The notes below the pieces were generated by a model that was not told where the DNA came from, ran no database searches, and worked only from the letters and a program-made list of their open reading frames with translations. Below, piece by piece: positions 1 to 48,950 of a stretch of 48,950 nucleotides of DNA; positions within the stretch are counted from its first letter, which is position 1; each line of letters begins with the position of its first letter. The stretch comes from Actinomycetota bacterium (GTDB lineage Bacteria; Actinomycetota; Acidimicrobiia; Acidimicrobiales; Ilumatobacteraceae). Both the position numbers and the translations under genes were made by a program. The DNA lies in assembly GCA_005800965.1 (NCBI GenBank), contig SYEA01000048.1, positions 1 to 48,950 on the forward strand, written 5' to 3'.

Positions 1-453
1 CGCCTGGCGAGTTACGTACCGCCGCCAGTCACTCGTGTATTGCAACACCGAGGTGTGGCAGTGATCGTTGAATTTGGCGATGCCAAAATCGGTGATGGCC
101 TGTCGACCCGAGATGCCGAGTTGCCGTTCGGCCTCGGCTTCGGCCGGCAAACCGTGGCAGTCCCACCCGAATCGACGCTCGACGCGTTTGCCGCTCATCG
201 TGCGATACCGCGGGATGGCGTCCTTGACGAAGCCAGTCAACAAGTGGCCATAGTGCGGCAAGCCATTGGCGAACGGTGGCCCGTCATAAAACACGAACCC
301 TGAGTCATCGTCGCTCGCTGATGTGCCGCTCGTGCGCGGATGCTGCTCGACGGATGCTTCAAAAGTGCGATCGGCCTGCCAAAAAGCAAGGACGTTTTCT
401 TCGAGTTTCGACAGATTCGGCTGGGCCGCAACGTCGGGGTATGAATCGGCCAT
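1..453 (-). CDS. ileS: isoleucine--tRNA ligase, 5' part (gene continues past the left window edge)
   Basis: Absent from the ORF track because it has no stop inside the window. My reverse-strand translation from ATG 453..451 gives [39 protein letters not shown]...[60 protein letters not shown]. This carries the class-I HIGH-type motif (HYGH) and the PPFANG and GWDCHGLP blocks. An in-frame TAG at 465..463 excludes a longer N-terminus. Confidence 0.88.
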
Positions 454-466
454 TACGTGGCGCTAC

Positions 467-712
467 TCACAAACCTGCAGATGCCAGCATTCGCTGCACG
501 AACCCAAGACCAAACACCACGACGATGGGCGAGATATCGAGTGGCCCGATGTTGGGGATGATTCGTCGGGCTGGCCCCAAGACGGGCTCAGTGACCTGAA
601 ACAGCACACGTGAGATTTGTGCAAGTGGCCCGCTTGAAGTTATGGGAAACCAGCTGAGGATGATTCGAGCGAAAATGACCAGCGTGTAGAGCGAAATGAG
701 TTGGGAAATCAT
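467..712 (-). CDS. yggT: YggT/YlmG-family small membrane protein
   Basis: 81-aa ORF with two hydrophobic helices (LISLYTLVIFARIILSWF; ISPIVVVFGLGFV). It lies directly after sepF, as in the conserved ylmE-sepF-ylmG arrangement. Confidence 0.8.
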   Translation of the reverse strand: MISQLISLYTLVIFARIILSWFPITSSGPLAQISRVLFQVTEPVLGPARRIIPNIGPLDISPIVVVFGLGFVQRMLASAGL

Positions 713-763
713 GGTCGGGCTCCTCTTGCATGCAGCATTGCGGTGGGGTGATGGTATCGCCGA

Positions 764-1321
764 TTAGTCGCGGGGAATTCGCACACCGTTAGGGGTGAGA
801 CGAAAAACACCACGCGAGATGCGCTCGAGAGAACCGTTGAGCGCAAAAGTAATCCCCGAAGCGAAATCGATGATTCGGCGCGCCTCTTCGGGTTCGGTGC
901 TGATCATGTTCATGATTACGGGCTGGCCACTCTTGTAGCGCTCACCAATTTCTTTGCAATGAGTGAACGAAGTTGGCTTCAGTGTCACGGGTTCAACTGC
1001 AGCGGCATCCAACGCTCTTACATTTTTTGGTGGCTGACCAACCGGGCCACGCACCGTGACACCCGAGTCGTCGCGTTTGCGCCCTGGACGAGAAGTCGGC
1101 ATGTTGCGTGCAGGTTCGGTGTAATCCTCGTCAAGTTCGTCATCGTCGTAGCCACCGTCAACATCGTCATCAACATCGTCATCAACATCGCCAAGTCTGG
1201 TGTTGCGCATCGCTTGACGCCCACCGGCTGGACGGCGTGTGCGCATCGACTGATCGCTGTCGCCGTACGCTTCGTCAGCCCCGAGACCGAGATACTCCAT
1301 TGCTCGGCGGAACATTGACAT
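764..1321 (-). CDS. sepF: cell-division protein SepF
   Basis: N-terminal membrane-targeting helix MSMFRRAMEYLGLG, an acidic low-complexity linker, and the conserved C-terminal domain (YKSGQPVIMNM...EEARRIIDFASGITFALNGSLERIS..VFRLTP). Positioned downstream of ftsZ/yggS. Confidence 0.9.
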   Translation of the reverse strand: MSMFRRAMEYLGLGADEAYGDSDQSMRTRRPAGGRQAMRNTRLGDVDDDVDDDVDGGYDDDELDEDYTEPARNMPTSRPGRKRDDSGVTVRGPVGQPPKNVRALDAAAVEPVTLKPTSFTHCKEIGERYKSGQPVIMNMISTEPEEARRIIDFASGITFALNGSLERISRGVFRLTPNGVRIPRD

Positions 1322-1348
1322 GTGGTCAGATTACCTCATTAATGCGCA

Positions 1349-2002
1349 TCATTTGGGGAGTGGTCGCTCGCCGAACAACGCTGTCCCCACCCGCACCATG
1401 GTGCTACCCGCAGCCAGGGCAAGTTCAATGTCTCCGGACATGCCCATCGAGCAACCGGCAAGCTCGAGGTCGTCTGCAGCCTGACGCACAGCATTGAATG
1501 CGGCCTGTGTGCGCTCGGGGTGGGCATCGGTGGGGCCGACCGTCATGAGCCCTTCGACCACCAAGCCACCCATACGGGCATGGCGTACCAGATCTGCTGC
1601 GGCATGCAGGGCACAGCCCCCTTTGTCGGGTTCATTGGTGGCATTCACTTGCACATAAATACGGGCCCCAGGGGCTCGCTTGACGAGTTCGTCCACCAGT
1701 GAGGCCCGGTCCACGCTCTGCCACACCGCCACAGTGCTGGCTAGCGAGCGAATTTTGTTGGATTGCAAACGACCTAGAAAGTGCACCGGCGGATGAGCCG
1801 GCGCCACTTCAGCGAGTTTGGCGATGGCTTCTTGGGCGTAGTTCTCGCCGATCGCTTCACACCCCAGACGGTGCGCAATCTGCACTGCTTGTGCGCCAAA
1901 ACCCTTCGTGACCGCACACACGGCCACTGGCCCACGCGTGGCGCACTGGTTGAGCAGCGAGCGAAGCTGCGTCAGCCGTTGCGCGATCGCTGGTTCGTCC
2001 AA
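1349..2002 (-). CDS. yggS: YggS/YlmE-family pyridoxal-phosphate-binding protein
   Basis: 217 aa with an alanine-racemase-N-like fold. Putative PLP lysine in VCAVTKGFGAQAV; HFLGRLQSNK and MGMSGD blocks are typical of the family. Conserved position after ftsZ. Confidence 0.88.
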   Translation of the reverse strand: MDEPAIAQRLTQLRSLLNQCATRGPVAVCAVTKGFGAQAVQIAHRLGCEAIGENYAQEAIAKLAEVAPAHPPVHFLGRLQSNKIRSLASTVAVWQSVDRASLVDELVKRAPGARIYVQVNATNEPDKGGCALHAAADLVRHARMGGLVVEGLMTVGPTDAHPERTQAAFNAVRQAADDLELAGCSMGMSGDIELALAAGSTMVRVGTALFGERPLPK

Positions 2003-2012
2003 CGTGATGTTG

Positions 2013-3122
2013 CTACTTCAAAAAGTCGGGGATATCGAGATCATCGTCGCCCGCTTCTTGCGAACCGAAGATCTCCCGCAAGCGAGAACTTCCCTTGCCG
2101 GTTTCGGGGCGAGCATCACCACGAGTTGCGGTGCCATCGCCACGAGTGCCGATTCGACCAGCCGCTGAATCCCAGCGTTCGAAGCCCGACGCAATAACCG
2201 TGACCCGGACTTCGTCACCAAGATCGTCATCGATGACAGTGCCCAAGATGATGTTGGCATCTTGGTGCGCGACACGCGCCACGGTTTCGGCGGCTTCGTT
2301 CAACTCAAAGAGGCTCATGTCTGACGGGCCAGCCACATTCAGCAGGATGCCGCGGGCTCCTTCAATGGCCGCTTCGAGCATCGGTGAAGTGATGGCTGCA
2401 ATTGCCGCATTGGAGGCGCGCTTGTCGCCACTGGCCACGCCGATGCCCATGAGGGATGAGCCGGCATTTGCCAAGATGGTTTTCACGTCGGCAAAGTCGG
2501 TGTTGATGAGCCCTGGCGTGGTGATGATGCCGGTGATGCCCGAGACACCCTGCATCAATACTTCGTCGGCTTTTTTGAACGCATCGAGCAATGTGGTTTT
2601 GTCGGTGGCAATCGACAGCAACTTCTCGTTTGGAATCACGATGAGCGTGTCAACTTTGTCTTTCAACTTGGCGATGCCTTGGTCGGCTTGCACCGAACGG
2701 CGGCGTCCCTCGAAGTTGAACGGTCGCGTCACGATGCCGATCGTGAGCGCCCCTTCAGCCTTTGCGATCTCGGCCACTACGGGTGCTGCACCGGTGCCGG
2801 TGCCACCACCTTCGCCGGCGGTGATGAACACCATGTCGGCGCCAGCGAGATGTTCTTGGATTTCGTCACGATGTGCTTCGGCTGCTTCGCGACCAACTTC
2901 GGGGTCACTGCCTGCACCAAGTCCGCGCGTGAGTTCGCGACCGATGTCGATTTTGTAACTTGCATCACTCATGATGAGCGCTTGTGCGTCGGTATTGATC
3001 GCAACGAAGTCGACGCCGCGCAAACCAGCATCGATCATGCGGTTGACGGCGTTGACGCCACCACCACCGATGCCCACCACTTTGATGACAGCAATCGGTG
3101 AATTTTGTGAGTTACTTGGCAT
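2013..3122 (-). CDS. ftsZ: cell-division GTPase FtsZ
   Basis: [13 protein letters not shown] and the tubulin signature [14 protein letters not shown]-terminal anchor peptide [11 protein letters not shown]. Start set at ATG 3122 ([22 protein letters not shown]), preceded by a GGGGG run. The track ORF extends to 3284 but would overlap ftsQ. Confidence 0.97.
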
Positions 3123-3174
3123 ATGTGTCTGACCCCCAAGTTGAGCATGATGCTCAACCTCTACTACAGGCACA

Positions 3175-5307
3175 CTACTCGTTGGCGATGACTGGTTGTC
3201 CAGACGACACGTCGATGGCAGCGATGAACGAGACATCCTGCTGGGTGAGCAAGACCATGACCTGAGTGAGCTTGTTGCGCACATCCACGGGAGCCCCGAG
3301 CGTGATAATCGTGCCTTTTTTCAAAGTGAACCCCAAAGCCTCGGGGCCATTGACAAAAACGTTCCGCACCTCAGGGATGATGTCGGCTGGCAGTGAATTC
3401 GCCAACTGGGCTGCGGCTTGGTACACCACGGTGGTGACGGTGCCGGGCGGCAGATTCGGGCCAACCCCTTCTATTTTCATAAATTGCGTGGGCTGGCCGT
3501 CCAGCACCGCGAGCACCCGCCCATCGATGTCGAGCACACGGGCACGATTGTCCACCCCGACGAACCAGGCCACTGCGCGGCGCTCCTCGATTTCGATTAC
3601 TACTCGATTGGGCAGATACCAATTGAGTCGCGCTTGACGCACCCAGGGATCGCCCTCCAGTCGACGCTGGGCGCCCTCTAAGTCGGCAGTGAAGACGCTC
3701 GCACCGCGTAGCGAGTCACTTACATCGCTCAACAATGCCGGGTCGGAATATGTCACGCCCGTGATGTCGATTTGTCGAACGGCAAACAGCGGTGACGCCA
3801 AAATGATGAGCGTCAATGAAAACATCGCAATGAGAGCACCAAAGCCAACCAACGGCGACACACGCAGACGTGGCAGACGCTTCCACCATGTGCGACGACC
3901 GATGCGGTCGTCAACAATCACATCGCCGAGCGTGGCTGTGCTTACGAATGTGCTTACGGCTGCACCCACTCCAGTGCTTGCTTCGCTGCGTTCGTGAGGC
4001 AACAAATGTTGGGCATCATCGATCACAACCGGCTCACCAGCGGCTGCTTGCTGCGCTTCGCGTGCCTGTATCGCTGTCGAGATGTCAACCACCGCGCCGA
4101 CGGGTATCTGGCTCGAATCTGTGACGATGGGTGTGTCATCGGGCCGGGCGATTGCACCAGTGTCGGCAAACAGCTCGCTCAGCTCGAGAACTGCTTCGTC
4201 GGGCAACGGTGGGGAGAACGCCACGGCGCTCAACGTGTTGTCATCACTCACTAGGGGCCCGAACAAAGCGTCGAGGCGTGTACCGCCAGATGAATCGCTC
4301 GACGCATTGTTGGGTGTGCCACCAACTTGGGCACCTGCAGCACTCGCTACTTCAGGGTCAAAACCCACCAAGCGCACTTCACTGTGCAGATTGACTCCCG
4401 TCTCGCTCAACACTCGCGCCCGCACCAACGCCATGAGTTCGGCAACGTCATCAGCACTTCCACCCGGATCAACTTGGATGAAATTGGCATGCTTGTCGGA
4501 AACTTCTGCCGTGCCAACGCGCAAGCCGCGCAAGCCGAGACCATCGATGAGCGCGCCAGCCGAACCACCGTCTGGTGCCGGGTTTACGAACACCGAGCCC
4601 GCGTTGTGCCCACCTGGTTGGTGCTCGCGTCGCCAACGCACAATTTCAGCCATCTCTGCTTCGCTGGCTTGCTGATCGCCCCAGGACAAAGCAAACGATG
4701 CCGAAATCACGACGTGATATGGCTCGAGATCGCTGCCACGAAAACGCAGACCCACATCTTTGGCCGCAACATTTGCCACGATGCCTTTTAGTAAGTGGAA
4801 GATCTTTATCGATTCAAGGCTGGCCGCCATGTCCGAGCCATGTCCCCCGGCATTCATGCGCACGCCACCGCCCACCGAACCTGGCACGCCGACACCCCAT
4901 TCAAAACCCGTCAAACCGCGCGCCGCGCTCTGGCGGGCCAGCACCGGCAGTGCCACGGCACCACCCGCCACCACCCGTGGGACTGCGGGTTGTTGAGGCC
5001 AGATAATTTGATCGGCAAACTCGCCAAGCACCACCACTAACCCGGCGAAGCCGCCGTCAGCCACGAGCAGGTTGCTACCACGCCCGATGACCAGCAACGG
5101 AACCCTTTTTTCGCGCAAAGCGTTACTGACTGCGTGAAGGTCGTCAATGGATCGTGCCTTGACGAGCAGGCTGGCCGGACCACCCACTTTGTAGGTGGTG
5201 TACGCCGCCAATTTCACATCGCGTTGCACTCGCGCCCCGAGCAAGATGCCGAGGCGGTCGAGTGCTCGCGTCTCGCGTGCGTGGCTGTCGGTGTCGTCAG
5301 CGTCCAC
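3175..5307 (-). CDS. murB-ftsQ: one open frame encoding MurB (UDP-N-acetylenolpyruvoylglucosamine reductase) followed in frame by FtsQ/DivIB
   Basis: The ORF track shows no stop between 5481 and 3175.
- MurB part, about 5307..4357: [41 protein letters not shown], ending ..[11 protein letters not shown].
- Ser/Asp/Ala-rich linker of about 155 aa with no Met.
- TM helix [23 protein letters not shown], about 3855..3784.
- POTRA-like [13 protein letters not shown]...[29 protein letters not shown], then the FtsQ beta domain.
Start proposed at GTG 5307, which overlaps the murC stop (GTGGACGCTGA). Confidence 0.8.
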
Positions 5308-6724
5308 GAGATAATTCTCGCTTACGCGCAACGACTTCGTCGGGCAATGTCTCGATGTCGCCACAACCCATCGAAATACATAAGTCACCGTCACGCACCT
5401 CGCGAGCCACGAAATCCGCCAGGTCTGCACGCTCGGCCACCCACTCGACCCTGGCCGTTGGATGCGCAGCACGCACGGCATCGACCACCAATTGGCCCGT
5501 GACGCCCTCTATGCGATCAGTACCCGAGGCGTAGATGTCGGTGATCACTACAAGGTCAGCATCGACGAAGGCGTCGCGATATTGGTCGGACATGATCGCC
5601 ATGCGATTGAAGCGGTTCGGTTGAAACACTGCCACGACGCGCTTCCATCCAACGTTGTCGGTGCGCACCGCGCGCAGTACTGCGGTGATTTCGGCTGGAA
5701 GGTGGGCATAGTCGTCAACGAAGGTCGCGCCGCCCTCAGTAGCGCGCAGATCGAATCGGCGTCGCACCCCGGCAAAGTTACGCACGGCTTCGGCAGCAAC
5801 GCTGGGCTTGACACCAAGCTGCACTGCCATGGCCAAGGCCGCCAAACAATTGCGCACGTTGTGTTCGCCACGCAGGGCAAGAGACACAGCAACACTCCCC
5901 TGTGCCATGTGGGCTACAAAGTGGCTCACATCGCCGGCGAATCGCACATCGGTGGCCCGCACGTCAACTGTGTTGACCTTGGTGTTCTTTGTTGAGTCAC
6001 TGATGCCGTAGGTGATAGCGCCATGGCGGCGAGCCAACTGCAGAGCGGTGGAATCGTCGGCGCACACCACCTTGATGCCTTTGACTTCCTTGAGATACGA
6101 GTCGAACGAAGCCACGATGCCGGCAAACGAACCGTGCTCATCTAAGTGATCGGTGTCTACGTTGGTGAGAATTGTGCAATCTGGGGCGATTGCTCGATGA
6201 CTTGAGTCGCTCTCATCTGCTTCGACGACAAAAACATCACTACCCCAGTGGGCACTCGACTCGAGTTGGGGAACCTCGGCACCGATGAGATAACCCGGGT
6301 CGCGCCCGGCGGCACGCAACATGAGAGTGAGCAGCGTGGTGGTCGTGGTTTTGCCGTGGGTGCCAGCCACCGCCACCGTCCGGGCTTGTTTGCTGATCCA
6401 CCCCAGCATCTGCGCGCGTGACCAAACGGTCTTGCCGGCCTGGCGGGCAGCAACGAGTTCAACGTTCGTTTCTCGCACCGCCGCCGAATGCGTGATGATT
6501 TCACATTCAGCAATCGCACCAGCGTCGTGCGGCACGTTGACTACTACCCCCAGCGCACGCAGGCGATCCATAATTGGCGACTCAACCATGTCGCTTCCCG
6601 AAACCACACCACCCATCTCGCGCAAGATGATGGCGATAGCACTCGTGCCTGGGCCACCCACCCCAACGACATGAATTCGTGGTGGCACGTGCGCATGGGT
6701 CAATGCCATGGGATCACTCGACAT
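5297..6724 (-). CDS. murC: UDP-N-acetylmuramate--L-alanine ligase
   Basis: HVVGVGGPGTSAIA and GTHGKTTTTTLL (Mur-ligase P-loop). Gene order murG-murC. ATG 6724 lies 1 nt after the murG stop; the track ORF starts at 6757. Confidence 0.93.
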   Translation of the reverse strand: MSSDPMALTHAHVPPRIHVVGVGGPGTSAIAIILREMGGVVSGSDMVESPIMDRLRALGVVVNVPHDAGAIAECEIITHSAAVRETNVELVAARQAGKTVWSRAQMLGWISKQARTVAVAGTHGKTTTTTLLTLMLRAAGRDPGYLIGAEVPQLESSAHWGSDVFVVEADESDSSHRAIAPDCTILTNVDTDHLDEHGSFAGIVASFDSYLKEVKGIKVVCADDSTALQLARRHGAITYGISDSTKNTKVNTVDVRATDVRFAGDVSHFVAHMAQGSVAVSLALRGEHNVRNCLAALAMAVQLGVKPSVAAEAVRNFAGVRRRFDLRATEGGATFVDDYAHLPAEITAVLRAVRTDNVGWKRVVAVFQPNRFNRMAIMSDQYRDAFVDADLVVITDIYASGTDRIEGVTGQLVVDAVRAAHPTARVEWVAERADLADFVAREVRDGDLCISMGCGDIETLPDEVVARKRELSRGR

Positions 6725-6725
6725 C

Positions 6726-7910
6726 TCAGCGCGCCACCGACTCGATGATGGCACCAATTGCCGACGAACGATTCAACGCGCCAAGTGCATACGACGCAGC
6801 AGCCAATCGTTCACTCAATGTGACATCGTCGACGAGTCGACTGAGCTCAGCGGCAAAGCGGTGTTCTAATTCGTGTTCTTGCACCATGAGTGCGGCACCC
6901 GCGTCACTCAGCCAGGTCGCGTTCAAGCGTTGATGATCATCGGCCGCCTGCGCCCAAGGAATGATGATTGCTGCCGAACCCACCGACACCAACTCGGCCA
7001 CGGTGCTGGCGCCGGCGCGACACACGGTGATGTCGGCCAACTGCCATATATCAGCCATGTTGTCGTGACCCGCGCGCCGCACGTATTGCAGCAACGAACC
7101 CGACGGCAAAGCAAACTTCGTATCCATGTACCGCTCGCCAGCCAGATGCACGATGGCTACGTCAGCCCGATTCGCATTCGCAACGGCCCACTCCTCGATG
7201 GCGCGATTCACCACCAGCGAGCCGAGTGAACCGCCCATCACCACCACCACTCGGCGAGCAGCATCGATACCAAACATTTCAGCGGCTTGCCGACGCGCAC
7301 CATCGTGGCTCGTGGTGTTGCGCGACAGTCGCCGTACCGCGGCTCGCACCGGTGCACCGGTATGCGTGGCACCCGGCAACTTTGAGTCGGCGAATGCCAC
7401 TGCGACTGCCGCTGCACGCCGTGCTTGGCGGCGTGTTGCCAAACCTGGATGCTGGTCGTAGCTCACCACCACGACCGGAATTCCCAATGCTCGCGCAGCG
7501 CGGACTGCAGGTTCGCTGGCAAAACCGCCGACACTCACCACCACTCGCGGCTGCCACTGGCGAAACTGTCGCCCAGCCTGAGCCGAAGCGAGAACTAACT
7601 TCACCATTGCTGTAGCGGTGCGCCACAAGGCACGCGGCGAAATACTGCGCTGCAGCCCATCCACATTGAGCAACAACCGAGGGTGCTGGCTGTCGGCCAA
7701 CAAGCGTTGATCACTGGGGCGCTGCGACGCAACAAATGCAATCGATAGTGGAGCACGACCTTGTTCGATGAGCTGTTCGGCAATTGCCAGTCCAGGAATG
7801 ATGTGGCCGGCTGTGCCACCACCGGCGATGACGGCAAAAACTCGTGGTGACACCGGACTTGTCGACGAATACGACGTTGTTGACGACGTTGAAGACATTG
7901 CCGCCACCAA
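6726..7910 (-). CDS. murG: undecaprenyl-PP-MurNAc-pentapeptide GlcNAc transferase
   Basis: N-terminal AGGGTAGHIIPGLAIAEQL G-loop and C-terminal CRAGASTVAELVSVGSAAIIIP block. Located between ftsW and murC. Confidence 0.93.
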   Translation of the reverse strand: MVAAMSSTSSTTSYSSTSPVSPRVFAVIAGGGTAGHIIPGLAIAEQLIEQGRAPLSIAFVASQRPSDQRLLADSQHPRLLLNVDGLQRSISPRALWRTATAMVKLVLASAQAGRQFRQWQPRVVVSVGGFASEPAVRAARALGIPVVVVSYDQHPGLATRRQARRAAAVAVAFADSKLPGATHTGAPVRAAVRRLSRNTTSHDGARRQAAEMFGIDAARRVVVVMGGSLGSLVVNRAIEEWAVANANRADVAIVHLAGERYMDTKFALPSGSLLQYVRRAGHDNMADIWQLADITVCRAGASTVAELVSVGSAAIIIPWAQAADDHQRLNATWLSDAGAALMVQEHELEHRFAAELSRLVDDVTLSERLAAASYALGALNRSSAIGAIIESVAR

Positions 7911-7952
7911 AGTTACCCGAACGCCACCGTGCGCTGCAGATGCAGCCGAGTG

Positions 7953-9155
7953 CTACTGCACCTTTCGCGCGACGTTCAACAGCAATCCTGCGGCGGCGAG
8001 TGTGATCATGAGCGAACTTCCCCCATACGAAATGAGTGGCAAGGTGAGCCCGGTTACTGGCATCGCACCAACCACACCACCGATATTGATCACTGCCTGC
8101 ACGGCGAACCAAACGGTGATACCTGCAGCCAGCAACGCGCCCGAATAATCCGGGGCCCGCATCGCTACAACGAAACCCAACATGGTGATCAACGTGAAAC
8201 CACCAATCACAAGACTTGAGCCGATCAAACCGAACTCTTCAGCAATAACGGTGAATATGAAGTCGCTGTGGGCCAACGGCACGTAGCCCCACTTACTGGT
8301 GCCCGCACCAGGCCCGACACCGGTAACCCCGCCGTTGGAGATACTCAGCATCGACTGCCACACCTGATACGCGCTGTGCTCACGGTTGCCCTCGATGTCT
8401 AAGAACGCAGTCCACCGACTGATGCCCGTCGACGATGTGAGCACATAACCAAGCCCAAGGACCATGGCCGCTAGCGCTGCAGCGCCAATCCAGCGAACTG
8501 GGCTGCCTGCCATATACAACACGGTGAATGCGATTCCCGAGAGCACGATCGCAGCACCAAGGTCGCGCTGCGCCATCGCAATCCCTGCTGCAACTAGCCA
8601 GGCCAACATGGCAGGTCGAAACGTTCGTTTGAAGTCAGTGAGTTCACGCTGTCGGCGACCCAAGATGTTGGTCATATAAATGACGAGTGCGAACTTCAGC
8701 AGTTCCGACGGCTGGAAGCGAATAATTCCAATTTCCACCCATGCCCGCGCACCGTTGACGGTGATTCCCAACGGGCTGAACGGCAAACAGTTGAGGGCCA
8801 CGACCACTACCAACATCGGCCTGTTGAGTTTTTGCCACACGTGATATGGCATGCGATACGTGCCGAAAGCGATGATGACTCCAAAAAACGCCCACATCAA
8901 CTGCTTGAGAAACATGGTGAATGCCGAGCCGCCATTGTTGACCGACACGATTGACGAAGCCGACAACACCATGACCAGCCCTAGGGCCGTCAACACCGTG
9001 ACGCTGAGCAGAATTGCATAAAAGATTCGACTGGGTTCACTGTCGACTCCGATGCGGGCACCGTCGGCACGACGCCCAGCCAGCACTGCTTTGCGTCGCT
9101 CGCTCAGCGATGGGATCAGAAGTCCACCGGTGTCGTCAACATTGACTGCAGTCAT
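7953..9155 (-). CDS. ftsW: SEDS-family peptidoglycan glycosyltransferase FtsW
   Basis: Polytopic membrane protein of about 10 TM helices with SEDS blocks (RFQPSELLKFALVIY; GLTLPLISYGGSS). dcw position murD-ftsW-murG. ATG 9155 overlaps the murD stop as ATGA. Confidence 0.9.
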   Translation of the reverse strand: MTAVNVDDTGGLLIPSLSERRKAVLAGRRADGARIGVDSEPSRIFYAILLSVTVLTALGLVMVLSASSIVSVNNGGSAFTMFLKQLMWAFFGVIIAFGTYRMPYHVWQKLNRPMLVVVVALNCLPFSPLGITVNGARAWVEIGIIRFQPSELLKFALVIYMTNILGRRQRELTDFKRTFRPAMLAWLVAAGIAMAQRDLGAAIVLSGIAFTVLYMAGSPVRWIGAAALAAMVLGLGYVLTSSTGISRWTAFLDIEGNREHSAYQVWQSMLSISNGGVTGVGPGAGTSKWGYVPLAHSDFIFTVIAEEFGLIGSSLVIGGFTLITMLGFVVAMRAPDYSGALLAAGITVWFAVQAVINIGGVVGAMPVTGLTLPLISYGGSSLMITLAAAGLLLNVARKVQ

Positions 9156-10489
9156 ATCTGATTCTCCTTTGTAAGTGCGTGTACACATTGTGTGAAATCA
9201 TCGCCGCGCTCGCCGTAGTTCGAATACCAGTCGTAACTGGTACACCCAGGCGAGAGCAACACCACATCACCCACTGTTGCCAGGCGCTGGGCAGCACGCA
9301 CGGCATCAGTCATCGAGTCGGCACGGGTCACGGGGCAAACATCGGCGAATGCGTTTTCAATCAGCGTCGCACTGTGGCCGATGGCCACAACGGCTCGCAT
9401 CCGATGCGGCTGGCTCGCCAACGTCGACAATTCGAGGCCCTTGTTCTTGCCTCCCGCGATGAGCACGATGTGTTCAAATGAGGTGAGTGCAGCCTGGGCT
9501 GCATGTGGGCTTGTTGCCTTGCTGTCGTTGTAATACGACACGCCGTCCACCTCGCCCACGAACTGGATGCGATGCGGCGCGTGGCGATAGCGCGCGAGCG
9601 CGTTGGCAACACCTTCGACCGTGCCCAAACCCGACTCCAGCACCATGGCACTGGCTGCCAGTGCGTTCGTCAAATCGTGCGGCAACGAGCGACCCAACTG
9701 CCCGACATCAACGATGCGCCCGAGCGGGCCGACCAGGGCTTGGCCCTCAATGCGGTAGTCGGCTTTGTTGATACCGAAGGTAACGACGCGGGCGTTGGTG
9801 CTGCGGGCGGAGCCGAGGATCGCTTCATCATTGGCCGGCGCAACCGCAACGTCGCTGGCACGGGCCGACTGCCAAACGCGCATCTTTGCGCCGCGATACG
9901 AATCCATGTTGCGATGCCAGTCGAGATGATCGGGTGCAAGGTTGAGCCACGTCGCTGCCTCGGCGCGAAAATCACGGGTGTAGTGCAGGCGAAAACTGGA
10001 GCACTCAACGGCATACACATCGTGCTGGTCATCCAACGATTCGACCCAAGGCGTTTCGGTGTTGCCTACGGCCGCAGCATTGCGACCCGATGCCGACAAC
10101 ATCGCTGCCGCCATCAACGTAGTGGTGGTTTTGCCATCGGTACCGGTGATTGCCACGATTGGGCGTGGATGGCCGCTGGCCTGCTCGGCGCGATACGCCA
10201 ATTCGATCTCTGATACGAGCTCGATACGTGCCCGCAGCGCACTGGCGATGATCGGATGCGACTCGGGCACGCCAGGGCTCGGGGCCACCTGAGAAAAATC
10301 TGCGATGCGTTTGGCACAGGCCATGGCCGCTTCAGGGCCCTCCACCAACTCCGCCCCGAGCGACGCGGCAAACTCAGCGTTGTCACTCGACACCCGATCG
10401 TCAGCCAAGAGCAACGCTTCGCCACGAGCCGCCAAAAACTTTGCAGTGCTGCGCCCGGCGACGGCAAGCCCGTACACCAAGGTGGTCAC
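9152..10489 (-). CDS. murD: UDP-N-acetylmuramoylalanine--D-glutamate ligase
   Basis: N-terminal Rossmann-like VYGLAVAGRSTAKFL and Mur-ligase P-loop ITGTDGKTTTT. Position mraY-murD-ftsW, with a 4-nt overlap with mraY. Confidence 0.93.
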   Translation of the reverse strand: MTTLVYGLAVAGRSTAKFLAARGEALLLADDRVSSDNAEFAASLGAELVEGPEAAMACAKRIADFSQVAPSPGVPESHPIIASALRARIELVSEIELAYRAEQASGHPRPIVAITGTDGKTTTTLMAAAMLSASGRNAAAVGNTETPWVESLDDQHDVYAVECSSFRLHYTRDFRAEAATWLNLAPDHLDWHRNMDSYRGAKMRVWQSARASDVAVAPANDEAILGSARSTNARVVTFGINKADYRIEGQALVGPLGRIVDVGQLGRSLPHDLTNALAASAMVLESGLGTVEGVANALARYRHAPHRIQFVGEVDGVSYYNDSKATSPHAAQAALTSFEHIVLIAGGKNKGLELSTLASQPHRMRAVVAIGHSATLIENAFADVCPVTRADSMTDAVRAAQRLATVGDVVLLSPGCTSYDWYSNYGERGDDFTQCVHALTKENQI

Positions 10490-11550
10490 AATGAATCTCC
10501 GATGATCCGAATTTCATTGGTGAAGTCGGCGATGAAGAGCGCCACGCCTGCCGCTACACACATTGCAGCAAGCAACCAGAAACGGATGATGACGGTGGTC
10601 TCTGGCCAGCCCGACAACTCGAAGTGGTGATGAATCGGCGACATCTTAAAGAGTCGCTTCTTGCGACCACTGGCTTTGAACACACCCATCTGCACGGCCA
10701 CCGACCCTGCTTCCATCACATTGATGCCACAGATGATCGGCAACAAAAAGTGTGTGTTCGTGGTGACCGCCAGCAGGCCCAGTGCTGCGCCAATGCCCAG
10801 TGCGCCAACATCACCCATCATGATTCGCGCTGGTGCTGCATTCCACCACAAGAACCCGCCACACGCACCCGCCATTGCCGAGGCCAGCACGGCAAGGTCA
10901 AGTGGATTCACAATCGCTGAATAAATCTCTGCATTGCGGAAAGCAAAATACGCAATCAGACCAAACGCACCAAAGCCAAACATTGCCGAGCCAGCAGCCA
11001 AGCCATCCAAACCGTCGGTCACATTCACCGCATTGGTCGTGGCCCACACCATCAGAGCAGTCCAGATCACCCACACCGGAGTGCTGACGTCCCAACCAGG
11101 CACTTCGGCACGGGTGAACGAAATGGTTTCGCTCACACCCGTTTGCGATGCCAGCAACCACATCAGCATCACAACGATGCCGAAAGTGATCCAACCTTTT
11201 TTCTTCCAAAAAATTCCGCGGTTGTGTTGGCGACGCACCTTGAGGTAGTCATCCAAAAAGCCGATGCCAGCCAGCACGATGATGGCCACCCACATGATGA
11301 TGACCTGATCAGAAAACACCAATCCGGCGCGAACGTGCGGAATCAACCAGCCGAGAAATGCCGCGCTCAAGATGGCGATGCCGCCCATCGTGGGTGTGCC
11401 CTGTTTGTGCATGTGGTGAGTGGGACCACGGTCTTCGGCGCCCAAGATGGGTTGGCCCTTGCCGAGACGAGTGAAGTATCCAATCAACACTCGAGTGAAA
11501 AACAGCGAGGCTGCGATCGAAATGGCAGCAGCCATCAGGATGGCAATCAT
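10486..11550 (-). CDS. mraY: phospho-N-acetylmuramoyl-pentapeptide transferase
   Basis: Ten-TM protein with NAVNVTDGLDGLA, MGDVGALGIGAALG and PIHHHFELSGW blocks. 4-nt overlaps with murE and murD. Confidence 0.95.
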   Translation of the reverse strand: MIAILMAAAISIAASLFFTRVLIGYFTRLGKGQPILGAEDRGPTHHMHKQGTPTMGGIAILSAAFLGWLIPHVRAGLVFSDQVIIMWVAIIVLAGIGFLDDYLKVRRQHNRGIFWKKKGWITFGIVVMLMWLLASQTGVSETISFTRAEVPGWDVSTPVWVIWTALMVWATTNAVNVTDGLDGLAAGSAMFGFGAFGLIAYFAFRNAEIYSAIVNPLDLAVLASAMAGACGGFLWWNAAPARIMMGDVGALGIGAALGLLAVTTNTHFLLPIICGINVMEAGSVAVQMGVFKASGRKKRLFKMSPIHHHFELSGWPETTVIIRFWLLAAMCVAAGVALFIADFTNEIRIIGDSL

Positions 11551-12965
11551 GAACCGACACCCAAAAGTTCGCGCGCTACTTGAGCGTCGCTAAACGCAAT
11601 ATCTCGCCCAGCGATGGTCTGCACAGTTTCATGACCCCGCCCAGCAATGATGACCACGTCACCACTGCCGGCCTGAGTGCATGCCATTGCTATCGCTTGA
11701 CGACGATCTGCTTCAGCGACCACTTTGTTCAGATGCGTCGGAGCAATGCCGGCAACGATCGCGTCGATGATGGCCTGCGGATCTTCGTGACGCGGGTTAT
11801 CGCTTGTGACGATGACGCTGTCGGCTGAAATTGCTGCCGCACCCATGTCTGCACGCTTGGTTGCATCACGGTCGCCGCCACAACCAAACACCACAATGAC
11901 TCGTTGGTCGGTCACGGCTCGGGCCGCGGCAATCACGTTGCGCAACGCCTCGGGGGTGTGGGCGTAATCCACGAGCACTGCAAAATTTCCGGTCGCATTG
12001 ACATTCTCGAATCGCCCTGGAATCTGGGTGAGATTGCCAAGCCCGGCTGCGATATCGCCGACAGGAATACCAATCTCGGCAGCAGTAGTTGCAGCTGCCA
12101 ACGCGTTGAGCACATTGAAGTCTCCTCCAACGGTGCACCAAATTCGCGCACCCCGCCACGAAAAAGCACTTCCGGTGGCACCCACCGCCACGTCAGTTGC
12201 ATCACTGCGGCCGTAGGTCACCACTGCGACATCACAATCCTCCGCAATTTTTTGTCCAAATGCGTCATCGCGATTGATGATGGCGCGGCTGGTGTAGTTG
12301 GACGAGAACAAACTTGCCTTGGCGGCGAAATAGGCATCGTGGGTGCGATGAAAATCGAGATGGTCGTGACCAAGGTTGGTGAAGGTTGCGGCAGCGAACT
12401 GCATTCCAGCCACACGCTGCAGGGCGAGCGCATGCGACGACACTTCCATCACCACTGCCTTTGTCCCTTTACTGCGCTCATCTGCCAAGGTGCGCTGCAA
12501 CTCGGCTGCTTCTGGTGTGGTGCGGGTGCCCGAGAGCGTTCCGAGCACGGTCGTGCGCTGGCCATGTTGGGTGAGTATCGCCCCCAACATGTGGGCGGTG
12601 GTGGTCTTTCCGTTCGTGCCGGTAATACCGACCACCGTCAAATCGCGACTGGGGTGGTCATGAAATGCTGCGGCCAAGACCCCCGTTGTCTGACGAGTAT
12701 CCGACGCGATGATTTGTGGTACGTCGAGGTTCAAGCGACGATCGACGAGCAGCGCCGCTGCCCCGTTGGCAACGGCCTCTCGTGCGAAATCGTGACCATC
12801 GTGTTGTTCGCCGCGCAAGCAGCAAAACAACGTGCCCTGCTGCACTGCGCGGCTGTCGCTCGTCACATCGGTGATGGACACGCCTACGGCACCCTCCACG
12901 CTCAACGCGGGCGAAGCCGATTGCATGTCATCCACTCGCGCAAGTAGCCCGCCCAACGTGAGCAT
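11547..12965 (-). CDS. murE: UDP-MurNAc-L-Ala-D-Glu--2,6-diaminopimelate ligase
   Basis: GITGTNGKTTTAHM P-loop and a DYAHTPEAL block. The DNPR motif (VTSDNPRHEDP) is diagnostic of meso-DAP-adding MurE rather than MurF. ATG 12965 (MLTLGGLLARV) lies just after the ftsI stop; the track ORF extends to 13022. Confidence 0.92.
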   Translation of the reverse strand: MLTLGGLLARVDDMQSASPALSVEGAVGVSITDVTSDSRAVQQGTLFCCLRGEQHDGHDFAREAVANGAAALLVDRRLNLDVPQIIASDTRQTTGVLAAAFHDHPSRDLTVVGITGTNGKTTTAHMLGAILTQHGQRTTVLGTLSGTRTTPEAAELQRTLADERSKGTKAVVMEVSSHALALQRVAGMQFAAATFTNLGHDHLDFHRTHDAYFAAKASLFSSNYTSRAIINRDDAFGQKIAEDCDVAVVTYGRSDATDVAVGATGSAFSWRGARIWCTVGGDFNVLNALAAATTAAEIGIPVGDIAAGLGNLTQIPGRFENVNATGNFAVLVDYAHTPEALRNVIAAARAVTDQRVIVVFGCGGDRDATKRADMGAAAISADSVIVTSDNPRHEDPQAIIDAIVAGIAPTHLNKVVAEADRRQAIAMACTQAGSGDVVIIAGRGHETVQTIAGRDIAFSDAQVARELLGVGS

Positions 12966-12969
12966 GTGC

Positions 12970-14856
12970 TTAGTGACTTGGTCCGAGTTCGGCAGGTCGT
13001 GTGCCGACGCAACCAGTGTCACCTGGCTCAGGTCGCAGATCGAGTTCGTTGACGATTACTTGCCCAATGCGCTGGAACACGGGTGCCGCCGCAGTGCCAC
13101 CGAAGCGGTCACGCGAACTCGGATCGGGTTCATCGATGGAAACGAGCACCGTGAACTGTGGTTTGTTCGCTGGCAAGAAACCGACAAACGAGGCAAAGTA
13201 AGCGCGCGAGCCGTCGTCTTTCAGGTAGGTGCCGTTGTCCTGGCGAATGTAGCCAGTGCCAGTCTTGCCTGCCACCGACATACCTGGAATCTTGGCGAGT
13301 TGCGCCGTGCCGTAGCAGACGACATCTGTCAACAAGGTACGCATGGTTGCCGCAGTTGCACTCGAGACAACGCGACGAGTCGGTGCTGGCGGTGTAGGCG
13401 TGCTGACACCCACCTCATCGACCATTGCCGAAACCAATTTTGGCCCGATGTACACACCATCGTTGGCCACCACGTTGACGGCTGAAACCAACTGCACTGC
13501 GTTGGATGCATAGCCGTATCCATAGGCGAAGGTGAACTGTTCGGTGCCCTGCCAGTTGCGTGCCGGCTTGAGCAAACCCCTGGTCTCACCCGGAAACTGC
13601 AAGGAAGTTTTTTCGCCGAAGCCAAACGCCGCAAGCCATTGTCGGTTGCGTTCAGTGCTGAGGGTTTGCGAGATCTGCACGGTGCCCAAGTTGGATGAGT
13701 CGACCAAAATCTTGCGCACGGTCATTTCCTCAAGCCCGTGTGGATAAGCGTCTTTGATTTCTTGCTCCCACTCAGTGCCCTTGTTGAACACCTGTTTGCC
13801 GGGCACCGAGAATGTCGACTGTGGGGTGACTGTGCCATCCTCAATGGCAGCAGCGACACTGAACACTTTGGCCACCGAACCCGGCTCGTGAGCTTCTACT
13901 GCCGCGATGTTTCCCGCAGTGTGGGAATACGTACCGTCGTCATTGCGACGCACGTTGGACATCGCATAGATCTCGCCCGTCTGGGTGTGCATCACGATTG
14001 CGGTGCCGCTGCGCGCCAAGATGCGCTCCACTTGTTGCTGCAGGATGCCATCGACTTGAAACTGCAACGAGCGATGAATGGTGGTCACCAAGTTGACCCC
14101 ACGAACTGCTGGCACATACTCGCTACCCGCCGAAGCAATGCTTTGGCCACGGCTGTTCACTTCGCGTTGAAGCTTGCCGTTCACACCTGTCAATACATCG
14201 TTGTATTGCTTTTCTAATCCGCCGATACCCAGGCCATCGAGGTCAGTGCGCCCGATGAGTGGTCGCAAACCCTCAGTGGTGAGCGCGCGTCCTTCTTCGC
14301 GATAGGTCGAGACCCCGGGCAGATTGAGATCAAGCACTGCCTGAGCAATCGCCGAATCCACTTGGCGAACCACATAGGTAAAGCTCGACGATTTATTTTG
14401 CAGACGACTTGCCAAATCCATCTCGGCTTCTGGCGTGAGTTGCAACACCATGCCGAGTGCTCGTGCGGTGGTCACCGGATCGGTGACTTCGCGTGGATCA
14501 GCGAAGATCGTCCGGGTCGGAATCGGGATTGCCAGCTCTGCCCCGTCACGGTCATAAATTGCACCACGCTCGGCGGAAATCACATTGAACTTCGTGCGCT
14601 GGTTCACACTCATCTCGCGATAGCCACCGGCCTTCCAGGTCTGGAGCACGACCACCCGCAGATACACCAGGCTCAACACCCCCAAGATGACTACGAACAT
14701 CACCGAGATGCGTTTGCGCATGTCGCCAGCGTTCACGTTGTCGGTCATCTTGGTGACGCCATAGCTCGATATGGCACTGATCAGATCGCCAACCCCAACC
14801 GTGCGGCGCTGCCCACTGGTCACTCGCGGGCGGCGAATTGGTGCGGTATCACTCAT
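12970..14856 (-). CDS. ftsI: class B penicillin-binding protein (division transpeptidase)
   Basis: N-terminal TM anchor (ISVMFVVILGVLSLVYL). Transpeptidase motifs SxxK (GSVAKVF), SxN (DSSNLG) and KTGT (AGKTGTG). Position ftsL-ftsI-murE. Confidence 0.9.
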   Translation of the reverse strand: MSDTAPIRRPRVTSGQRRTVGVGDLISAISSYGVTKMTDNVNAGDMRKRISVMFVVILGVLSLVYLRVVVLQTWKAGGYREMSVNQRTKFNVISAERGAIYDRDGAELAIPIPTRTIFADPREVTDPVTTARALGMVLQLTPEAEMDLASRLQNKSSSFTYVVRQVDSAIAQAVLDLNLPGVSTYREEGRALTTEGLRPLIGRTDLDGLGIGGLEKQYNDVLTGVNGKLQREVNSRGQSIASAGSEYVPAVRGVNLVTTIHRSLQFQVDGILQQQVERILARSGTAIVMHTQTGEIYAMSNVRRNDDGTYSHTAGNIAAVEAHEPGSVAKVFSVAAAIEDGTVTPQSTFSVPGKQVFNKGTEWEQEIKDAYPHGLEEMTVRKILVDSSNLGTVQISQTLSTERNRQWLAAFGFGEKTSLQFPGETRGLLKPARNWQGTEQFTFAYGYGYASNAVQLVSAVNVVANDGVYIGPKLVSAMVDEVGVSTPTPPAPTRRVVSSATAATMRTLLTDVVCYGTAQLAKIPGMSVAGKTGTGYIRQDNGTYLKDDGSRAYFASFVGFLPANKPQFTVLVSIDEPDPSSRDRFGGTAAAPVFQRIGQVIVNELDLRPEPGDTGCVGTRPAELGPSH

Positions 14857-15386
14857 GGCTGGTCCACCTCAACGGGCCGCATCTGGGCAATCGCACCCGC
14901 TGACGCCACACCTGGAGCAGGGTCGGCAAAGAGTGGGTTCATCTTTGCGGTGCTGATCATTACTTGCGCCACCACATCAGCCGGCACTTCTTTGAATTTC
15001 GTGCTCAAGCCTTGGTACATACCCAGCATCACTGCTTGTTCACGCAGGCGACTCGGCGAGAGCAACTCTGCTCGTTCCTGTCGCAGGTTGTTGTAATGCG
15101 CTTCGGCCATGCGTAAGTCTTTGGTCAGAGCATCAAGGCGAAGTTGCTGCTCGGCGATCGTGGCCTGAAAAATGACGACAGCAATAATGAAGGCCGAGAT
15201 TGCCGTGACCACGAGCGTGGCACGCGAAACAGCGCGACGTCGGGGTGCTGGTTGTGGCACCAATCGCAGATGCGAATCGGTGCCCCGCTTGGGCCGCGGT
15301 GCCGGAGCATTGCTCGACGCGGGCAGGTCTTGACCCACTCGGGTGTGGCGGCGCGCTCGGGCGCGCGCCGTTGCCGACGCTGTCAT
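14853..15386 (-). CDS. ftsL: FtsL-like bitopic division protein
   Basis: Arg/Pro-rich cytoplasmic head, one TM helix (LVVTAISAFIIAVVIF), then a coiled-coil segment (EQQLRLDALTKDLRMAEAHYNNLRQERAEL). 4-nt overlaps with rsmH and ftsI. Called from architecture and position only. Confidence 0.6.
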   Translation of the reverse strand: MTASATARARARRHTRVGQDLPASSNAPAPRPKRGTDSHLRLVPQPAPRRRAVSRATLVVTAISAFIIAVVIFQATIAEQQLRLDALTKDLRMAEAHYNNLRQERAELLSPSRLREQAVMLGMYQGLSTKFKEVPADVVAQVMISTAKMNPLFADPAPGVASAGAIAQMRPVEVDQP

Positions 15387-16336
15387 GCGGCCACCTCACA
15401 ACGTTCCATGACACGCAAACGCGCCGATGATGCGCGCGGGTTATGCGCTTGCTCTTCGGCACTCGGTTGTTTCGCCACCCGCACTTTTTGCCACGCACGG
15501 GGGGCCGTGCGCGACGGATGAGCAAATGGAGTGGCGATGTTGGGGCGCGTTGGGTCGGTTTCGGCATCGCGCATGACCTGTTTGACGATGCGATCTTCTC
15601 CGCTGTGATACGACAACACGGCAATGCGACCACCGGGCACGACCAACGACATAACGTCGCGCAGAGCGTTGGGCAAAATTTCCAGCTCAGCATTGACCTC
15701 GATGCGAATCGCCTGAAACGTTCGCTTGGCTGGGTGGCCACCCGTGCGACGAGTTGCTGCCGGTATGGCTGTGGTTACCACTGCAGCCAGTTGGCTGGTC
15801 GTAGTGATGGGGCGGGCTGCGACGATGGCTTGGGCGATGCGCTTGGCGAATCGTTCATCGGCATTACGTCGCAAAATGTCGGTGATTGTGTCGGCCGAGT
15901 ATTCGTTCACCACATGCCAGGCCGACACACCTTCGGTTCGATCCATTCGCATATCGAGAGGGGCGTCGTTGCGGTACGAAAAACCACGCTCGGCTAGGTC
16001 GAGTTGGGGTGATGACACGCCCAGATCAAATAGGGCGCCCGACAATTGATGAATACCCAAACTGCGCAGCGCGTCGGTAGCGGTATCAAATCGAGCATGA
16101 ACGGCGTTGAAACGCGTCGCGTCGGTGGCGGCGAGCGTTGCTTTGGCGTTGTTCGCGTGCTGAATTGCCATCATGTCTCGATCGATTCCCACCACCTGCA
16201 GACCTTGATGTCGACCAAGAATCGCCATTGCGTGTCCGGCCATCCCGAGCGTTGCATCAAGCAACACTCCGTGGGGAATGGATCCAAACAGTTCGACGAT
16301 TTCGGCGAGCATCACTGGTTCGTGAGTCCCGCTCAT
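15383..16336 (-). CDS. rsmH: 16S rRNA (cytosine1402-N4)-methyltransferase
   Basis: HEPVMLAEIVELF, the SAM-binding block LLDATLGMAGHA, and FDLGVSSPQLD. Start set at ATG 16336, preceded by GGGAGG plus a 6-nt spacer. The frame stays open upstream to 16474. Confidence 0.9.
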   Translation of the reverse strand: MSGTHEPVMLAEIVELFGSIPHGVLLDATLGMAGHAMAILGRHQGLQVVGIDRDMMAIQHANNAKATLAATDATRFNAVHARFDTATDALRSLGIHQLSGALFDLGVSSPQLDLAERGFSYRNDAPLDMRMDRTEGVSAWHVVNEYSADTITDILRRNADERFAKRIAQAIVAARPITTTSQLAAVVTTAIPAATRRTGGHPAKRTFQAIRIEVNAELEILPNALRDVMSLVVPGGRIAVLSYHSGEDRIVKQVMRDAETDPTRPNIATPFAHPSRTAPRAWQKVRVAKQPSAEEQAHNPRASSARLRVMERCEVAA

Positions 16337-16448
16337 CAGCAGCCTCCCGGCCAACATATGCCTCCGGGATTTCTCCCCGGATAGCGAAGACGGCAGCGGG
16401 CGGAGTTGGGGCTGTCCATCTTTGCTAACCGGGAGACTGCTGATGAGC
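16331..16448 (-). promoter_or_regulatory. long-range 20-bp RNA helix enclosing 78 nt in the mraZ-rsmH spacer; the downstream arm contains the rsmH SD and AUG
   Basis: mRNA-sense arms are GCUCAUCAGCAGUCUCCCGG (16448->16429) and CCGGGAGGCUGCUGAUGAGC (16350->16331). They pair at all 20 positions (19 Watson-Crick plus one G-U). The enclosed loop has its own 5-6 bp hairpin (16363-16368 / 16376-16381). Confidence 0.5.
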
Positions 16449-16516
16449 GAAACTTCAACGCGACCAATGGTCAAGTCGAAGCGTTCCTCGGTGCTCCTTT
16501 CGTTCGTTGTGTTGAA

Positions 16517-16933
16517 TCATGAAGCGCCACCCGCCATCTGGGCGGTACCGGCTTCGCTCACGCGTTGGTGACGCGTTGGATCCCAAATCTCACAGCGGTC
16601 AAACGAACCGCTGATGACAACTTTGGAATCCAGCGTGAGCCCGGCATACGCCCGCAATTTTTCGTCGATGTTGATGCGACCTTGGGCGTCAATCGTGACT
16701 TCCACTGCGCTGGCGGCCAGTGCACGCTGCTGAGTGCGATCCACTTCGCCCCGACGAACTTTTTCCATCATGTCGCTGGCCACTTGCTCGAATGCTTCGG
16801 CGGTGAGAATGTCAACACATTTGTCGGCGCCCAGCGCGAGATAACAACGTGGTTCAAGACGCGGGCGAAACGCGGCGGGTAATGCGACGCGACCTTTCGG
16901 GTCGAGTTGTCGTTCGTGTACACCTACGAACAT
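16517..16933 (-). CDS. mraZ: transcriptional regulator MraZ
   Basis: Two SpoVT/AbrB-like halves, each with a DxxxR motif (LDPKGRVALPAAFR; DAQGRINIDEKLR). First gene of the dcw cluster. Confidence 0.95.
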   Translation of the reverse strand: MFVGVHERQLDPKGRVALPAAFRPRLEPRCYLALGADKCVDILTAEAFEQVASDMMEKVRRGEVDRTQQRALAASAVEVTIDAQGRINIDEKLRAYAGLTLDSKVVISGSFDRCEIWDPTRHQRVSEAGTAQMAGGAS

Positions 16934-16981
16934 GTCCCGTTACTCCCTCTCATCCGATTGCTCGGATCCCGTGGTGGGTTT

Positions 16982-17090
16982 CCCACCGACCCGCACCCTA
17001 TCCCCCACTTCTCCCCACTGTCAACCACCCTGCCCCACGCAGCCCAACTGGGACCCACTCAGCACCCGGCTCGACCCACCCTGGACCCAC
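16982..17090 (-). promoter_or_regulatory. array of seven GTGGG (MraZ-box-like) direct repeats upstream of mraZ
   Basis: On the plus strand, CCCAC starts at 16982, 17004, 17014, 17034, 17054, 17075 and 17086. Spacings are 22, 10, 20, 20, 21 and 11 bp, all near multiples of one helical turn. All boxes have the same orientation and lie 49-157 nt upstream of the mraZ ATG. Confidence 0.5.
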
Positions 17091-17184
17091 CTTGGCCCCT
17101 GCCCGACTCCCCGTGCTGTGCCCCCGGCCTCAGCCGGGTTCACGGGGCGGGGGCCACAGCGTCGGTATCGTCGCGGGAGTGCAG

Positions 17185-19041
17185 ATGCACCCCCACGCCC
17201 TGATTCCCCGCAACGCTGCAGCGGTGTCAGGCCAGTCGCTGGAGCGTGCCACCTTGCGTCGAGTCGGTGAATTCGCCCGCCCCTACGCCACGACCATCGC
17301 TATCTTCTTGGCCGCCATCATCGCGTCGGCCGTGGTGGCCTTGGTGCCGCCATTCGTTTTTCGGGCAATCATCGATACGGCGATTCCGACCGGCAACCGC
17401 AACCAAGTGTGGTGGCTGGCGTTATTGGCCGTTACTGCTGCGTTAGTGGAAGCAGCGCTTGCCATCGTGCAGCGTTGGGGGTCGGCCCAAATCGGTGAGG
17501 GCTTGATCTATGACCTGCGGGTTGCTCTCTTCACCAAGGTGCAGCGCATGCCCATTGCATTCTTCACCCGCACCCAGACCGGGTCGCTGATTAGTCGTCT
17601 GAATAATGACGTGATCGGGGCCCAAAGTGCGGTCACTTCCACTCTGGGCACCGCGGTAAGCAACTCCATTGTGTTGGTAACCACCGTGGCAGCGATGCTC
17701 ACCCTCGAGTGGCGCCTCACGGTGTTGTCCCTGGTGGTGCTGCCGGCTTTCATCATTCCGGCACGCCGAGTTGGCAAGCGACTGCAAACCATCGCTGCCA
17801 GACAGATGGATCTCAACGCCCAGATGAACACCCAAATGCAAGAACGCTTCAACGTGGCAGGTGCGTTGCTGGTCAAGCTTTTTGGTCGCCACAAACAAGA
17901 AACTGATGCGTTCTCGGGCCGTGCCGCTGGTGTTCGCGACTCGGGGGTCTTGGCTGCAATGTACGGACGCGTATTTTTTGTGGCACTCGGTCTGGTCGGG
18001 GCGCTGGGTGCCGTAGCGGTCTATGGCATCGGCGCTCAACTCGTGGTCTCTGGCGACATCACTTCTGGCACGCTGGTGGCCCTGGCTGCACTCGTGGCCC
18101 GCGTATACATGCCACTCACCGCACTCAGCAATGCACGCGTCGAGCTGCTCACTTCGTTCGTAAGTTTTGACCGCGTATTTGAGGTGCTGGATGCACCGGT
18201 TGCCATCAGCGATCGCGCAGGTGCCTACGACTTGGTTGCACCCCAGGGTCGAATCGAGTTTGACCACGTCACGTTTCGCTATCCCCCTGCTGCATCTGTC
18301 TCGGTGCCTTCACTCGAAGCCCCTGGTGCACCAACCGGAGACCCTGATCGCGATGTGTTGCGCGATGTCTCACTCACCGTGGCGCCAGGGGAAACGGTCG
18401 CCATCGTCGGGCCTTCGGGTTCGGGCAAAACGACGTTGGCGTCGTTGATTCCGCGTCTTTACGACGCAACTGCCGGTGTCGTGCGCGTCGACGGCCACGA
18501 TGTACGTGACTTGACCGCAGATTCACTGCATGCCGCAATCGGCGTGGTGTCGCAGGACCCTCACTTGTTTCATGAAAGCATCGAGTCCAACCTGCGTTAC
18601 GCCCGGCCCACCGCCACCGACGCCGACATCGTTGCTGCCTGTGTTGGTGCGCGAATCCACGACACGATTGCTGCACTGCCAGACGGATACCAAACCGTCG
18701 TCGGCGAACGCGGCTACCGATTCTCGGGTGGCGAAAAACAGCGTTTGGCAATCGCCCGTTTGCTGCTCAAAAACCCGGTGCTCATGATTTTGGACGAGGC
18801 CACCAGCCATCTGGACAATGAAAATGAATCTCTCGTGCAGTCAGCATTGGATGAAGCAATGCGTGGTCGCACCGCCGTCGTCATTGCCCATCGCTTGTCG
18901 ACGATCATCTCCGCAGACCGCATCTTGGTGGTGGAAGATGGCCGCATCGTTGAACAAGGTAACCACTCCGAGCTCATGGCACTCGAAGGTGCCTACGCCC
19001 GCCAAGTGCACGCTGGCGAAACCACCACAACACTGCGCTAG
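17185..19041 (+). CDS. ABC exporter, fused permease/ATPase (MsbA/type-I exporter-like)
   Basis: Six-TM N-terminal domain, then Walker A GPSGSGKTT, signature FSGGEKQR, Walker B LMILDEATSHLD and an H-loop (VIAHRLS). ATG 17185 is preceded by GGGAG. The track ORF start at 16849 would overlap mraZ and its leader. Confidence 0.9.
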   Translation: MHPHALIPRNAAAVSGQSLERATLRRVGEFARPYATTIAIFLAAIIASAVVALVPPFVFRAIIDTAIPTGNRNQVWWLALLAVTAALVEAALAIVQRWGSAQIGEGLIYDLRVALFTKVQRMPIAFFTRTQTGSLISRLNNDVIGAQSAVTSTLGTAVSNSIVLVTTVAAMLTLEWRLTVLSLVVLPAFIIPARRVGKRLQTIAARQMDLNAQMNTQMQERFNVAGALLVKLFGRHKQETDAFSGRAAGVRDSGVLAAMYGRVFFVALGLVGALGAVAVYGIGAQLVVSGDITSGTLVALAALVARVYMPLTALSNARVELLTSFVSFDRVFEVLDAPVAISDRAGAYDLVAPQGRIEFDHVTFRYPPAASVSVPSLEAPGAPTGDPDRDVLRDVSLTVAPGETVAIVGPSGSGKTTLASLIPRLYDATAGVVRVDGHDVRDLTADSLHAAIGVVSQDPHLFHESIESNLRYARPTATDADIVAACVGARIHDTIAALPDGYQTVVGERGYRFSGGEKQRLAIARLLLKNPVLMILDEATSHLDNENESLVQSALDEAMRGRTAVVIAHRLSTIISADRILVVEDGRIVEQGNHSELMALEGAYARQVHAGETTTTLR

Positions 19042-19073
19042 CCCAATTACATCAGTTGTCTCCGGGGCGACGG

Positions 19074-19748
19074 TCAGCCCAGCTTTGTCGCCAAAGCAGT
19101 GGCTGCTCGGTGGCCCGCGTCGTCGAGCGCATCGCCGACACCGCACGCATCGCGCAAGGTTGTCGGCACCGCCACCGCCAGTAACGACTCGTGCAATGCA
19201 ATGTCGATAGCACGAAACAACGTGCACTGAAATCGGGCGGCATCCTTGGTGCGTCGTTGCGAAATGCCGACAACTTTTTTGCCAGACCCGCTCCCCGATT
19301 CGCTGCGTAGCACTTCGCCAGGGCCGACTGCGGCAAAACACACGCTGCGCTCCAGCGCACTAGCCGCCAACTTATTGCGGTGCACCCACCAGGAATGCGT
19401 TGCATCCACTTGTTGCAACACGTCGCACCACACTTCACCCACCCACCATGTGGCTCGCTCCACGTCGTCGTGCCATAGTGGATGTCCGCGTGGCACCGTC
19501 ACGTCGATCCACACGTGATCATGTGGCTGCAAGATCACGATTCCGCCACCGCTACGCCGTCGCACCACGTCGAAACCCTGGTCGTTTGCGCGATCAACGT
19601 TCACGATGTCTTGGGCCTGCGTACTGCCAAGTACTACTGCGGCACGGGTGATCGCAAGCATTTCCACTCCTGCCAGCGCCGCGATCGGGCGATGGTGCAA
19701 TGTTGCAACATCACCATCTATGCGACGCACGTTCGCCGCGTCGCTCAT
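19074..19748 (-). CDS. lipoate/biotin protein-ligase-fold (BPL_LplA_LipB) protein
   Basis: VVRRRSGGGIVIL (RRxSGGG motif) and GKKVVGISQRR (candidate catalytic Lys). About 224 aa, so the catalytic domain only. ATG 19748 overlaps the HNH gene stop as ATGA. Confidence 0.7.
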   Translation of the reverse strand: MSDAANVRRIDGDVATLHHRPIAALAGVEMLAITRAAVVLGSTQAQDIVNVDRANDQGFDVVRRRSGGGIVILQPHDHVWIDVTVPRGHPLWHDDVERATWWVGEVWCDVLQQVDATHSWWVHRNKLAASALERSVCFAAVGPGEVLRSESGSGSGKKVVGISQRRTKDAARFQCTLFRAIDIALHESLLAVAVPTTLRDACGVGDALDDAGHRAATALATKLG

Positions 19749-20242
19749 GAAGCGATGGACAGGTACTGCTTCCAGGCCTCCGGCACCTTTTGTACCGACA
19801 CGGTGATCCACGCCAGATCACGCGGCAAGTGTGGCGTCTTAGCCAAAATCATCCCCGCTTCTTTGGGTGTGCGGTCGCGTTTGTGCAAGTTGCAGGTGCG
19901 ACACGCTGCTGCCACGTTTTCCCAAGCGTGCTCGCCACCCCGCGACTTGGGCATCACATGATCAATGGAATCAGCCGGCCGACCGCAGTACTGACACTTG
20001 TAGCCGTCGCGTGCAAACACAGCACGACGTGACAACGCCGTGCGCCGACGAAACGGGGCTCGCACGACGTAATTGAGACGAATCACCAATGGTGCTCGCA
20101 TCACCAATGTTTCGGCACGTACTTCGGTGCCGTCATCTTCGATGATCTCAGCTTTTTCAGACAGCACCAGACAGATTGCTCGTCGCGCCGAAACCACACT
20201 CAACGGCTCGAATGTTGCATTGAGGACGAGCGCGCTTCTCAT
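19745..20242 (-). CDS. stand-alone HNH endonuclease
   Basis: CQYCGRPADSIDHVMPKSRGGEHAWENVAAACRTCNLHK (CxxC...DH...N...CxxC HNH/Zn motif). N-terminus MRSALVLNATFEPLSVV is typical of the small actinobacterial HNH family. Confidence 0.85.
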   Translation of the reverse strand: MRSALVLNATFEPLSVVSARRAICLVLSEKAEIIEDDGTEVRAETLVMRAPLVIRLNYVVRAPFRRRTALSRRAVFARDGYKCQYCGRPADSIDHVMPKSRGGEHAWENVAAACRTCNLHKRDRTPKEAGMILAKTPHLPRDLAWITVSVQKVPEAWKQYLSIAS

Positions 20243-20246
20243 GTCA

Positions 20247-20519
20247 CTACGCCCTGGGTCTTTTTCTACTTTGATGGCGCCGATAGCCACGACACCACGC
20301 CAGGTAGGTCACCATGTCGTTGGCCGTAGGTCGGTGCATGGCATCACCGTACTGCGTCTCCATACGGAAGCGTAAGTACCGCGCGTCGGGTATCGGCAGG
20401 AACGGTGCCCGATGCCACCAGCCGTTTGGTGCCAACCGAAAAATCTGACCTACTGCCGTTGACCACAGCCCTGGTCGCCGAGCGACTGCCGTAGCTGCTT
20501 TGAACCACGATGACTTCAT
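20247..20519 (-). CDS. small basic conserved-looking hypothetical protein
   Basis: 90-aa ORF packed tightly between the acyl-CoA dehydrogenase stop (20528) and the HNH start (20242). WW/Arg-rich sequence (LAPNGWWHRAPFLPIPDARYLRFRMETQYG). No family name assigned. Confidence 0.55.
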   Translation of the reverse strand: MKSSWFKAATAVARRPGLWSTAVGQIFRLAPNGWWHRAPFLPIPDARYLRFRMETQYGDAMHRPTANDMVTYLAWCRGYRRHQSRKRPRA

Positions 20520-20527
20520 GGCGCTGC

Positions 20528-21748
20528 TCAGTTCGGTTTTGGTTCTTTCGGCAGGCCAAGCACCATTTCACCGATGATGTTGCGCTGAATCTGTGACGAG
20601 CCTGCGTAAATCGTTCCGGCTCGTGCATTTAGAAACGTCATGGCCCAACTCATGCTCGAGTTTGCAGCACCAGGGTCGTCGGTTTGAAATGCCGTGCTTG
20701 GCTTGCGTCCGACGGGAATCATTGCATCCATCCCCATGATGTCGATTGCCAGTTCCGTTGACTTGGTGTGATACTCGCTCCAGTAGAGCTTTGACACCGC
20801 GCCATCGGGGCCAGGGTGATGGCCTGCCAAAAACTTGGTCAGCGTGCGCCGCCCGAGATACTTCATGATCTGCACCTTCGTGTAGCACCACGCCAGTCGC
20901 TGACGGATTCGTGGATCGTTGACGACACCACGCTCGGTGGCAAGCGCAACGAGACGGTCGAACTCGGCTTCGTATCGGATTGGCCCGGTGGCTGCGGCTT
21001 CGCCGCGTTCAAAACCCAACAGCGCCATCGCAATAGCCCAACCGTTGTTGACACCACCAACCACGTTGTCTTTCGGCACGCGCACGTCGGTGTAGAACAC
21101 CTCGTTGAACTCGCTCTCGCCCGAAATCATCTTGATCGGACGCACCTCGATGCCGGGTTGACGCATGTCAACGAGCATGAACGAAATACCCTTGTGCTTG
21201 GCCACCGTCGCGTCGGTGCGCGCCAACGTAAAGATGTGAGTGGCGAGATGCCCGGCTGAGGTCCAGATTTTTTGACCGTTCAGCACCCATTCATCGCCGT
21301 CCAATTCGGCCTTCAGACCGACGTTGCTCAAGTCGCTACCAGCATTTGGTTCGCTATAGCCCTGGCACCAGATGTCGTCACCGGCAATGATGCGCGGCAA
21401 GTAGTAACGCTTTTGTTCTTCGCTGCCGAACAGCAAAAGTGTGTTGCCCAACATCTGGATACCGAACACATCGTTCATCGCCCCGGTCGGCACCCCGGCG
21501 CGGGCGAACTCTTCAGCGACAATCACTTGTTCGAGTGCCGACAATCCGCCGCCACCGTAGGCCGCAGGCCAACCCGGTGCCAGATAGCCGCTTTGGGCGA
21601 GATGCACTCGCCACTGAGCGATAAAAGTTTCGAGTTCCTGGCCGTCGAGGCCACCGATGCCCTTCCAGCTGGCAGGTAATTTTTCGGCGAGAAAGGCCTG
21701 TACCTTTTCGCGGTAGGCCTCGGCTTCAGGGGTATAGGTCGGACGCAT
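20528..21748 (-). CDS. acyl-CoA dehydrogenase family protein
   Basis: GWPAAYGGGGLS, QGYSEPNAGSDL, and the C-terminal YAGSSQIQRNIIGEMVLGLP block. ATG 21748 chosen; an alternative TTG lies at 21775. Confidence 0.88.
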   Translation of the reverse strand: MRPTYTPEAEAYREKVQAFLAEKLPASWKGIGGLDGQELETFIAQWRVHLAQSGYLAPGWPAAYGGGGLSALEQVIVAEEFARAGVPTGAMNDVFGIQMLGNTLLLFGSEEQKRYYLPRIIAGDDIWCQGYSEPNAGSDLSNVGLKAELDGDEWVLNGQKIWTSAGHLATHIFTLARTDATVAKHKGISFMLVDMRQPGIEVRPIKMISGESEFNEVFYTDVRVPKDNVVGGVNNGWAIAMALLGFERGEAAATGPIRYEAEFDRLVALATERGVVNDPRIRQRLAWCYTKVQIMKYLGRRTLTKFLAGHHPGPDGAVSKLYWSEYHTKSTELAIDIMGMDAMIPVGRKPSTAFQTDDPGAANSSMSWAMTFLNARAGTIYAGSSQIQRNIIGEMVLGLPKEPKPN

Positions 21749-21795
21749 ATCGCCGACGCTAGTTGAGCGCCCCAATCACGTCAGCACCGAGCCCG

Positions 21796-22656
21796 CTACG
21801 CCAATTTGCGTCGGGCAATTGCTGCAGCGCCCACGAGTGGCGCATCGCCACCCAGGCCTGCAGGCAACAGCCGGACGCCGCGGGCAAAATCGATGGCGGC
21901 ATATCGATCTGCTTCGGATTGCGCGGCACGAAAAAATGGTTCGCCAAAACCCAGGGCCACCGAGCCACCGATGACTGCCAAGCGCAGGTCCAACAGCGCA
22001 GCCACTGATGCCACTGCCCGACCGACATACATGCCGGTCTGCTCAACGACATGGGCGGGTGCATCGGCCGCTTGTTGGCCAGTCATTTCAGCGATGGCCG
22101 TGCCAGATGCGACGGCTTCAAGACAACCGCGTGCCCCGCACTTACACAGCCGACCATTGGGCACCACACAGATATGGCCGATATGGCCGGCGTTGCCACT
22201 GTCGCCATCAAGCAGCCTGCCGTCGGCGATGATGCCCCCACCCACCCCAGTAGACACCACCATGCCGATGACATCACGGCATCCCACTGCTGACCCACAC
22301 CAGGTTTCGCCGAGCACGACTGCTTTAGCGTCGTTGTCAACGAACGTTGCCAGACCGGTGAGTTCAGCCAACGATGATCGCAACGCAAAGTTGCGCCACG
22401 ACGGAATGCTCAGTGTCGACACCTTGTCGCCGTTGTCAGACATCGGCCCACCCGCGCCGACACCGCAAGCAATCAACTGCAGGTGTGCTGCGTCGGCTGT
22501 TACTCGACCAACCAACCCGGAAAGGGCGTCCCACACTTGCGTCGGGGGTGTTGCGCAGCGTTCTTGGGCAAGCACTCGCCCATCGAGCGACACCACACCG
22601 CACGACAACTTGGTTCCGCCGATATCCACGGCCAAATAGGCACGCTCGGCGGTCAT
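21796..22656 (-). CDS. ROK-family sugar kinase
   Basis: N-terminal AVDIGGTKL ATP-binding motif and the ROK zinc motif GHICVVPNGRLCKCGARGCLE. Confidence 0.85.
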   Translation of the reverse strand: MTAERAYLAVDIGGTKLSCGVVSLDGRVLAQERCATPPTQVWDALSGLVGRVTADAAHLQLIACGVGAGGPMSDNGDKVSTLSIPSWRNFALRSSLAELTGLATFVDNDAKAVVLGETWCGSAVGCRDVIGMVVSTGVGGGIIADGRLLDGDSGNAGHIGHICVVPNGRLCKCGARGCLEAVASGTAIAEMTGQQAADAPAHVVEQTGMYVGRAVASVAALLDLRLAVIGGSVALGFGEPFFRAAQSEADRYAAIDFARGVRLLPAGLGGDAPLVGAAAIARRKLA

Positions 22657-22666
22657 GACGAGATGT

Positions 22667-23020
22667 TTACTGGTCGCGGCCCATCTTGTCGCGCATTTGT
22701 TTGGCGTTTTCGCGTGTGGTGCGCAACATGGTGGCGAAGTCGCTCAGACCCACCTTGCCTACGGCACGCAGTTCGCGTTCGATAACCAGCACACAGCCAA
22801 GCATGAGCGCAAAGCCAGCGAAGCCCGCTGCAAAATGAATTTGCAAACCAACGAACACCAACGCCAACGACGCCACTGCCCCAAGGGCAGCCAAGCGCAC
22901 TTTTTTTACTGCGGGTCGGTACAAGCCCGATGGCGACACTGCTTGAGCGAAACGCTCGTCGCTTTCTAGTTGCGCTTCGATCTGGCGGAGAATCTGTTGT
23001 TCATTGTCTGACAACGGCAC
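22667..23020 (-). CDS. DUF3040-family membrane protein
   Basis: (M)PLSDNEQQILRQIEAQLESDERF head followed by two TM helices. GTG 23020 is preceded by GAGGTG; the track start is GTG 23029. Confidence 0.8.
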   Translation of the reverse strand: MPLSDNEQQILRQIEAQLESDERFAQAVSPSGLYRPAVKKVRLAALGAVASLALVFVGLQIHFAAGFAGFALMLGCVLVIERELRAVGKVGLSDFATMLRTTRENAKQMRDKMGRDQ

Positions 23021-23091
23021 GTTACGCACCTCGTGGGGCTAGGGCGTCAAACTTCATGAGACCTAAACATTAGTAGCGCCGTGTGATGTTG

Positions 23092-24366
23092 TCACCCCCT
23101 GCGTGGGCCCCATGGTGTGCTTTGGGTCTCGTCAGAAACGCCCGTGGTTATGGCGCTATCGCCGAACTTTTCTCGAATCTGGTCAATGGCCAGTGATGCC
23201 GTACGCCACTCCGATTCCGCAATTTTTTCGGGCTCGTCAAACAGGCTCAACTGGGTTTCGGGCAGCCCAAAATTTCGCACGCTCACCCCCGCCAACCGGA
23301 TGCCTTCGTGGACTTCTACATCCTCGAGCAGATCATCGATGATGGCGATGATTGCCTGGCTCGTGTCGACTGGTGGCTCAACGGTACGCGAACGCGACAT
23401 GTTGCGTAAGTCGCCGTAACGAATCTTGAGTGTGACCGTGAGTGCAGCCAGCCCCTGCTCACGACAGCGCCGTGCCACGGTGTCTGCCATCTGCAACAAA
23501 TGTCGCCGTAGTTCAAGCGGGTCGGTCACATCGTCACCAAAGGTTTCTTCACTGCCGATGGACTTGGCCTCGCGGTCAGGCTCGACATCGCGGTCATCGA
23601 GTGCATTGCTCAGCTCAAACAAATGCTCGGCCTGGTTGGCACCCACTGCCAACGCAAGAAGGCGCGGTTCGCATGCCGCGATATCACCGACGGTCTTCAT
23701 CCCAACGCTGTGCAACTTTTCGAGTGTGACCGGCCCGACACCCCAGAGCATTCCGACATCCAGCGGATGCAAAAACTCAAGCTCGGCACCTGGCGCAACC
23801 TCGAACACTCCGGGGCCAGGGTTGATTCGTTCGCGCGTGGCCCGTGGCTTGGCAAATTCTGTTGCCAGTTTGGCGATGAACTTGTTCGTAGCAATTCCAA
23901 CACTGCACGCCAAACCAACCTGTGTGCGCACCGCCTCGCGCACTTGTTGTGCCACGGTATGAGCATCACCGAAGATTCGCTGAGCGCCCGTGACGTCAAG
24001 AAATGCTTCATCAAGCGACAAGCCTTCGACTAATGGCGTGTACTGGCGAAACACGTCAAACACTTGTGCGCTGATCTCGCTGTAGAAGTCGTGGTCACCG
24101 TCCAAAAACACTGCATGGTTGCACAACCGATGGGCGTGCGCTGAAGCCATCGCCGAGCGCACACCGAATTGCCGCGCTTCGTATGACGCAGCTGCCACCA
24201 CGCCACGTTTTGCCGAGCCACCCACCACGACGGGCTTGCCGACCAGCTCGGGTCGCCGCAACAACTCACACGCCACAAAGAAAGCGTTCATATCCACGTG
24301 CAAGATTCGCCGCGGGCTGCCGTTTGCTCCTGGCGTGACGGGTGACCGTTGAGGTGTCACCGACAT
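23092..24366 (-). CDS. dinB: DNA polymerase IV (Y-family)
   Basis: ILHVDMNAFFVACE, SLDEAFLDVT and a GVGPVTLEKL HhH block. ATG 24366 chosen; the upstream Arg/His-rich extension in the track ORF (to 24621) looks non-coding. Confidence 0.92.
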   Translation of the reverse strand: MSVTPQRSPVTPGANGSPRRILHVDMNAFFVACELLRRPELVGKPVVVGGSAKRGVVAAASYEARQFGVRSAMASAHAHRLCNHAVFLDGDHDFYSEISAQVFDVFRQYTPLVEGLSLDEAFLDVTGAQRIFGDAHTVAQQVREAVRTQVGLACSVGIATNKFIAKLATEFAKPRATRERINPGPGVFEVAPGAELEFLHPLDVGMLWGVGPVTLEKLHSVGMKTVGDIAACEPRLLALAVGANQAEHLFELSNALDDRDVEPDREAKSIGSEETFGDDVTDPLELRRHLLQMADTVARRCREQGLAALTVTLKIRYGDLRNMSRSRTVEPPVDTSQAIIAIIDDLLEDVEVHEGIRLAGVSVRNFGLPETQLSLFDEPEKIAESEWRTASLAIDQIREKFGDSAITTGVSDETQSTPWGPRRG

Positions 24367-24389
24367 GAGGGCAACGCTAGTAATACCGT

Positions 24390-24662
24390 ATGAGGGCGAT
24401 GAACGACCGACCACTTTCTGCTTTGCCATCGCGTGCAGCACGCACCGTTGCCTTCGGCGCAATCGTGGTGTCGGGCTTCGCTGGCGGCACCATCGGTTAT
24501 GCGCTCGTTGATGTGCAGTGTGACGGTGTCTGTGCAACATCTTCGGGTGTGGCGATGTTGATTGGCGCAACAAGTTTTGCTGCAGGCATCGCAGTGGTAG
24601 CCGTGCTTGGGCTACGAGCAATGGGTGAATGGCGCGAGCGCGGCGACCAGCAAGTGCAATAA
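24390..24662 (+). CDS. small two-TM membrane protein (hypothetical)
   Basis: 90-aa ORF with two hydrophobic helices (TVAFGAIVVSGFAGGTIGYALV; VAMLIGATSFAAGIAVVAVLGL). Fills the gap between dinB and the IMPase gene. No homology call. Confidence 0.4.
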   Translation: MRAMNDRPLSALPSRAARTVAFGAIVVSGFAGGTIGYALVDVQCDGVCATSSGVAMLIGATSFAAGIAVVAVLGLRAMGEWRERGDQQVQ

Positions 24663-24678
24663 GTTGAACGAGCCGCCG

Positions 24679-25473
24679 ATGACTGCCGACCTATTGACCC
24701 TGGCGCAAAGCCTTGCCCGCCGAGCCGGCACCCAGGCCCGCATCGGGCGCAGCCAAGGGATGCAGGTCGTGGGCACCAAGCTCACCAACACCGACATGGT
24801 GACCAAGTTCGATCGCGAAGCCGAGGCGATGATCATTGCCGGGTTGCGTGCTGCACGACCAGACGACTCGATTGTCGGCGAAGAAGGCGGCGGCCACCGC
24901 GGCACAAGCGGAGTCGAGTGGCATGTCGACCCCATCGATGGAACCACGAGCTTTATGTATGGGCTGCCAACGTGGTGCGTGTCGATCGGCGCGCAAGATT
25001 CTGACGGTGCACTCGTTGGCGCCGTGTTTCTGCCCGACCTCGACGAAATGTTCGCCGCCCGACGCGGCCACGGTGCCACGCTCAACGACGCCCCGCTGCA
25101 CTGTTCAGGTTTGTCTGACGTAAGCAAGGCACTAGTGGCAACCGGATTTAGTTACACCCCCGCCCAGCGCACGGTGCAGTCGCGCCGCTTGACCGAATTC
25201 ATCCATCGCATTCGTGATGTGCGGCGCATGGGTGCTGCCGCAATTGATATCTGCTTCGTGGCTTGTGGGCGCCTCGACGCCTACTTCGAAGAAAACCTGC
25301 ACTCTTGGGACATCCTTGCTGCTGAACTCATCGCCCGCGAGGCTGGTGCGCGCGGCGGCGATTTCAGTGGCGGCCCGCTGCGCCCACCCGAAGTGCTGGT
25401 CGCGACCCCAGGTGTGTTTGATGCACTCTCGGCAATGCTGGTGGATGCTGCACGCAAACACCCACACGCCTGA
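24679..25473 (+). CDS. inositol monophosphatase-family phosphatase (SuhB/ImpA/HisN-like)
   Basis: EEGG, WHVDPIDGTTSF (DPIDGT) and WDILAAELIAREAGA (WD..A) motifs. ATG 24679 (MTADLLTLAQSLARRAG). Confidence 0.88.
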   Translation: MTADLLTLAQSLARRAGTQARIGRSQGMQVVGTKLTNTDMVTKFDREAEAMIIAGLRAARPDDSIVGEEGGGHRGTSGVEWHVDPIDGTTSFMYGLPTWCVSIGAQDSDGALVGAVFLPDLDEMFAARRGHGATLNDAPLHCSGLSDVSKALVATGFSYTPAQRTVQSRRLTEFIHRIRDVRRMGAAAIDICFVACGRLDAYFEENLHSWDILAAELIAREAGARGGDFSGGPLRPPEVLVATPGVFDALSAMLVDAARKHPHA

Positions 25474-25495
25474 CTAGCCACTACCTTGGGGCGTC

Positions 25496-26176
25496 GTGGG
25501 CACGCGCATTCTGACTGTCGAAGACGACGAACGAATTCGTGCTTCAGTGCGCTTGGCGCTCGAAGACGAGGGTTGGACGGTCGACGAGGCTGCGACCGGC
25601 GAAGACGCAGTCGAGTTATTTGTCGCCAACCCTGCAGATGTGGTGTTGATCGACATCATGTTGCCGGGCATCGACGGTTTCGAGTTGTGTCGGCGAATCC
25701 GCGCCAAAAGCAGCGTGCCCATTGTGATGGTCACAGCGCGAAGCGACACCCACGACGTGGTCGCTGGGCTCGAAGCCGGCGCCGACGATTACCTCACCAA
25801 ACCGTTCGCCCCCAAAGAACTCTCGGCGCGCATTCGCGCCCTCCTGCGCCGCATCCGCCCGGCAGATCACGTGCATTCGACCCTCACCTTCGGCGATTTG
25901 GTGATTATTCCCGAAGAAGGACGTGTCACGGTGCGTGGCGACGAGGTGCTGGTGACCAAAACCGAGTTCCGGCTGCTCTGCGTACTTGCCGAGAACCCAA
26001 GCGGTGTGTTCAGCCGAGAGCAACTATTGGAAAAGGTCTGGGACTACGACTACTTCGGCGACGGACGTTTAGTGGATGTGCACGTGCGGCGCCTGCGCTT
26101 GAAGATTGAACTCGACCCAGCGAACCCTCGTCACGTGGTCACCGTGCGCGGCCTCGGCTATCGCTTGCAGTCGTGA
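25496..26176 (+). CDS. OmpR/PhoB-family response regulator
   Basis: Receiver domain (ILTVEDDERI; phospho-Asp context VLIDIMLPGIDG; conserved YLTKPF Lys). Winged-helix output domain (...LTKTEFRLLCVLA...VTVRGLGYRL). GTG start. Confidence 0.92.
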   Translation: MGTRILTVEDDERIRASVRLALEDEGWTVDEAATGEDAVELFVANPADVVLIDIMLPGIDGFELCRRIRAKSSVPIVMVTARSDTHDVVAGLEAGADDYLTKPFAPKELSARIRALLRRIRPADHVHSTLTFGDLVIIPEEGRVTVRGDEVLVTKTEFRLLCVLAENPSGVFSREQLLEKVWDYDYFGDGRLVDVHVRRLRLKIELDPANPRHVVTVRGLGYRLQS

Positions 26177-27336
26177 CCAGCCCGATTCATCCATCGCGGC
26201 CATCACCTCTTGATTCGCTGCGCGCTTTCGTGCGTCGCCGTCGACCACGGCGCATGGGGGTTCGGTCGCGAATTCTGGCCACGTTCGTCGTCGGCTCACT
26301 GTTGTTGTCAGGCGTGCTGTTTTTTCTCACCTTCACACTCACTCGCACGAACCTGCGGGAGCAAGAGGGCGAACTGGGTTTGAGCAACGATCTCATCAAC
26401 GAGACCCTCAACAGCGTGCGAGCATCATTGATTTTGGCAACAATCATCACGGTGCTCGTCGGGTTGATGCTCGGCATTGTGTCGAGCGAGCGAGTGGTGC
26501 GTCCGCTGGCTGGCGCCGCCAACGCCGCACGTGCCATCGCCGATGGCCGACTTGACACACGACTCGAGCCCACTGACGACCCGGATCTCAACGCCCTCAC
26601 CGAATCGTTCAACGACATGGTGGCTCGTTTGCAGGATCGCGTCGAGCGTGACGCGCGGTTTGCATCAGACGTGAGCCACGAGTTACGTTCACCATTGATG
26701 ACCTTGGCTGCGTCAGTAGAGGTGATGGTGTCGCGGCGCGACGAACTGCCCGAGCGCGGGCAGGCCGCCCTCGACTTGTTGGTTGCCGATGTGGCTCGGT
26801 TCAGCAGTCTCGTTGAAGACCTCTTGGAGATCTCCCGCTACGACGCTGGCGCAGTGCGAATCATGCGCGATCAGTTGCGCGTCGCAGAGTTTGTCGAACA
26901 AGCCGTGCGCGCGAGCACACTCGCCCGCTCGCCGATTCACATCGACCAACGCTGCACAACCACCACATTGAGCGGTGACCGCCGCCGCCTGGCTCGCGTC
27001 GTAGCCAATCTCATCGACAACGCTCGTTTGCACGGTGGCGGCAGTGCTTCAGTGCATGTCTGCCCGGCTGCCGATTCAAACTCCCACGTGTGGATTGTCG
27101 TCGAGGACGCCGGCGAAGGCGTCGTAGACACCGATACTGATCGAATTTTCGAACGTTTTTCGCGCGGTGTGGGCGCCAGCAAACGCGGCGCATCGGAGGG
27201 TGCTGGGCTCGGGCTCGCCCTCGTGCGCGAGCACGTGCGACTGCATGGAGGACGCGTGTGGGCAGAGTCGCGCCGTGACGGTGAGTCGGGTGCGCGTTTC
27301 ATCGTCGAATTGGTCTGCGAGACCGCCGCGCCATGA
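26173..27336 (+). CDS. sensor histidine kinase (two TM helices, about 27-aa outer loop, HAMP, HisKA, HATPase)
   Basis: H-box FASDVSHELRSPL, N-box NLIDNARLHGG, G-boxes EDAGEGV and GAGLGLALV. 4-nt overlap with the regulator gene. Confidence 0.92.
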   Translation: MTSPIHPSRPSPLDSLRAFVRRRRPRRMGVRSRILATFVVGSLLLSGVLFFLTFTLTRTNLREQEGELGLSNDLINETLNSVRASLILATIITVLVGLMLGIVSSERVVRPLAGAANAARAIADGRLDTRLEPTDDPDLNALTESFNDMVARLQDRVERDARFASDVSHELRSPLMTLAASVEVMVSRRDELPERGQAALDLLVADVARFSSLVEDLLEISRYDAGAVRIMRDQLRVAEFVEQAVRASTLARSPIHIDQRCTTTTLSGDRRRLARVVANLIDNARLHGGGSASVHVCPAADSNSHVWIVVEDAGEGVVDTDTDRIFERFSRGVGASKRGASEGAGLGLALVREHVRLHGGRVWAESRRDGESGARFIVELVCETAAP

Positions 27337-27436
27337 CACTTAGACCATGACGACTAGACCATGACGACTAGACCATGACGACTAGACCATGACGACTAGA
27401 CCATGACGACTAGACCATGACGACTAGACCATGACA
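27331..27436 (+). repeat. 14-bp tandem repeat (TAGACCATGACGAC): six perfect copies plus a degenerate copy at each edge
   Basis: Perfect units at 27341, 27355, 27369, 27383, 27397 and 27411. The left partial copy (27331-27340) contains the kinase stop codon. The right partial copy (27425-27436) contains the glpK ATG. ATGs recur every 14 nt from 27333 to 27431. Confidence 0.97.
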
Positions 27437-28939
27437 GCCGGCGCAACTTCCGCAGGTGTAGTGCTGGCCATTGACGCAGGCACCACGGGCGTGCGCACCC
27501 GTGCGGTGTTCGCCGATGCGCGACCCTCGATCGCCGACTATCGCGAGTTCACCCAGCACTACCCACGACCAGGCTGGGTCGAACACGACGCCGAAGAAAT
27601 TTGGCAGGCAGTGCGCGCCACTATGCAATCAGTGTGTGCGCAAATCAACGAGCCGATTGCCGCGATTGGTATCACCAATCAACGTGAAACCGTGGTGGCC
27701 TTCAACCGCCGTACGGGTGAGCCGCTCCATCGTGCGATTGTCTGGCAGGACCGCCGCACGGCTGCCCGCTGCGACATGCTCACCGACCAGTTGTCGGTCG
27801 TTCGTTCAACAACGGGATTGGTACTTGATCCATATTTTTCAGGTTCAAAAATGGAGTGGTTGTTGCACAACACCGAGATTGGTAGCAACCCTGATTTGGC
27901 TTTTGCCACGATTGACGCATTTCTCATCCACCGCCTCACCGGCGGTGCGGCGTTTGCCACTGATGTTTCCAATGCGTCACGCACCATGCTGTTTGACATC
28001 CGCGCCTTGCGCTGGAGCCCAGAGATGTGTGCAATGTTCGGTGTCAACATCGATTCGCTACCGCAGGTTGTGCCGTCTAGCGCACGCATCGGGGTGACTG
28101 TTGGTGACGGTGCGATTCCGGCGGGTGTGGCAATTAGTGGTGTTGCCGGCGACCAACAGGCAGCACTTTTCGGTCAAGCGTGCTTTGCAGTAGGCAGCGC
28201 CAAGAACACGTATGGCACCGGCAGTTTCGTGCTGCTAAATGTTGGCACCTCGTGCCCTGCCCCTACCTCGGGCATGCTCACCACCGTTGCCTGGCAACTC
28301 GGCAGCGAGCCGGCGGTGTACGCACTTGAAGGAGCCATCTTTGTGACCGGTGCAGCAGTGCAATGGTTGCGCGACGGCCTCGACATCATTTCTGCGGCAA
28401 GTGAGCTTGGCCCGTTAGCAGAGTCCGTTGCCGACACGGGCGGAGTCGTGCTCGTGCCCGCATTCACCGGGCTGGGTAGCCCCTGGTGGGACCCATATGC
28501 GCGCGGTGCAATCTTGGGCATTACACGCGGCACCACACGGGCCCACATCGCTCGCGCCGTGGTGGAGTCGATGGTGTTTCAAACTCGCGACGTGATCGAC
28601 GCCATGACTCGTGCTTCTGGCGTGGCGATTCGAGATTTGCGAGTCGACGGCGGCGCGGCAGTCATGAACCTGATGCTGCAAATGCAAGCTGACCAGCTTG
28701 ATGTCGACGTGTTGCGGCCAACCGAGTTGGAAACCACGGCCATGGGTGCGGCATATCTTGCCGGGCTGGCCGAGGGTGTTTGGGGTTCAACTGATGACAT
28801 CGCAGCACGATGGGTGCTCGAGCGCCGATTTACACCGAGCGCTGAAAGCGGCACCGGTAAGAGCACCGCCGCAGACCGCGACGAAGCGCATGCGTTGTGG
28901 CTGCGTGGTGTCGAGCGGTCACGCGGCTGGGTGAGTTAA
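27431..28939 (+). CDS. glpK: glycerol kinase
   Basis: VLAIDAGTTGVR, HYPRPGWVEHDAEEIW, ITNQRETVVAFNRRTGEPLHRAIVWQDRRTA, LDPYFSGSKMEWLL and GVAGDQQAALFGQ. All canonical GlpK substrate and ATP blocks are present. Confidence 0.95.
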   Translation: MTAGATSAGVVLAIDAGTTGVRTRAVFADARPSIADYREFTQHYPRPGWVEHDAEEIWQAVRATMQSVCAQINEPIAAIGITNQRETVVAFNRRTGEPLHRAIVWQDRRTAARCDMLTDQLSVVRSTTGLVLDPYFSGSKMEWLLHNTEIGSNPDLAFATIDAFLIHRLTGGAAFATDVSNASRTMLFDIRALRWSPEMCAMFGVNIDSLPQVVPSSARIGVTVGDGAIPAGVAISGVAGDQQAALFGQACFAVGSAKNTYGTGSFVLLNVGTSCPAPTSGMLTTVAWQLGSEPAVYALEGAIFVTGAAVQWLRDGLDIISAASELGPLAESVADTGGVVLVPAFTGLGSPWWDPYARGAILGITRGTTRAHIARAVVESMVFQTRDVIDAMTRASGVAIRDLRVDGGAAVMNLMLQMQADQLDVDVLRPTELETTAMGAAYLAGLAEGVWGSTDDIAARWVLERRFTPSAESGTGKSTAADRDEAHALWLRGVERSRGWVS

Positions 28940-29409
28940 CGCCCGGTCACTTCGAACATGGCCACCATCAAACTGCCCAGCCCAACAAAGAGCGAGAGCC
29001 CCGTGACGATGATGGTCGAGCGAAGGTTGCCAAGGCGTCGCACCTCTTCCTGCAGCGACTCCACACGCTGACTCAGCGCATCAATCCTGGCGTCCAAGCG
29101 CGCGCCAAGCGCATCGATTTGGGCATCCACACGCTGACTCAGCGCATCGATCTTGGTGTCTAAGCGTGCACCAAGCGCATCGATTTTTGCATCCAAGCGT
29201 GCACCAAGTGCATCGATCTTGGAGTCCAGCCGACGCTCTGTCGCTTCAAGATCAGACTTGCGCACCAAGTCCCCCCATCCACTCGGCGGAAGAAAATCAA
29301 TCAACTCATCGGCCACGTCGACACCGATGACTTTTTCCAAAGACCGATGGAGCCGTAGCCGCTTGGCGTCGGGCGAAGGGGTGGATTCTGTCGTTTCGTG
29401 GGTGTCCAT
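28936..29409 (-). CDS. tail-anchored coiled-coil protein built from 11-residue repeats
   Basis: Five consecutive hendecads plus a sixth degenerate one: RLDSKIDALGA / RLDAKIDALGA / RLDTKIDALSQ / RVDAQIDALGA / RLDARIDALSQ / RVESLQEEVRR. A single C-terminal TM helix (TIIVTGLSLFVGLGSLMVAMF) follows, with only 6 residues after it. ATG 29409 chosen; alternative ATG at 29469. Confidence 0.7.
   Translation of the reverse strand: MDTHETTESTPSPDAKRLRLHRSLEKVIGVDVADELIDFLPPSGWGDLVRKSDLEATERRLDSKIDALGARLDAKIDALGARLDTKIDALSQRVDAQIDALGARLDARIDALSQRVESLQEEVRRLGNLRSTIIVTGLSLFVGLGSLMVAMFEVTGR
29035..29232 (-). repeat. 33-bp in-frame tandem repeat (66-bp higher-order unit) inside the tail-anchored protein gene
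   Basis: Plus-strand units at 29068, 29101, 29134, 29167 and 29200. Alternate units are closest to each other: 29068 and 29134 differ at only about 4 of 33 positions, and 29101 vs 29167 are also close. Confidence 0.9.
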
Positions 29410-29472
29410 ATCTACATGTGTGCCTGGCTGCCCAATAATCGGTAAGCAATTTTGGGGCGGCCACGGCATCGC

Positions 29473-29500
29473 ACCATAGACCTCTCACGAACATTGTCAA
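29473..29500 (-). promoter_or_regulatory. candidate sigma-70/SigA-type promoter for the tail-anchored protein gene
   Basis: On the minus strand, TTGACA (29500..29495), a 16-nt spacer, then TATGGT (29478..29473). Sequence match only. Confidence 0.3.
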
Positions 29501-29545
29501 GTCATTGACCCCATCCAACTCTGCTCGGCCCTAGCGGCCGGCGGC

Positions 29546-30760
29546 CTACAACTTTGGCAAGCCGTGATCAAGGTTGCGCACTGCCTGATGAATGCGCTGC
29601 TCGTTTTCAATCAGAGCGAACCGCACGAAGCCCTCGCCGCCTGGCCCAAAGCCTGAACCTGGCGAGAGTGCCACATTGCATTCAGTCACGAGATGTGAAC
29701 AGAACTCCACAGCGTTCATTTCGCGATAGGGCTCGGGAATCGGCGCCCACACAAACATCGAACCGCGTGGTGACGGAATCGACCAACCGATGCGATCGAG
29801 TCCATCAATGAGCGCGTCACGACGCGACTCGTACGTCTTGCACACTTCGACAGGAAAGTCATGGGCTTCGTTCAATGTGACCGTGGCGGCAATCTGAATC
29901 GGCTGAAACGAGCCGTAGTCGAGATACGACTTCAGTTTCACCAATGCCTGCACGACCTCGGTGTTGCCGACGAGGAACGCGCATCGCCAGCCGGCCATCG
30001 AATACCCCTTGGTCATCGAATACAGCTCAACGGCGCAATCCAATGCGCCGTCTGCCTGCAAAATCGATGGCGGCTCGTAGCCGTTGAACCCCATATCGGC
30101 GTAGGCAAAATCGTGTACCACGATCATCTCTCGCTCACGACAAAAATCGACGACGCGTTGCATGAACGACAAATCCACGGTGGCGCCGGTCGGGTTATGT
30201 GGAAACGAAATCACCAAGACACGTGGCTTGGGCCAACCCACTTCCCATGCCTTTTGCAATGAGTCAAAGAATTCATCCTGATATTCAACATCGACATCGG
30301 TGGCCGAAAGCAACCGCCTCTGGCTGCGCATCGGAATCTGTCGCAGGTCGGCTCCCGCAAATAGCGGTCCGAAAATGTGAATTGGATAACTGGGGCTCGG
30401 CACGATGGCTGCATCCCCGGATTCGAGCAACACCCACATCAGGTGGCTGAAGCCTTCTTTTGATCCGATCGTGTTGGTGATCTGCAGTTCAGGATCGAGT
30501 GTTACGCCAAACTTGCGCAGATACATGCCAGCGACGGCCTCGCGCAATTTAGGCAAGCCGCGGGACAGCGAGTACCGGTGATTTTTCGGGTTATGGGCCG
30601 CTTCCACGAGTTTTTCCACCGCGATTTCGGGCGACGGAATATCGGGATTACCGAAACCGAGGTCGATTACATCGTCACCCTCACGACGCGCTGTGATCTT
30701 CAGGTTGTTGATGATGGTGAACACATACGGCGGCAGGCTGCTGATGCGTCGAAAATCCAT
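29546..30760 (-). CDS. class I/II PLP-dependent aminotransferase (alanine/aspartate aminotransferase-like)
   Basis: RISSLPPYVFTIINNLK...IDLGFGNPD N-terminal block and PLP-lysine context YSMTKGYSMAGWRCAF. Confidence 0.88.
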   Translation of the reverse strand: MDFRRISSLPPYVFTIINNLKITARREGDDVIDLGFGNPDIPSPEIAVEKLVEAAHNPKNHRYSLSRGLPKLREAVAGMYLRKFGVTLDPELQITNTIGSKEGFSHLMWVLLESGDAAIVPSPSYPIHIFGPLFAGADLRQIPMRSQRRLLSATDVDVEYQDEFFDSLQKAWEVGWPKPRVLVISFPHNPTGATVDLSFMQRVVDFCREREMIVVHDFAYADMGFNGYEPPSILQADGALDCAVELYSMTKGYSMAGWRCAFLVGNTEVVQALVKLKSYLDYGSFQPIQIAATVTLNEAHDFPVEVCKTYESRRDALIDGLDRIGWSIPSPRGSMFVWAPIPEPYREMNAVEFCSHLVTECNVALSPGSGFGPGGEGFVRFALIENEQRIHQAVRNLDHGLPKL

Positions 30761-30769
30761 GGCGTAATC

Positions 30770-31654
30770 CTAAACACCGAACTGCGGTAACAACGCCGCA
30801 CCGATCGCCCCGGCGTACTCACCCAATTGGGCCAGACGCAAAGCAGGATGAGTGCGCTGCTCGGGCGAATACAGCGTGTCAGCAAACCACCGCTGCACCA
30901 TCGGCATCACGATGTCACCGGCACCCGAAACTCCGCCACCAATCACGATGACATCCGGATCGCTCAAGTTGGTGAGGTTTGACAGCCCGACTGCCACCCA
31001 TTGGGCATACGACTCGAGCACTGTCATCGCAGCTGTATCACCCGTGCGGGCCCGCGCAATCACGTCTTCGCCGGGCTCACCACCAGCCAACATGCGCAGG
31101 CCGCGGCCCGAGGCATACACCTCCCAGCAACCGCTGCGACCACATGTGCACTGCGGGCCTTGCGGGTGCACCATCATGTGGCCGATTTCGCCGGCGAAAC
31201 CGTTGACCCCACGCTGCACGACGCCATTCAACACATGCCCACCACCGATACCGGTGCCGAGCGTGACCATCCACATGTTTCGTGCGCCGCGGCCGGCACC
31301 GTATCGCCACTCCGCCAAGGCAGCCGCGTTGCCGTCGTTGTCTACATATACGCGTCGCCCAAGTCGCGCAGACAAGTCGGGCCCCACTGCAACATCAACC
31401 GAGCCCACGATGTTCGGCGATGCGCGCATTACCCCGTGCAACGTGATGAGCCCAGGTATGCCAACGCCAATCGTTGCGACCTCACCTAACTCGCCAGCCA
31501 CATTGGCGAGAGTGTCGACTAGTGCCGACGCATGCGGCGTTGCGTACCGCACTTGAGCGAGGAGGTCTTGCTCGCCGTTGACATCACGATCAATGTCGAT
31601 AACCACGCCGAGACACTTGGTGCCCCCAACGTCGATTCCCGCGACGCGGGTCAC
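30770..31654 (-). CDS. ROK-family glucokinase-like kinase
   Basis: GIDVGGTKCLG and the ROK Zn motif GHMMVHPQGPQCTCGRSGCWE. Confidence 0.85.
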   Translation of the reverse strand: MTRVAGIDVGGTKCLGVVIDIDRDVNGEQDLLAQVRYATPHASALVDTLANVAGELGEVATIGVGIPGLITLHGVMRASPNIVGSVDVAVGPDLSARLGRRVYVDNDGNAAALAEWRYGAGRGARNMWMVTLGTGIGGGHVLNGVVQRGVNGFAGEIGHMMVHPQGPQCTCGRSGCWEVYASGRGLRMLAGGEPGEDVIARARTGDTAAMTVLESYAQWVAVGLSNLTNLSDPDVIVIGGGVSGAGDIVMPMVQRWFADTLYSPEQRTHPALRLAQLGEYAGAIGAALLPQFGV

Positions 31655-32082
31655 GACTCAGCGCGAATTTTCAATTCTTTCAAAGTGTGCAGGATGCGCA
31701 CTTCGGCACGACGCTTAACGAAACCTGGTAGCGGCACGATGAGCTCAATCTTGAGTGAATACGTGATGTCGGTGCCATTGCCCTCGGGCACGAAGGTGTA
31801 AGCCCCGTCGATTACCCGCATGATGTCACCATCAACGAGCGACCACGAAATACGCTCCGGTGCCTGCGAGTAGTCGTAGGCCAACGTGTAATGAGTGCTG
31901 CGACCGAGGGCACTGGCGCGATATTCGACTTTGACCGCACGACCCGTGGCATCGCGCTCAAGCACATTGGCTTCTTTTACGTCACGAGCCCATTCGGGGT
32001 AACGCTCGAAATCCACTGCAATATCAAAACAATGCGCCGGGTTGGCCGCAACGTGTTCGGTTTCGGTTGCCTGGTCAATCAC
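31651..32082 (-). CDS. SRPBCC (START/cyclase-dehydrase fold) protein
   Basis: 143 aa. FDIAVDFERYPEWARDVKEANVLERD... is typical of the polyketide_cyc2/SRPBCC family. 4-nt overlap with the downstream ROK gene. Confidence 0.7.
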   Translation of the reverse strand: MIDQATETEHVAANPAHCFDIAVDFERYPEWARDVKEANVLERDATGRAVKVEYRASALGRSTHYTLAYDYSQAPERISWSLVDGDIMRVIDGAYTFVPEGNGTDITYSLKIELIVPLPGFVKRRAEVRILHTLKELKIRAES

Positions 32083-32124
32083 GCTCGCAAGGCTAGTTGA
32101 CGCTTCCCAGCCGACAAGGTCGGG

Positions 32125-33279
32125 TCAAGATTGCAGCATGGCGGTGAGCCGAGCCACTAGCACCGAGTAGTCGAACTCGCCCACCGCACGAGCCCGTGCC
32201 GCCATGCCCATCGAAGTGCGTGTCGCTGAATCCCCCAGCAAGGCCGATAGCCGTGCCGCAATATCGTCAACGTTGCGCGGGTTACGCACTACATAACCCG
32301 TGCTGCCGTCGACCACTGCTTCGGCTGCCCCGCCACTGTCGCCAGCAATCTGTGGCACCGCACAAGCAGCAGCTTCAGCAAACACGATGCCAAATCCTTC
32401 TTGCTCCAGCCCACCCCAACGATTACGACACAGCATCATGAACGCGTCGGCACAGCCATACAGGCCAGGGAGGTCAGCATCGCTCACACGACCGAGCAGT
32501 CGCACCGGTGCGCGCAGCTCATCGATGATGCTTTGCAGACGATCATGATCGCGACCCGTGCCACCAATCAGCATGGTGATGCCGTCAAGATTACGAGCCA
32601 CTTGGGCCACTGCCCGAATCGCAACGTCAAAACCTTTGCGGGGCACCAAACGACTCACCCCCACCACCAGTGGTGCATGTGCTGCCACGCCGAACTTTTC
32701 TCGGGCTGCGCGTCGCCCAGAGTCATCGAGCGGCACAAAGCGTTGAGTGTCGACCCCAGGTGGAATCTGCACCACATCCAGCGCACCGCGCTTGCCACCC
32801 TGCTTACCACCCCACACACCACCTGCTGCCCGCACTGCTTCGCTGGCTGGGTAACTCCCCGATGCGAACACGTGCGTTGCACCACGCAGCACATGGGCAA
32901 GCGCTTGGCGTGAGGCCGGCAGACGGCCAGGCACCGAGATCTCTGCGCCATGCACCATCACGCTGTAGGGCAGCGATAACGACCGCCCCACCAACCCCAG
33001 CGGCAACGCCGGGTCAACTACCACGTGTTCGGCACCAAAGTCGCGCGCCAAGCGTTCGATGCGTCGCACCATCATCGGGTGCGGCAACAGCACAGGCTCG
33101 CGGGTGCGCTCGATACGAAATGCTTGGCGTGCATCGAACTCTGCTGCATCTGCATGAGGGCTAGTGAGTACGGCAAATGAACTTGGGTCAAGCCGGCGCC
33201 ACAACTCCCACAGCATGTTCTGGATACCACCTACTTTTGGTGGAAAGTCGTTGGTAACCAGCAGATGCTTCATACGCAC
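32125..33279 (-). CDS. GT4-family glycosyltransferase, PimB'-like mannosyltransferase
   Basis: N-terminal KHLLVTNDFPPKVGGIQNMLWEL, typical of the actinobacterial PimB'/Rv2188c type. C-terminal EX7E region EGFGIVFAEAAACAVPQIAGDSGGAAE. Confidence 0.8.
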   Translation of the reverse strand: MRMKHLLVTNDFPPKVGGIQNMLWELWRRLDPSSFAVLTSPHADAAEFDARQAFRIERTREPVLLPHPMMVRRIERLARDFGAEHVVVDPALPLGLVGRSLSLPYSVMVHGAEISVPGRLPASRQALAHVLRGATHVFASGSYPASEAVRAAGGVWGGKQGGKRGALDVVQIPPGVDTQRFVPLDDSGRRAAREKFGVAAHAPLVVGVSRLVPRKGFDVAIRAVAQVARNLDGITMLIGGTGRDHDRLQSIIDELRAPVRLLGRVSDADLPGLYGCADAFMMLCRNRWGGLEQEGFGIVFAEAAACAVPQIAGDSGGAAEAVVDGSTGYVVRNPRNVDDIAARLSALLGDSATRTSMGMAARARAVGEFDYSVLVARLTAMLQS

Positions 33280-33324
33280 TTACCATCGTGGCACGCGCCG
33301 ACAAGACAGTTAGTCAATGACACG

Positions 33325-34380
33325 TCAGTTGATGAGCAGGTCACGGCGGCCAAGTTTGACAGCGGCCCATTGCGCATGTTCGCGCAACAAGTCATCGTCG
33401 CCATGCAGGTGACGCACGAGTGCCAGGGCCACCTCGTCATCCTCTCCGGCACCACTATTGCCCAAGATAACGAGCGCGTTACGTCGCACCCAACGCGGAT
33501 TGCGGTCTGCCACATACCACCTGCCGACGATGCTCATCACTTCATCGTCGGGTGCGGTGAGTAGTTCGAGGGCGTCGACCACACTGCGTTCGTCGCCAGC
33601 ACTGCGGTCGATTGCGCCACGGCGACTCGGTGGGCACACCTCTTGACACTCATCACATCCATATAGACGTGTGCCGAGTGCGTCTCGGTAGCGCAAGTCG
33701 ACTACTCCAGGTTTTTGGATGAGCCACGCCAGACACTTTCGTGCATCCACCACACCCGGTTCAACAATTGCACCTGTGGGGCAGGCGTCGATACAGCGGG
33801 TGCAAGCACCACAACCGTCGGCAACCACCCGCTCGGTGTGTTGCAATTCTGCGGTGGTTACTACGCACCCCAACACAAACCAACTTCCCAATCCTTCAAC
33901 CAACAAATTTGCATTCTTGCCAAACCAACCGAGACCAGCCCGATATGCAACTTCTCGGTCAACGATGGAGTTGTCGTCAGCAAACACCGTGGCTCGGTGA
34001 CCATCTTGGTGCAGCCGTTTGGCTGCAACACGTAACGCATCACGCAACGGCGCATAGTGGTCTCGCCACGCGTAACGCGCGACGGTTCCAGCGACTACGG
34101 AATCGTTGGTAATGCCGCCATTGCTCACTGCTTGATCGTTGACGAAATACGACCGGGCCGCCACGATGATGCTGCGCGCACCAGGCACCGCCATGGTTGG
34201 CGTGGTCGAACGCTGTGGATTGCGAAACGTGAACTGCATGTCGTCGGCCATCCCCGATGCAATGCGTGCTTCAATTGCTGCTCGTGCTCGCGTCAATGGC
34301 TCGGCAGTCGTGACACCCACTCGGTCGGCCCCCGCTTCACGCACGAGGCGCAACAACTCGTCGGTGTAGTCGTCTTGCAC
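33325..34380 (-). CDS. queG: epoxyqueuosine reductase
   Basis: GLGWFGKNANLL block and two ferredoxin-type Cys motifs (CGACTRCIDACPTGA; CDECQEVCPP). Start tentatively GTG 34380 (VQDDYTDELLRLVREAG); the track ORF continues to 34509. Confidence 0.85.
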   Translation of the reverse strand: MQDDYTDELLRLVREAGADRVGVTTAEPLTRARAAIEARIASGMADDMQFTFRNPQRSTTPTMAVPGARSIIVAARSYFVNDQAVSNGGITNDSVVAGTVARYAWRDHYAPLRDALRVAAKRLHQDGHRATVFADDNSIVDREVAYRAGLGWFGKNANLLVEGLGSWFVLGCVVTTAELQHTERVVADGCGACTRCIDACPTGAIVEPGVVDARKCLAWLIQKPGVVDLRYRDALGTRLYGCDECQEVCPPSRRGAIDRSAGDERSVVDALELLTAPDDEVMSIVGRWYVADRNPRWVRRNALVILGNSGAGEDDEVALALVRHLHGDDDLLREHAQWAAVKLGRRDLLIN

Positions 34381-34426
34381 CGTTCTAGAGGCTACGCAAC
34401 CACACGCATTGCAACGCTGCGGTTGG

Positions 34427-34678
34427 TCAGGCGCTGCGTTGGTGGCGCAAGCCTGGGGTGAGCCCGGCCTTGGCGAGTGCAGCCAAGGTACGCAGCTCTT
34501 CATAGTCAAAAATCACAGCCTCGGGCTCGCCACACAACATTGGCACGATGCAATCGTGACACGCCGCCGAGTCGCGCACCACACAGGTGTCGCACGAAAT
34601 GACGATGCTCACCGTCCGCGGGTCGTCAGACGAAATGCTCGTGGCTGAATTCGGCGCTACTTGGGGGTTGTCTTGCAT
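34427..34678 (-). CDS. small Cys-rich protein (CxxC...CxxC), hypothetical
   Basis: ATG 34678 is preceded by GGTGGA. Sequence MQDNPQVAPN...VISCDTCVVRDSAACHDCIVPMLCGEPEAVIFDYEELRTLAALAKAGLTP. I recall similar small proteins in other actinobacteria, but this was not verified. Confidence 0.5.
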   Translation of the reverse strand: MQDNPQVAPNSATSISSDDPRTVSIVISCDTCVVRDSAACHDCIVPMLCGEPEAVIFDYEELRTLAALAKAGLTPGLRHQRSA

Positions 34679-34778
34679 GTTTCCACCGTGACCAAGGGGT
34701 GTATTGCAGATAGCACACCCCTTCGGCACACTTGCAGTCGTGGATATTCCCATTATTGACATTCTCGACGAAGAGTCG

Positions 34779-34940
34779 ATGCCGTGCGACTACTGCGGCG
34801 CAACGGTGCAGTTCTTTGACGACGACTTTGCTCTCTGCCCAGAATGTGGCAGCGAGTTCTGGAATATGGATTACACAGGCGACGGTCTTGGTGACCCGCC
34901 AAGCACCCTTTATGGAGACCCGCCAAGCACCATTGCTTAA
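34779..34940 (+). CDS. zinc-ribbon-like mini-protein (hypothetical)
   Basis: MPCDYCGATVQFFDDDFALCPECGSEFW (CxxC-x14-CxxC). The C-terminus carries a duplicated GDPPST unit. The upstream part of the track ORF (from 34704) is AT-rich and looks like promoter. Codon bias is only moderate. Confidence 0.35.
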   Translation: MPCDYCGATVQFFDDDFALCPECGSEFWNMDYTGDGLGDPPSTLYGDPPSTIA

Positions 34941-34966
34941 CAAAACATCACACTTGGCTGCGCGGT

Positions 34967-35527
34967 GTGCGTAACCATGCCATGACCACATCAACACCCA
35001 CCACCTCAGTAAGTAGCGATCTGCTCCCCACCGTGCGTAACCTCGACGAAGCGCGCAACATCTGTCACGAGTTCTCCAGCGTGCTCACCGTCGGGCCACG
35101 GCGTGGCGAAGTCTCCGACTTTGCGCACCCCGACCACGAGATCGTCACGTTCGACGACATCACTTCATCGTTCGGCGGATACCAGGCTCCGACCTTTGAG
35201 CAGGTGAAACACATCGTCGAGTGGGGTGCAGGGCGCAGCAATCTGCTCGTGCACTGTCATGCCGGAATGTCTCGATCGACTTCATCCGCCTGGGGCATCG
35301 CAATCGCCAACGGGTTCGACCCACAAAACGCCTACGACTTGTTGTACCAAAATCACCCGGTTGAGCAGTATCGCAACGTGCGGATTGCGGTCGACCACAA
35401 GGCGGTTACAACAAAACGTGCATTCATCCCTAATGAGCTCGTGCTTAAACATCTCGAGAAACTCTTCGGATTTCGAAGCAGCAGTTTGCGCAGAATCGCA
35501 GCAGCCGGCGACAATTACCTCGGCTGA
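34967..35527 (+). CDS. Cys-based protein-tyrosine/dual-specificity phosphatase-like protein (COG5350-like)
   Basis: CX5R(S) active-site loop VHCHAGMSRS and an upstream FDDI block. About 180 aa. Alternative ATG at 34982. Confidence 0.7.
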   Translation: MRNHAMTTSTPTTSVSSDLLPTVRNLDEARNICHEFSSVLTVGPRRGEVSDFAHPDHEIVTFDDITSSFGGYQAPTFEQVKHIVEWGAGRSNLLVHCHAGMSRSTSSAWGIAIANGFDPQNAYDLLYQNHPVEQYRNVRIAVDHKAVTTKRAFIPNELVLKHLEKLFGFRSSSLRRIAAAGDNYLG

Positions 35528-35530
35528 GTT

Positions 35531-36868
35531 CTAGCCGCCGACGCGAATCGACACCATTTGGCTGGGCACTTCGCCCACGCGCGCGACGCCTTCGTCGGAG
35601 ATTTCCAAAATATCGCCATCGCGGCTGAGTAACACCTTGTGCTCAGGTACTCCCATCGCCATCGCATTGCGGGCATTGGCATGCAACATTCGATACTCGC
35701 CATGAATAGGTAGCAGGTATTCGGGCTCGGTCAAACTGATGTAAGTGCGCAATTCGCCTTCTTGGGCGTGTCCTGTGGCGTGCACGTCGGCAATCCCGTT
35801 GTGCACGATCTTGACACCTTGTCGAAGCAAACCCTCCACCACCTCGTTCACGCTCGACTCGTTACCAGGAATCGTGTCTGACGAATAGATGATCGTGTCC
35901 TCGGGCCCCACATTGAACCATCGGTCACTGCCCCGCGCCAATTGCGCCAGCACCGACTGCGACTCGCCTTGTGATCCGGTGGCGATGATGCAGATCTCAT
36001 CCGGCCGGCAATCTTCAATTGCTTCTTGTTCGCCTAGATCTTGTTCGCTGATGCTCAGCAAACCCATGTTGCGGGCCAGACGAATGTTGTTCATCATGGT
36101 TCGACCAAGTGGCACCACCAAACGACCCTCACCCACAGCGGCATCTGCGATCTGCTGAATGCGGTGAATGTGGCTCGCAAACGCTGTGACGGTGATGCGT
36201 TGTCGCCGATGCTCGACAAACATCGATCGCAACGTTTTACCGATGTGGCTTTCTGATTGCGAATAGCCCGGCTCTTCGGCGTTGGTCGAGTCGAGCATCA
36301 ACAATCGAATGCCCTCGTTGGAAGCCAGCGACCCGAGCCGTGCCAAGTCGGTGCGTCGTTCATCCACCGGGCTGAGATCAATTTTAAAATCACCCGAGTG
36401 CAGCACCACACCCTGCGGGGTATGCAGCGCCACTGCAAAGGTTTGGGGCATCGAATGCGTTACGGGAATGAACTCCACATCAAACGGCCCGATTCGCCGG
36501 CGCTCACCATCACCAACTTTGACCAACGTTGCCCGCTGGCCAACATTGGCATTGGTGACCTTGTTCTTCAGCAGTGCCAGGGTGAACTCTGAGCCATAAA
36601 TGGTGAGCGACATCTCGCGCAACAGATAAGGAATCGCACCAAGGTGGTCTTCGTGACCATGCGTGAGCACGATGCCCTCGAGCCGCTCGCGGTTTTGGCG
36701 CAGCCACGTGAAGTCGGGCAGATACACCTTCGTGATTTCGCCGCCACCGCCTGGAAACATCTGCCCGCAGTCGATGAGCAAGATGCGCTCATCGTGTTCG
36801 ATCGCCATGCAGTTGCGACCCACACCACCGAGGCCACCGAGAATTACGACACGAACGGCTTTGGCCAC
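35531..36868 (-). CDS. rnj: ribonuclease J (metallo-beta-lactamase/beta-CASP), lacking the usual C-terminal domain
   Basis: HxHxDH motif LTHGHEDHLGAIPYLL, beta-CASP region, and HATGHAQEGELR... / LLPIHGEYRMLHANA blocks. GTG start. The ORF ends at ...PSQMVSIRVGG, where the linker to the C-terminal domain normally begins. Confidence 0.88.
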   Translation of the reverse strand: MAKAVRVVILGGLGGVGRNCMAIEHDERILLIDCGQMFPGGGGEITKVYLPDFTWLRQNRERLEGIVLTHGHEDHLGAIPYLLREMSLTIYGSEFTLALLKNKVTNANVGQRATLVKVGDGERRRIGPFDVEFIPVTHSMPQTFAVALHTPQGVVLHSGDFKIDLSPVDERRTDLARLGSLASNEGIRLLMLDSTNAEEPGYSQSESHIGKTLRSMFVEHRRQRITVTAFASHIHRIQQIADAAVGEGRLVVPLGRTMMNNIRLARNMGLLSISEQDLGEQEAIEDCRPDEICIIATGSQGESQSVLAQLARGSDRWFNVGPEDTIIYSSDTIPGNESSVNEVVEGLLRQGVKIVHNGIADVHATGHAQEGELRTYISLTEPEYLLPIHGEYRMLHANARNAMAMGVPEHKVLLSRDGDILEISDEGVARVGEVPSQMVSIRVGG

Positions 36869-36919
36869 CGCCTGACTGTACTGTCAGCCGCCAATCAACA
36901 GCGTGCTGAGGATCGTGCT

Positions 36920-37771
36920 CTAGCTCGCTCGCTCACTAACGACTGGCCCGTTCACATCGATACGTAGGTGATGGCCGACTCCACCACTCGGCAGTGCACT
37001 CAGCACCTCCGACACCCGTAGCGGGTCAACCATGCAAGCCATCGTCGGGCCCGAACCCGACAACCATGATGCATACGCCCCCGCCTCGACAGCAGCGCGC
37101 ATCGCCCGTTTGGTCTCGGGAACAATCGCCAACCGCACGTTCTGGTGCAAACGATCTTGGGCTGCTTCGGCAAGCGCCCCAAAATCACCGGTGGCCATCG
37201 CTGCTACGAACAACGACGATCGCGAAATGTTGAACACTGCGTCGTCGAGGCTCACGGTGGGCGCCAGTTTCGTGCGCGACTCTTTGGTCGACGTCGTAGT
37301 ACCAGGCACCCACACCACCACATCGGCTTGCATCGCAATTGGCACACGAATCGCTCGGCCACCGACCGCCACGGTCAACCCACCGAGCGCTGAAGCTGCG
37401 GCATTGTCGGGATGGCCTTCGAGTTCTGTCGCCACACGAAATGCGTCAAGTCGCGCTTCAAGCGAGTTTGCCGCCACCACGCCGTCGCGTTGGGCAATGG
37501 CCAACAACGCACCGGCCACTCGGGCGGCACCACTAAACCCAAGGCCGCGTCCCATCGGAATGCGATCCAGCGACCACAACCCGCCGCTGCCGCCCGCTTG
37601 GGCAAAAGCAACACTCGTTGGATGATGGTGGTCGCACACTCGCGCGTTACTCGGTGATTGCGCGGTAGCCAGACCTGCTTCGAAATACATCGTGAGGGCT
37701 AAGCCCAACGTGTCGAAACCGGCGCCAAGATTCGCCGTGCTCGCCGGCACTGTCACGCGAATCATATTCAC
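36920..37771 (-). CDS. thrB: homoserine kinase
   Basis: GHMP-kinase motifs VPASTANLGAGFD and PMGRGLGFSGAA, plus LSGSGPTMACMV. Confidence 0.88.
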   Translation of the reverse strand: MNMIRVTVPASTANLGAGFDTLGLALTMYFEAGLATAQSPSNARVCDHHHPTSVAFAQAGGSGGLWSLDRIPMGRGLGFSGAARVAGALLAIAQRDGVVAANSLEARLDAFRVATELEGHPDNAAASALGGLTVAVGGRAIRVPIAMQADVVVWVPGTTTSTKESRTKLAPTVSLDDAVFNISRSSLFVAAMATGDFGALAEAAQDRLHQNVRLAIVPETKRAMRAAVEAGAYASWLSGSGPTMACMVDPLRVSEVLSALPSGGVGHHLRIDVNGPVVSERAS

Positions 37772-37802
37772 AGCGTAGTTTCAGTGAACTTTCACTACGG
37801 CT

Positions 37803-38822
37803 TCAGCGTGCCGACGACACAGTGACAGCGATGTAGGCATCCAAAGTGGCACGAGCCGTGCCGCCGTCAATCGCGGCGTTGGCGAGAATCACACCCGCCG
37901 CTAGATCGCGTGCTGCGCCCGCCACCACAAGAGCCGCAGCGGCATTGAACACCACCACATCTCGCACCGCACCGCGAATCTCGCCGTTCAGCAACCCCCG
38001 CACGATGCCCGCATTGTGGGCCGGGTCGCCGCCTCGCAGGTCGTCATTGCCGGCACGCGCAAGGCTGATCGTTTGGGCATCAACCACGGTCTCGGGTTGC
38101 ACGAGTCCGCCAACGGTGGCAATCACCCGGTTGGGGCCGGCCAGCGACAACTCATCAAGCCCACCGTGGCCGTGCACCACCCACGAACCTGTTGTTCGGG
38201 TCGCGAGTGCGTGGGCCATGGTGGTCATGCGCTGCACGTCGGCCACCCCCACCAACATGTGAGCCACCGGCGCCGGGTTGGCCATCGGCCCCAGCAAGTT
38301 GAAAATCGTCGGCACGCCGAGTTCGCGACGAATTGGCCCAACATGGCGAAACGCCTGATGAAACGCCGGCGCAAACACGAAGCCGAAACCCGTCTTTGTG
38401 ACGGCATGCGACACTTGATCGGCCGTCTGCTCGATGCGCGCACCGAGGGCTTCGAGCACATCGGCGGTGCCGCACTTGCTGGACGCCGACCGGTTGCCGT
38501 GCTTACACACCGGCACACCGGCACCTGCGACGACCAACGCCGCCATGGTCGACACATTGACCGACCCACTTTGGTCGCCACCCGTGCCCACGATGTCGAC
38601 TGCCCTACCTGCAGTTTCAGCCGGAAGATCAATTGGTGTGGCGGCTTCTCGTACGGCCTGCAGAAAGCCAGTTAGTTCATCGGATGTGGCGGATCGGTCG
38701 TTGTACGCCACGAGCAGATGGCGAATCTCGTCGGGTGACAATTCACCACGCAAGACACGCTGCATGCGGGCATAAGCCTCGGCCTTGGCCAGCGGCAGGT
38801 TGCTGTTTTTGTCGTTTGCCAC
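37803..38822 (-). CDS. trpD: anthranilate phosphoribosyltransferase
   Basis: DIVGTGGDQSGSVNVST, CKHGNRSASSKCGTADVLEALG and FNLLGPMANPA blocks. Confidence 0.93.
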   Translation of the reverse strand: MANDKNSNLPLAKAEAYARMQRVLRGELSPDEIRHLLVAYNDRSATSDELTGFLQAVREAATPIDLPAETAGRAVDIVGTGGDQSGSVNVSTMAALVVAGAGVPVCKHGNRSASSKCGTADVLEALGARIEQTADQVSHAVTKTGFGFVFAPAFHQAFRHVGPIRRELGVPTIFNLLGPMANPAPVAHMLVGVADVQRMTTMAHALATRTTGSWVVHGHGGLDELSLAGPNRVIATVGGLVQPETVVDAQTISLARAGNDDLRGGDPAHNAGIVRGLLNGEIRGAVRDVVVFNAAAALVVAGAARDLAAGVILANAAIDGGTARATLDAYIAVTVSSAR

Positions 38823-38883
38823 CGCCAGAACACTACGGTCAGGGCAGATTCAGGTTTTCTTCGCCGAATACCCGACAGACTGC

Positions 38884-40527
38884 ATGGCTGTGTCAGCCAT
38901 CGTCGTAAGCGAACTGGAATACGGGCCGCCTGGTGCCGACCAGTTGTTTTTTGACGTGAGCTTTCGCGTCGCGGCCGGCGAACATGCCGCAATCGTGGGG
39001 GCCAACGGGGTGGGCAAAAGCACGATCTTGCGCATTCTCACCGGCCAAGCAGTCGCTGATGCAGGGGAATTTTCCATCGGTGGATCCATGCTGTGCATGA
39101 CCCAAGACGTCGGCATGTCACGACCCACCGACACGCTGCGCGAAATGCTCATCGAGCTGGCCCCGCCAGCGCTACGCGACGCGGGCCGCGAACTCGTGCG
39201 TGCCGAGCAGGCCATGAATGCTGGCGACGACGACGGCATGGCTTATGCCAACGCGCTCGCCCACTGGGGTGACCTCGGCGGATACGAACTCGAATCCCAA
39301 TGGCAAGCAGCCGCCCAACGCAGCATCAAAAGCGAAGTCGACGACGTGTTCACGCGCCTTGTTTCTGAACTCTCTGGCGGCGAGCGCAAGCGACTCGTGC
39401 TCGACCTGTTGCTCAACTCAGGTGCCGATGTCTTGTTGCTGGATGAGCCCGATAACTATTTGGATATTCCGACGCGCCAGTGGCTCGAAGAACAACTTCG
39501 TCTGTGCAAATCCACGATTCTCATGGTCAGCCACGACCGCACGCTGTTGGAACGTTGCTCAAACAAGATCATCGCCGTCGAGGGTTCCGGCTGCTGGGTG
39601 CACGGTGGGTCATTTGCCACGTTTCCCGAAGCACGGGCGAAACGCCAGGAGTTGTTGGGTGACGACTTAAAACGATGGAACGAAGAAGAGCGACGCCTGT
39701 TTCACCACATGAAGATCATGAAGCAACGGGCTGCGCAAAATTTCAAGAATGCCACCAAAGCCAACGGCGCCGAAACGCGGTGGGAGAAGTTCGTGGCCGC
39801 TGGCCCACCCCCACCGCCGGTGCCCGACCAGCAGATTTATGTCCGCTTGCGGGGTGCAGATGCGGCACGCCGTGTGGCCCAACTCAACGGCGTGTCGATG
39901 CACAACTTGTTTCATCCGTTCAGTGACGAGATCTATCACGGTGAGCGCGTTGCGCTGATCGGCCCGAACGGCACCGGCAAGACCCATCTATTGAAAGTGC
40001 TGTCACAGGAGATGGCGCCGACCACCGGCGAAGTGCGCTTTGGCCCGCGCACCTCTGTTGGCGTCTTCACCCAAATCAACAATCGACCAGACTTTTTGGG
40101 GCGTGAATGCATCAGCATCGTGCACGACCGAATTTCAGACACCGAACGAGCGATGAAGACCCTGGCTCGCTATGGCCTGCGCAATCAGGCACGCCAGAAG
40201 TTTGAAACACTCTCAGGCGGTCAAAAAGCACGCCTCGAAATTTTGCGTTTGGAAATTGAGGGCCACAACGTGCTGCTCTTGGATGAACCCACCGACAACT
40301 TGGATATCGAATCGTCTGAGGCACTGGAAAAAGCACTTGACGGCTTTGAGGGCACCGTGGTGGCGGTGAGCCACGACCGCACGTTTCTTGCACAATTTGA
40401 TCGGTTCATCATGATCACCGATGCAGGCGAGGTGTACGCACTACCCGACTTCGATGTTGCTCTGCGCGGGTTGCAGCAGCCGCAACAACTGGCGTCGGTC
40501 AAGCTCGCCAAGCGGCTGCACGAATAA
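38884..40527 (+). CDS. ABC-F family ATPase (two NBDs, no TM domain)
   Basis: Walker A in both halves (GANGVGKST; GPNGTGKTH), signature in both halves (LSGGERKR; LSGGQKAR), and an inter-domain linker. ATG 38884. Confidence 0.9.
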   Translation: MAVSAIVVSELEYGPPGADQLFFDVSFRVAAGEHAAIVGANGVGKSTILRILTGQAVADAGEFSIGGSMLCMTQDVGMSRPTDTLREMLIELAPPALRDAGRELVRAEQAMNAGDDDGMAYANALAHWGDLGGYELESQWQAAAQRSIKSEVDDVFTRLVSELSGGERKRLVLDLLLNSGADVLLLDEPDNYLDIPTRQWLEEQLRLCKSTILMVSHDRTLLERCSNKIIAVEGSGCWVHGGSFATFPEARAKRQELLGDDLKRWNEEERRLFHHMKIMKQRAAQNFKNATKANGAETRWEKFVAAGPPPPPVPDQQIYVRLRGADAARRVAQLNGVSMHNLFHPFSDEIYHGERVALIGPNGTGKTHLLKVLSQEMAPTTGEVRFGPRTSVGVFTQINNRPDFLGRECISIVHDRISDTERAMKTLARYGLRNQARQKFETLSGGQKARLEILRLEIEGHNVLLLDEPTDNLDIESSEALEKALDGFEGTVVAVSHDRTFLAQFDRFIMITDAGEVYALPDFDVALRGLQQPQQLASVKLAKRLHE

Positions 40528-40533
40528 AACAAA

Positions 40534-40575
40534 CAACCGCCGGAAGACCCACTTTCGCGAGCCAACCGGCGGTTG
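40534..40575. terminator. candidate bidirectional terminator hairpin between convergent ABC-F and fasciclin genes
   Basis: CAACCGCCGG (40534-40543) pairs with CCGGCGGTTG (40566-40575): a 10-bp GC-rich stem with a 22-nt loop. Flanked by T-rich sequence on both strands (TTTGTTTTATT on the minus strand; GTGTATTGCGTTATT on the plus strand). Confidence 0.4.
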
Positions 40576-40599
40576 GTGTATTGCGTTATTCGGGGATGT

Positions 40600-41145
40600 T
40601 TAGAGCGTGCTCAAGTCCACGGTTGGCGGCACGATGACTGCATCAATGACGTGAATCACGCCGTTGCTTGCTGCCACGTCGACTGCTACTACGTTGGCAC
40701 CATTGACCATCACGCCCATGTCGGTGGTGATGGCGATGGTGGAACCCTCGACCGTTGCTACGTCACCAGCAGTCACGTCAGTTGACATGACCTTGCCTGG
40801 AACGACGTGGTAGGTGAGGATCGCAGTCAAGACTGCGATGTTTTCTGGCAAGAGCAACTTCTCCAGCAAGCCTTCTGGCAGCGCAGCGAATGCGGCGTCA
40901 GTTGGGGCGAACACGGTGAATGGGCCTTCGCCTTGGAGGGTTTCGACCAAGCCGGCTGCTGACAACGCGGCGACAAGTGTGGAGAAGTCCGGGTTGCCCG
41001 AGGCAACTGCGACGATGTCACCATCGGCAACTACTTCTTCGGCAACGGTGTCTTCGGCAGCGGTGTCTTCTGATGCTTCGTCGTCTGAGCCACACGCAGC
41101 GAGCGTGAGGGCTGCTGCGATAGCAACTGCAAATACTTTCTTCAT
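40600..41145 (-). CDS. fasciclin (FAS1)-domain lipoprotein
   Basis: Lipoprotein signal [18 protein letters not shown] (lipobox LAAC). FAS1 blocks [31 protein letters not shown] and [19 protein letters not shown] upstream. Confidence 0.9.
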
Positions 41146-41294
41146 TGTTGTTCCTTTTCGTTAGGGGATATGTGTGGCTGAACGCCACATCACAACGGTA
41201 AGGGTGAACCATCCCCTCTGTGGTCGTTTAAGACGAGACAAGAGACACCCCACGCCCAGCAACATTCAGTAAGGATTTATGCAACGACCGCTGT

Positions 41295-42659
41295 TCAGTC
41301 AGCGGCAAATCCGTAGGCGCGGGCCAGCAACTGCAGTGGATGCAGAGGAACCACGCCGGTCTGCTCCGCGATTGCCGTGTTGGACAAATGACAGTCGCCA
41401 CAAACAACGTTGCCAGGAACACCTCCACCACGGGCACGGTTCACGAGTTTGCCCAACTGTTCGCTAGCGCGCAGCGAACTGTCGGCTTTGATCGTGCGCA
41501 AGCCCGCGAGGCTCTCTACGCCCGAGCTCTGTTCAACCAAACTCACTTTTGCACCCAGCAGCTTTAAAAGGTCGCGGCTTTGTAGCCCAATTTTCTGGGC
41601 GCGCAAGTGTGATGCAGCGTGATAGGTAATGGCGTCGGGCACCTCGCCCGTGAACTGCATGTCGAGCGATGAACCCTCGGTTCGATGCACCTTCATGAGA
41701 TACTCCGCTGCGTCATACGTGTGCTGTGCCACCAACTGCGCATCGGGGCCACCGACGTAGTCCACGTAATCGTGCTTCAGCACATAACTACAGGCTGGTT
41801 GGGGAACCACGATGTCGTTGCCCTTGCGCACTTCAGCCGCCAACGTAGCCACGGTGTCGACGGCAACTTTTGTGAACGCAGCAAGGTCGCCACTGTGCAG
41901 ATACCCGGCACCACAACAAGCGGCTTTGCTCAAGCCGCATTCAATTCCGTTGTGTTCATACACCCGCACCAACGCTTGGGCGATGGCAGGCTCTTGATAC
42001 TCCACCACACACGTGGGAAACACGGTGACACGCCCTTGCTTTTTGCCAACCCGAACTTTTGGGTGCAGGTCAAACCAACGAGAAAACCGCAGCTCGGCAA
42101 ACAGTGGCAGCACTCGGTTGCTGGCAACACCGGTGAGCACCGCGAGTAGTCGACGAACGACCGAACCGGGCTTGGCCCCAACAAGCCGATTCGCGAAACG
42201 TGCCAGCTGCACCGACAACTTGCCGACGAGATCGGCATGGCCGATGAGTGCCGACGACAACCTGTCGCGCACTGTCACCTGGCCGTTCGCATTCCGCATT
42301 GCATCGGCTCGCAACATCAGCCGGGGAATGTCGAGAACATAACTAGGAGCAGAGCCGTGAGCAGAGCCGTGAGCAAAGCCATGAGCCGTCTCTTGCTGCC
42401 CCGGGCCATACGGGCAGCCGACCACACAGAGCTTGCACTGAAAGCACTCGTCGATGACATGGTCTTGTTGGGCGGGGGTCATCTGCCCGGCGTCGCTCGT
42501 GCCGCCCTGGCTGGCATAGCGAAACATGGCCGGAAACGACGGACAAAGATCCACACACTTGCGGCAGCCATTGCACACGTCAAACGCTTGCGCCAACGCG
42601 GTTCGGGTCTGGGCCTCATCGAGATACATCGGATGATGCGGGTCGTACGTAGTGGTCAT
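41295..42659 (-). CDS. Fe-S oxidoreductase subunit with two 4Fe-4S motifs and CCG domains (GlpC/GlcF/LutA-like)
   Basis: CNGCRKCVDLCP and CFQCKLCVVGCP ferredoxin motifs. Cys-rich CCG-type regions (FPTCVVEY...; ...ACCGAGYL). ATG 42659 (MTTTYDPHHPMYLDE); the track ORF extends to 42932 across the glpD start. Confidence 0.8.
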   Translation of the reverse strand: MTTTYDPHHPMYLDEAQTRTALAQAFDVCNGCRKCVDLCPSFPAMFRYASQGGTSDAGQMTPAQQDHVIDECFQCKLCVVGCPYGPGQQETAHGFAHGSAHGSAPSYVLDIPRLMLRADAMRNANGQVTVRDRLSSALIGHADLVGKLSVQLARFANRLVGAKPGSVVRRLLAVLTGVASNRVLPLFAELRFSRWFDLHPKVRVGKKQGRVTVFPTCVVEYQEPAIAQALVRVYEHNGIECGLSKAACCGAGYLHSGDLAAFTKVAVDTVATLAAEVRKGNDIVVPQPACSYVLKHDYVDYVGGPDAQLVAQHTYDAAEYLMKVHRTEGSSLDMQFTGEVPDAITYHAASHLRAQKIGLQSRDLLKLLGAKVSLVEQSSGVESLAGLRTIKADSSLRASEQLGKLVNRARGGGVPGNVVCGDCHLSNTAIAEQTGVVPLHPLQLLARAYGFAAD

Positions 42660-42768
42660 GGGCTGCGGTAGGACCGCAACGTCACACGGTAGTCGGGCAA
42701 CATCGCAGCCCAACGACACGATGCCTGGGTCTCGCGAGTGCAATTCTTGGCTTCTAGGCTGACGCACG

Positions 42769-44442
42769 ATGAACGCTGGCTTATCAAACGACACAGCGCC
42801 GATCTCGCCAGCCATATCCACGCGGCACGCCAGCATCAAGCGACTTGGCCAAGAACATTTTGATGTGCTCGTGGTGGGAGGCGGAATCACCGGTGCAGGA
42901 GTCGCACTCGATGCTGCGGCTCGCGGGCTCAAGGTCGCACTCGTTGATCAAGCCGACTTTGCTGCGGGCACATCGTCGAAGAGCAGCAAGCTGATCCACG
43001 GTGGGCTGCGTTACCTGCAGCAAGGTGACATCGCGTTGGTATACGAAGCACTGCATGAACGTCAGCGGCTACTGCGCAACGCTCCCCACCTGGTGCGCAT
43101 GTTGCCGTTCATGATTCCGGTGTTGACCAGGGACGGTGTGGTGTCGCGCAAAATTGCCCGTGCCCTCGGCTCGGCGTTGTGGATGTACGACCTCACCGGT
43201 GGCTGGCGTGTCGGAAAATTTCATCGCCGGCTGCGCGCCAAGACCGCACTCACCCATATGCCGACAATGAACAGCGACCGACTGGCGGCTGCGTATTTGT
43301 ATTTTGACGCCGAAGCCGACGATGCACGACTCACCTTGGCAATCGTGCAGTCAGCAGTGGCGCGTGGTGCAGTGGCACTCAACTATTGCGGTGTGAGCAG
43401 CCTGCACAAAAATTCAGCGGGCGTGCTGACGGGTGCCTCGGTGCGCACCCATGAAGGCGACATCTTTGATGTTTCGGCGCGTGTCGTGGTGAATGCCACC
43501 GGCGTATGGGGTGACGCCCTTCGGCGAATGGACATTGGTGGCGACTCGATGACCATTCGTCCGGCCAAGGGCATCCACATCACCGTTCCTTGGGAGCTGG
43601 TGCAAAACGACATTGCGGTTGTCATCCCCGTACCAGGCGACAAGCGATCGCTGTTCGTGGTGCCACAGATGCCCAACGCTGATAGCACTTTCCGATTCAC
43701 CTACGTCGGCACGACCGACACCGACTATCGCGGTGCCGTTGATGACCCACAGTGCACCCAGGCAGACATCGACTACTGCCTGCGTGCACTCAACAAAGCA
43801 CTCGACGGTGGAACCAGCCGCACCATCACCCGCGATGATGTTGTTGGCACATGGGCCGGCTTGCGACCACTCGTCGTAGCCAGCGACGGCCAAGACGTGA
43901 AGGGTCGCACAGCCGACTTATCCCGACGACACAAAGTAATCACCAGTGATTCAGGCATGGTCACCATTACCGGTGGCAAGTTGACGACCTATCGCAAGAT
44001 GGCAGAACACACGGTGGATGCCGTGCTTGCATCGCTGAAGATGTCAGCCAAGCGTTGTGCCACTAAACGACTCACTCTGCACGGCGCAACATCACGCAAC
44101 CGGCACGACCACCTTGTTTCGCGGTTCGGCACGCAAGCACCGGCGATTCGCGAGTTGATCGAAGCCGATGCATCGCTCGGCGCACCCCTTATCGTCGGCC
44201 TTCCCTATTTGCGTGCCGAGGCGGTCTACTGTGCTCGAAACGAAATGGTGGTCACGCTGGAAGACGTGTTGTCGCGACGCGTGCGTGGCTTGTTATACGA
44301 CCGACACGCAACGGCCGCCGCCGCTCGTGACGTTGCGCAATTGATTGCCCCCGACCTGGGGTGGGATGAGACTCGCATTGACGACGAAGTGAAACGGTTT
44401 GCCGATGTCTGTGCCCGCGAGAACGAAGCCGCCGTTTCGTGA
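42769..44442 (+). CDS. glpD: FAD-dependent glycerol-3-phosphate dehydrogenase
   Basis: FDVLVVGGGITGAGVALDAAARGLKVALVDQADFAAGTSSKSSKLIHGGLRYL dinucleotide-binding/GlpD block. 557 aa. Confidence 0.92.
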   Translation: MNAGLSNDTAPISPAISTRHASIKRLGQEHFDVLVVGGGITGAGVALDAAARGLKVALVDQADFAAGTSSKSSKLIHGGLRYLQQGDIALVYEALHERQRLLRNAPHLVRMLPFMIPVLTRDGVVSRKIARALGSALWMYDLTGGWRVGKFHRRLRAKTALTHMPTMNSDRLAAAYLYFDAEADDARLTLAIVQSAVARGAVALNYCGVSSLHKNSAGVLTGASVRTHEGDIFDVSARVVVNATGVWGDALRRMDIGGDSMTIRPAKGIHITVPWELVQNDIAVVIPVPGDKRSLFVVPQMPNADSTFRFTYVGTTDTDYRGAVDDPQCTQADIDYCLRALNKALDGGTSRTITRDDVVGTWAGLRPLVVASDGQDVKGRTADLSRRHKVITSDSGMVTITGGKLTTYRKMAEHTVDAVLASLKMSAKRCATKRLTLHGATSRNRHDHLVSRFGTQAPAIRELIEADASLGAPLIVGLPYLRAEAVYCARNEMVVTLEDVLSRRVRGLLYDRHATAAAARDVAQLIAPDLGWDETRIDDEVKRFADVCARENEAAVS

Positions 44443-44455
44443 TCAAGCAGCACCG

Positions 44456-45982
44456 ATGACCAAGCCCACCGCACCGATCGAGTTTGGTGACGGCGAGGTG
44501 CGTTCACGCTGGACAACTGCTGGCAGTACCCCGCGAAACACTGCCACCGACATCGCTGCCCTGCTGCGTGACCTTGCAGCCGTCTGCCCGACAAGCACCC
44601 AACTCGTTGACCTCGCCGAGCATGCTCGCGATTGGTGGCCATTGGCAATGCGCTGGGCCCTGCAATCACAAGTGCCGCAACTGCCACTCGTGGTTGCCTC
44701 ACCGCGCAACACCGACGAAGTGCAACGCGCTATGCGTACCTGTGCGGCACACGATGTGCCAGTCACGGTGACTGCAGGTCGCAGTGGTGTGAGCGGTGCG
44801 TCAATTCCACTTTTTGGTGGTGTGGTGCTCAACATCAACGAACTGCAGGGCGTTATATCCGTGGATCGCACTTCGGGTGTGGTCGAAGTGCTCGCTGGCA
44901 CCTTCGGCCCCGATCTAGAGCGAGCAGCTGCCGAGCATTCACTTACGGTCGGACACTTTCCACAATCCTTCGATATCTCCACCGTGGGCGGATGGGTGGC
45001 GTGCTTGGGAGCCGGTCAATTTTCCACTCGCTACGGAAAAATCAACGACATGGTGGTGGGTCTCGAAGTAGTACTCGCTGACGGCTCCATCATTCGCACG
45101 GGTGGGGCGCCGGCTGCGGCACACGGGCCCGATGTATCGGCGATGTTCATCGGCAGCGAAGGCACCCTCGGGATCATCACCCGGGTGTGGCTGCGCGCCC
45201 ACGACGTGGCGCCAGTGCGCCGCAAAACTGCCTACTTCTTCCCGACTTTTTCGGCCGGGATCCTGGCGATGCGCGAAGCGATTCGCGCCGATGCCACACC
45301 CGCGGTGCTGCGGTTGTACGACGCCACCGAAAGCCAGCGCAGCCACGGCGGCGACGGCACAACCTGCACACTGATCGTGCTCGATGACGGCGAGCAAGAA
45401 ATAGTTGATGCCACACTCGCGGTGGTTGACCGATACGCGCGCACACACGGTGCGGTGATTGCACCAGTCGAGCGGGTGGATCACTGGCTCGCCCACCGCA
45501 ACGACACGAGCGGTTTGCAAGCACTCACCAAAAAGGGTTTCGTGATCGACACGATGGAAGTCGCCGCACCGTGGTCTGCAATGAACGAGGTGTATTCAAA
45601 CGTGTGTCGAGCCGTACTGGCCATCGATGGCGCCCGCAGCATAAGCGCCCACGTATCGCACAGCTACCTCGACGGTGCTTGTCTGTACTTCACGTTCGTG
45701 GGCACCACATCGACGCGCGAAATCAATCCAGCATCCACCGACGAACATGAAGCGTTGTACTTAGCCATCTGGAACGCAGCCCAGCGTGCAGCCCTAGAAG
45801 CTGGTGGCAACCTCGCTCACCATCACGGTGTCGGGCTGAATCGTGGTCGATTCATGCGCGAAGCCATGGGCGGTGCGTTTGATGTGTTGGTGGCGATGAA
45901 ACAAGCACTCGACCCCAACGACTTGTTGAACCCAGGCAAATTGGGTCTTCCCACAACTCGTGGCAAAGTCAAATATTCGTGA
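44456..45982 (+). CDS. FAD-linked oxidase (GlcD/AgpS-like, FAD_binding_4 family)
   Basis: PLVVASPRNTDEVQRAMRTCAAHDVPVTVTAGRSGVSGASIP FAD-binding region and C-terminal HHHGVGLNRGRFM block. ATG 44456. Confidence 0.85.
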   Translation: MTKPTAPIEFGDGEVRSRWTTAGSTPRNTATDIAALLRDLAAVCPTSTQLVDLAEHARDWWPLAMRWALQSQVPQLPLVVASPRNTDEVQRAMRTCAAHDVPVTVTAGRSGVSGASIPLFGGVVLNINELQGVISVDRTSGVVEVLAGTFGPDLERAAAEHSLTVGHFPQSFDISTVGGWVACLGAGQFSTRYGKINDMVVGLEVVLADGSIIRTGGAPAAAHGPDVSAMFIGSEGTLGIITRVWLRAHDVAPVRRKTAYFFPTFSAGILAMREAIRADATPAVLRLYDATESQRSHGGDGTTCTLIVLDDGEQEIVDATLAVVDRYARTHGAVIAPVERVDHWLAHRNDTSGLQALTKKGFVIDTMEVAAPWSAMNEVYSNVCRAVLAIDGARSISAHVSHSYLDGACLYFTFVGTTSTREINPASTDEHEALYLAIWNAAQRAALEAGGNLAHHHGVGLNRGRFMREAMGGAFDVLVAMKQALDPNDLLNPGKLGLPTTRGKVKYS

Positions 45983-47433
45983 GTGTTCTCGTTGTTGATG
46001 TTGGCACCACTGGTCTGCGTGCTGCAGTGGTGCGCGACGATGCAACCATCTCAGGCTTTACCTACGAAGCGTTGCCGCCATCGAGCCCGTTTGCCGGGCT
46101 AGTGGAGTTTGACGGTGCCGCGATGCGCGACGCCGTGCTGCGTGTGGCACGCGGCGCACTGTCGGTTGCTGGCCCGGTGCGCGCAGTGGGCATCACTGCT
46201 CAGCGCGCTTCCACCATCGTGTGGGACACCCGCACTGGTCTTCCCGTTGCCCCTGGTCTGAGTTGGCAAGATCTGCGCACTGTTGGCGACTGCATGCGCT
46301 TGCGCAGCGAGCACGGTTTGGTGTTTGCCCCCAACCAAACGGCCACCAAACTCACCTGGCTGACGGCCAATGTCGAAGCCGCTCGCTCACCCCACGCGCG
46401 CGCGGGCACGGTTGACACCTGGGTGGCAGCCGTGTTGAGCAACTTTGCCGTGCACGCCACCGACTCGTCCAATGCCGCAGTCACTGGTTTGGCAGACCAC
46501 GCATCTCTCGGCAAACACGAGTGGTCGACCAGCGTGCTCGAGACGCTCAACATCGACGCCCATCTGTTGCCGCGCATCGTGCCGACGATGAGTGTGATTG
46601 GCGATGCGACCGCGCTACCCGGATCCCCACCGATCATGGCGATGGTCGGCGACCAACAGGCGTCACTCGTTGGTCAGGGCGGCATCGTTGCTGGTGCAGC
46701 CAAGGCCACTTTTGGCACCGGTGGCATGTTGGACATCTATGCGGGCACCACCACCCCGACGCACTTGGCGCGCACGAAGAGTGGCACGTTTCCGATCGTG
46801 GTGTATTCACGGGGCACCACGCTGCACTGGGGTGCAGAGGCAATCATGCTCACCGCCGGCAGCAACGTGGAATGGTTGGTCAACGACATGGGGCTCATCC
46901 CCGACGCGCAGTCGAGTGATGCGATGGCCGCGTCGGTCGCATCGAGTGATGGCGTGATGTACGTGCCTGCTCTCATCGGTATGGGCACTCCGCACTGGGA
47001 TTACGGCGCTCGCGGCACCTTGCTCGGCCTCACCCGCGGCACCACCAAGGCCCACGTGGTGCGGGCGGTGCTCGAAGGTGTTGCGCATCGTGGTGCAGAT
47101 TTATTGGAGGCCAGTGAAATGGACACGGGCTTGCGTGTTGAACGCTTGCGCGTGGATGGTGGCATGAGCCGCAACGCCGTATTCGCCCAAGCGCTGGCCA
47201 ATGCCACCGGGCGACCGATCGACATCAGCCGTGACACCGAAGCAACCACGCTCGGGGCCGGGTTTTTGGCGGGAGTTACTGCTGGCGTGTGGGACAACTT
47301 GGCACAAACCGCCGCACTGGTGCAACCGTTACGCACGGTAGAGCCCACCGCTGCTCCGCTACGCGCACAATGGCACGAAGCAGTGCGACGGGCGCGGGGC
47401 TGGATTCCAGAACTCTCAGCGTTGGATTTTTAG
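45979..47433 (+). CDS. FGGY-family carbohydrate kinase, divergent GlpK paralogue
   Basis: VVDVGTTGLR, GITAQRASTIVWDTRTGLPVAPGLSWQDLRT, MVGDQQASLVGQG and RVDGGMSRN. GTG start overlaps the upstream stop as GTGA. Confidence 0.88.
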   Translation: MSVLVVDVGTTGLRAAVVRDDATISGFTYEALPPSSPFAGLVEFDGAAMRDAVLRVARGALSVAGPVRAVGITAQRASTIVWDTRTGLPVAPGLSWQDLRTVGDCMRLRSEHGLVFAPNQTATKLTWLTANVEAARSPHARAGTVDTWVAAVLSNFAVHATDSSNAAVTGLADHASLGKHEWSTSVLETLNIDAHLLPRIVPTMSVIGDATALPGSPPIMAMVGDQQASLVGQGGIVAGAAKATFGTGGMLDIYAGTTTPTHLARTKSGTFPIVVYSRGTTLHWGAEAIMLTAGSNVEWLVNDMGLIPDAQSSDAMAASVASSDGVMYVPALIGMGTPHWDYGARGTLLGLTRGTTKAHVVRAVLEGVAHRGADLLEASEMDTGLRVERLRVDGGMSRNAVFAQALANATGRPIDISRDTEATTLGAGFLAGVTAGVWDNLAQTAALVQPLRTVEPTAAPLRAQWHEAVRRARGWIPELSALDF

Positions 47434-47470
47434 CGACTATTCTTTTCAAGGTTCACTCGCGCCACGCTTT

Positions 47471-47968
47471 ATGACTCGCCCCGCTGCCATCACCCCGCCC
47501 ACCAAGGCTGATCGCGAACTCCTTGGCTTTGCCAACGCTGCCGAATTCGCCGCTCGCGACCTTTACGCCATAGCCGCCGCCTCTGCGGCCTTCACCGACG
47601 ATGAAAAAACTGTTCTTGTTGGTTTCCACAACCATCACCGCGCGGCGGCACAAGCGCTTGCCGGCATGGCGGGCTCGGTTGCCACCAACGAACCAGCCGC
47701 AGCCGTACTCGACATCTTTCGCAGTCGCCTCAGTGGGTCGGACAAAAATGCAATCTTTGAAGCACTCCGCGAACTAGAGAACACGTTGGCCTCCACCCAC
47801 TTGTCGTTGGTGGGCACGCTGGAAGGCACTGGGGGCGCAGCACTCGTGGCCTCTATTGTCAATACCGAAGCTCGTCAAGCCGCCACGTTGGCACTGCTCG
47901 GTGCACGCTCGCTCAACGACGCACTCACCAACGACGCCGCACCACTAAGCCTTGGAGCCAGTGCATGA
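47471..47968 (+). CDS. ferritin-like-domain protein (cytoplasmic, no signal peptide)
   Basis: DRELLGFANAAEFAARDLY and ELENTLASTHLSLV helices resemble the Ferritin_2-type four-helix bundle. The family call is tentative. Confidence 0.6.
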   Translation: MTRPAAITPPTKADRELLGFANAAEFAARDLYAIAAASAAFTDDEKTVLVGFHNHHRAAAQALAGMAGSVATNEPAAAVLDIFRSRLSGSDKNAIFEALRELENTLASTHLSLVGTLEGTGGAALVASIVNTEARQAATLALLGARSLNDALTNDAAPLSLGASA

Positions 47969-48768
47969 ACCGCTACTCCCGACGATCTGTGTTGCGCCTC
48001 GGTGGTGTTAGCGCCGCTGGCATCTTGCTGGCAGCGTGTGGCAAGCAAGCCGGGGTTGAAGAAAACAACAACATCAGAGCAGTCGGCGTCGTGCCCGAAG
48101 CCGAAGGGCTTTCCAATGTGGAAGTCACTGACATCGTGTTGCTGCGCACCGCTGCATCGCTTGAGTACAACGCCATCGATACCTACGAAGCTGCACTGGG
48201 ACTTGGCGTATTCACCGGTGCGTTCGCCGCAGCAGGCGACATCGCCAAGCGTATGCGCGACGACCATCGAGGTCATGCCGATGCCATCAACGGCCTGGTG
48301 ACGCAACTGGGTGGGCAACCCTTCACCTGCGGGAATCCTCGACTGAACGAGATCTATATCTCCCCCGCCCTTGCCCTGATTACCGACGCTGACAACGAGA
48401 ACCCGGCGCTCGACGTGGTGGTGCTCGCGCACGCCTTGGAGAACCTGGCTGCGCAGACCTACCAGGGCGTGGTCACCTTGCTTTCAGACAAGGCGTTGCG
48501 ACAAGCCGCCATGGGCATTGGTCAAGACGAAGCTCGACACGCAGCAGTGCTCGCCCAAGCGTTGAATCCGGGAATCGCCGGTGTGCTGCCGAGTGTCAAC
48601 GAAGCAACCGGTAAGCCCAACGTTGCCACCGTGCCAGGTGCATTCGGGCCGCTCACCCCAATTTCCGTCACCGTCGGCCCGGTGAATGCGGACGGCACGC
48701 GCAACTCGTTGATCCTCGAGACGCCGAGCCTGAATTCGCTCGCCTACGACGACGTCACCTGCGCCTAA
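47965..48768 (+). CDS. ferritin-like-domain protein with Tat signal and lipobox
   Basis: Twin-arginine signal SRRSVLRLGG, then lipobox LLAAC. DIVLLRTAASLEYNAIDTYEAAL and LAHALENLAAQTYQG helices. ATGA overlap with the preceding gene. Confidence 0.7.
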   Translation: MNRYSRRSVLRLGGVSAAGILLAACGKQAGVEENNNIRAVGVVPEAEGLSNVEVTDIVLLRTAASLEYNAIDTYEAALGLGVFTGAFAAAGDIAKRMRDDHRGHADAINGLVTQLGGQPFTCGNPRLNEIYISPALALITDADNENPALDVVVLAHALENLAAQTYQGVVTLLSDKALRQAAMGIGQDEARHAAVLAQALNPGIAGVLPSVNEATGKPNVATVPGAFGPLTPISVTVGPVNADGTRNSLILETPSLNSLAYDDVTCA

Positions 48769-48807
48769 CCGCCCCACCCGCCGAGCGCCCGTAGCCTGAA
48801 CTTTGAC

Positions 48808-48950
48808 GGCGAGTCAGTCGGGTGACCGCAGTTGCGCACGTTGTGCGTGGTTGAGGAAAGTCGGGACTTCGAAGGACAGAGTGCTGGCGCGAGCCAGGTC
48901 GGGGAAACCTGACATCCCGTGCAACAGAGAACACACCGCCGATGGCGCAG
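48808..48950 (+). ncRNA. rnpB: RNase P RNA (bacterial type A), 5' portion; continues past the right window edge
   Basis: GAGGAAAGTCGGGACTTC...ACAGAGTGCTGG...GGGGAAACCTGACATCCCGTGCAACAGAGAACACACCGCCGATGGCGCAG aligns by eye to the E. coli M1 RNA segments GAGGAAAGUCCGGGCUCC and GGGGGAAACCCACGACCAGUGCAACAGAGAGCAAACCGCCGAUGGCCCGCG. The 5' end is approximate. Confidence 0.88.

Follow-up and report, generated by a model that had tools for sequence, protein, structure and literature searches.

The 94-nt gap between the stop codon of a histidine kinase gene and the ATG of glpK in an uncultured freshwater member of the Ilumatobacteraceae (Acidimicrobiia) is wholly occupied by a 14-nt tandem repeat. This raises the question if the array is simply a product of slippage, or alternatively, if it forms a translated link between the two genes. 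The window referred to throughout is the whole stretch of DNA that was analysed, 48.9 kb in length, in which the relevant features are arranged as follows:

25496-26176, plus strand: OmpR-family response regulator (Pfam Response_reg and Trans_reg_C), first gene of the two-component pair
26173-27336, plus strand: sensor histidine kinase (Pfam HAMP, HisKA and HATPase_c), with its stop TGA (27334-27336) inside an ATGA
27331-27438, plus strand: 14-nt tandem repeat array, found by TRF, pattern searches and a repeat search (spacing 14, six times); 5' to 3', the variant unit ATGACACTTAGACC once, ATGACGACTAGACC six times, then the glpK start as the next period (ATGACAGCC...)
27333-27350, plus strand: mini-ORF 1, ATG ACA CTT AGA CCA TGA (MTLRP-stop), its ATG overlapping the kinase stop
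27347-27364, plus strand: mini-ORF 2 (MTTRP-stop), its start overlapping the stop of mini-ORF 1
27361-27378, plus strand: mini-ORF 3 (MTTRP-stop)
27375-27392, plus strand: mini-ORF 4 (MTTRP-stop)
27389-27406, plus strand: mini-ORF 5 (MTTRP-stop)
27403-27420, plus strand: mini-ORF 6 (MTTRP-stop)
27417-27434, plus strand: mini-ORF 7 (MTTRP-stop), its TGA (27432-27434) overlapping the glpK ATG (27431-27433)
27431-28939, plus strand: glpK, glycerol kinase, 502 aa (Pfam FGGY_N/FGGY_C, TIGR01311, NF000756)

The regulator stop and the kinase GTG overlap as GTGA (26173-26176); an alternative kinase start at ATG 26254 would yield a protein of 360 aa, the form annotated in most public assemblies. The best NCBIfam matches of the two proteins are MtrA (264 bits, under the cut-off of 300) and MtrB (202 bits, under the cut-off of 450), so that neither reaches the equivalog level for MtrAB. 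The glpK product scores 591.5 bits with TIGR01311, just above the cut-off of 590.35, and 603.1 bits with NF000756 (cut-off 498). Its gene is the last of a co-oriented run and is followed by a convergent gene. The start at ATG 27431 is supported by an in-frame TAG, two codons before it, and by its conservation at the equivalent position in all relatives, one of which (L017) offers no downstream GTG as an alternative. Candidate -4 overlaps are present at roughly a third of the same-strand junctions of the window, and this overlap is a common junction style in this region of the genome.

TRF called a single array (27331-27435, period 14, 7.5 copies, 97% matches, score 194), and our pattern search with TAGACCATGACGAC returned six perfect copies (27341-27424) and a copy with two mismatches (27425-27438), so that a degenerate unit lies at either edge of the perfect ones. 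Seven matches were not reached in any of 100 shuffles, for which the mean was 0.23, and the generalised unit RTGACNNNYAGMMCRTGAC likewise gave seven matches, all inside the array, where none was expected; the array is far beyond chance. Both methods thus agree with the earlier note that a 14-bp repeat fills the spacer, and the coordinates and translations of its seven ATGA-linked mini-ORFs, which lead from the kinase stop to the glpK start, were reproduced. All seven have five codons, one reading MTLRP and six MTTRP, and each TGA overlaps the following ATG, so that every junction within the window array is an ATGA. Since there is an ATGA in the unit and the units recur every 14 nt (15 minus 1), every additional unit contributes one 5-codon ORF with a 4-nt stop/start overlap.

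Related genomes and metagenomes yielded 42 loci with the orthologous kinase-glpK junction, and the copy number at this junction varies, as the earlier note had suspected. No unit is present in L001, L002, L058-L070, L072 and L093-94, where the kinase terminates and glpK begins within one shared ATGA. There is one unit in L073, L081 and L089-92, two units are carried by L003, L071, L074-80 and L082, and three by L056 and L083-88; seven are found in the window only. A four-unit allele is indicated by a record of gene coordinates alone, in which glpK is called at +56. Near-identical strains differ: the flanks of the window and of L056 (three units) diverge by 0.7% (~99% identity), those of L003 (two units) and L081 (one unit) by 0.5%, and L083 and L086, at 0.7% flank divergence, differ in the order of their units (B,F,G vs G,B,B). 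These are head-to-tail, near-perfect repeats that differ in number between close relatives, and the array is a locus-specific VNTR varying in copy number and unit order. At the outgroup junction, the kinase and glpK are separated by a TAA, 9 nt and the ATG, and the more distant L006 and L007 have a spacer of 59 nt. The bootstrapped tree suggests an ancestor with at least one unit and the zero-unit overlap as a derived deletion, and slippage between ATGAC microhomologies probably expanded the array in situ.

Apart from the repeat, no signal that could direct the expression of glpK was detected in the spacer. The earlier statement that no Shine-Dalgarno (SD) sequence precedes the glpK ATG was borne out by a motif search, which found no GGAG, GAGG, AGGA or GGA in 27251-27445. 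No TANNNT (-10-like) hexamer occurs in 27200-27445, and the spacer contains neither a sigma-70-like promoter nor a terminator that our scan could recognize, nor an Rfam match. Folding revealed no stable RNA structure in it: the minimum of -12.8 kcal/mol over 110 nt has a z-score of -5, which is due to the CAUG and CUAG palindromes, and the centroid is fully unpaired.

We consider it somewhat better than an even bet (a probability of about 0.55) that the array is a VNTR that settled on a translationally coupled kinase-glpK junction and is tolerated, and possibly used, there, with each unit rebuilding the -4 overlap. The arrangement of the genes would place the kinase and glpK in one operon, co-transcribed. 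Slipped-strand mispairing or unequal exchange would add or remove whole units, yielding the zero to seven copies seen among the relatives, and the -4 overlap of the zero-unit kinase and glpK would be recreated at each step of the array, the final one involving the glpK ATG. Lacking an SD sequence or a recognizable promoter of its own, glpK would then probably owe most of its translation to ribosomes that terminate on the kinase reading frame and reinitiate. On the window allele, these ribosomes would have to make seven consecutive terminate-and-restart steps before reaching glpK; an untranslated gap of 94 nt would otherwise abolish coupling, and the repeat would be tolerated because coupling is preserved. 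Termination-reinitiation coupling is nearly gone at a spacing of about 20 nt (PMC10666635), and a gene coupled at -4 can receive its ribosomes from short ORFs, with MIRUs (mycobacterial interspersed repetitive units) as the natural example (PMC12548453). If initiation does recur at each AUG of the repeat, the amount of GlpK should respond quantitatively: with some ribosomes lost per step, the number of units would grade the GlpK:kinase ratio in the manner of a dial and not of an on/off switch. Two points count against such a relay. With an efficiency below 100% at each of seven successive reinitiations, GlpK output could become very low, and translation of 5-codon minigenes promotes peptidyl-tRNA drop-off in E. 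coli.

The most serious competitor of this coupled-junction reading, in our estimate an unlikely one all the same, holds that the array is a neutral slippage product, its mini-ORFs the arithmetical by-product of a 14-mer that bears ATGA, and that glpK is initiated independently of them, SD-less, on an open A/C-rich leader. Relay geometry is indeed automatic from slippage and requires no selection, because the ATGA sits in the copied unit. The essentially unstructured RNA of the array, with its unpaired centroid, would favour direct SD-independent initiation, and lineages with no unit and with several units both survive in nature. However, the upstream AUGs are out of frame and lie in an equally open context, and they would compete with the glpK AUG unless ribosomes are handed on. 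Furthermore, in the lineages closest to the window the junction is held at -4 or within about 9 nt (the more distant L006 and L007, with 59 nt, depart from this).

The relay geometry noted for the window also proved to be that of its relatives, since the chain of [A/G]TGA overlaps is unbroken in all nine distinct repeat-bearing alleles (25 loci, none with a broken chain) and the zero-unit relatives have the direct ATGA; the single kind of change at a start codon among the repeat-bearing alleles is ATG to GTG. TGA is invariant over the nine unit variants, in which positions 1, 6-9, 12 and 13 vary. The absence of broken chains speaks against neutrality, and so does the final codon of the kinase, which always ends in A (ATA, GTA, CTA, TTA or CCA) and is kept in the repeat-bearing alleles even where this A serves mini-ORF 1 alone; such codons are rare in the genes of the window, where GTA makes up 7% of the Val codons and CTA 5.7% of the CTN codons. 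The neutral explanation can in turn point to positions C5, A10, G11 and C14, which take no part in the relay and are just as invariant, and much of the unit's conservation is accounted for by units having been copied recently. The selection statistics are weak as well: about 8 to 10 inferred substitution events, none of them chain-breaking, give an estimated p of roughly 0.05-0.09 in an underpowered comparison, and the conservation of the chain would be weakly significant at best. We accordingly regard as rather doubtful the strongest form of the relay idea, in which the chain would be a selected, copy-number-tunable ribosome relay, slippage setting the GlpK:kinase ratio heritably and reversibly in freshwater populations and purifying selection keeping the period of 14 and every NTGA.

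It is improbable that the count of seven copies, as opposed to the repeat itself, is an assembly artefact. The count stems from one assembly, the seven-unit allele occurs in the window alone, the exact kinase and GlpK proteins of the window are absent from the public collection, and six identical 14-mers (84 nt) are difficult for short-read assemblers. Against this, arrays of one to three units with distinguishable units recur across many independent assemblies, the near-identical L056 has an independent three-unit array, and the usual assembly error is collapse and not expansion.

Quite improbable, too, is a DNA-level element that would drive or modulate kinase-independent transcription of glpK. 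It could be a promoter within the array, or else a series of binding sites, with the adjacent OmpR-family regulator as one candidate protein. Regulators of this family typically bind direct repeats; their tandem sites are, however, phased at roughly 10-11 bp, which a spacing of 14 bp does not fit. Precedents exist in M. tuberculosis, where intergenic MIRUs drive senX3-independent expression of regX3 (PMC4213456) and copy-number-variable tandem promoter repeats are found, including one at lpdA-glpD2 (PMC12817950). The Ilumatobacteraceae junction offers neither the sigma-70-like promoter nor the TANNNT hexamer that such an element might use, and the TAG of the unit is replaced by CAG in several unit variants. 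Moreover, the motif is confined to the junction, with no copy upstream of the operon in the window or the scanned loci, and the zero-unit relatives leave no space for an element. The idea that glpK is a classic on/off contingency locus, switched fully by slippage like the M. tuberculosis glpK homopolymer, we consider highly improbable. Perfect tandem copies are prone to slippage and near-identical strains do differ in copy number, yet kinase, chain and glpK are intact in every observed state from zero to seven units, whole-unit gain or loss cannot frameshift either gene because the repeat lies outside both coding sequences, and by sequence logic a graded effect alone is conceivable.

The switch on glpK that the earlier note had proposed is consequently unlikely in a binary form: gain or loss of whole units leaves the chain unbroken, so that glpK cannot be silenced through a slippage frameshift, and grading is the most that would be left. 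Of the parallel it drew to the glpK homopolymer of M. tuberculosis, the slippage-prone repeat beside a carbon-metabolism gene stands, and the mechanism, a frameshift inside the coding sequence, does not carry over. The array resembles intergenic VNTR and contingency loci (the M. tuberculosis promoter repeats, PMC12817950, and the glpK homopolymer) in its slippage-prone perfect repeats, its differing copy number in near-identical strains and its carbon-metabolism neighbour; the effect of these loci depends on the spacing or copy number of promoter elements or on coding frameshifts, whereas our array occupies a putatively translated intercistronic spacer, where it can frameshift neither gene.

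For the coupled-junction reading, the closest known relatives are the MIRUs, which came to light in the senX3-regX3 two-component operon of the M. tuberculosis complex (Supply et al., 1997; later accounts in PMC12548453, PMC3184786 and PMC4213456). These units vary in copy number, and the ORFs they contain have -4 nt coupling with the genes on either side (PMC12548453, PMC3184786, PMC4213456); contrary to the earlier note, the design therefore has a described precedent. As in the MIRUs, tandem units whose number is polymorphic between strains (zero to seven here) lie between two co-oriented cistrons, one of them a two-component gene, and each contains a short ORF in operon orientation whose ends overlap its neighbours at -4 nt; expansion or insertion would likewise have minimal impact on the downstream gene. 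The promoter activity reported for the MIRU-containing senX3-regX3 spacer (PMC4213456) counts against coupling as the explanation. The units differ in size, 14 bp (5 codons) as against about 40-100 bp for MIRUs (77 and 53 bp in senX3-regX3; PMC3184786, PMC4213456), and in distribution, one junction in the 48.9-kb window and the scanned loci as against some 40-50 dispersed loci of elements thought to be mobile; the host, moreover, belongs to the Acidimicrobiia and not to Mycobacterium. Membership in the MIRU family was rejected on unit size and dispersal, 14 bp being too short for a meaningful comparison with the MIRU consensus. In design, the array is nevertheless a miniature counterpart of the larger mycobacterial units.

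The zero-unit kinase/glpK overlap is identical in form to that of ATGA (-4) termination-reinitiation pairs (Huber et al., 2019, 2023; PMC12548453), in which an SD sequence is not needed, and this co-directional NTGA overlap, seen in the zero-unit relatives, is reproduced at each junction of the window array. In known ATGA-coupled pairs a single junction joins two real genes, whereas the array strings together as many as eight junctions through non-functional 5-codon ORFs. In short leader ('delivery') ORFs, and in synthetic bicistronic constructs that couple a short ORF to a gene of interest, the ribosome is likewise handed over where the stop of a non-functional ORF overlaps the start codon of the real gene, as is proposed here. 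These cases rely on one ORF only, which usually has an SD sequence, and not on a serial chain fed by the upstream gene.

If the relay works, the allelic series of 0, 1, 2, 3 and 7 units in identical flanks would measure the efficiency of a single -4 termination-reinitiation step, and would show whether post-termination ribosomes can be passed on repeatedly; a 2025 review leaves undecided whether the step proceeds by 30S scanning, 70S scanning or RNA unfolding (PMC12548453). The locus would extend MIRU logic beyond the mycobacteria, in that coupling-preserving repeats can expand harmlessly between cistrons. To our knowledge, this is the smallest scale at which such logic occurs. For annotation it holds a warning: two genes in the same orientation with 94 nt between them give the impression of being uncoupled, but ORFs below the size limit of gene callers may connect them. 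Should the array be neutral, it would still be useful for telling apart strains of this abundant freshwater lineage, which is uncultured.

Away from the kinase-glpK junction, the generalised unit was absent from the window and the scanned loci, bar one chance match. A metagenome scan with ATGACGACTAGACCRTGAC returned two contigs only, the informative L056 and L057; the latter was rejected as a true array, being a single chance match at an alphaproteobacterial junction, whose flanks look like ferredoxin and mnmA in our own reading of their translations. Among the 169 period-14 ATGA arrays in the matches listed from a viral-contig sample, none had the gene-chain-gene architecture, and the lone candidate of this survey, the 7-nt repeat L206, was discarded as its flanking ORFs look spurious. 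Compared by eye, the unit shows weak similarity to the 3' end of the kinase gene, the 5' end of glpK and the outgroup spacer. It may have arisen by duplication of the junction followed by divergence, or may derive from an ancestral 10-nt spacer bordered by ATGAC...ATGAC.

The kinase reading frame ends in ...GCG CCA TGA (stop 27334–27336), and reading across 27100–27640 we find one copy of ATGACACTTAGACC 3' of this stop, six copies of ATGACGACTAGACC and then ATGACAGCC..., with which the next ORF starts at 27431. Tandem Repeats Finder returns a single array (27331–27435; period 14, 7.5 copies, 97% matches, score 194), by far the top-scoring one among the short-period repeats of the window, and the six perfect 14-mer copies (27341–27424) described in the earlier note are all present. 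Seven 14-mer matches were reached in none of 100 shuffles, and a generalised unit pattern gave seven matches window-wide, all at the array, with zero expected. A five-codon ORF begins at each of seven ATGs (27333 + 14k), reading MTLRP-stop once and MTTRP-stop six times; every mini-ORF TGA overlaps the following ATG, which for the last of them is the glpK start, confirming the chain of seven mini-ORFs initially read between the two genes. ATGA and the 14-nt period (15 minus 1) are enough to produce this geometry, given that the three internal codons are open, as they are.

Features of the region
25496–26176, plus strand: OmpR-family response regulator
26173–27336, plus strand: histidine kinase 5' of the array, HAMP-HisKA-HATPase_c by domain matches
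27331–27435: 14-nt tandem array
27431–28939, plus strand: FGGY kinase, glpK, passing the NCBIfam glycerol-kinase models
28936–29469, minus strand: ORF of 177 aa

GlpK lies barely above the cut-off of TIGR01311 (591.5 vs 590.35) and scores 603 vs 498 with NF000756. It closes a same-orientation run of inositol monophosphatase, response regulator, kinase and glpK, and the following gene is convergent. GTGA at 26173–26176 holds both the kinase GTG and the stop of the regulator; since a possible -4 overlap is found at roughly one-third of the same-strand junctions in the window, stop/start overlap is the usual way for genes to adjoin in this genome. Two starts are possible for the kinase, GTG 26173 (GTGA with the regulator stop; 387 aa) and ATG 26254 (360 aa), and public gene calls of near-identical homologues use both types. 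By such calls GlpK has 502 aa in repeat-bearing and 500 aa in zero-unit lineages, a two-residue difference that lies elsewhere than at the N-terminus.

A protein-guided scan of species-representative genomes, which assigned the window to uncultured Ilumatobacteraceae (Acidimicrobiia), a metagenome pattern scan and look-ups of near-identical kinases together recovered the orthologous kinase–glpK junction in 42 loci. Counting repeats in these spacers, as had been proposed, revealed the following alleles.

Unit number at the kinase–glpK junction (L numbers are related loci)
0 units: L001, L002, L058–L070, L072, L093–94; glpK ATG directly overlapped by the kinase TGA, as in GCCATATGACAGCC
1 unit: L073, L081, L089–92; ATGACGACCAGAAC, ATGACGACTAGAAC or ATGACGCCCAGACC
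2 units: L003, L071, L074–80, L082; ATGACGACTAGACC GTGACGCCCAGACC
3 units: L056, L083–85, L086, L087–88; four distinct unit orders
4 units: one record; deduced from a glpK call at +56, not from DNA
7 units: the window; ATGACACTTAGACC, then ATGACGACTAGACC six times

In the more distant L004, L005, L008, L009 and L017 the junction is TAA, 9 nt and ATG. Locus L056, 98–99% identical to the window across 3.5 kb, carries ATGACACTTAGCCC twice plus ATGACGACTAGACC, vs seven units in the window, and further pairs with a flank divergence of 0.3–0.7% disagree in the number, order or sequence of their units. Judged from these alleles, the array is a fast-evolving VNTR. In the pairs L003/L074 vs L081 and L083 vs L086 (flank divergence only 0.5–0.7%) the differences exceed unit number and extend to glpK codons 2–4 (ACA ACC CGC vs ACG GGC GGC) and unit order, a hint that recombination or gene conversion may focus on this junction.

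Overlaps of -4 support termination–reinitiation. Coupling drops steeply with distance and is nearly lost at about 20 nt in both E. coli and Haloferax (PMC10666635; review PMC12548453). We found neither a sigma-70-like promoter nor an intrinsic terminator in or around the spacer, which also has no match in Rfam, and the reported lack of an SD before the glpK ATG holds, as GGAG, GAGG, AGGA and GGA do not occur between 27250 and 27445. Since an untranslated spacer of 94 nt would uncouple glpK and the five-codon chain restores a -4 junction, we favour a VNTR that preserves coupling (probability roughly 0.55). Plausibly, ribosomes leaving the kinase ORF would reinitiate serially along the mini-ORFs, with the -4 junction restored at each step; slippage would change the copy number, and, should each step fall short of full efficiency, GlpK output would be graded by the number of units. 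Every chain stop in 27333–27434 is UGA followed by C and preceded by CCA (Pro); Pro-UGA-C also closes the kinase in the window allele, its last residue in others being Ile, Val or Leu. UGA-C and Pro-stop are poor or slow termination contexts in E. coli, and very short ORFs promote peptidyl-tRNA drop-off, features by which the array might carry a cost or leak. The natural series of zero to seven units is an attractive test bed for termination–reinitiation, though the organism is uncultured and a function of the array is putative.

The chain is unbroken from kinase stop to glpK start in all nine distinct repeat-bearing alleles (25 loci). The nine unit variants differ at positions 1, 6–9, 12 and 13, TGA is invariant, and the sole start change is ATG to GTG. 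Given about 8–10 inferred substitutions and about 26% of random changes breaking the chain, we estimate p ~0.05–0.09 for zero chain-breaking changes; unit positions without a relay role (C5, A10, G11, C14) are equally invariant, so that recent copying explains much of the conservation. The final amino acid of the kinase varies (I, V, L, L, P) and its codon always ends in A, giving codons rare in the window genes (GTA 7% of Val, CTA 5.7% of CTN, ATA 9 of 414 Ile), even in alleles where this A serves the first mini-ORF only. Taken together, chain conservation and final-codon A are suggestive, not proof, of constraint.

A neutral by-product, with glpK initiated independently and SD-less, is the foremost alternative, though an unlikely one: the chain geometry is automatic and the array RNA essentially open (MFE -12.8 kcal/mol over 110 nt, due to CAUG and CUAG self-pairing; centroid unpaired, and single-stranded also when folded in context), yet upstream AUGs would compete and the tight junction is conserved. 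Mis-assembly of the copy number is improbable and would affect the figure of seven only; the short alleles recur across many independent assemblies.

The earlier note knew of no described mini-ORF relay, but a precedent exists in the MIRUs, which first came to light between the cistrons of the two-component operon senX3-regX3 in M. tuberculosis: tandem copy-variable units, each containing an ORF with -4 nt coupling to the adjoining gene, a design read as insertion with minimal effect on expression (PMC12548453; PMC3184786; PMC4213456). By analogy, our array appears to work like a MIRU array, yet it stands outside that family; membership was rejected on its unit of 14 bp (vs 40–100 bp), and its restriction to the kinase–glpK junction within the window and the scanned loci. 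It appears to have no sequence in common with MIRUs, and the hosts belong to different classes of Actinomycetota. Viral contigs were surveyed on a small scale for ATGA-periodic arrays, and the matches listed included no comparable case.

The senX3-regX3 MIRU spacer has promoter activity (PMC4213456), a precedent for a promoter or binding-site array; here this is quite improbable, as a -10-like motif is lacking (no TANNNT hexamer in the whole of 27200–27445), TAG is missing from some units and the motif has no other copy in the window or the scanned loci. Of the copy-number-variable switch suggested at the outset, the variability stands, while a binary contingency switch is very improbable, because whole-unit changes never disrupt kinase, glpK or chain.

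In a neighbour-joining tree of 1.2 kb of flanking coding sequence (200 bootstraps), the three-unit L083 lineage is basal within the ingroup (95.5%), the window and the main zero-unit clade are sister groups (81%), and repeat-bearing lineages form a clade in 0% of bootstraps; the unit ATGACGACTAGACC is identical in all three of these lineages. The simplest history would tentatively place at least one unit in the common ancestor, the zero-unit overlap being derived by a precise 14-nt deletion between ATGAC microhomologies; we keep this polarity tentative because recombination could distort the tree. The more distantly related Acidimicrobiaceae MAG L014 (3935–7922) has a GerMN ("Germane") lipoprotein gene, joined to the kinase by an ATGA overlap, ahead of a glpK-like FGGY kinase. 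From this order, the junction of the window clade, which lacks the lipoprotein gene and has a kinase shorter by about 100 aa than that of such relatives, probably arose by deletion of that gene.

Another tandem duplication, of period 29 nt (GGTTTCGTCGTAGCGACCCATCCGTCGGC twice), occupies the junction in the ~80% identical relatives L006 (5136–5260) and L007; it covers the kinase stop and adds to the kinase tail, and the remaining 59-nt spacer has no mini-ORF chain. The junction seems duplication-prone, and this version does not keep the overlap. In L057 (11954–11980), ~24 nt (GATGACGACTAGACCATGACAACC) agree with the unit and the glpK start, apparently by chance, and there simply make up a stop, 3-nt spacer and start; from the translated flanks we take the site to be an alphaproteobacterial ferredoxin–mnmA junction, unrelated to kinase–glpK. 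Tandem repeats of 33/66 bp (29060–29228; TRF scores 161–216) lie within the minus-strand ORF 28936–29469, which has weak apolipoprotein-, phasin- and P10-like helical-repeat Pfam matches, all under cut-offs; this suggests that the ORF, convergent with glpK, encodes an amphipathic protein with 11/22-residue repeats. Repeat number may vary here too, because BLAST alignments of relatives are shifted over 29060–29228.
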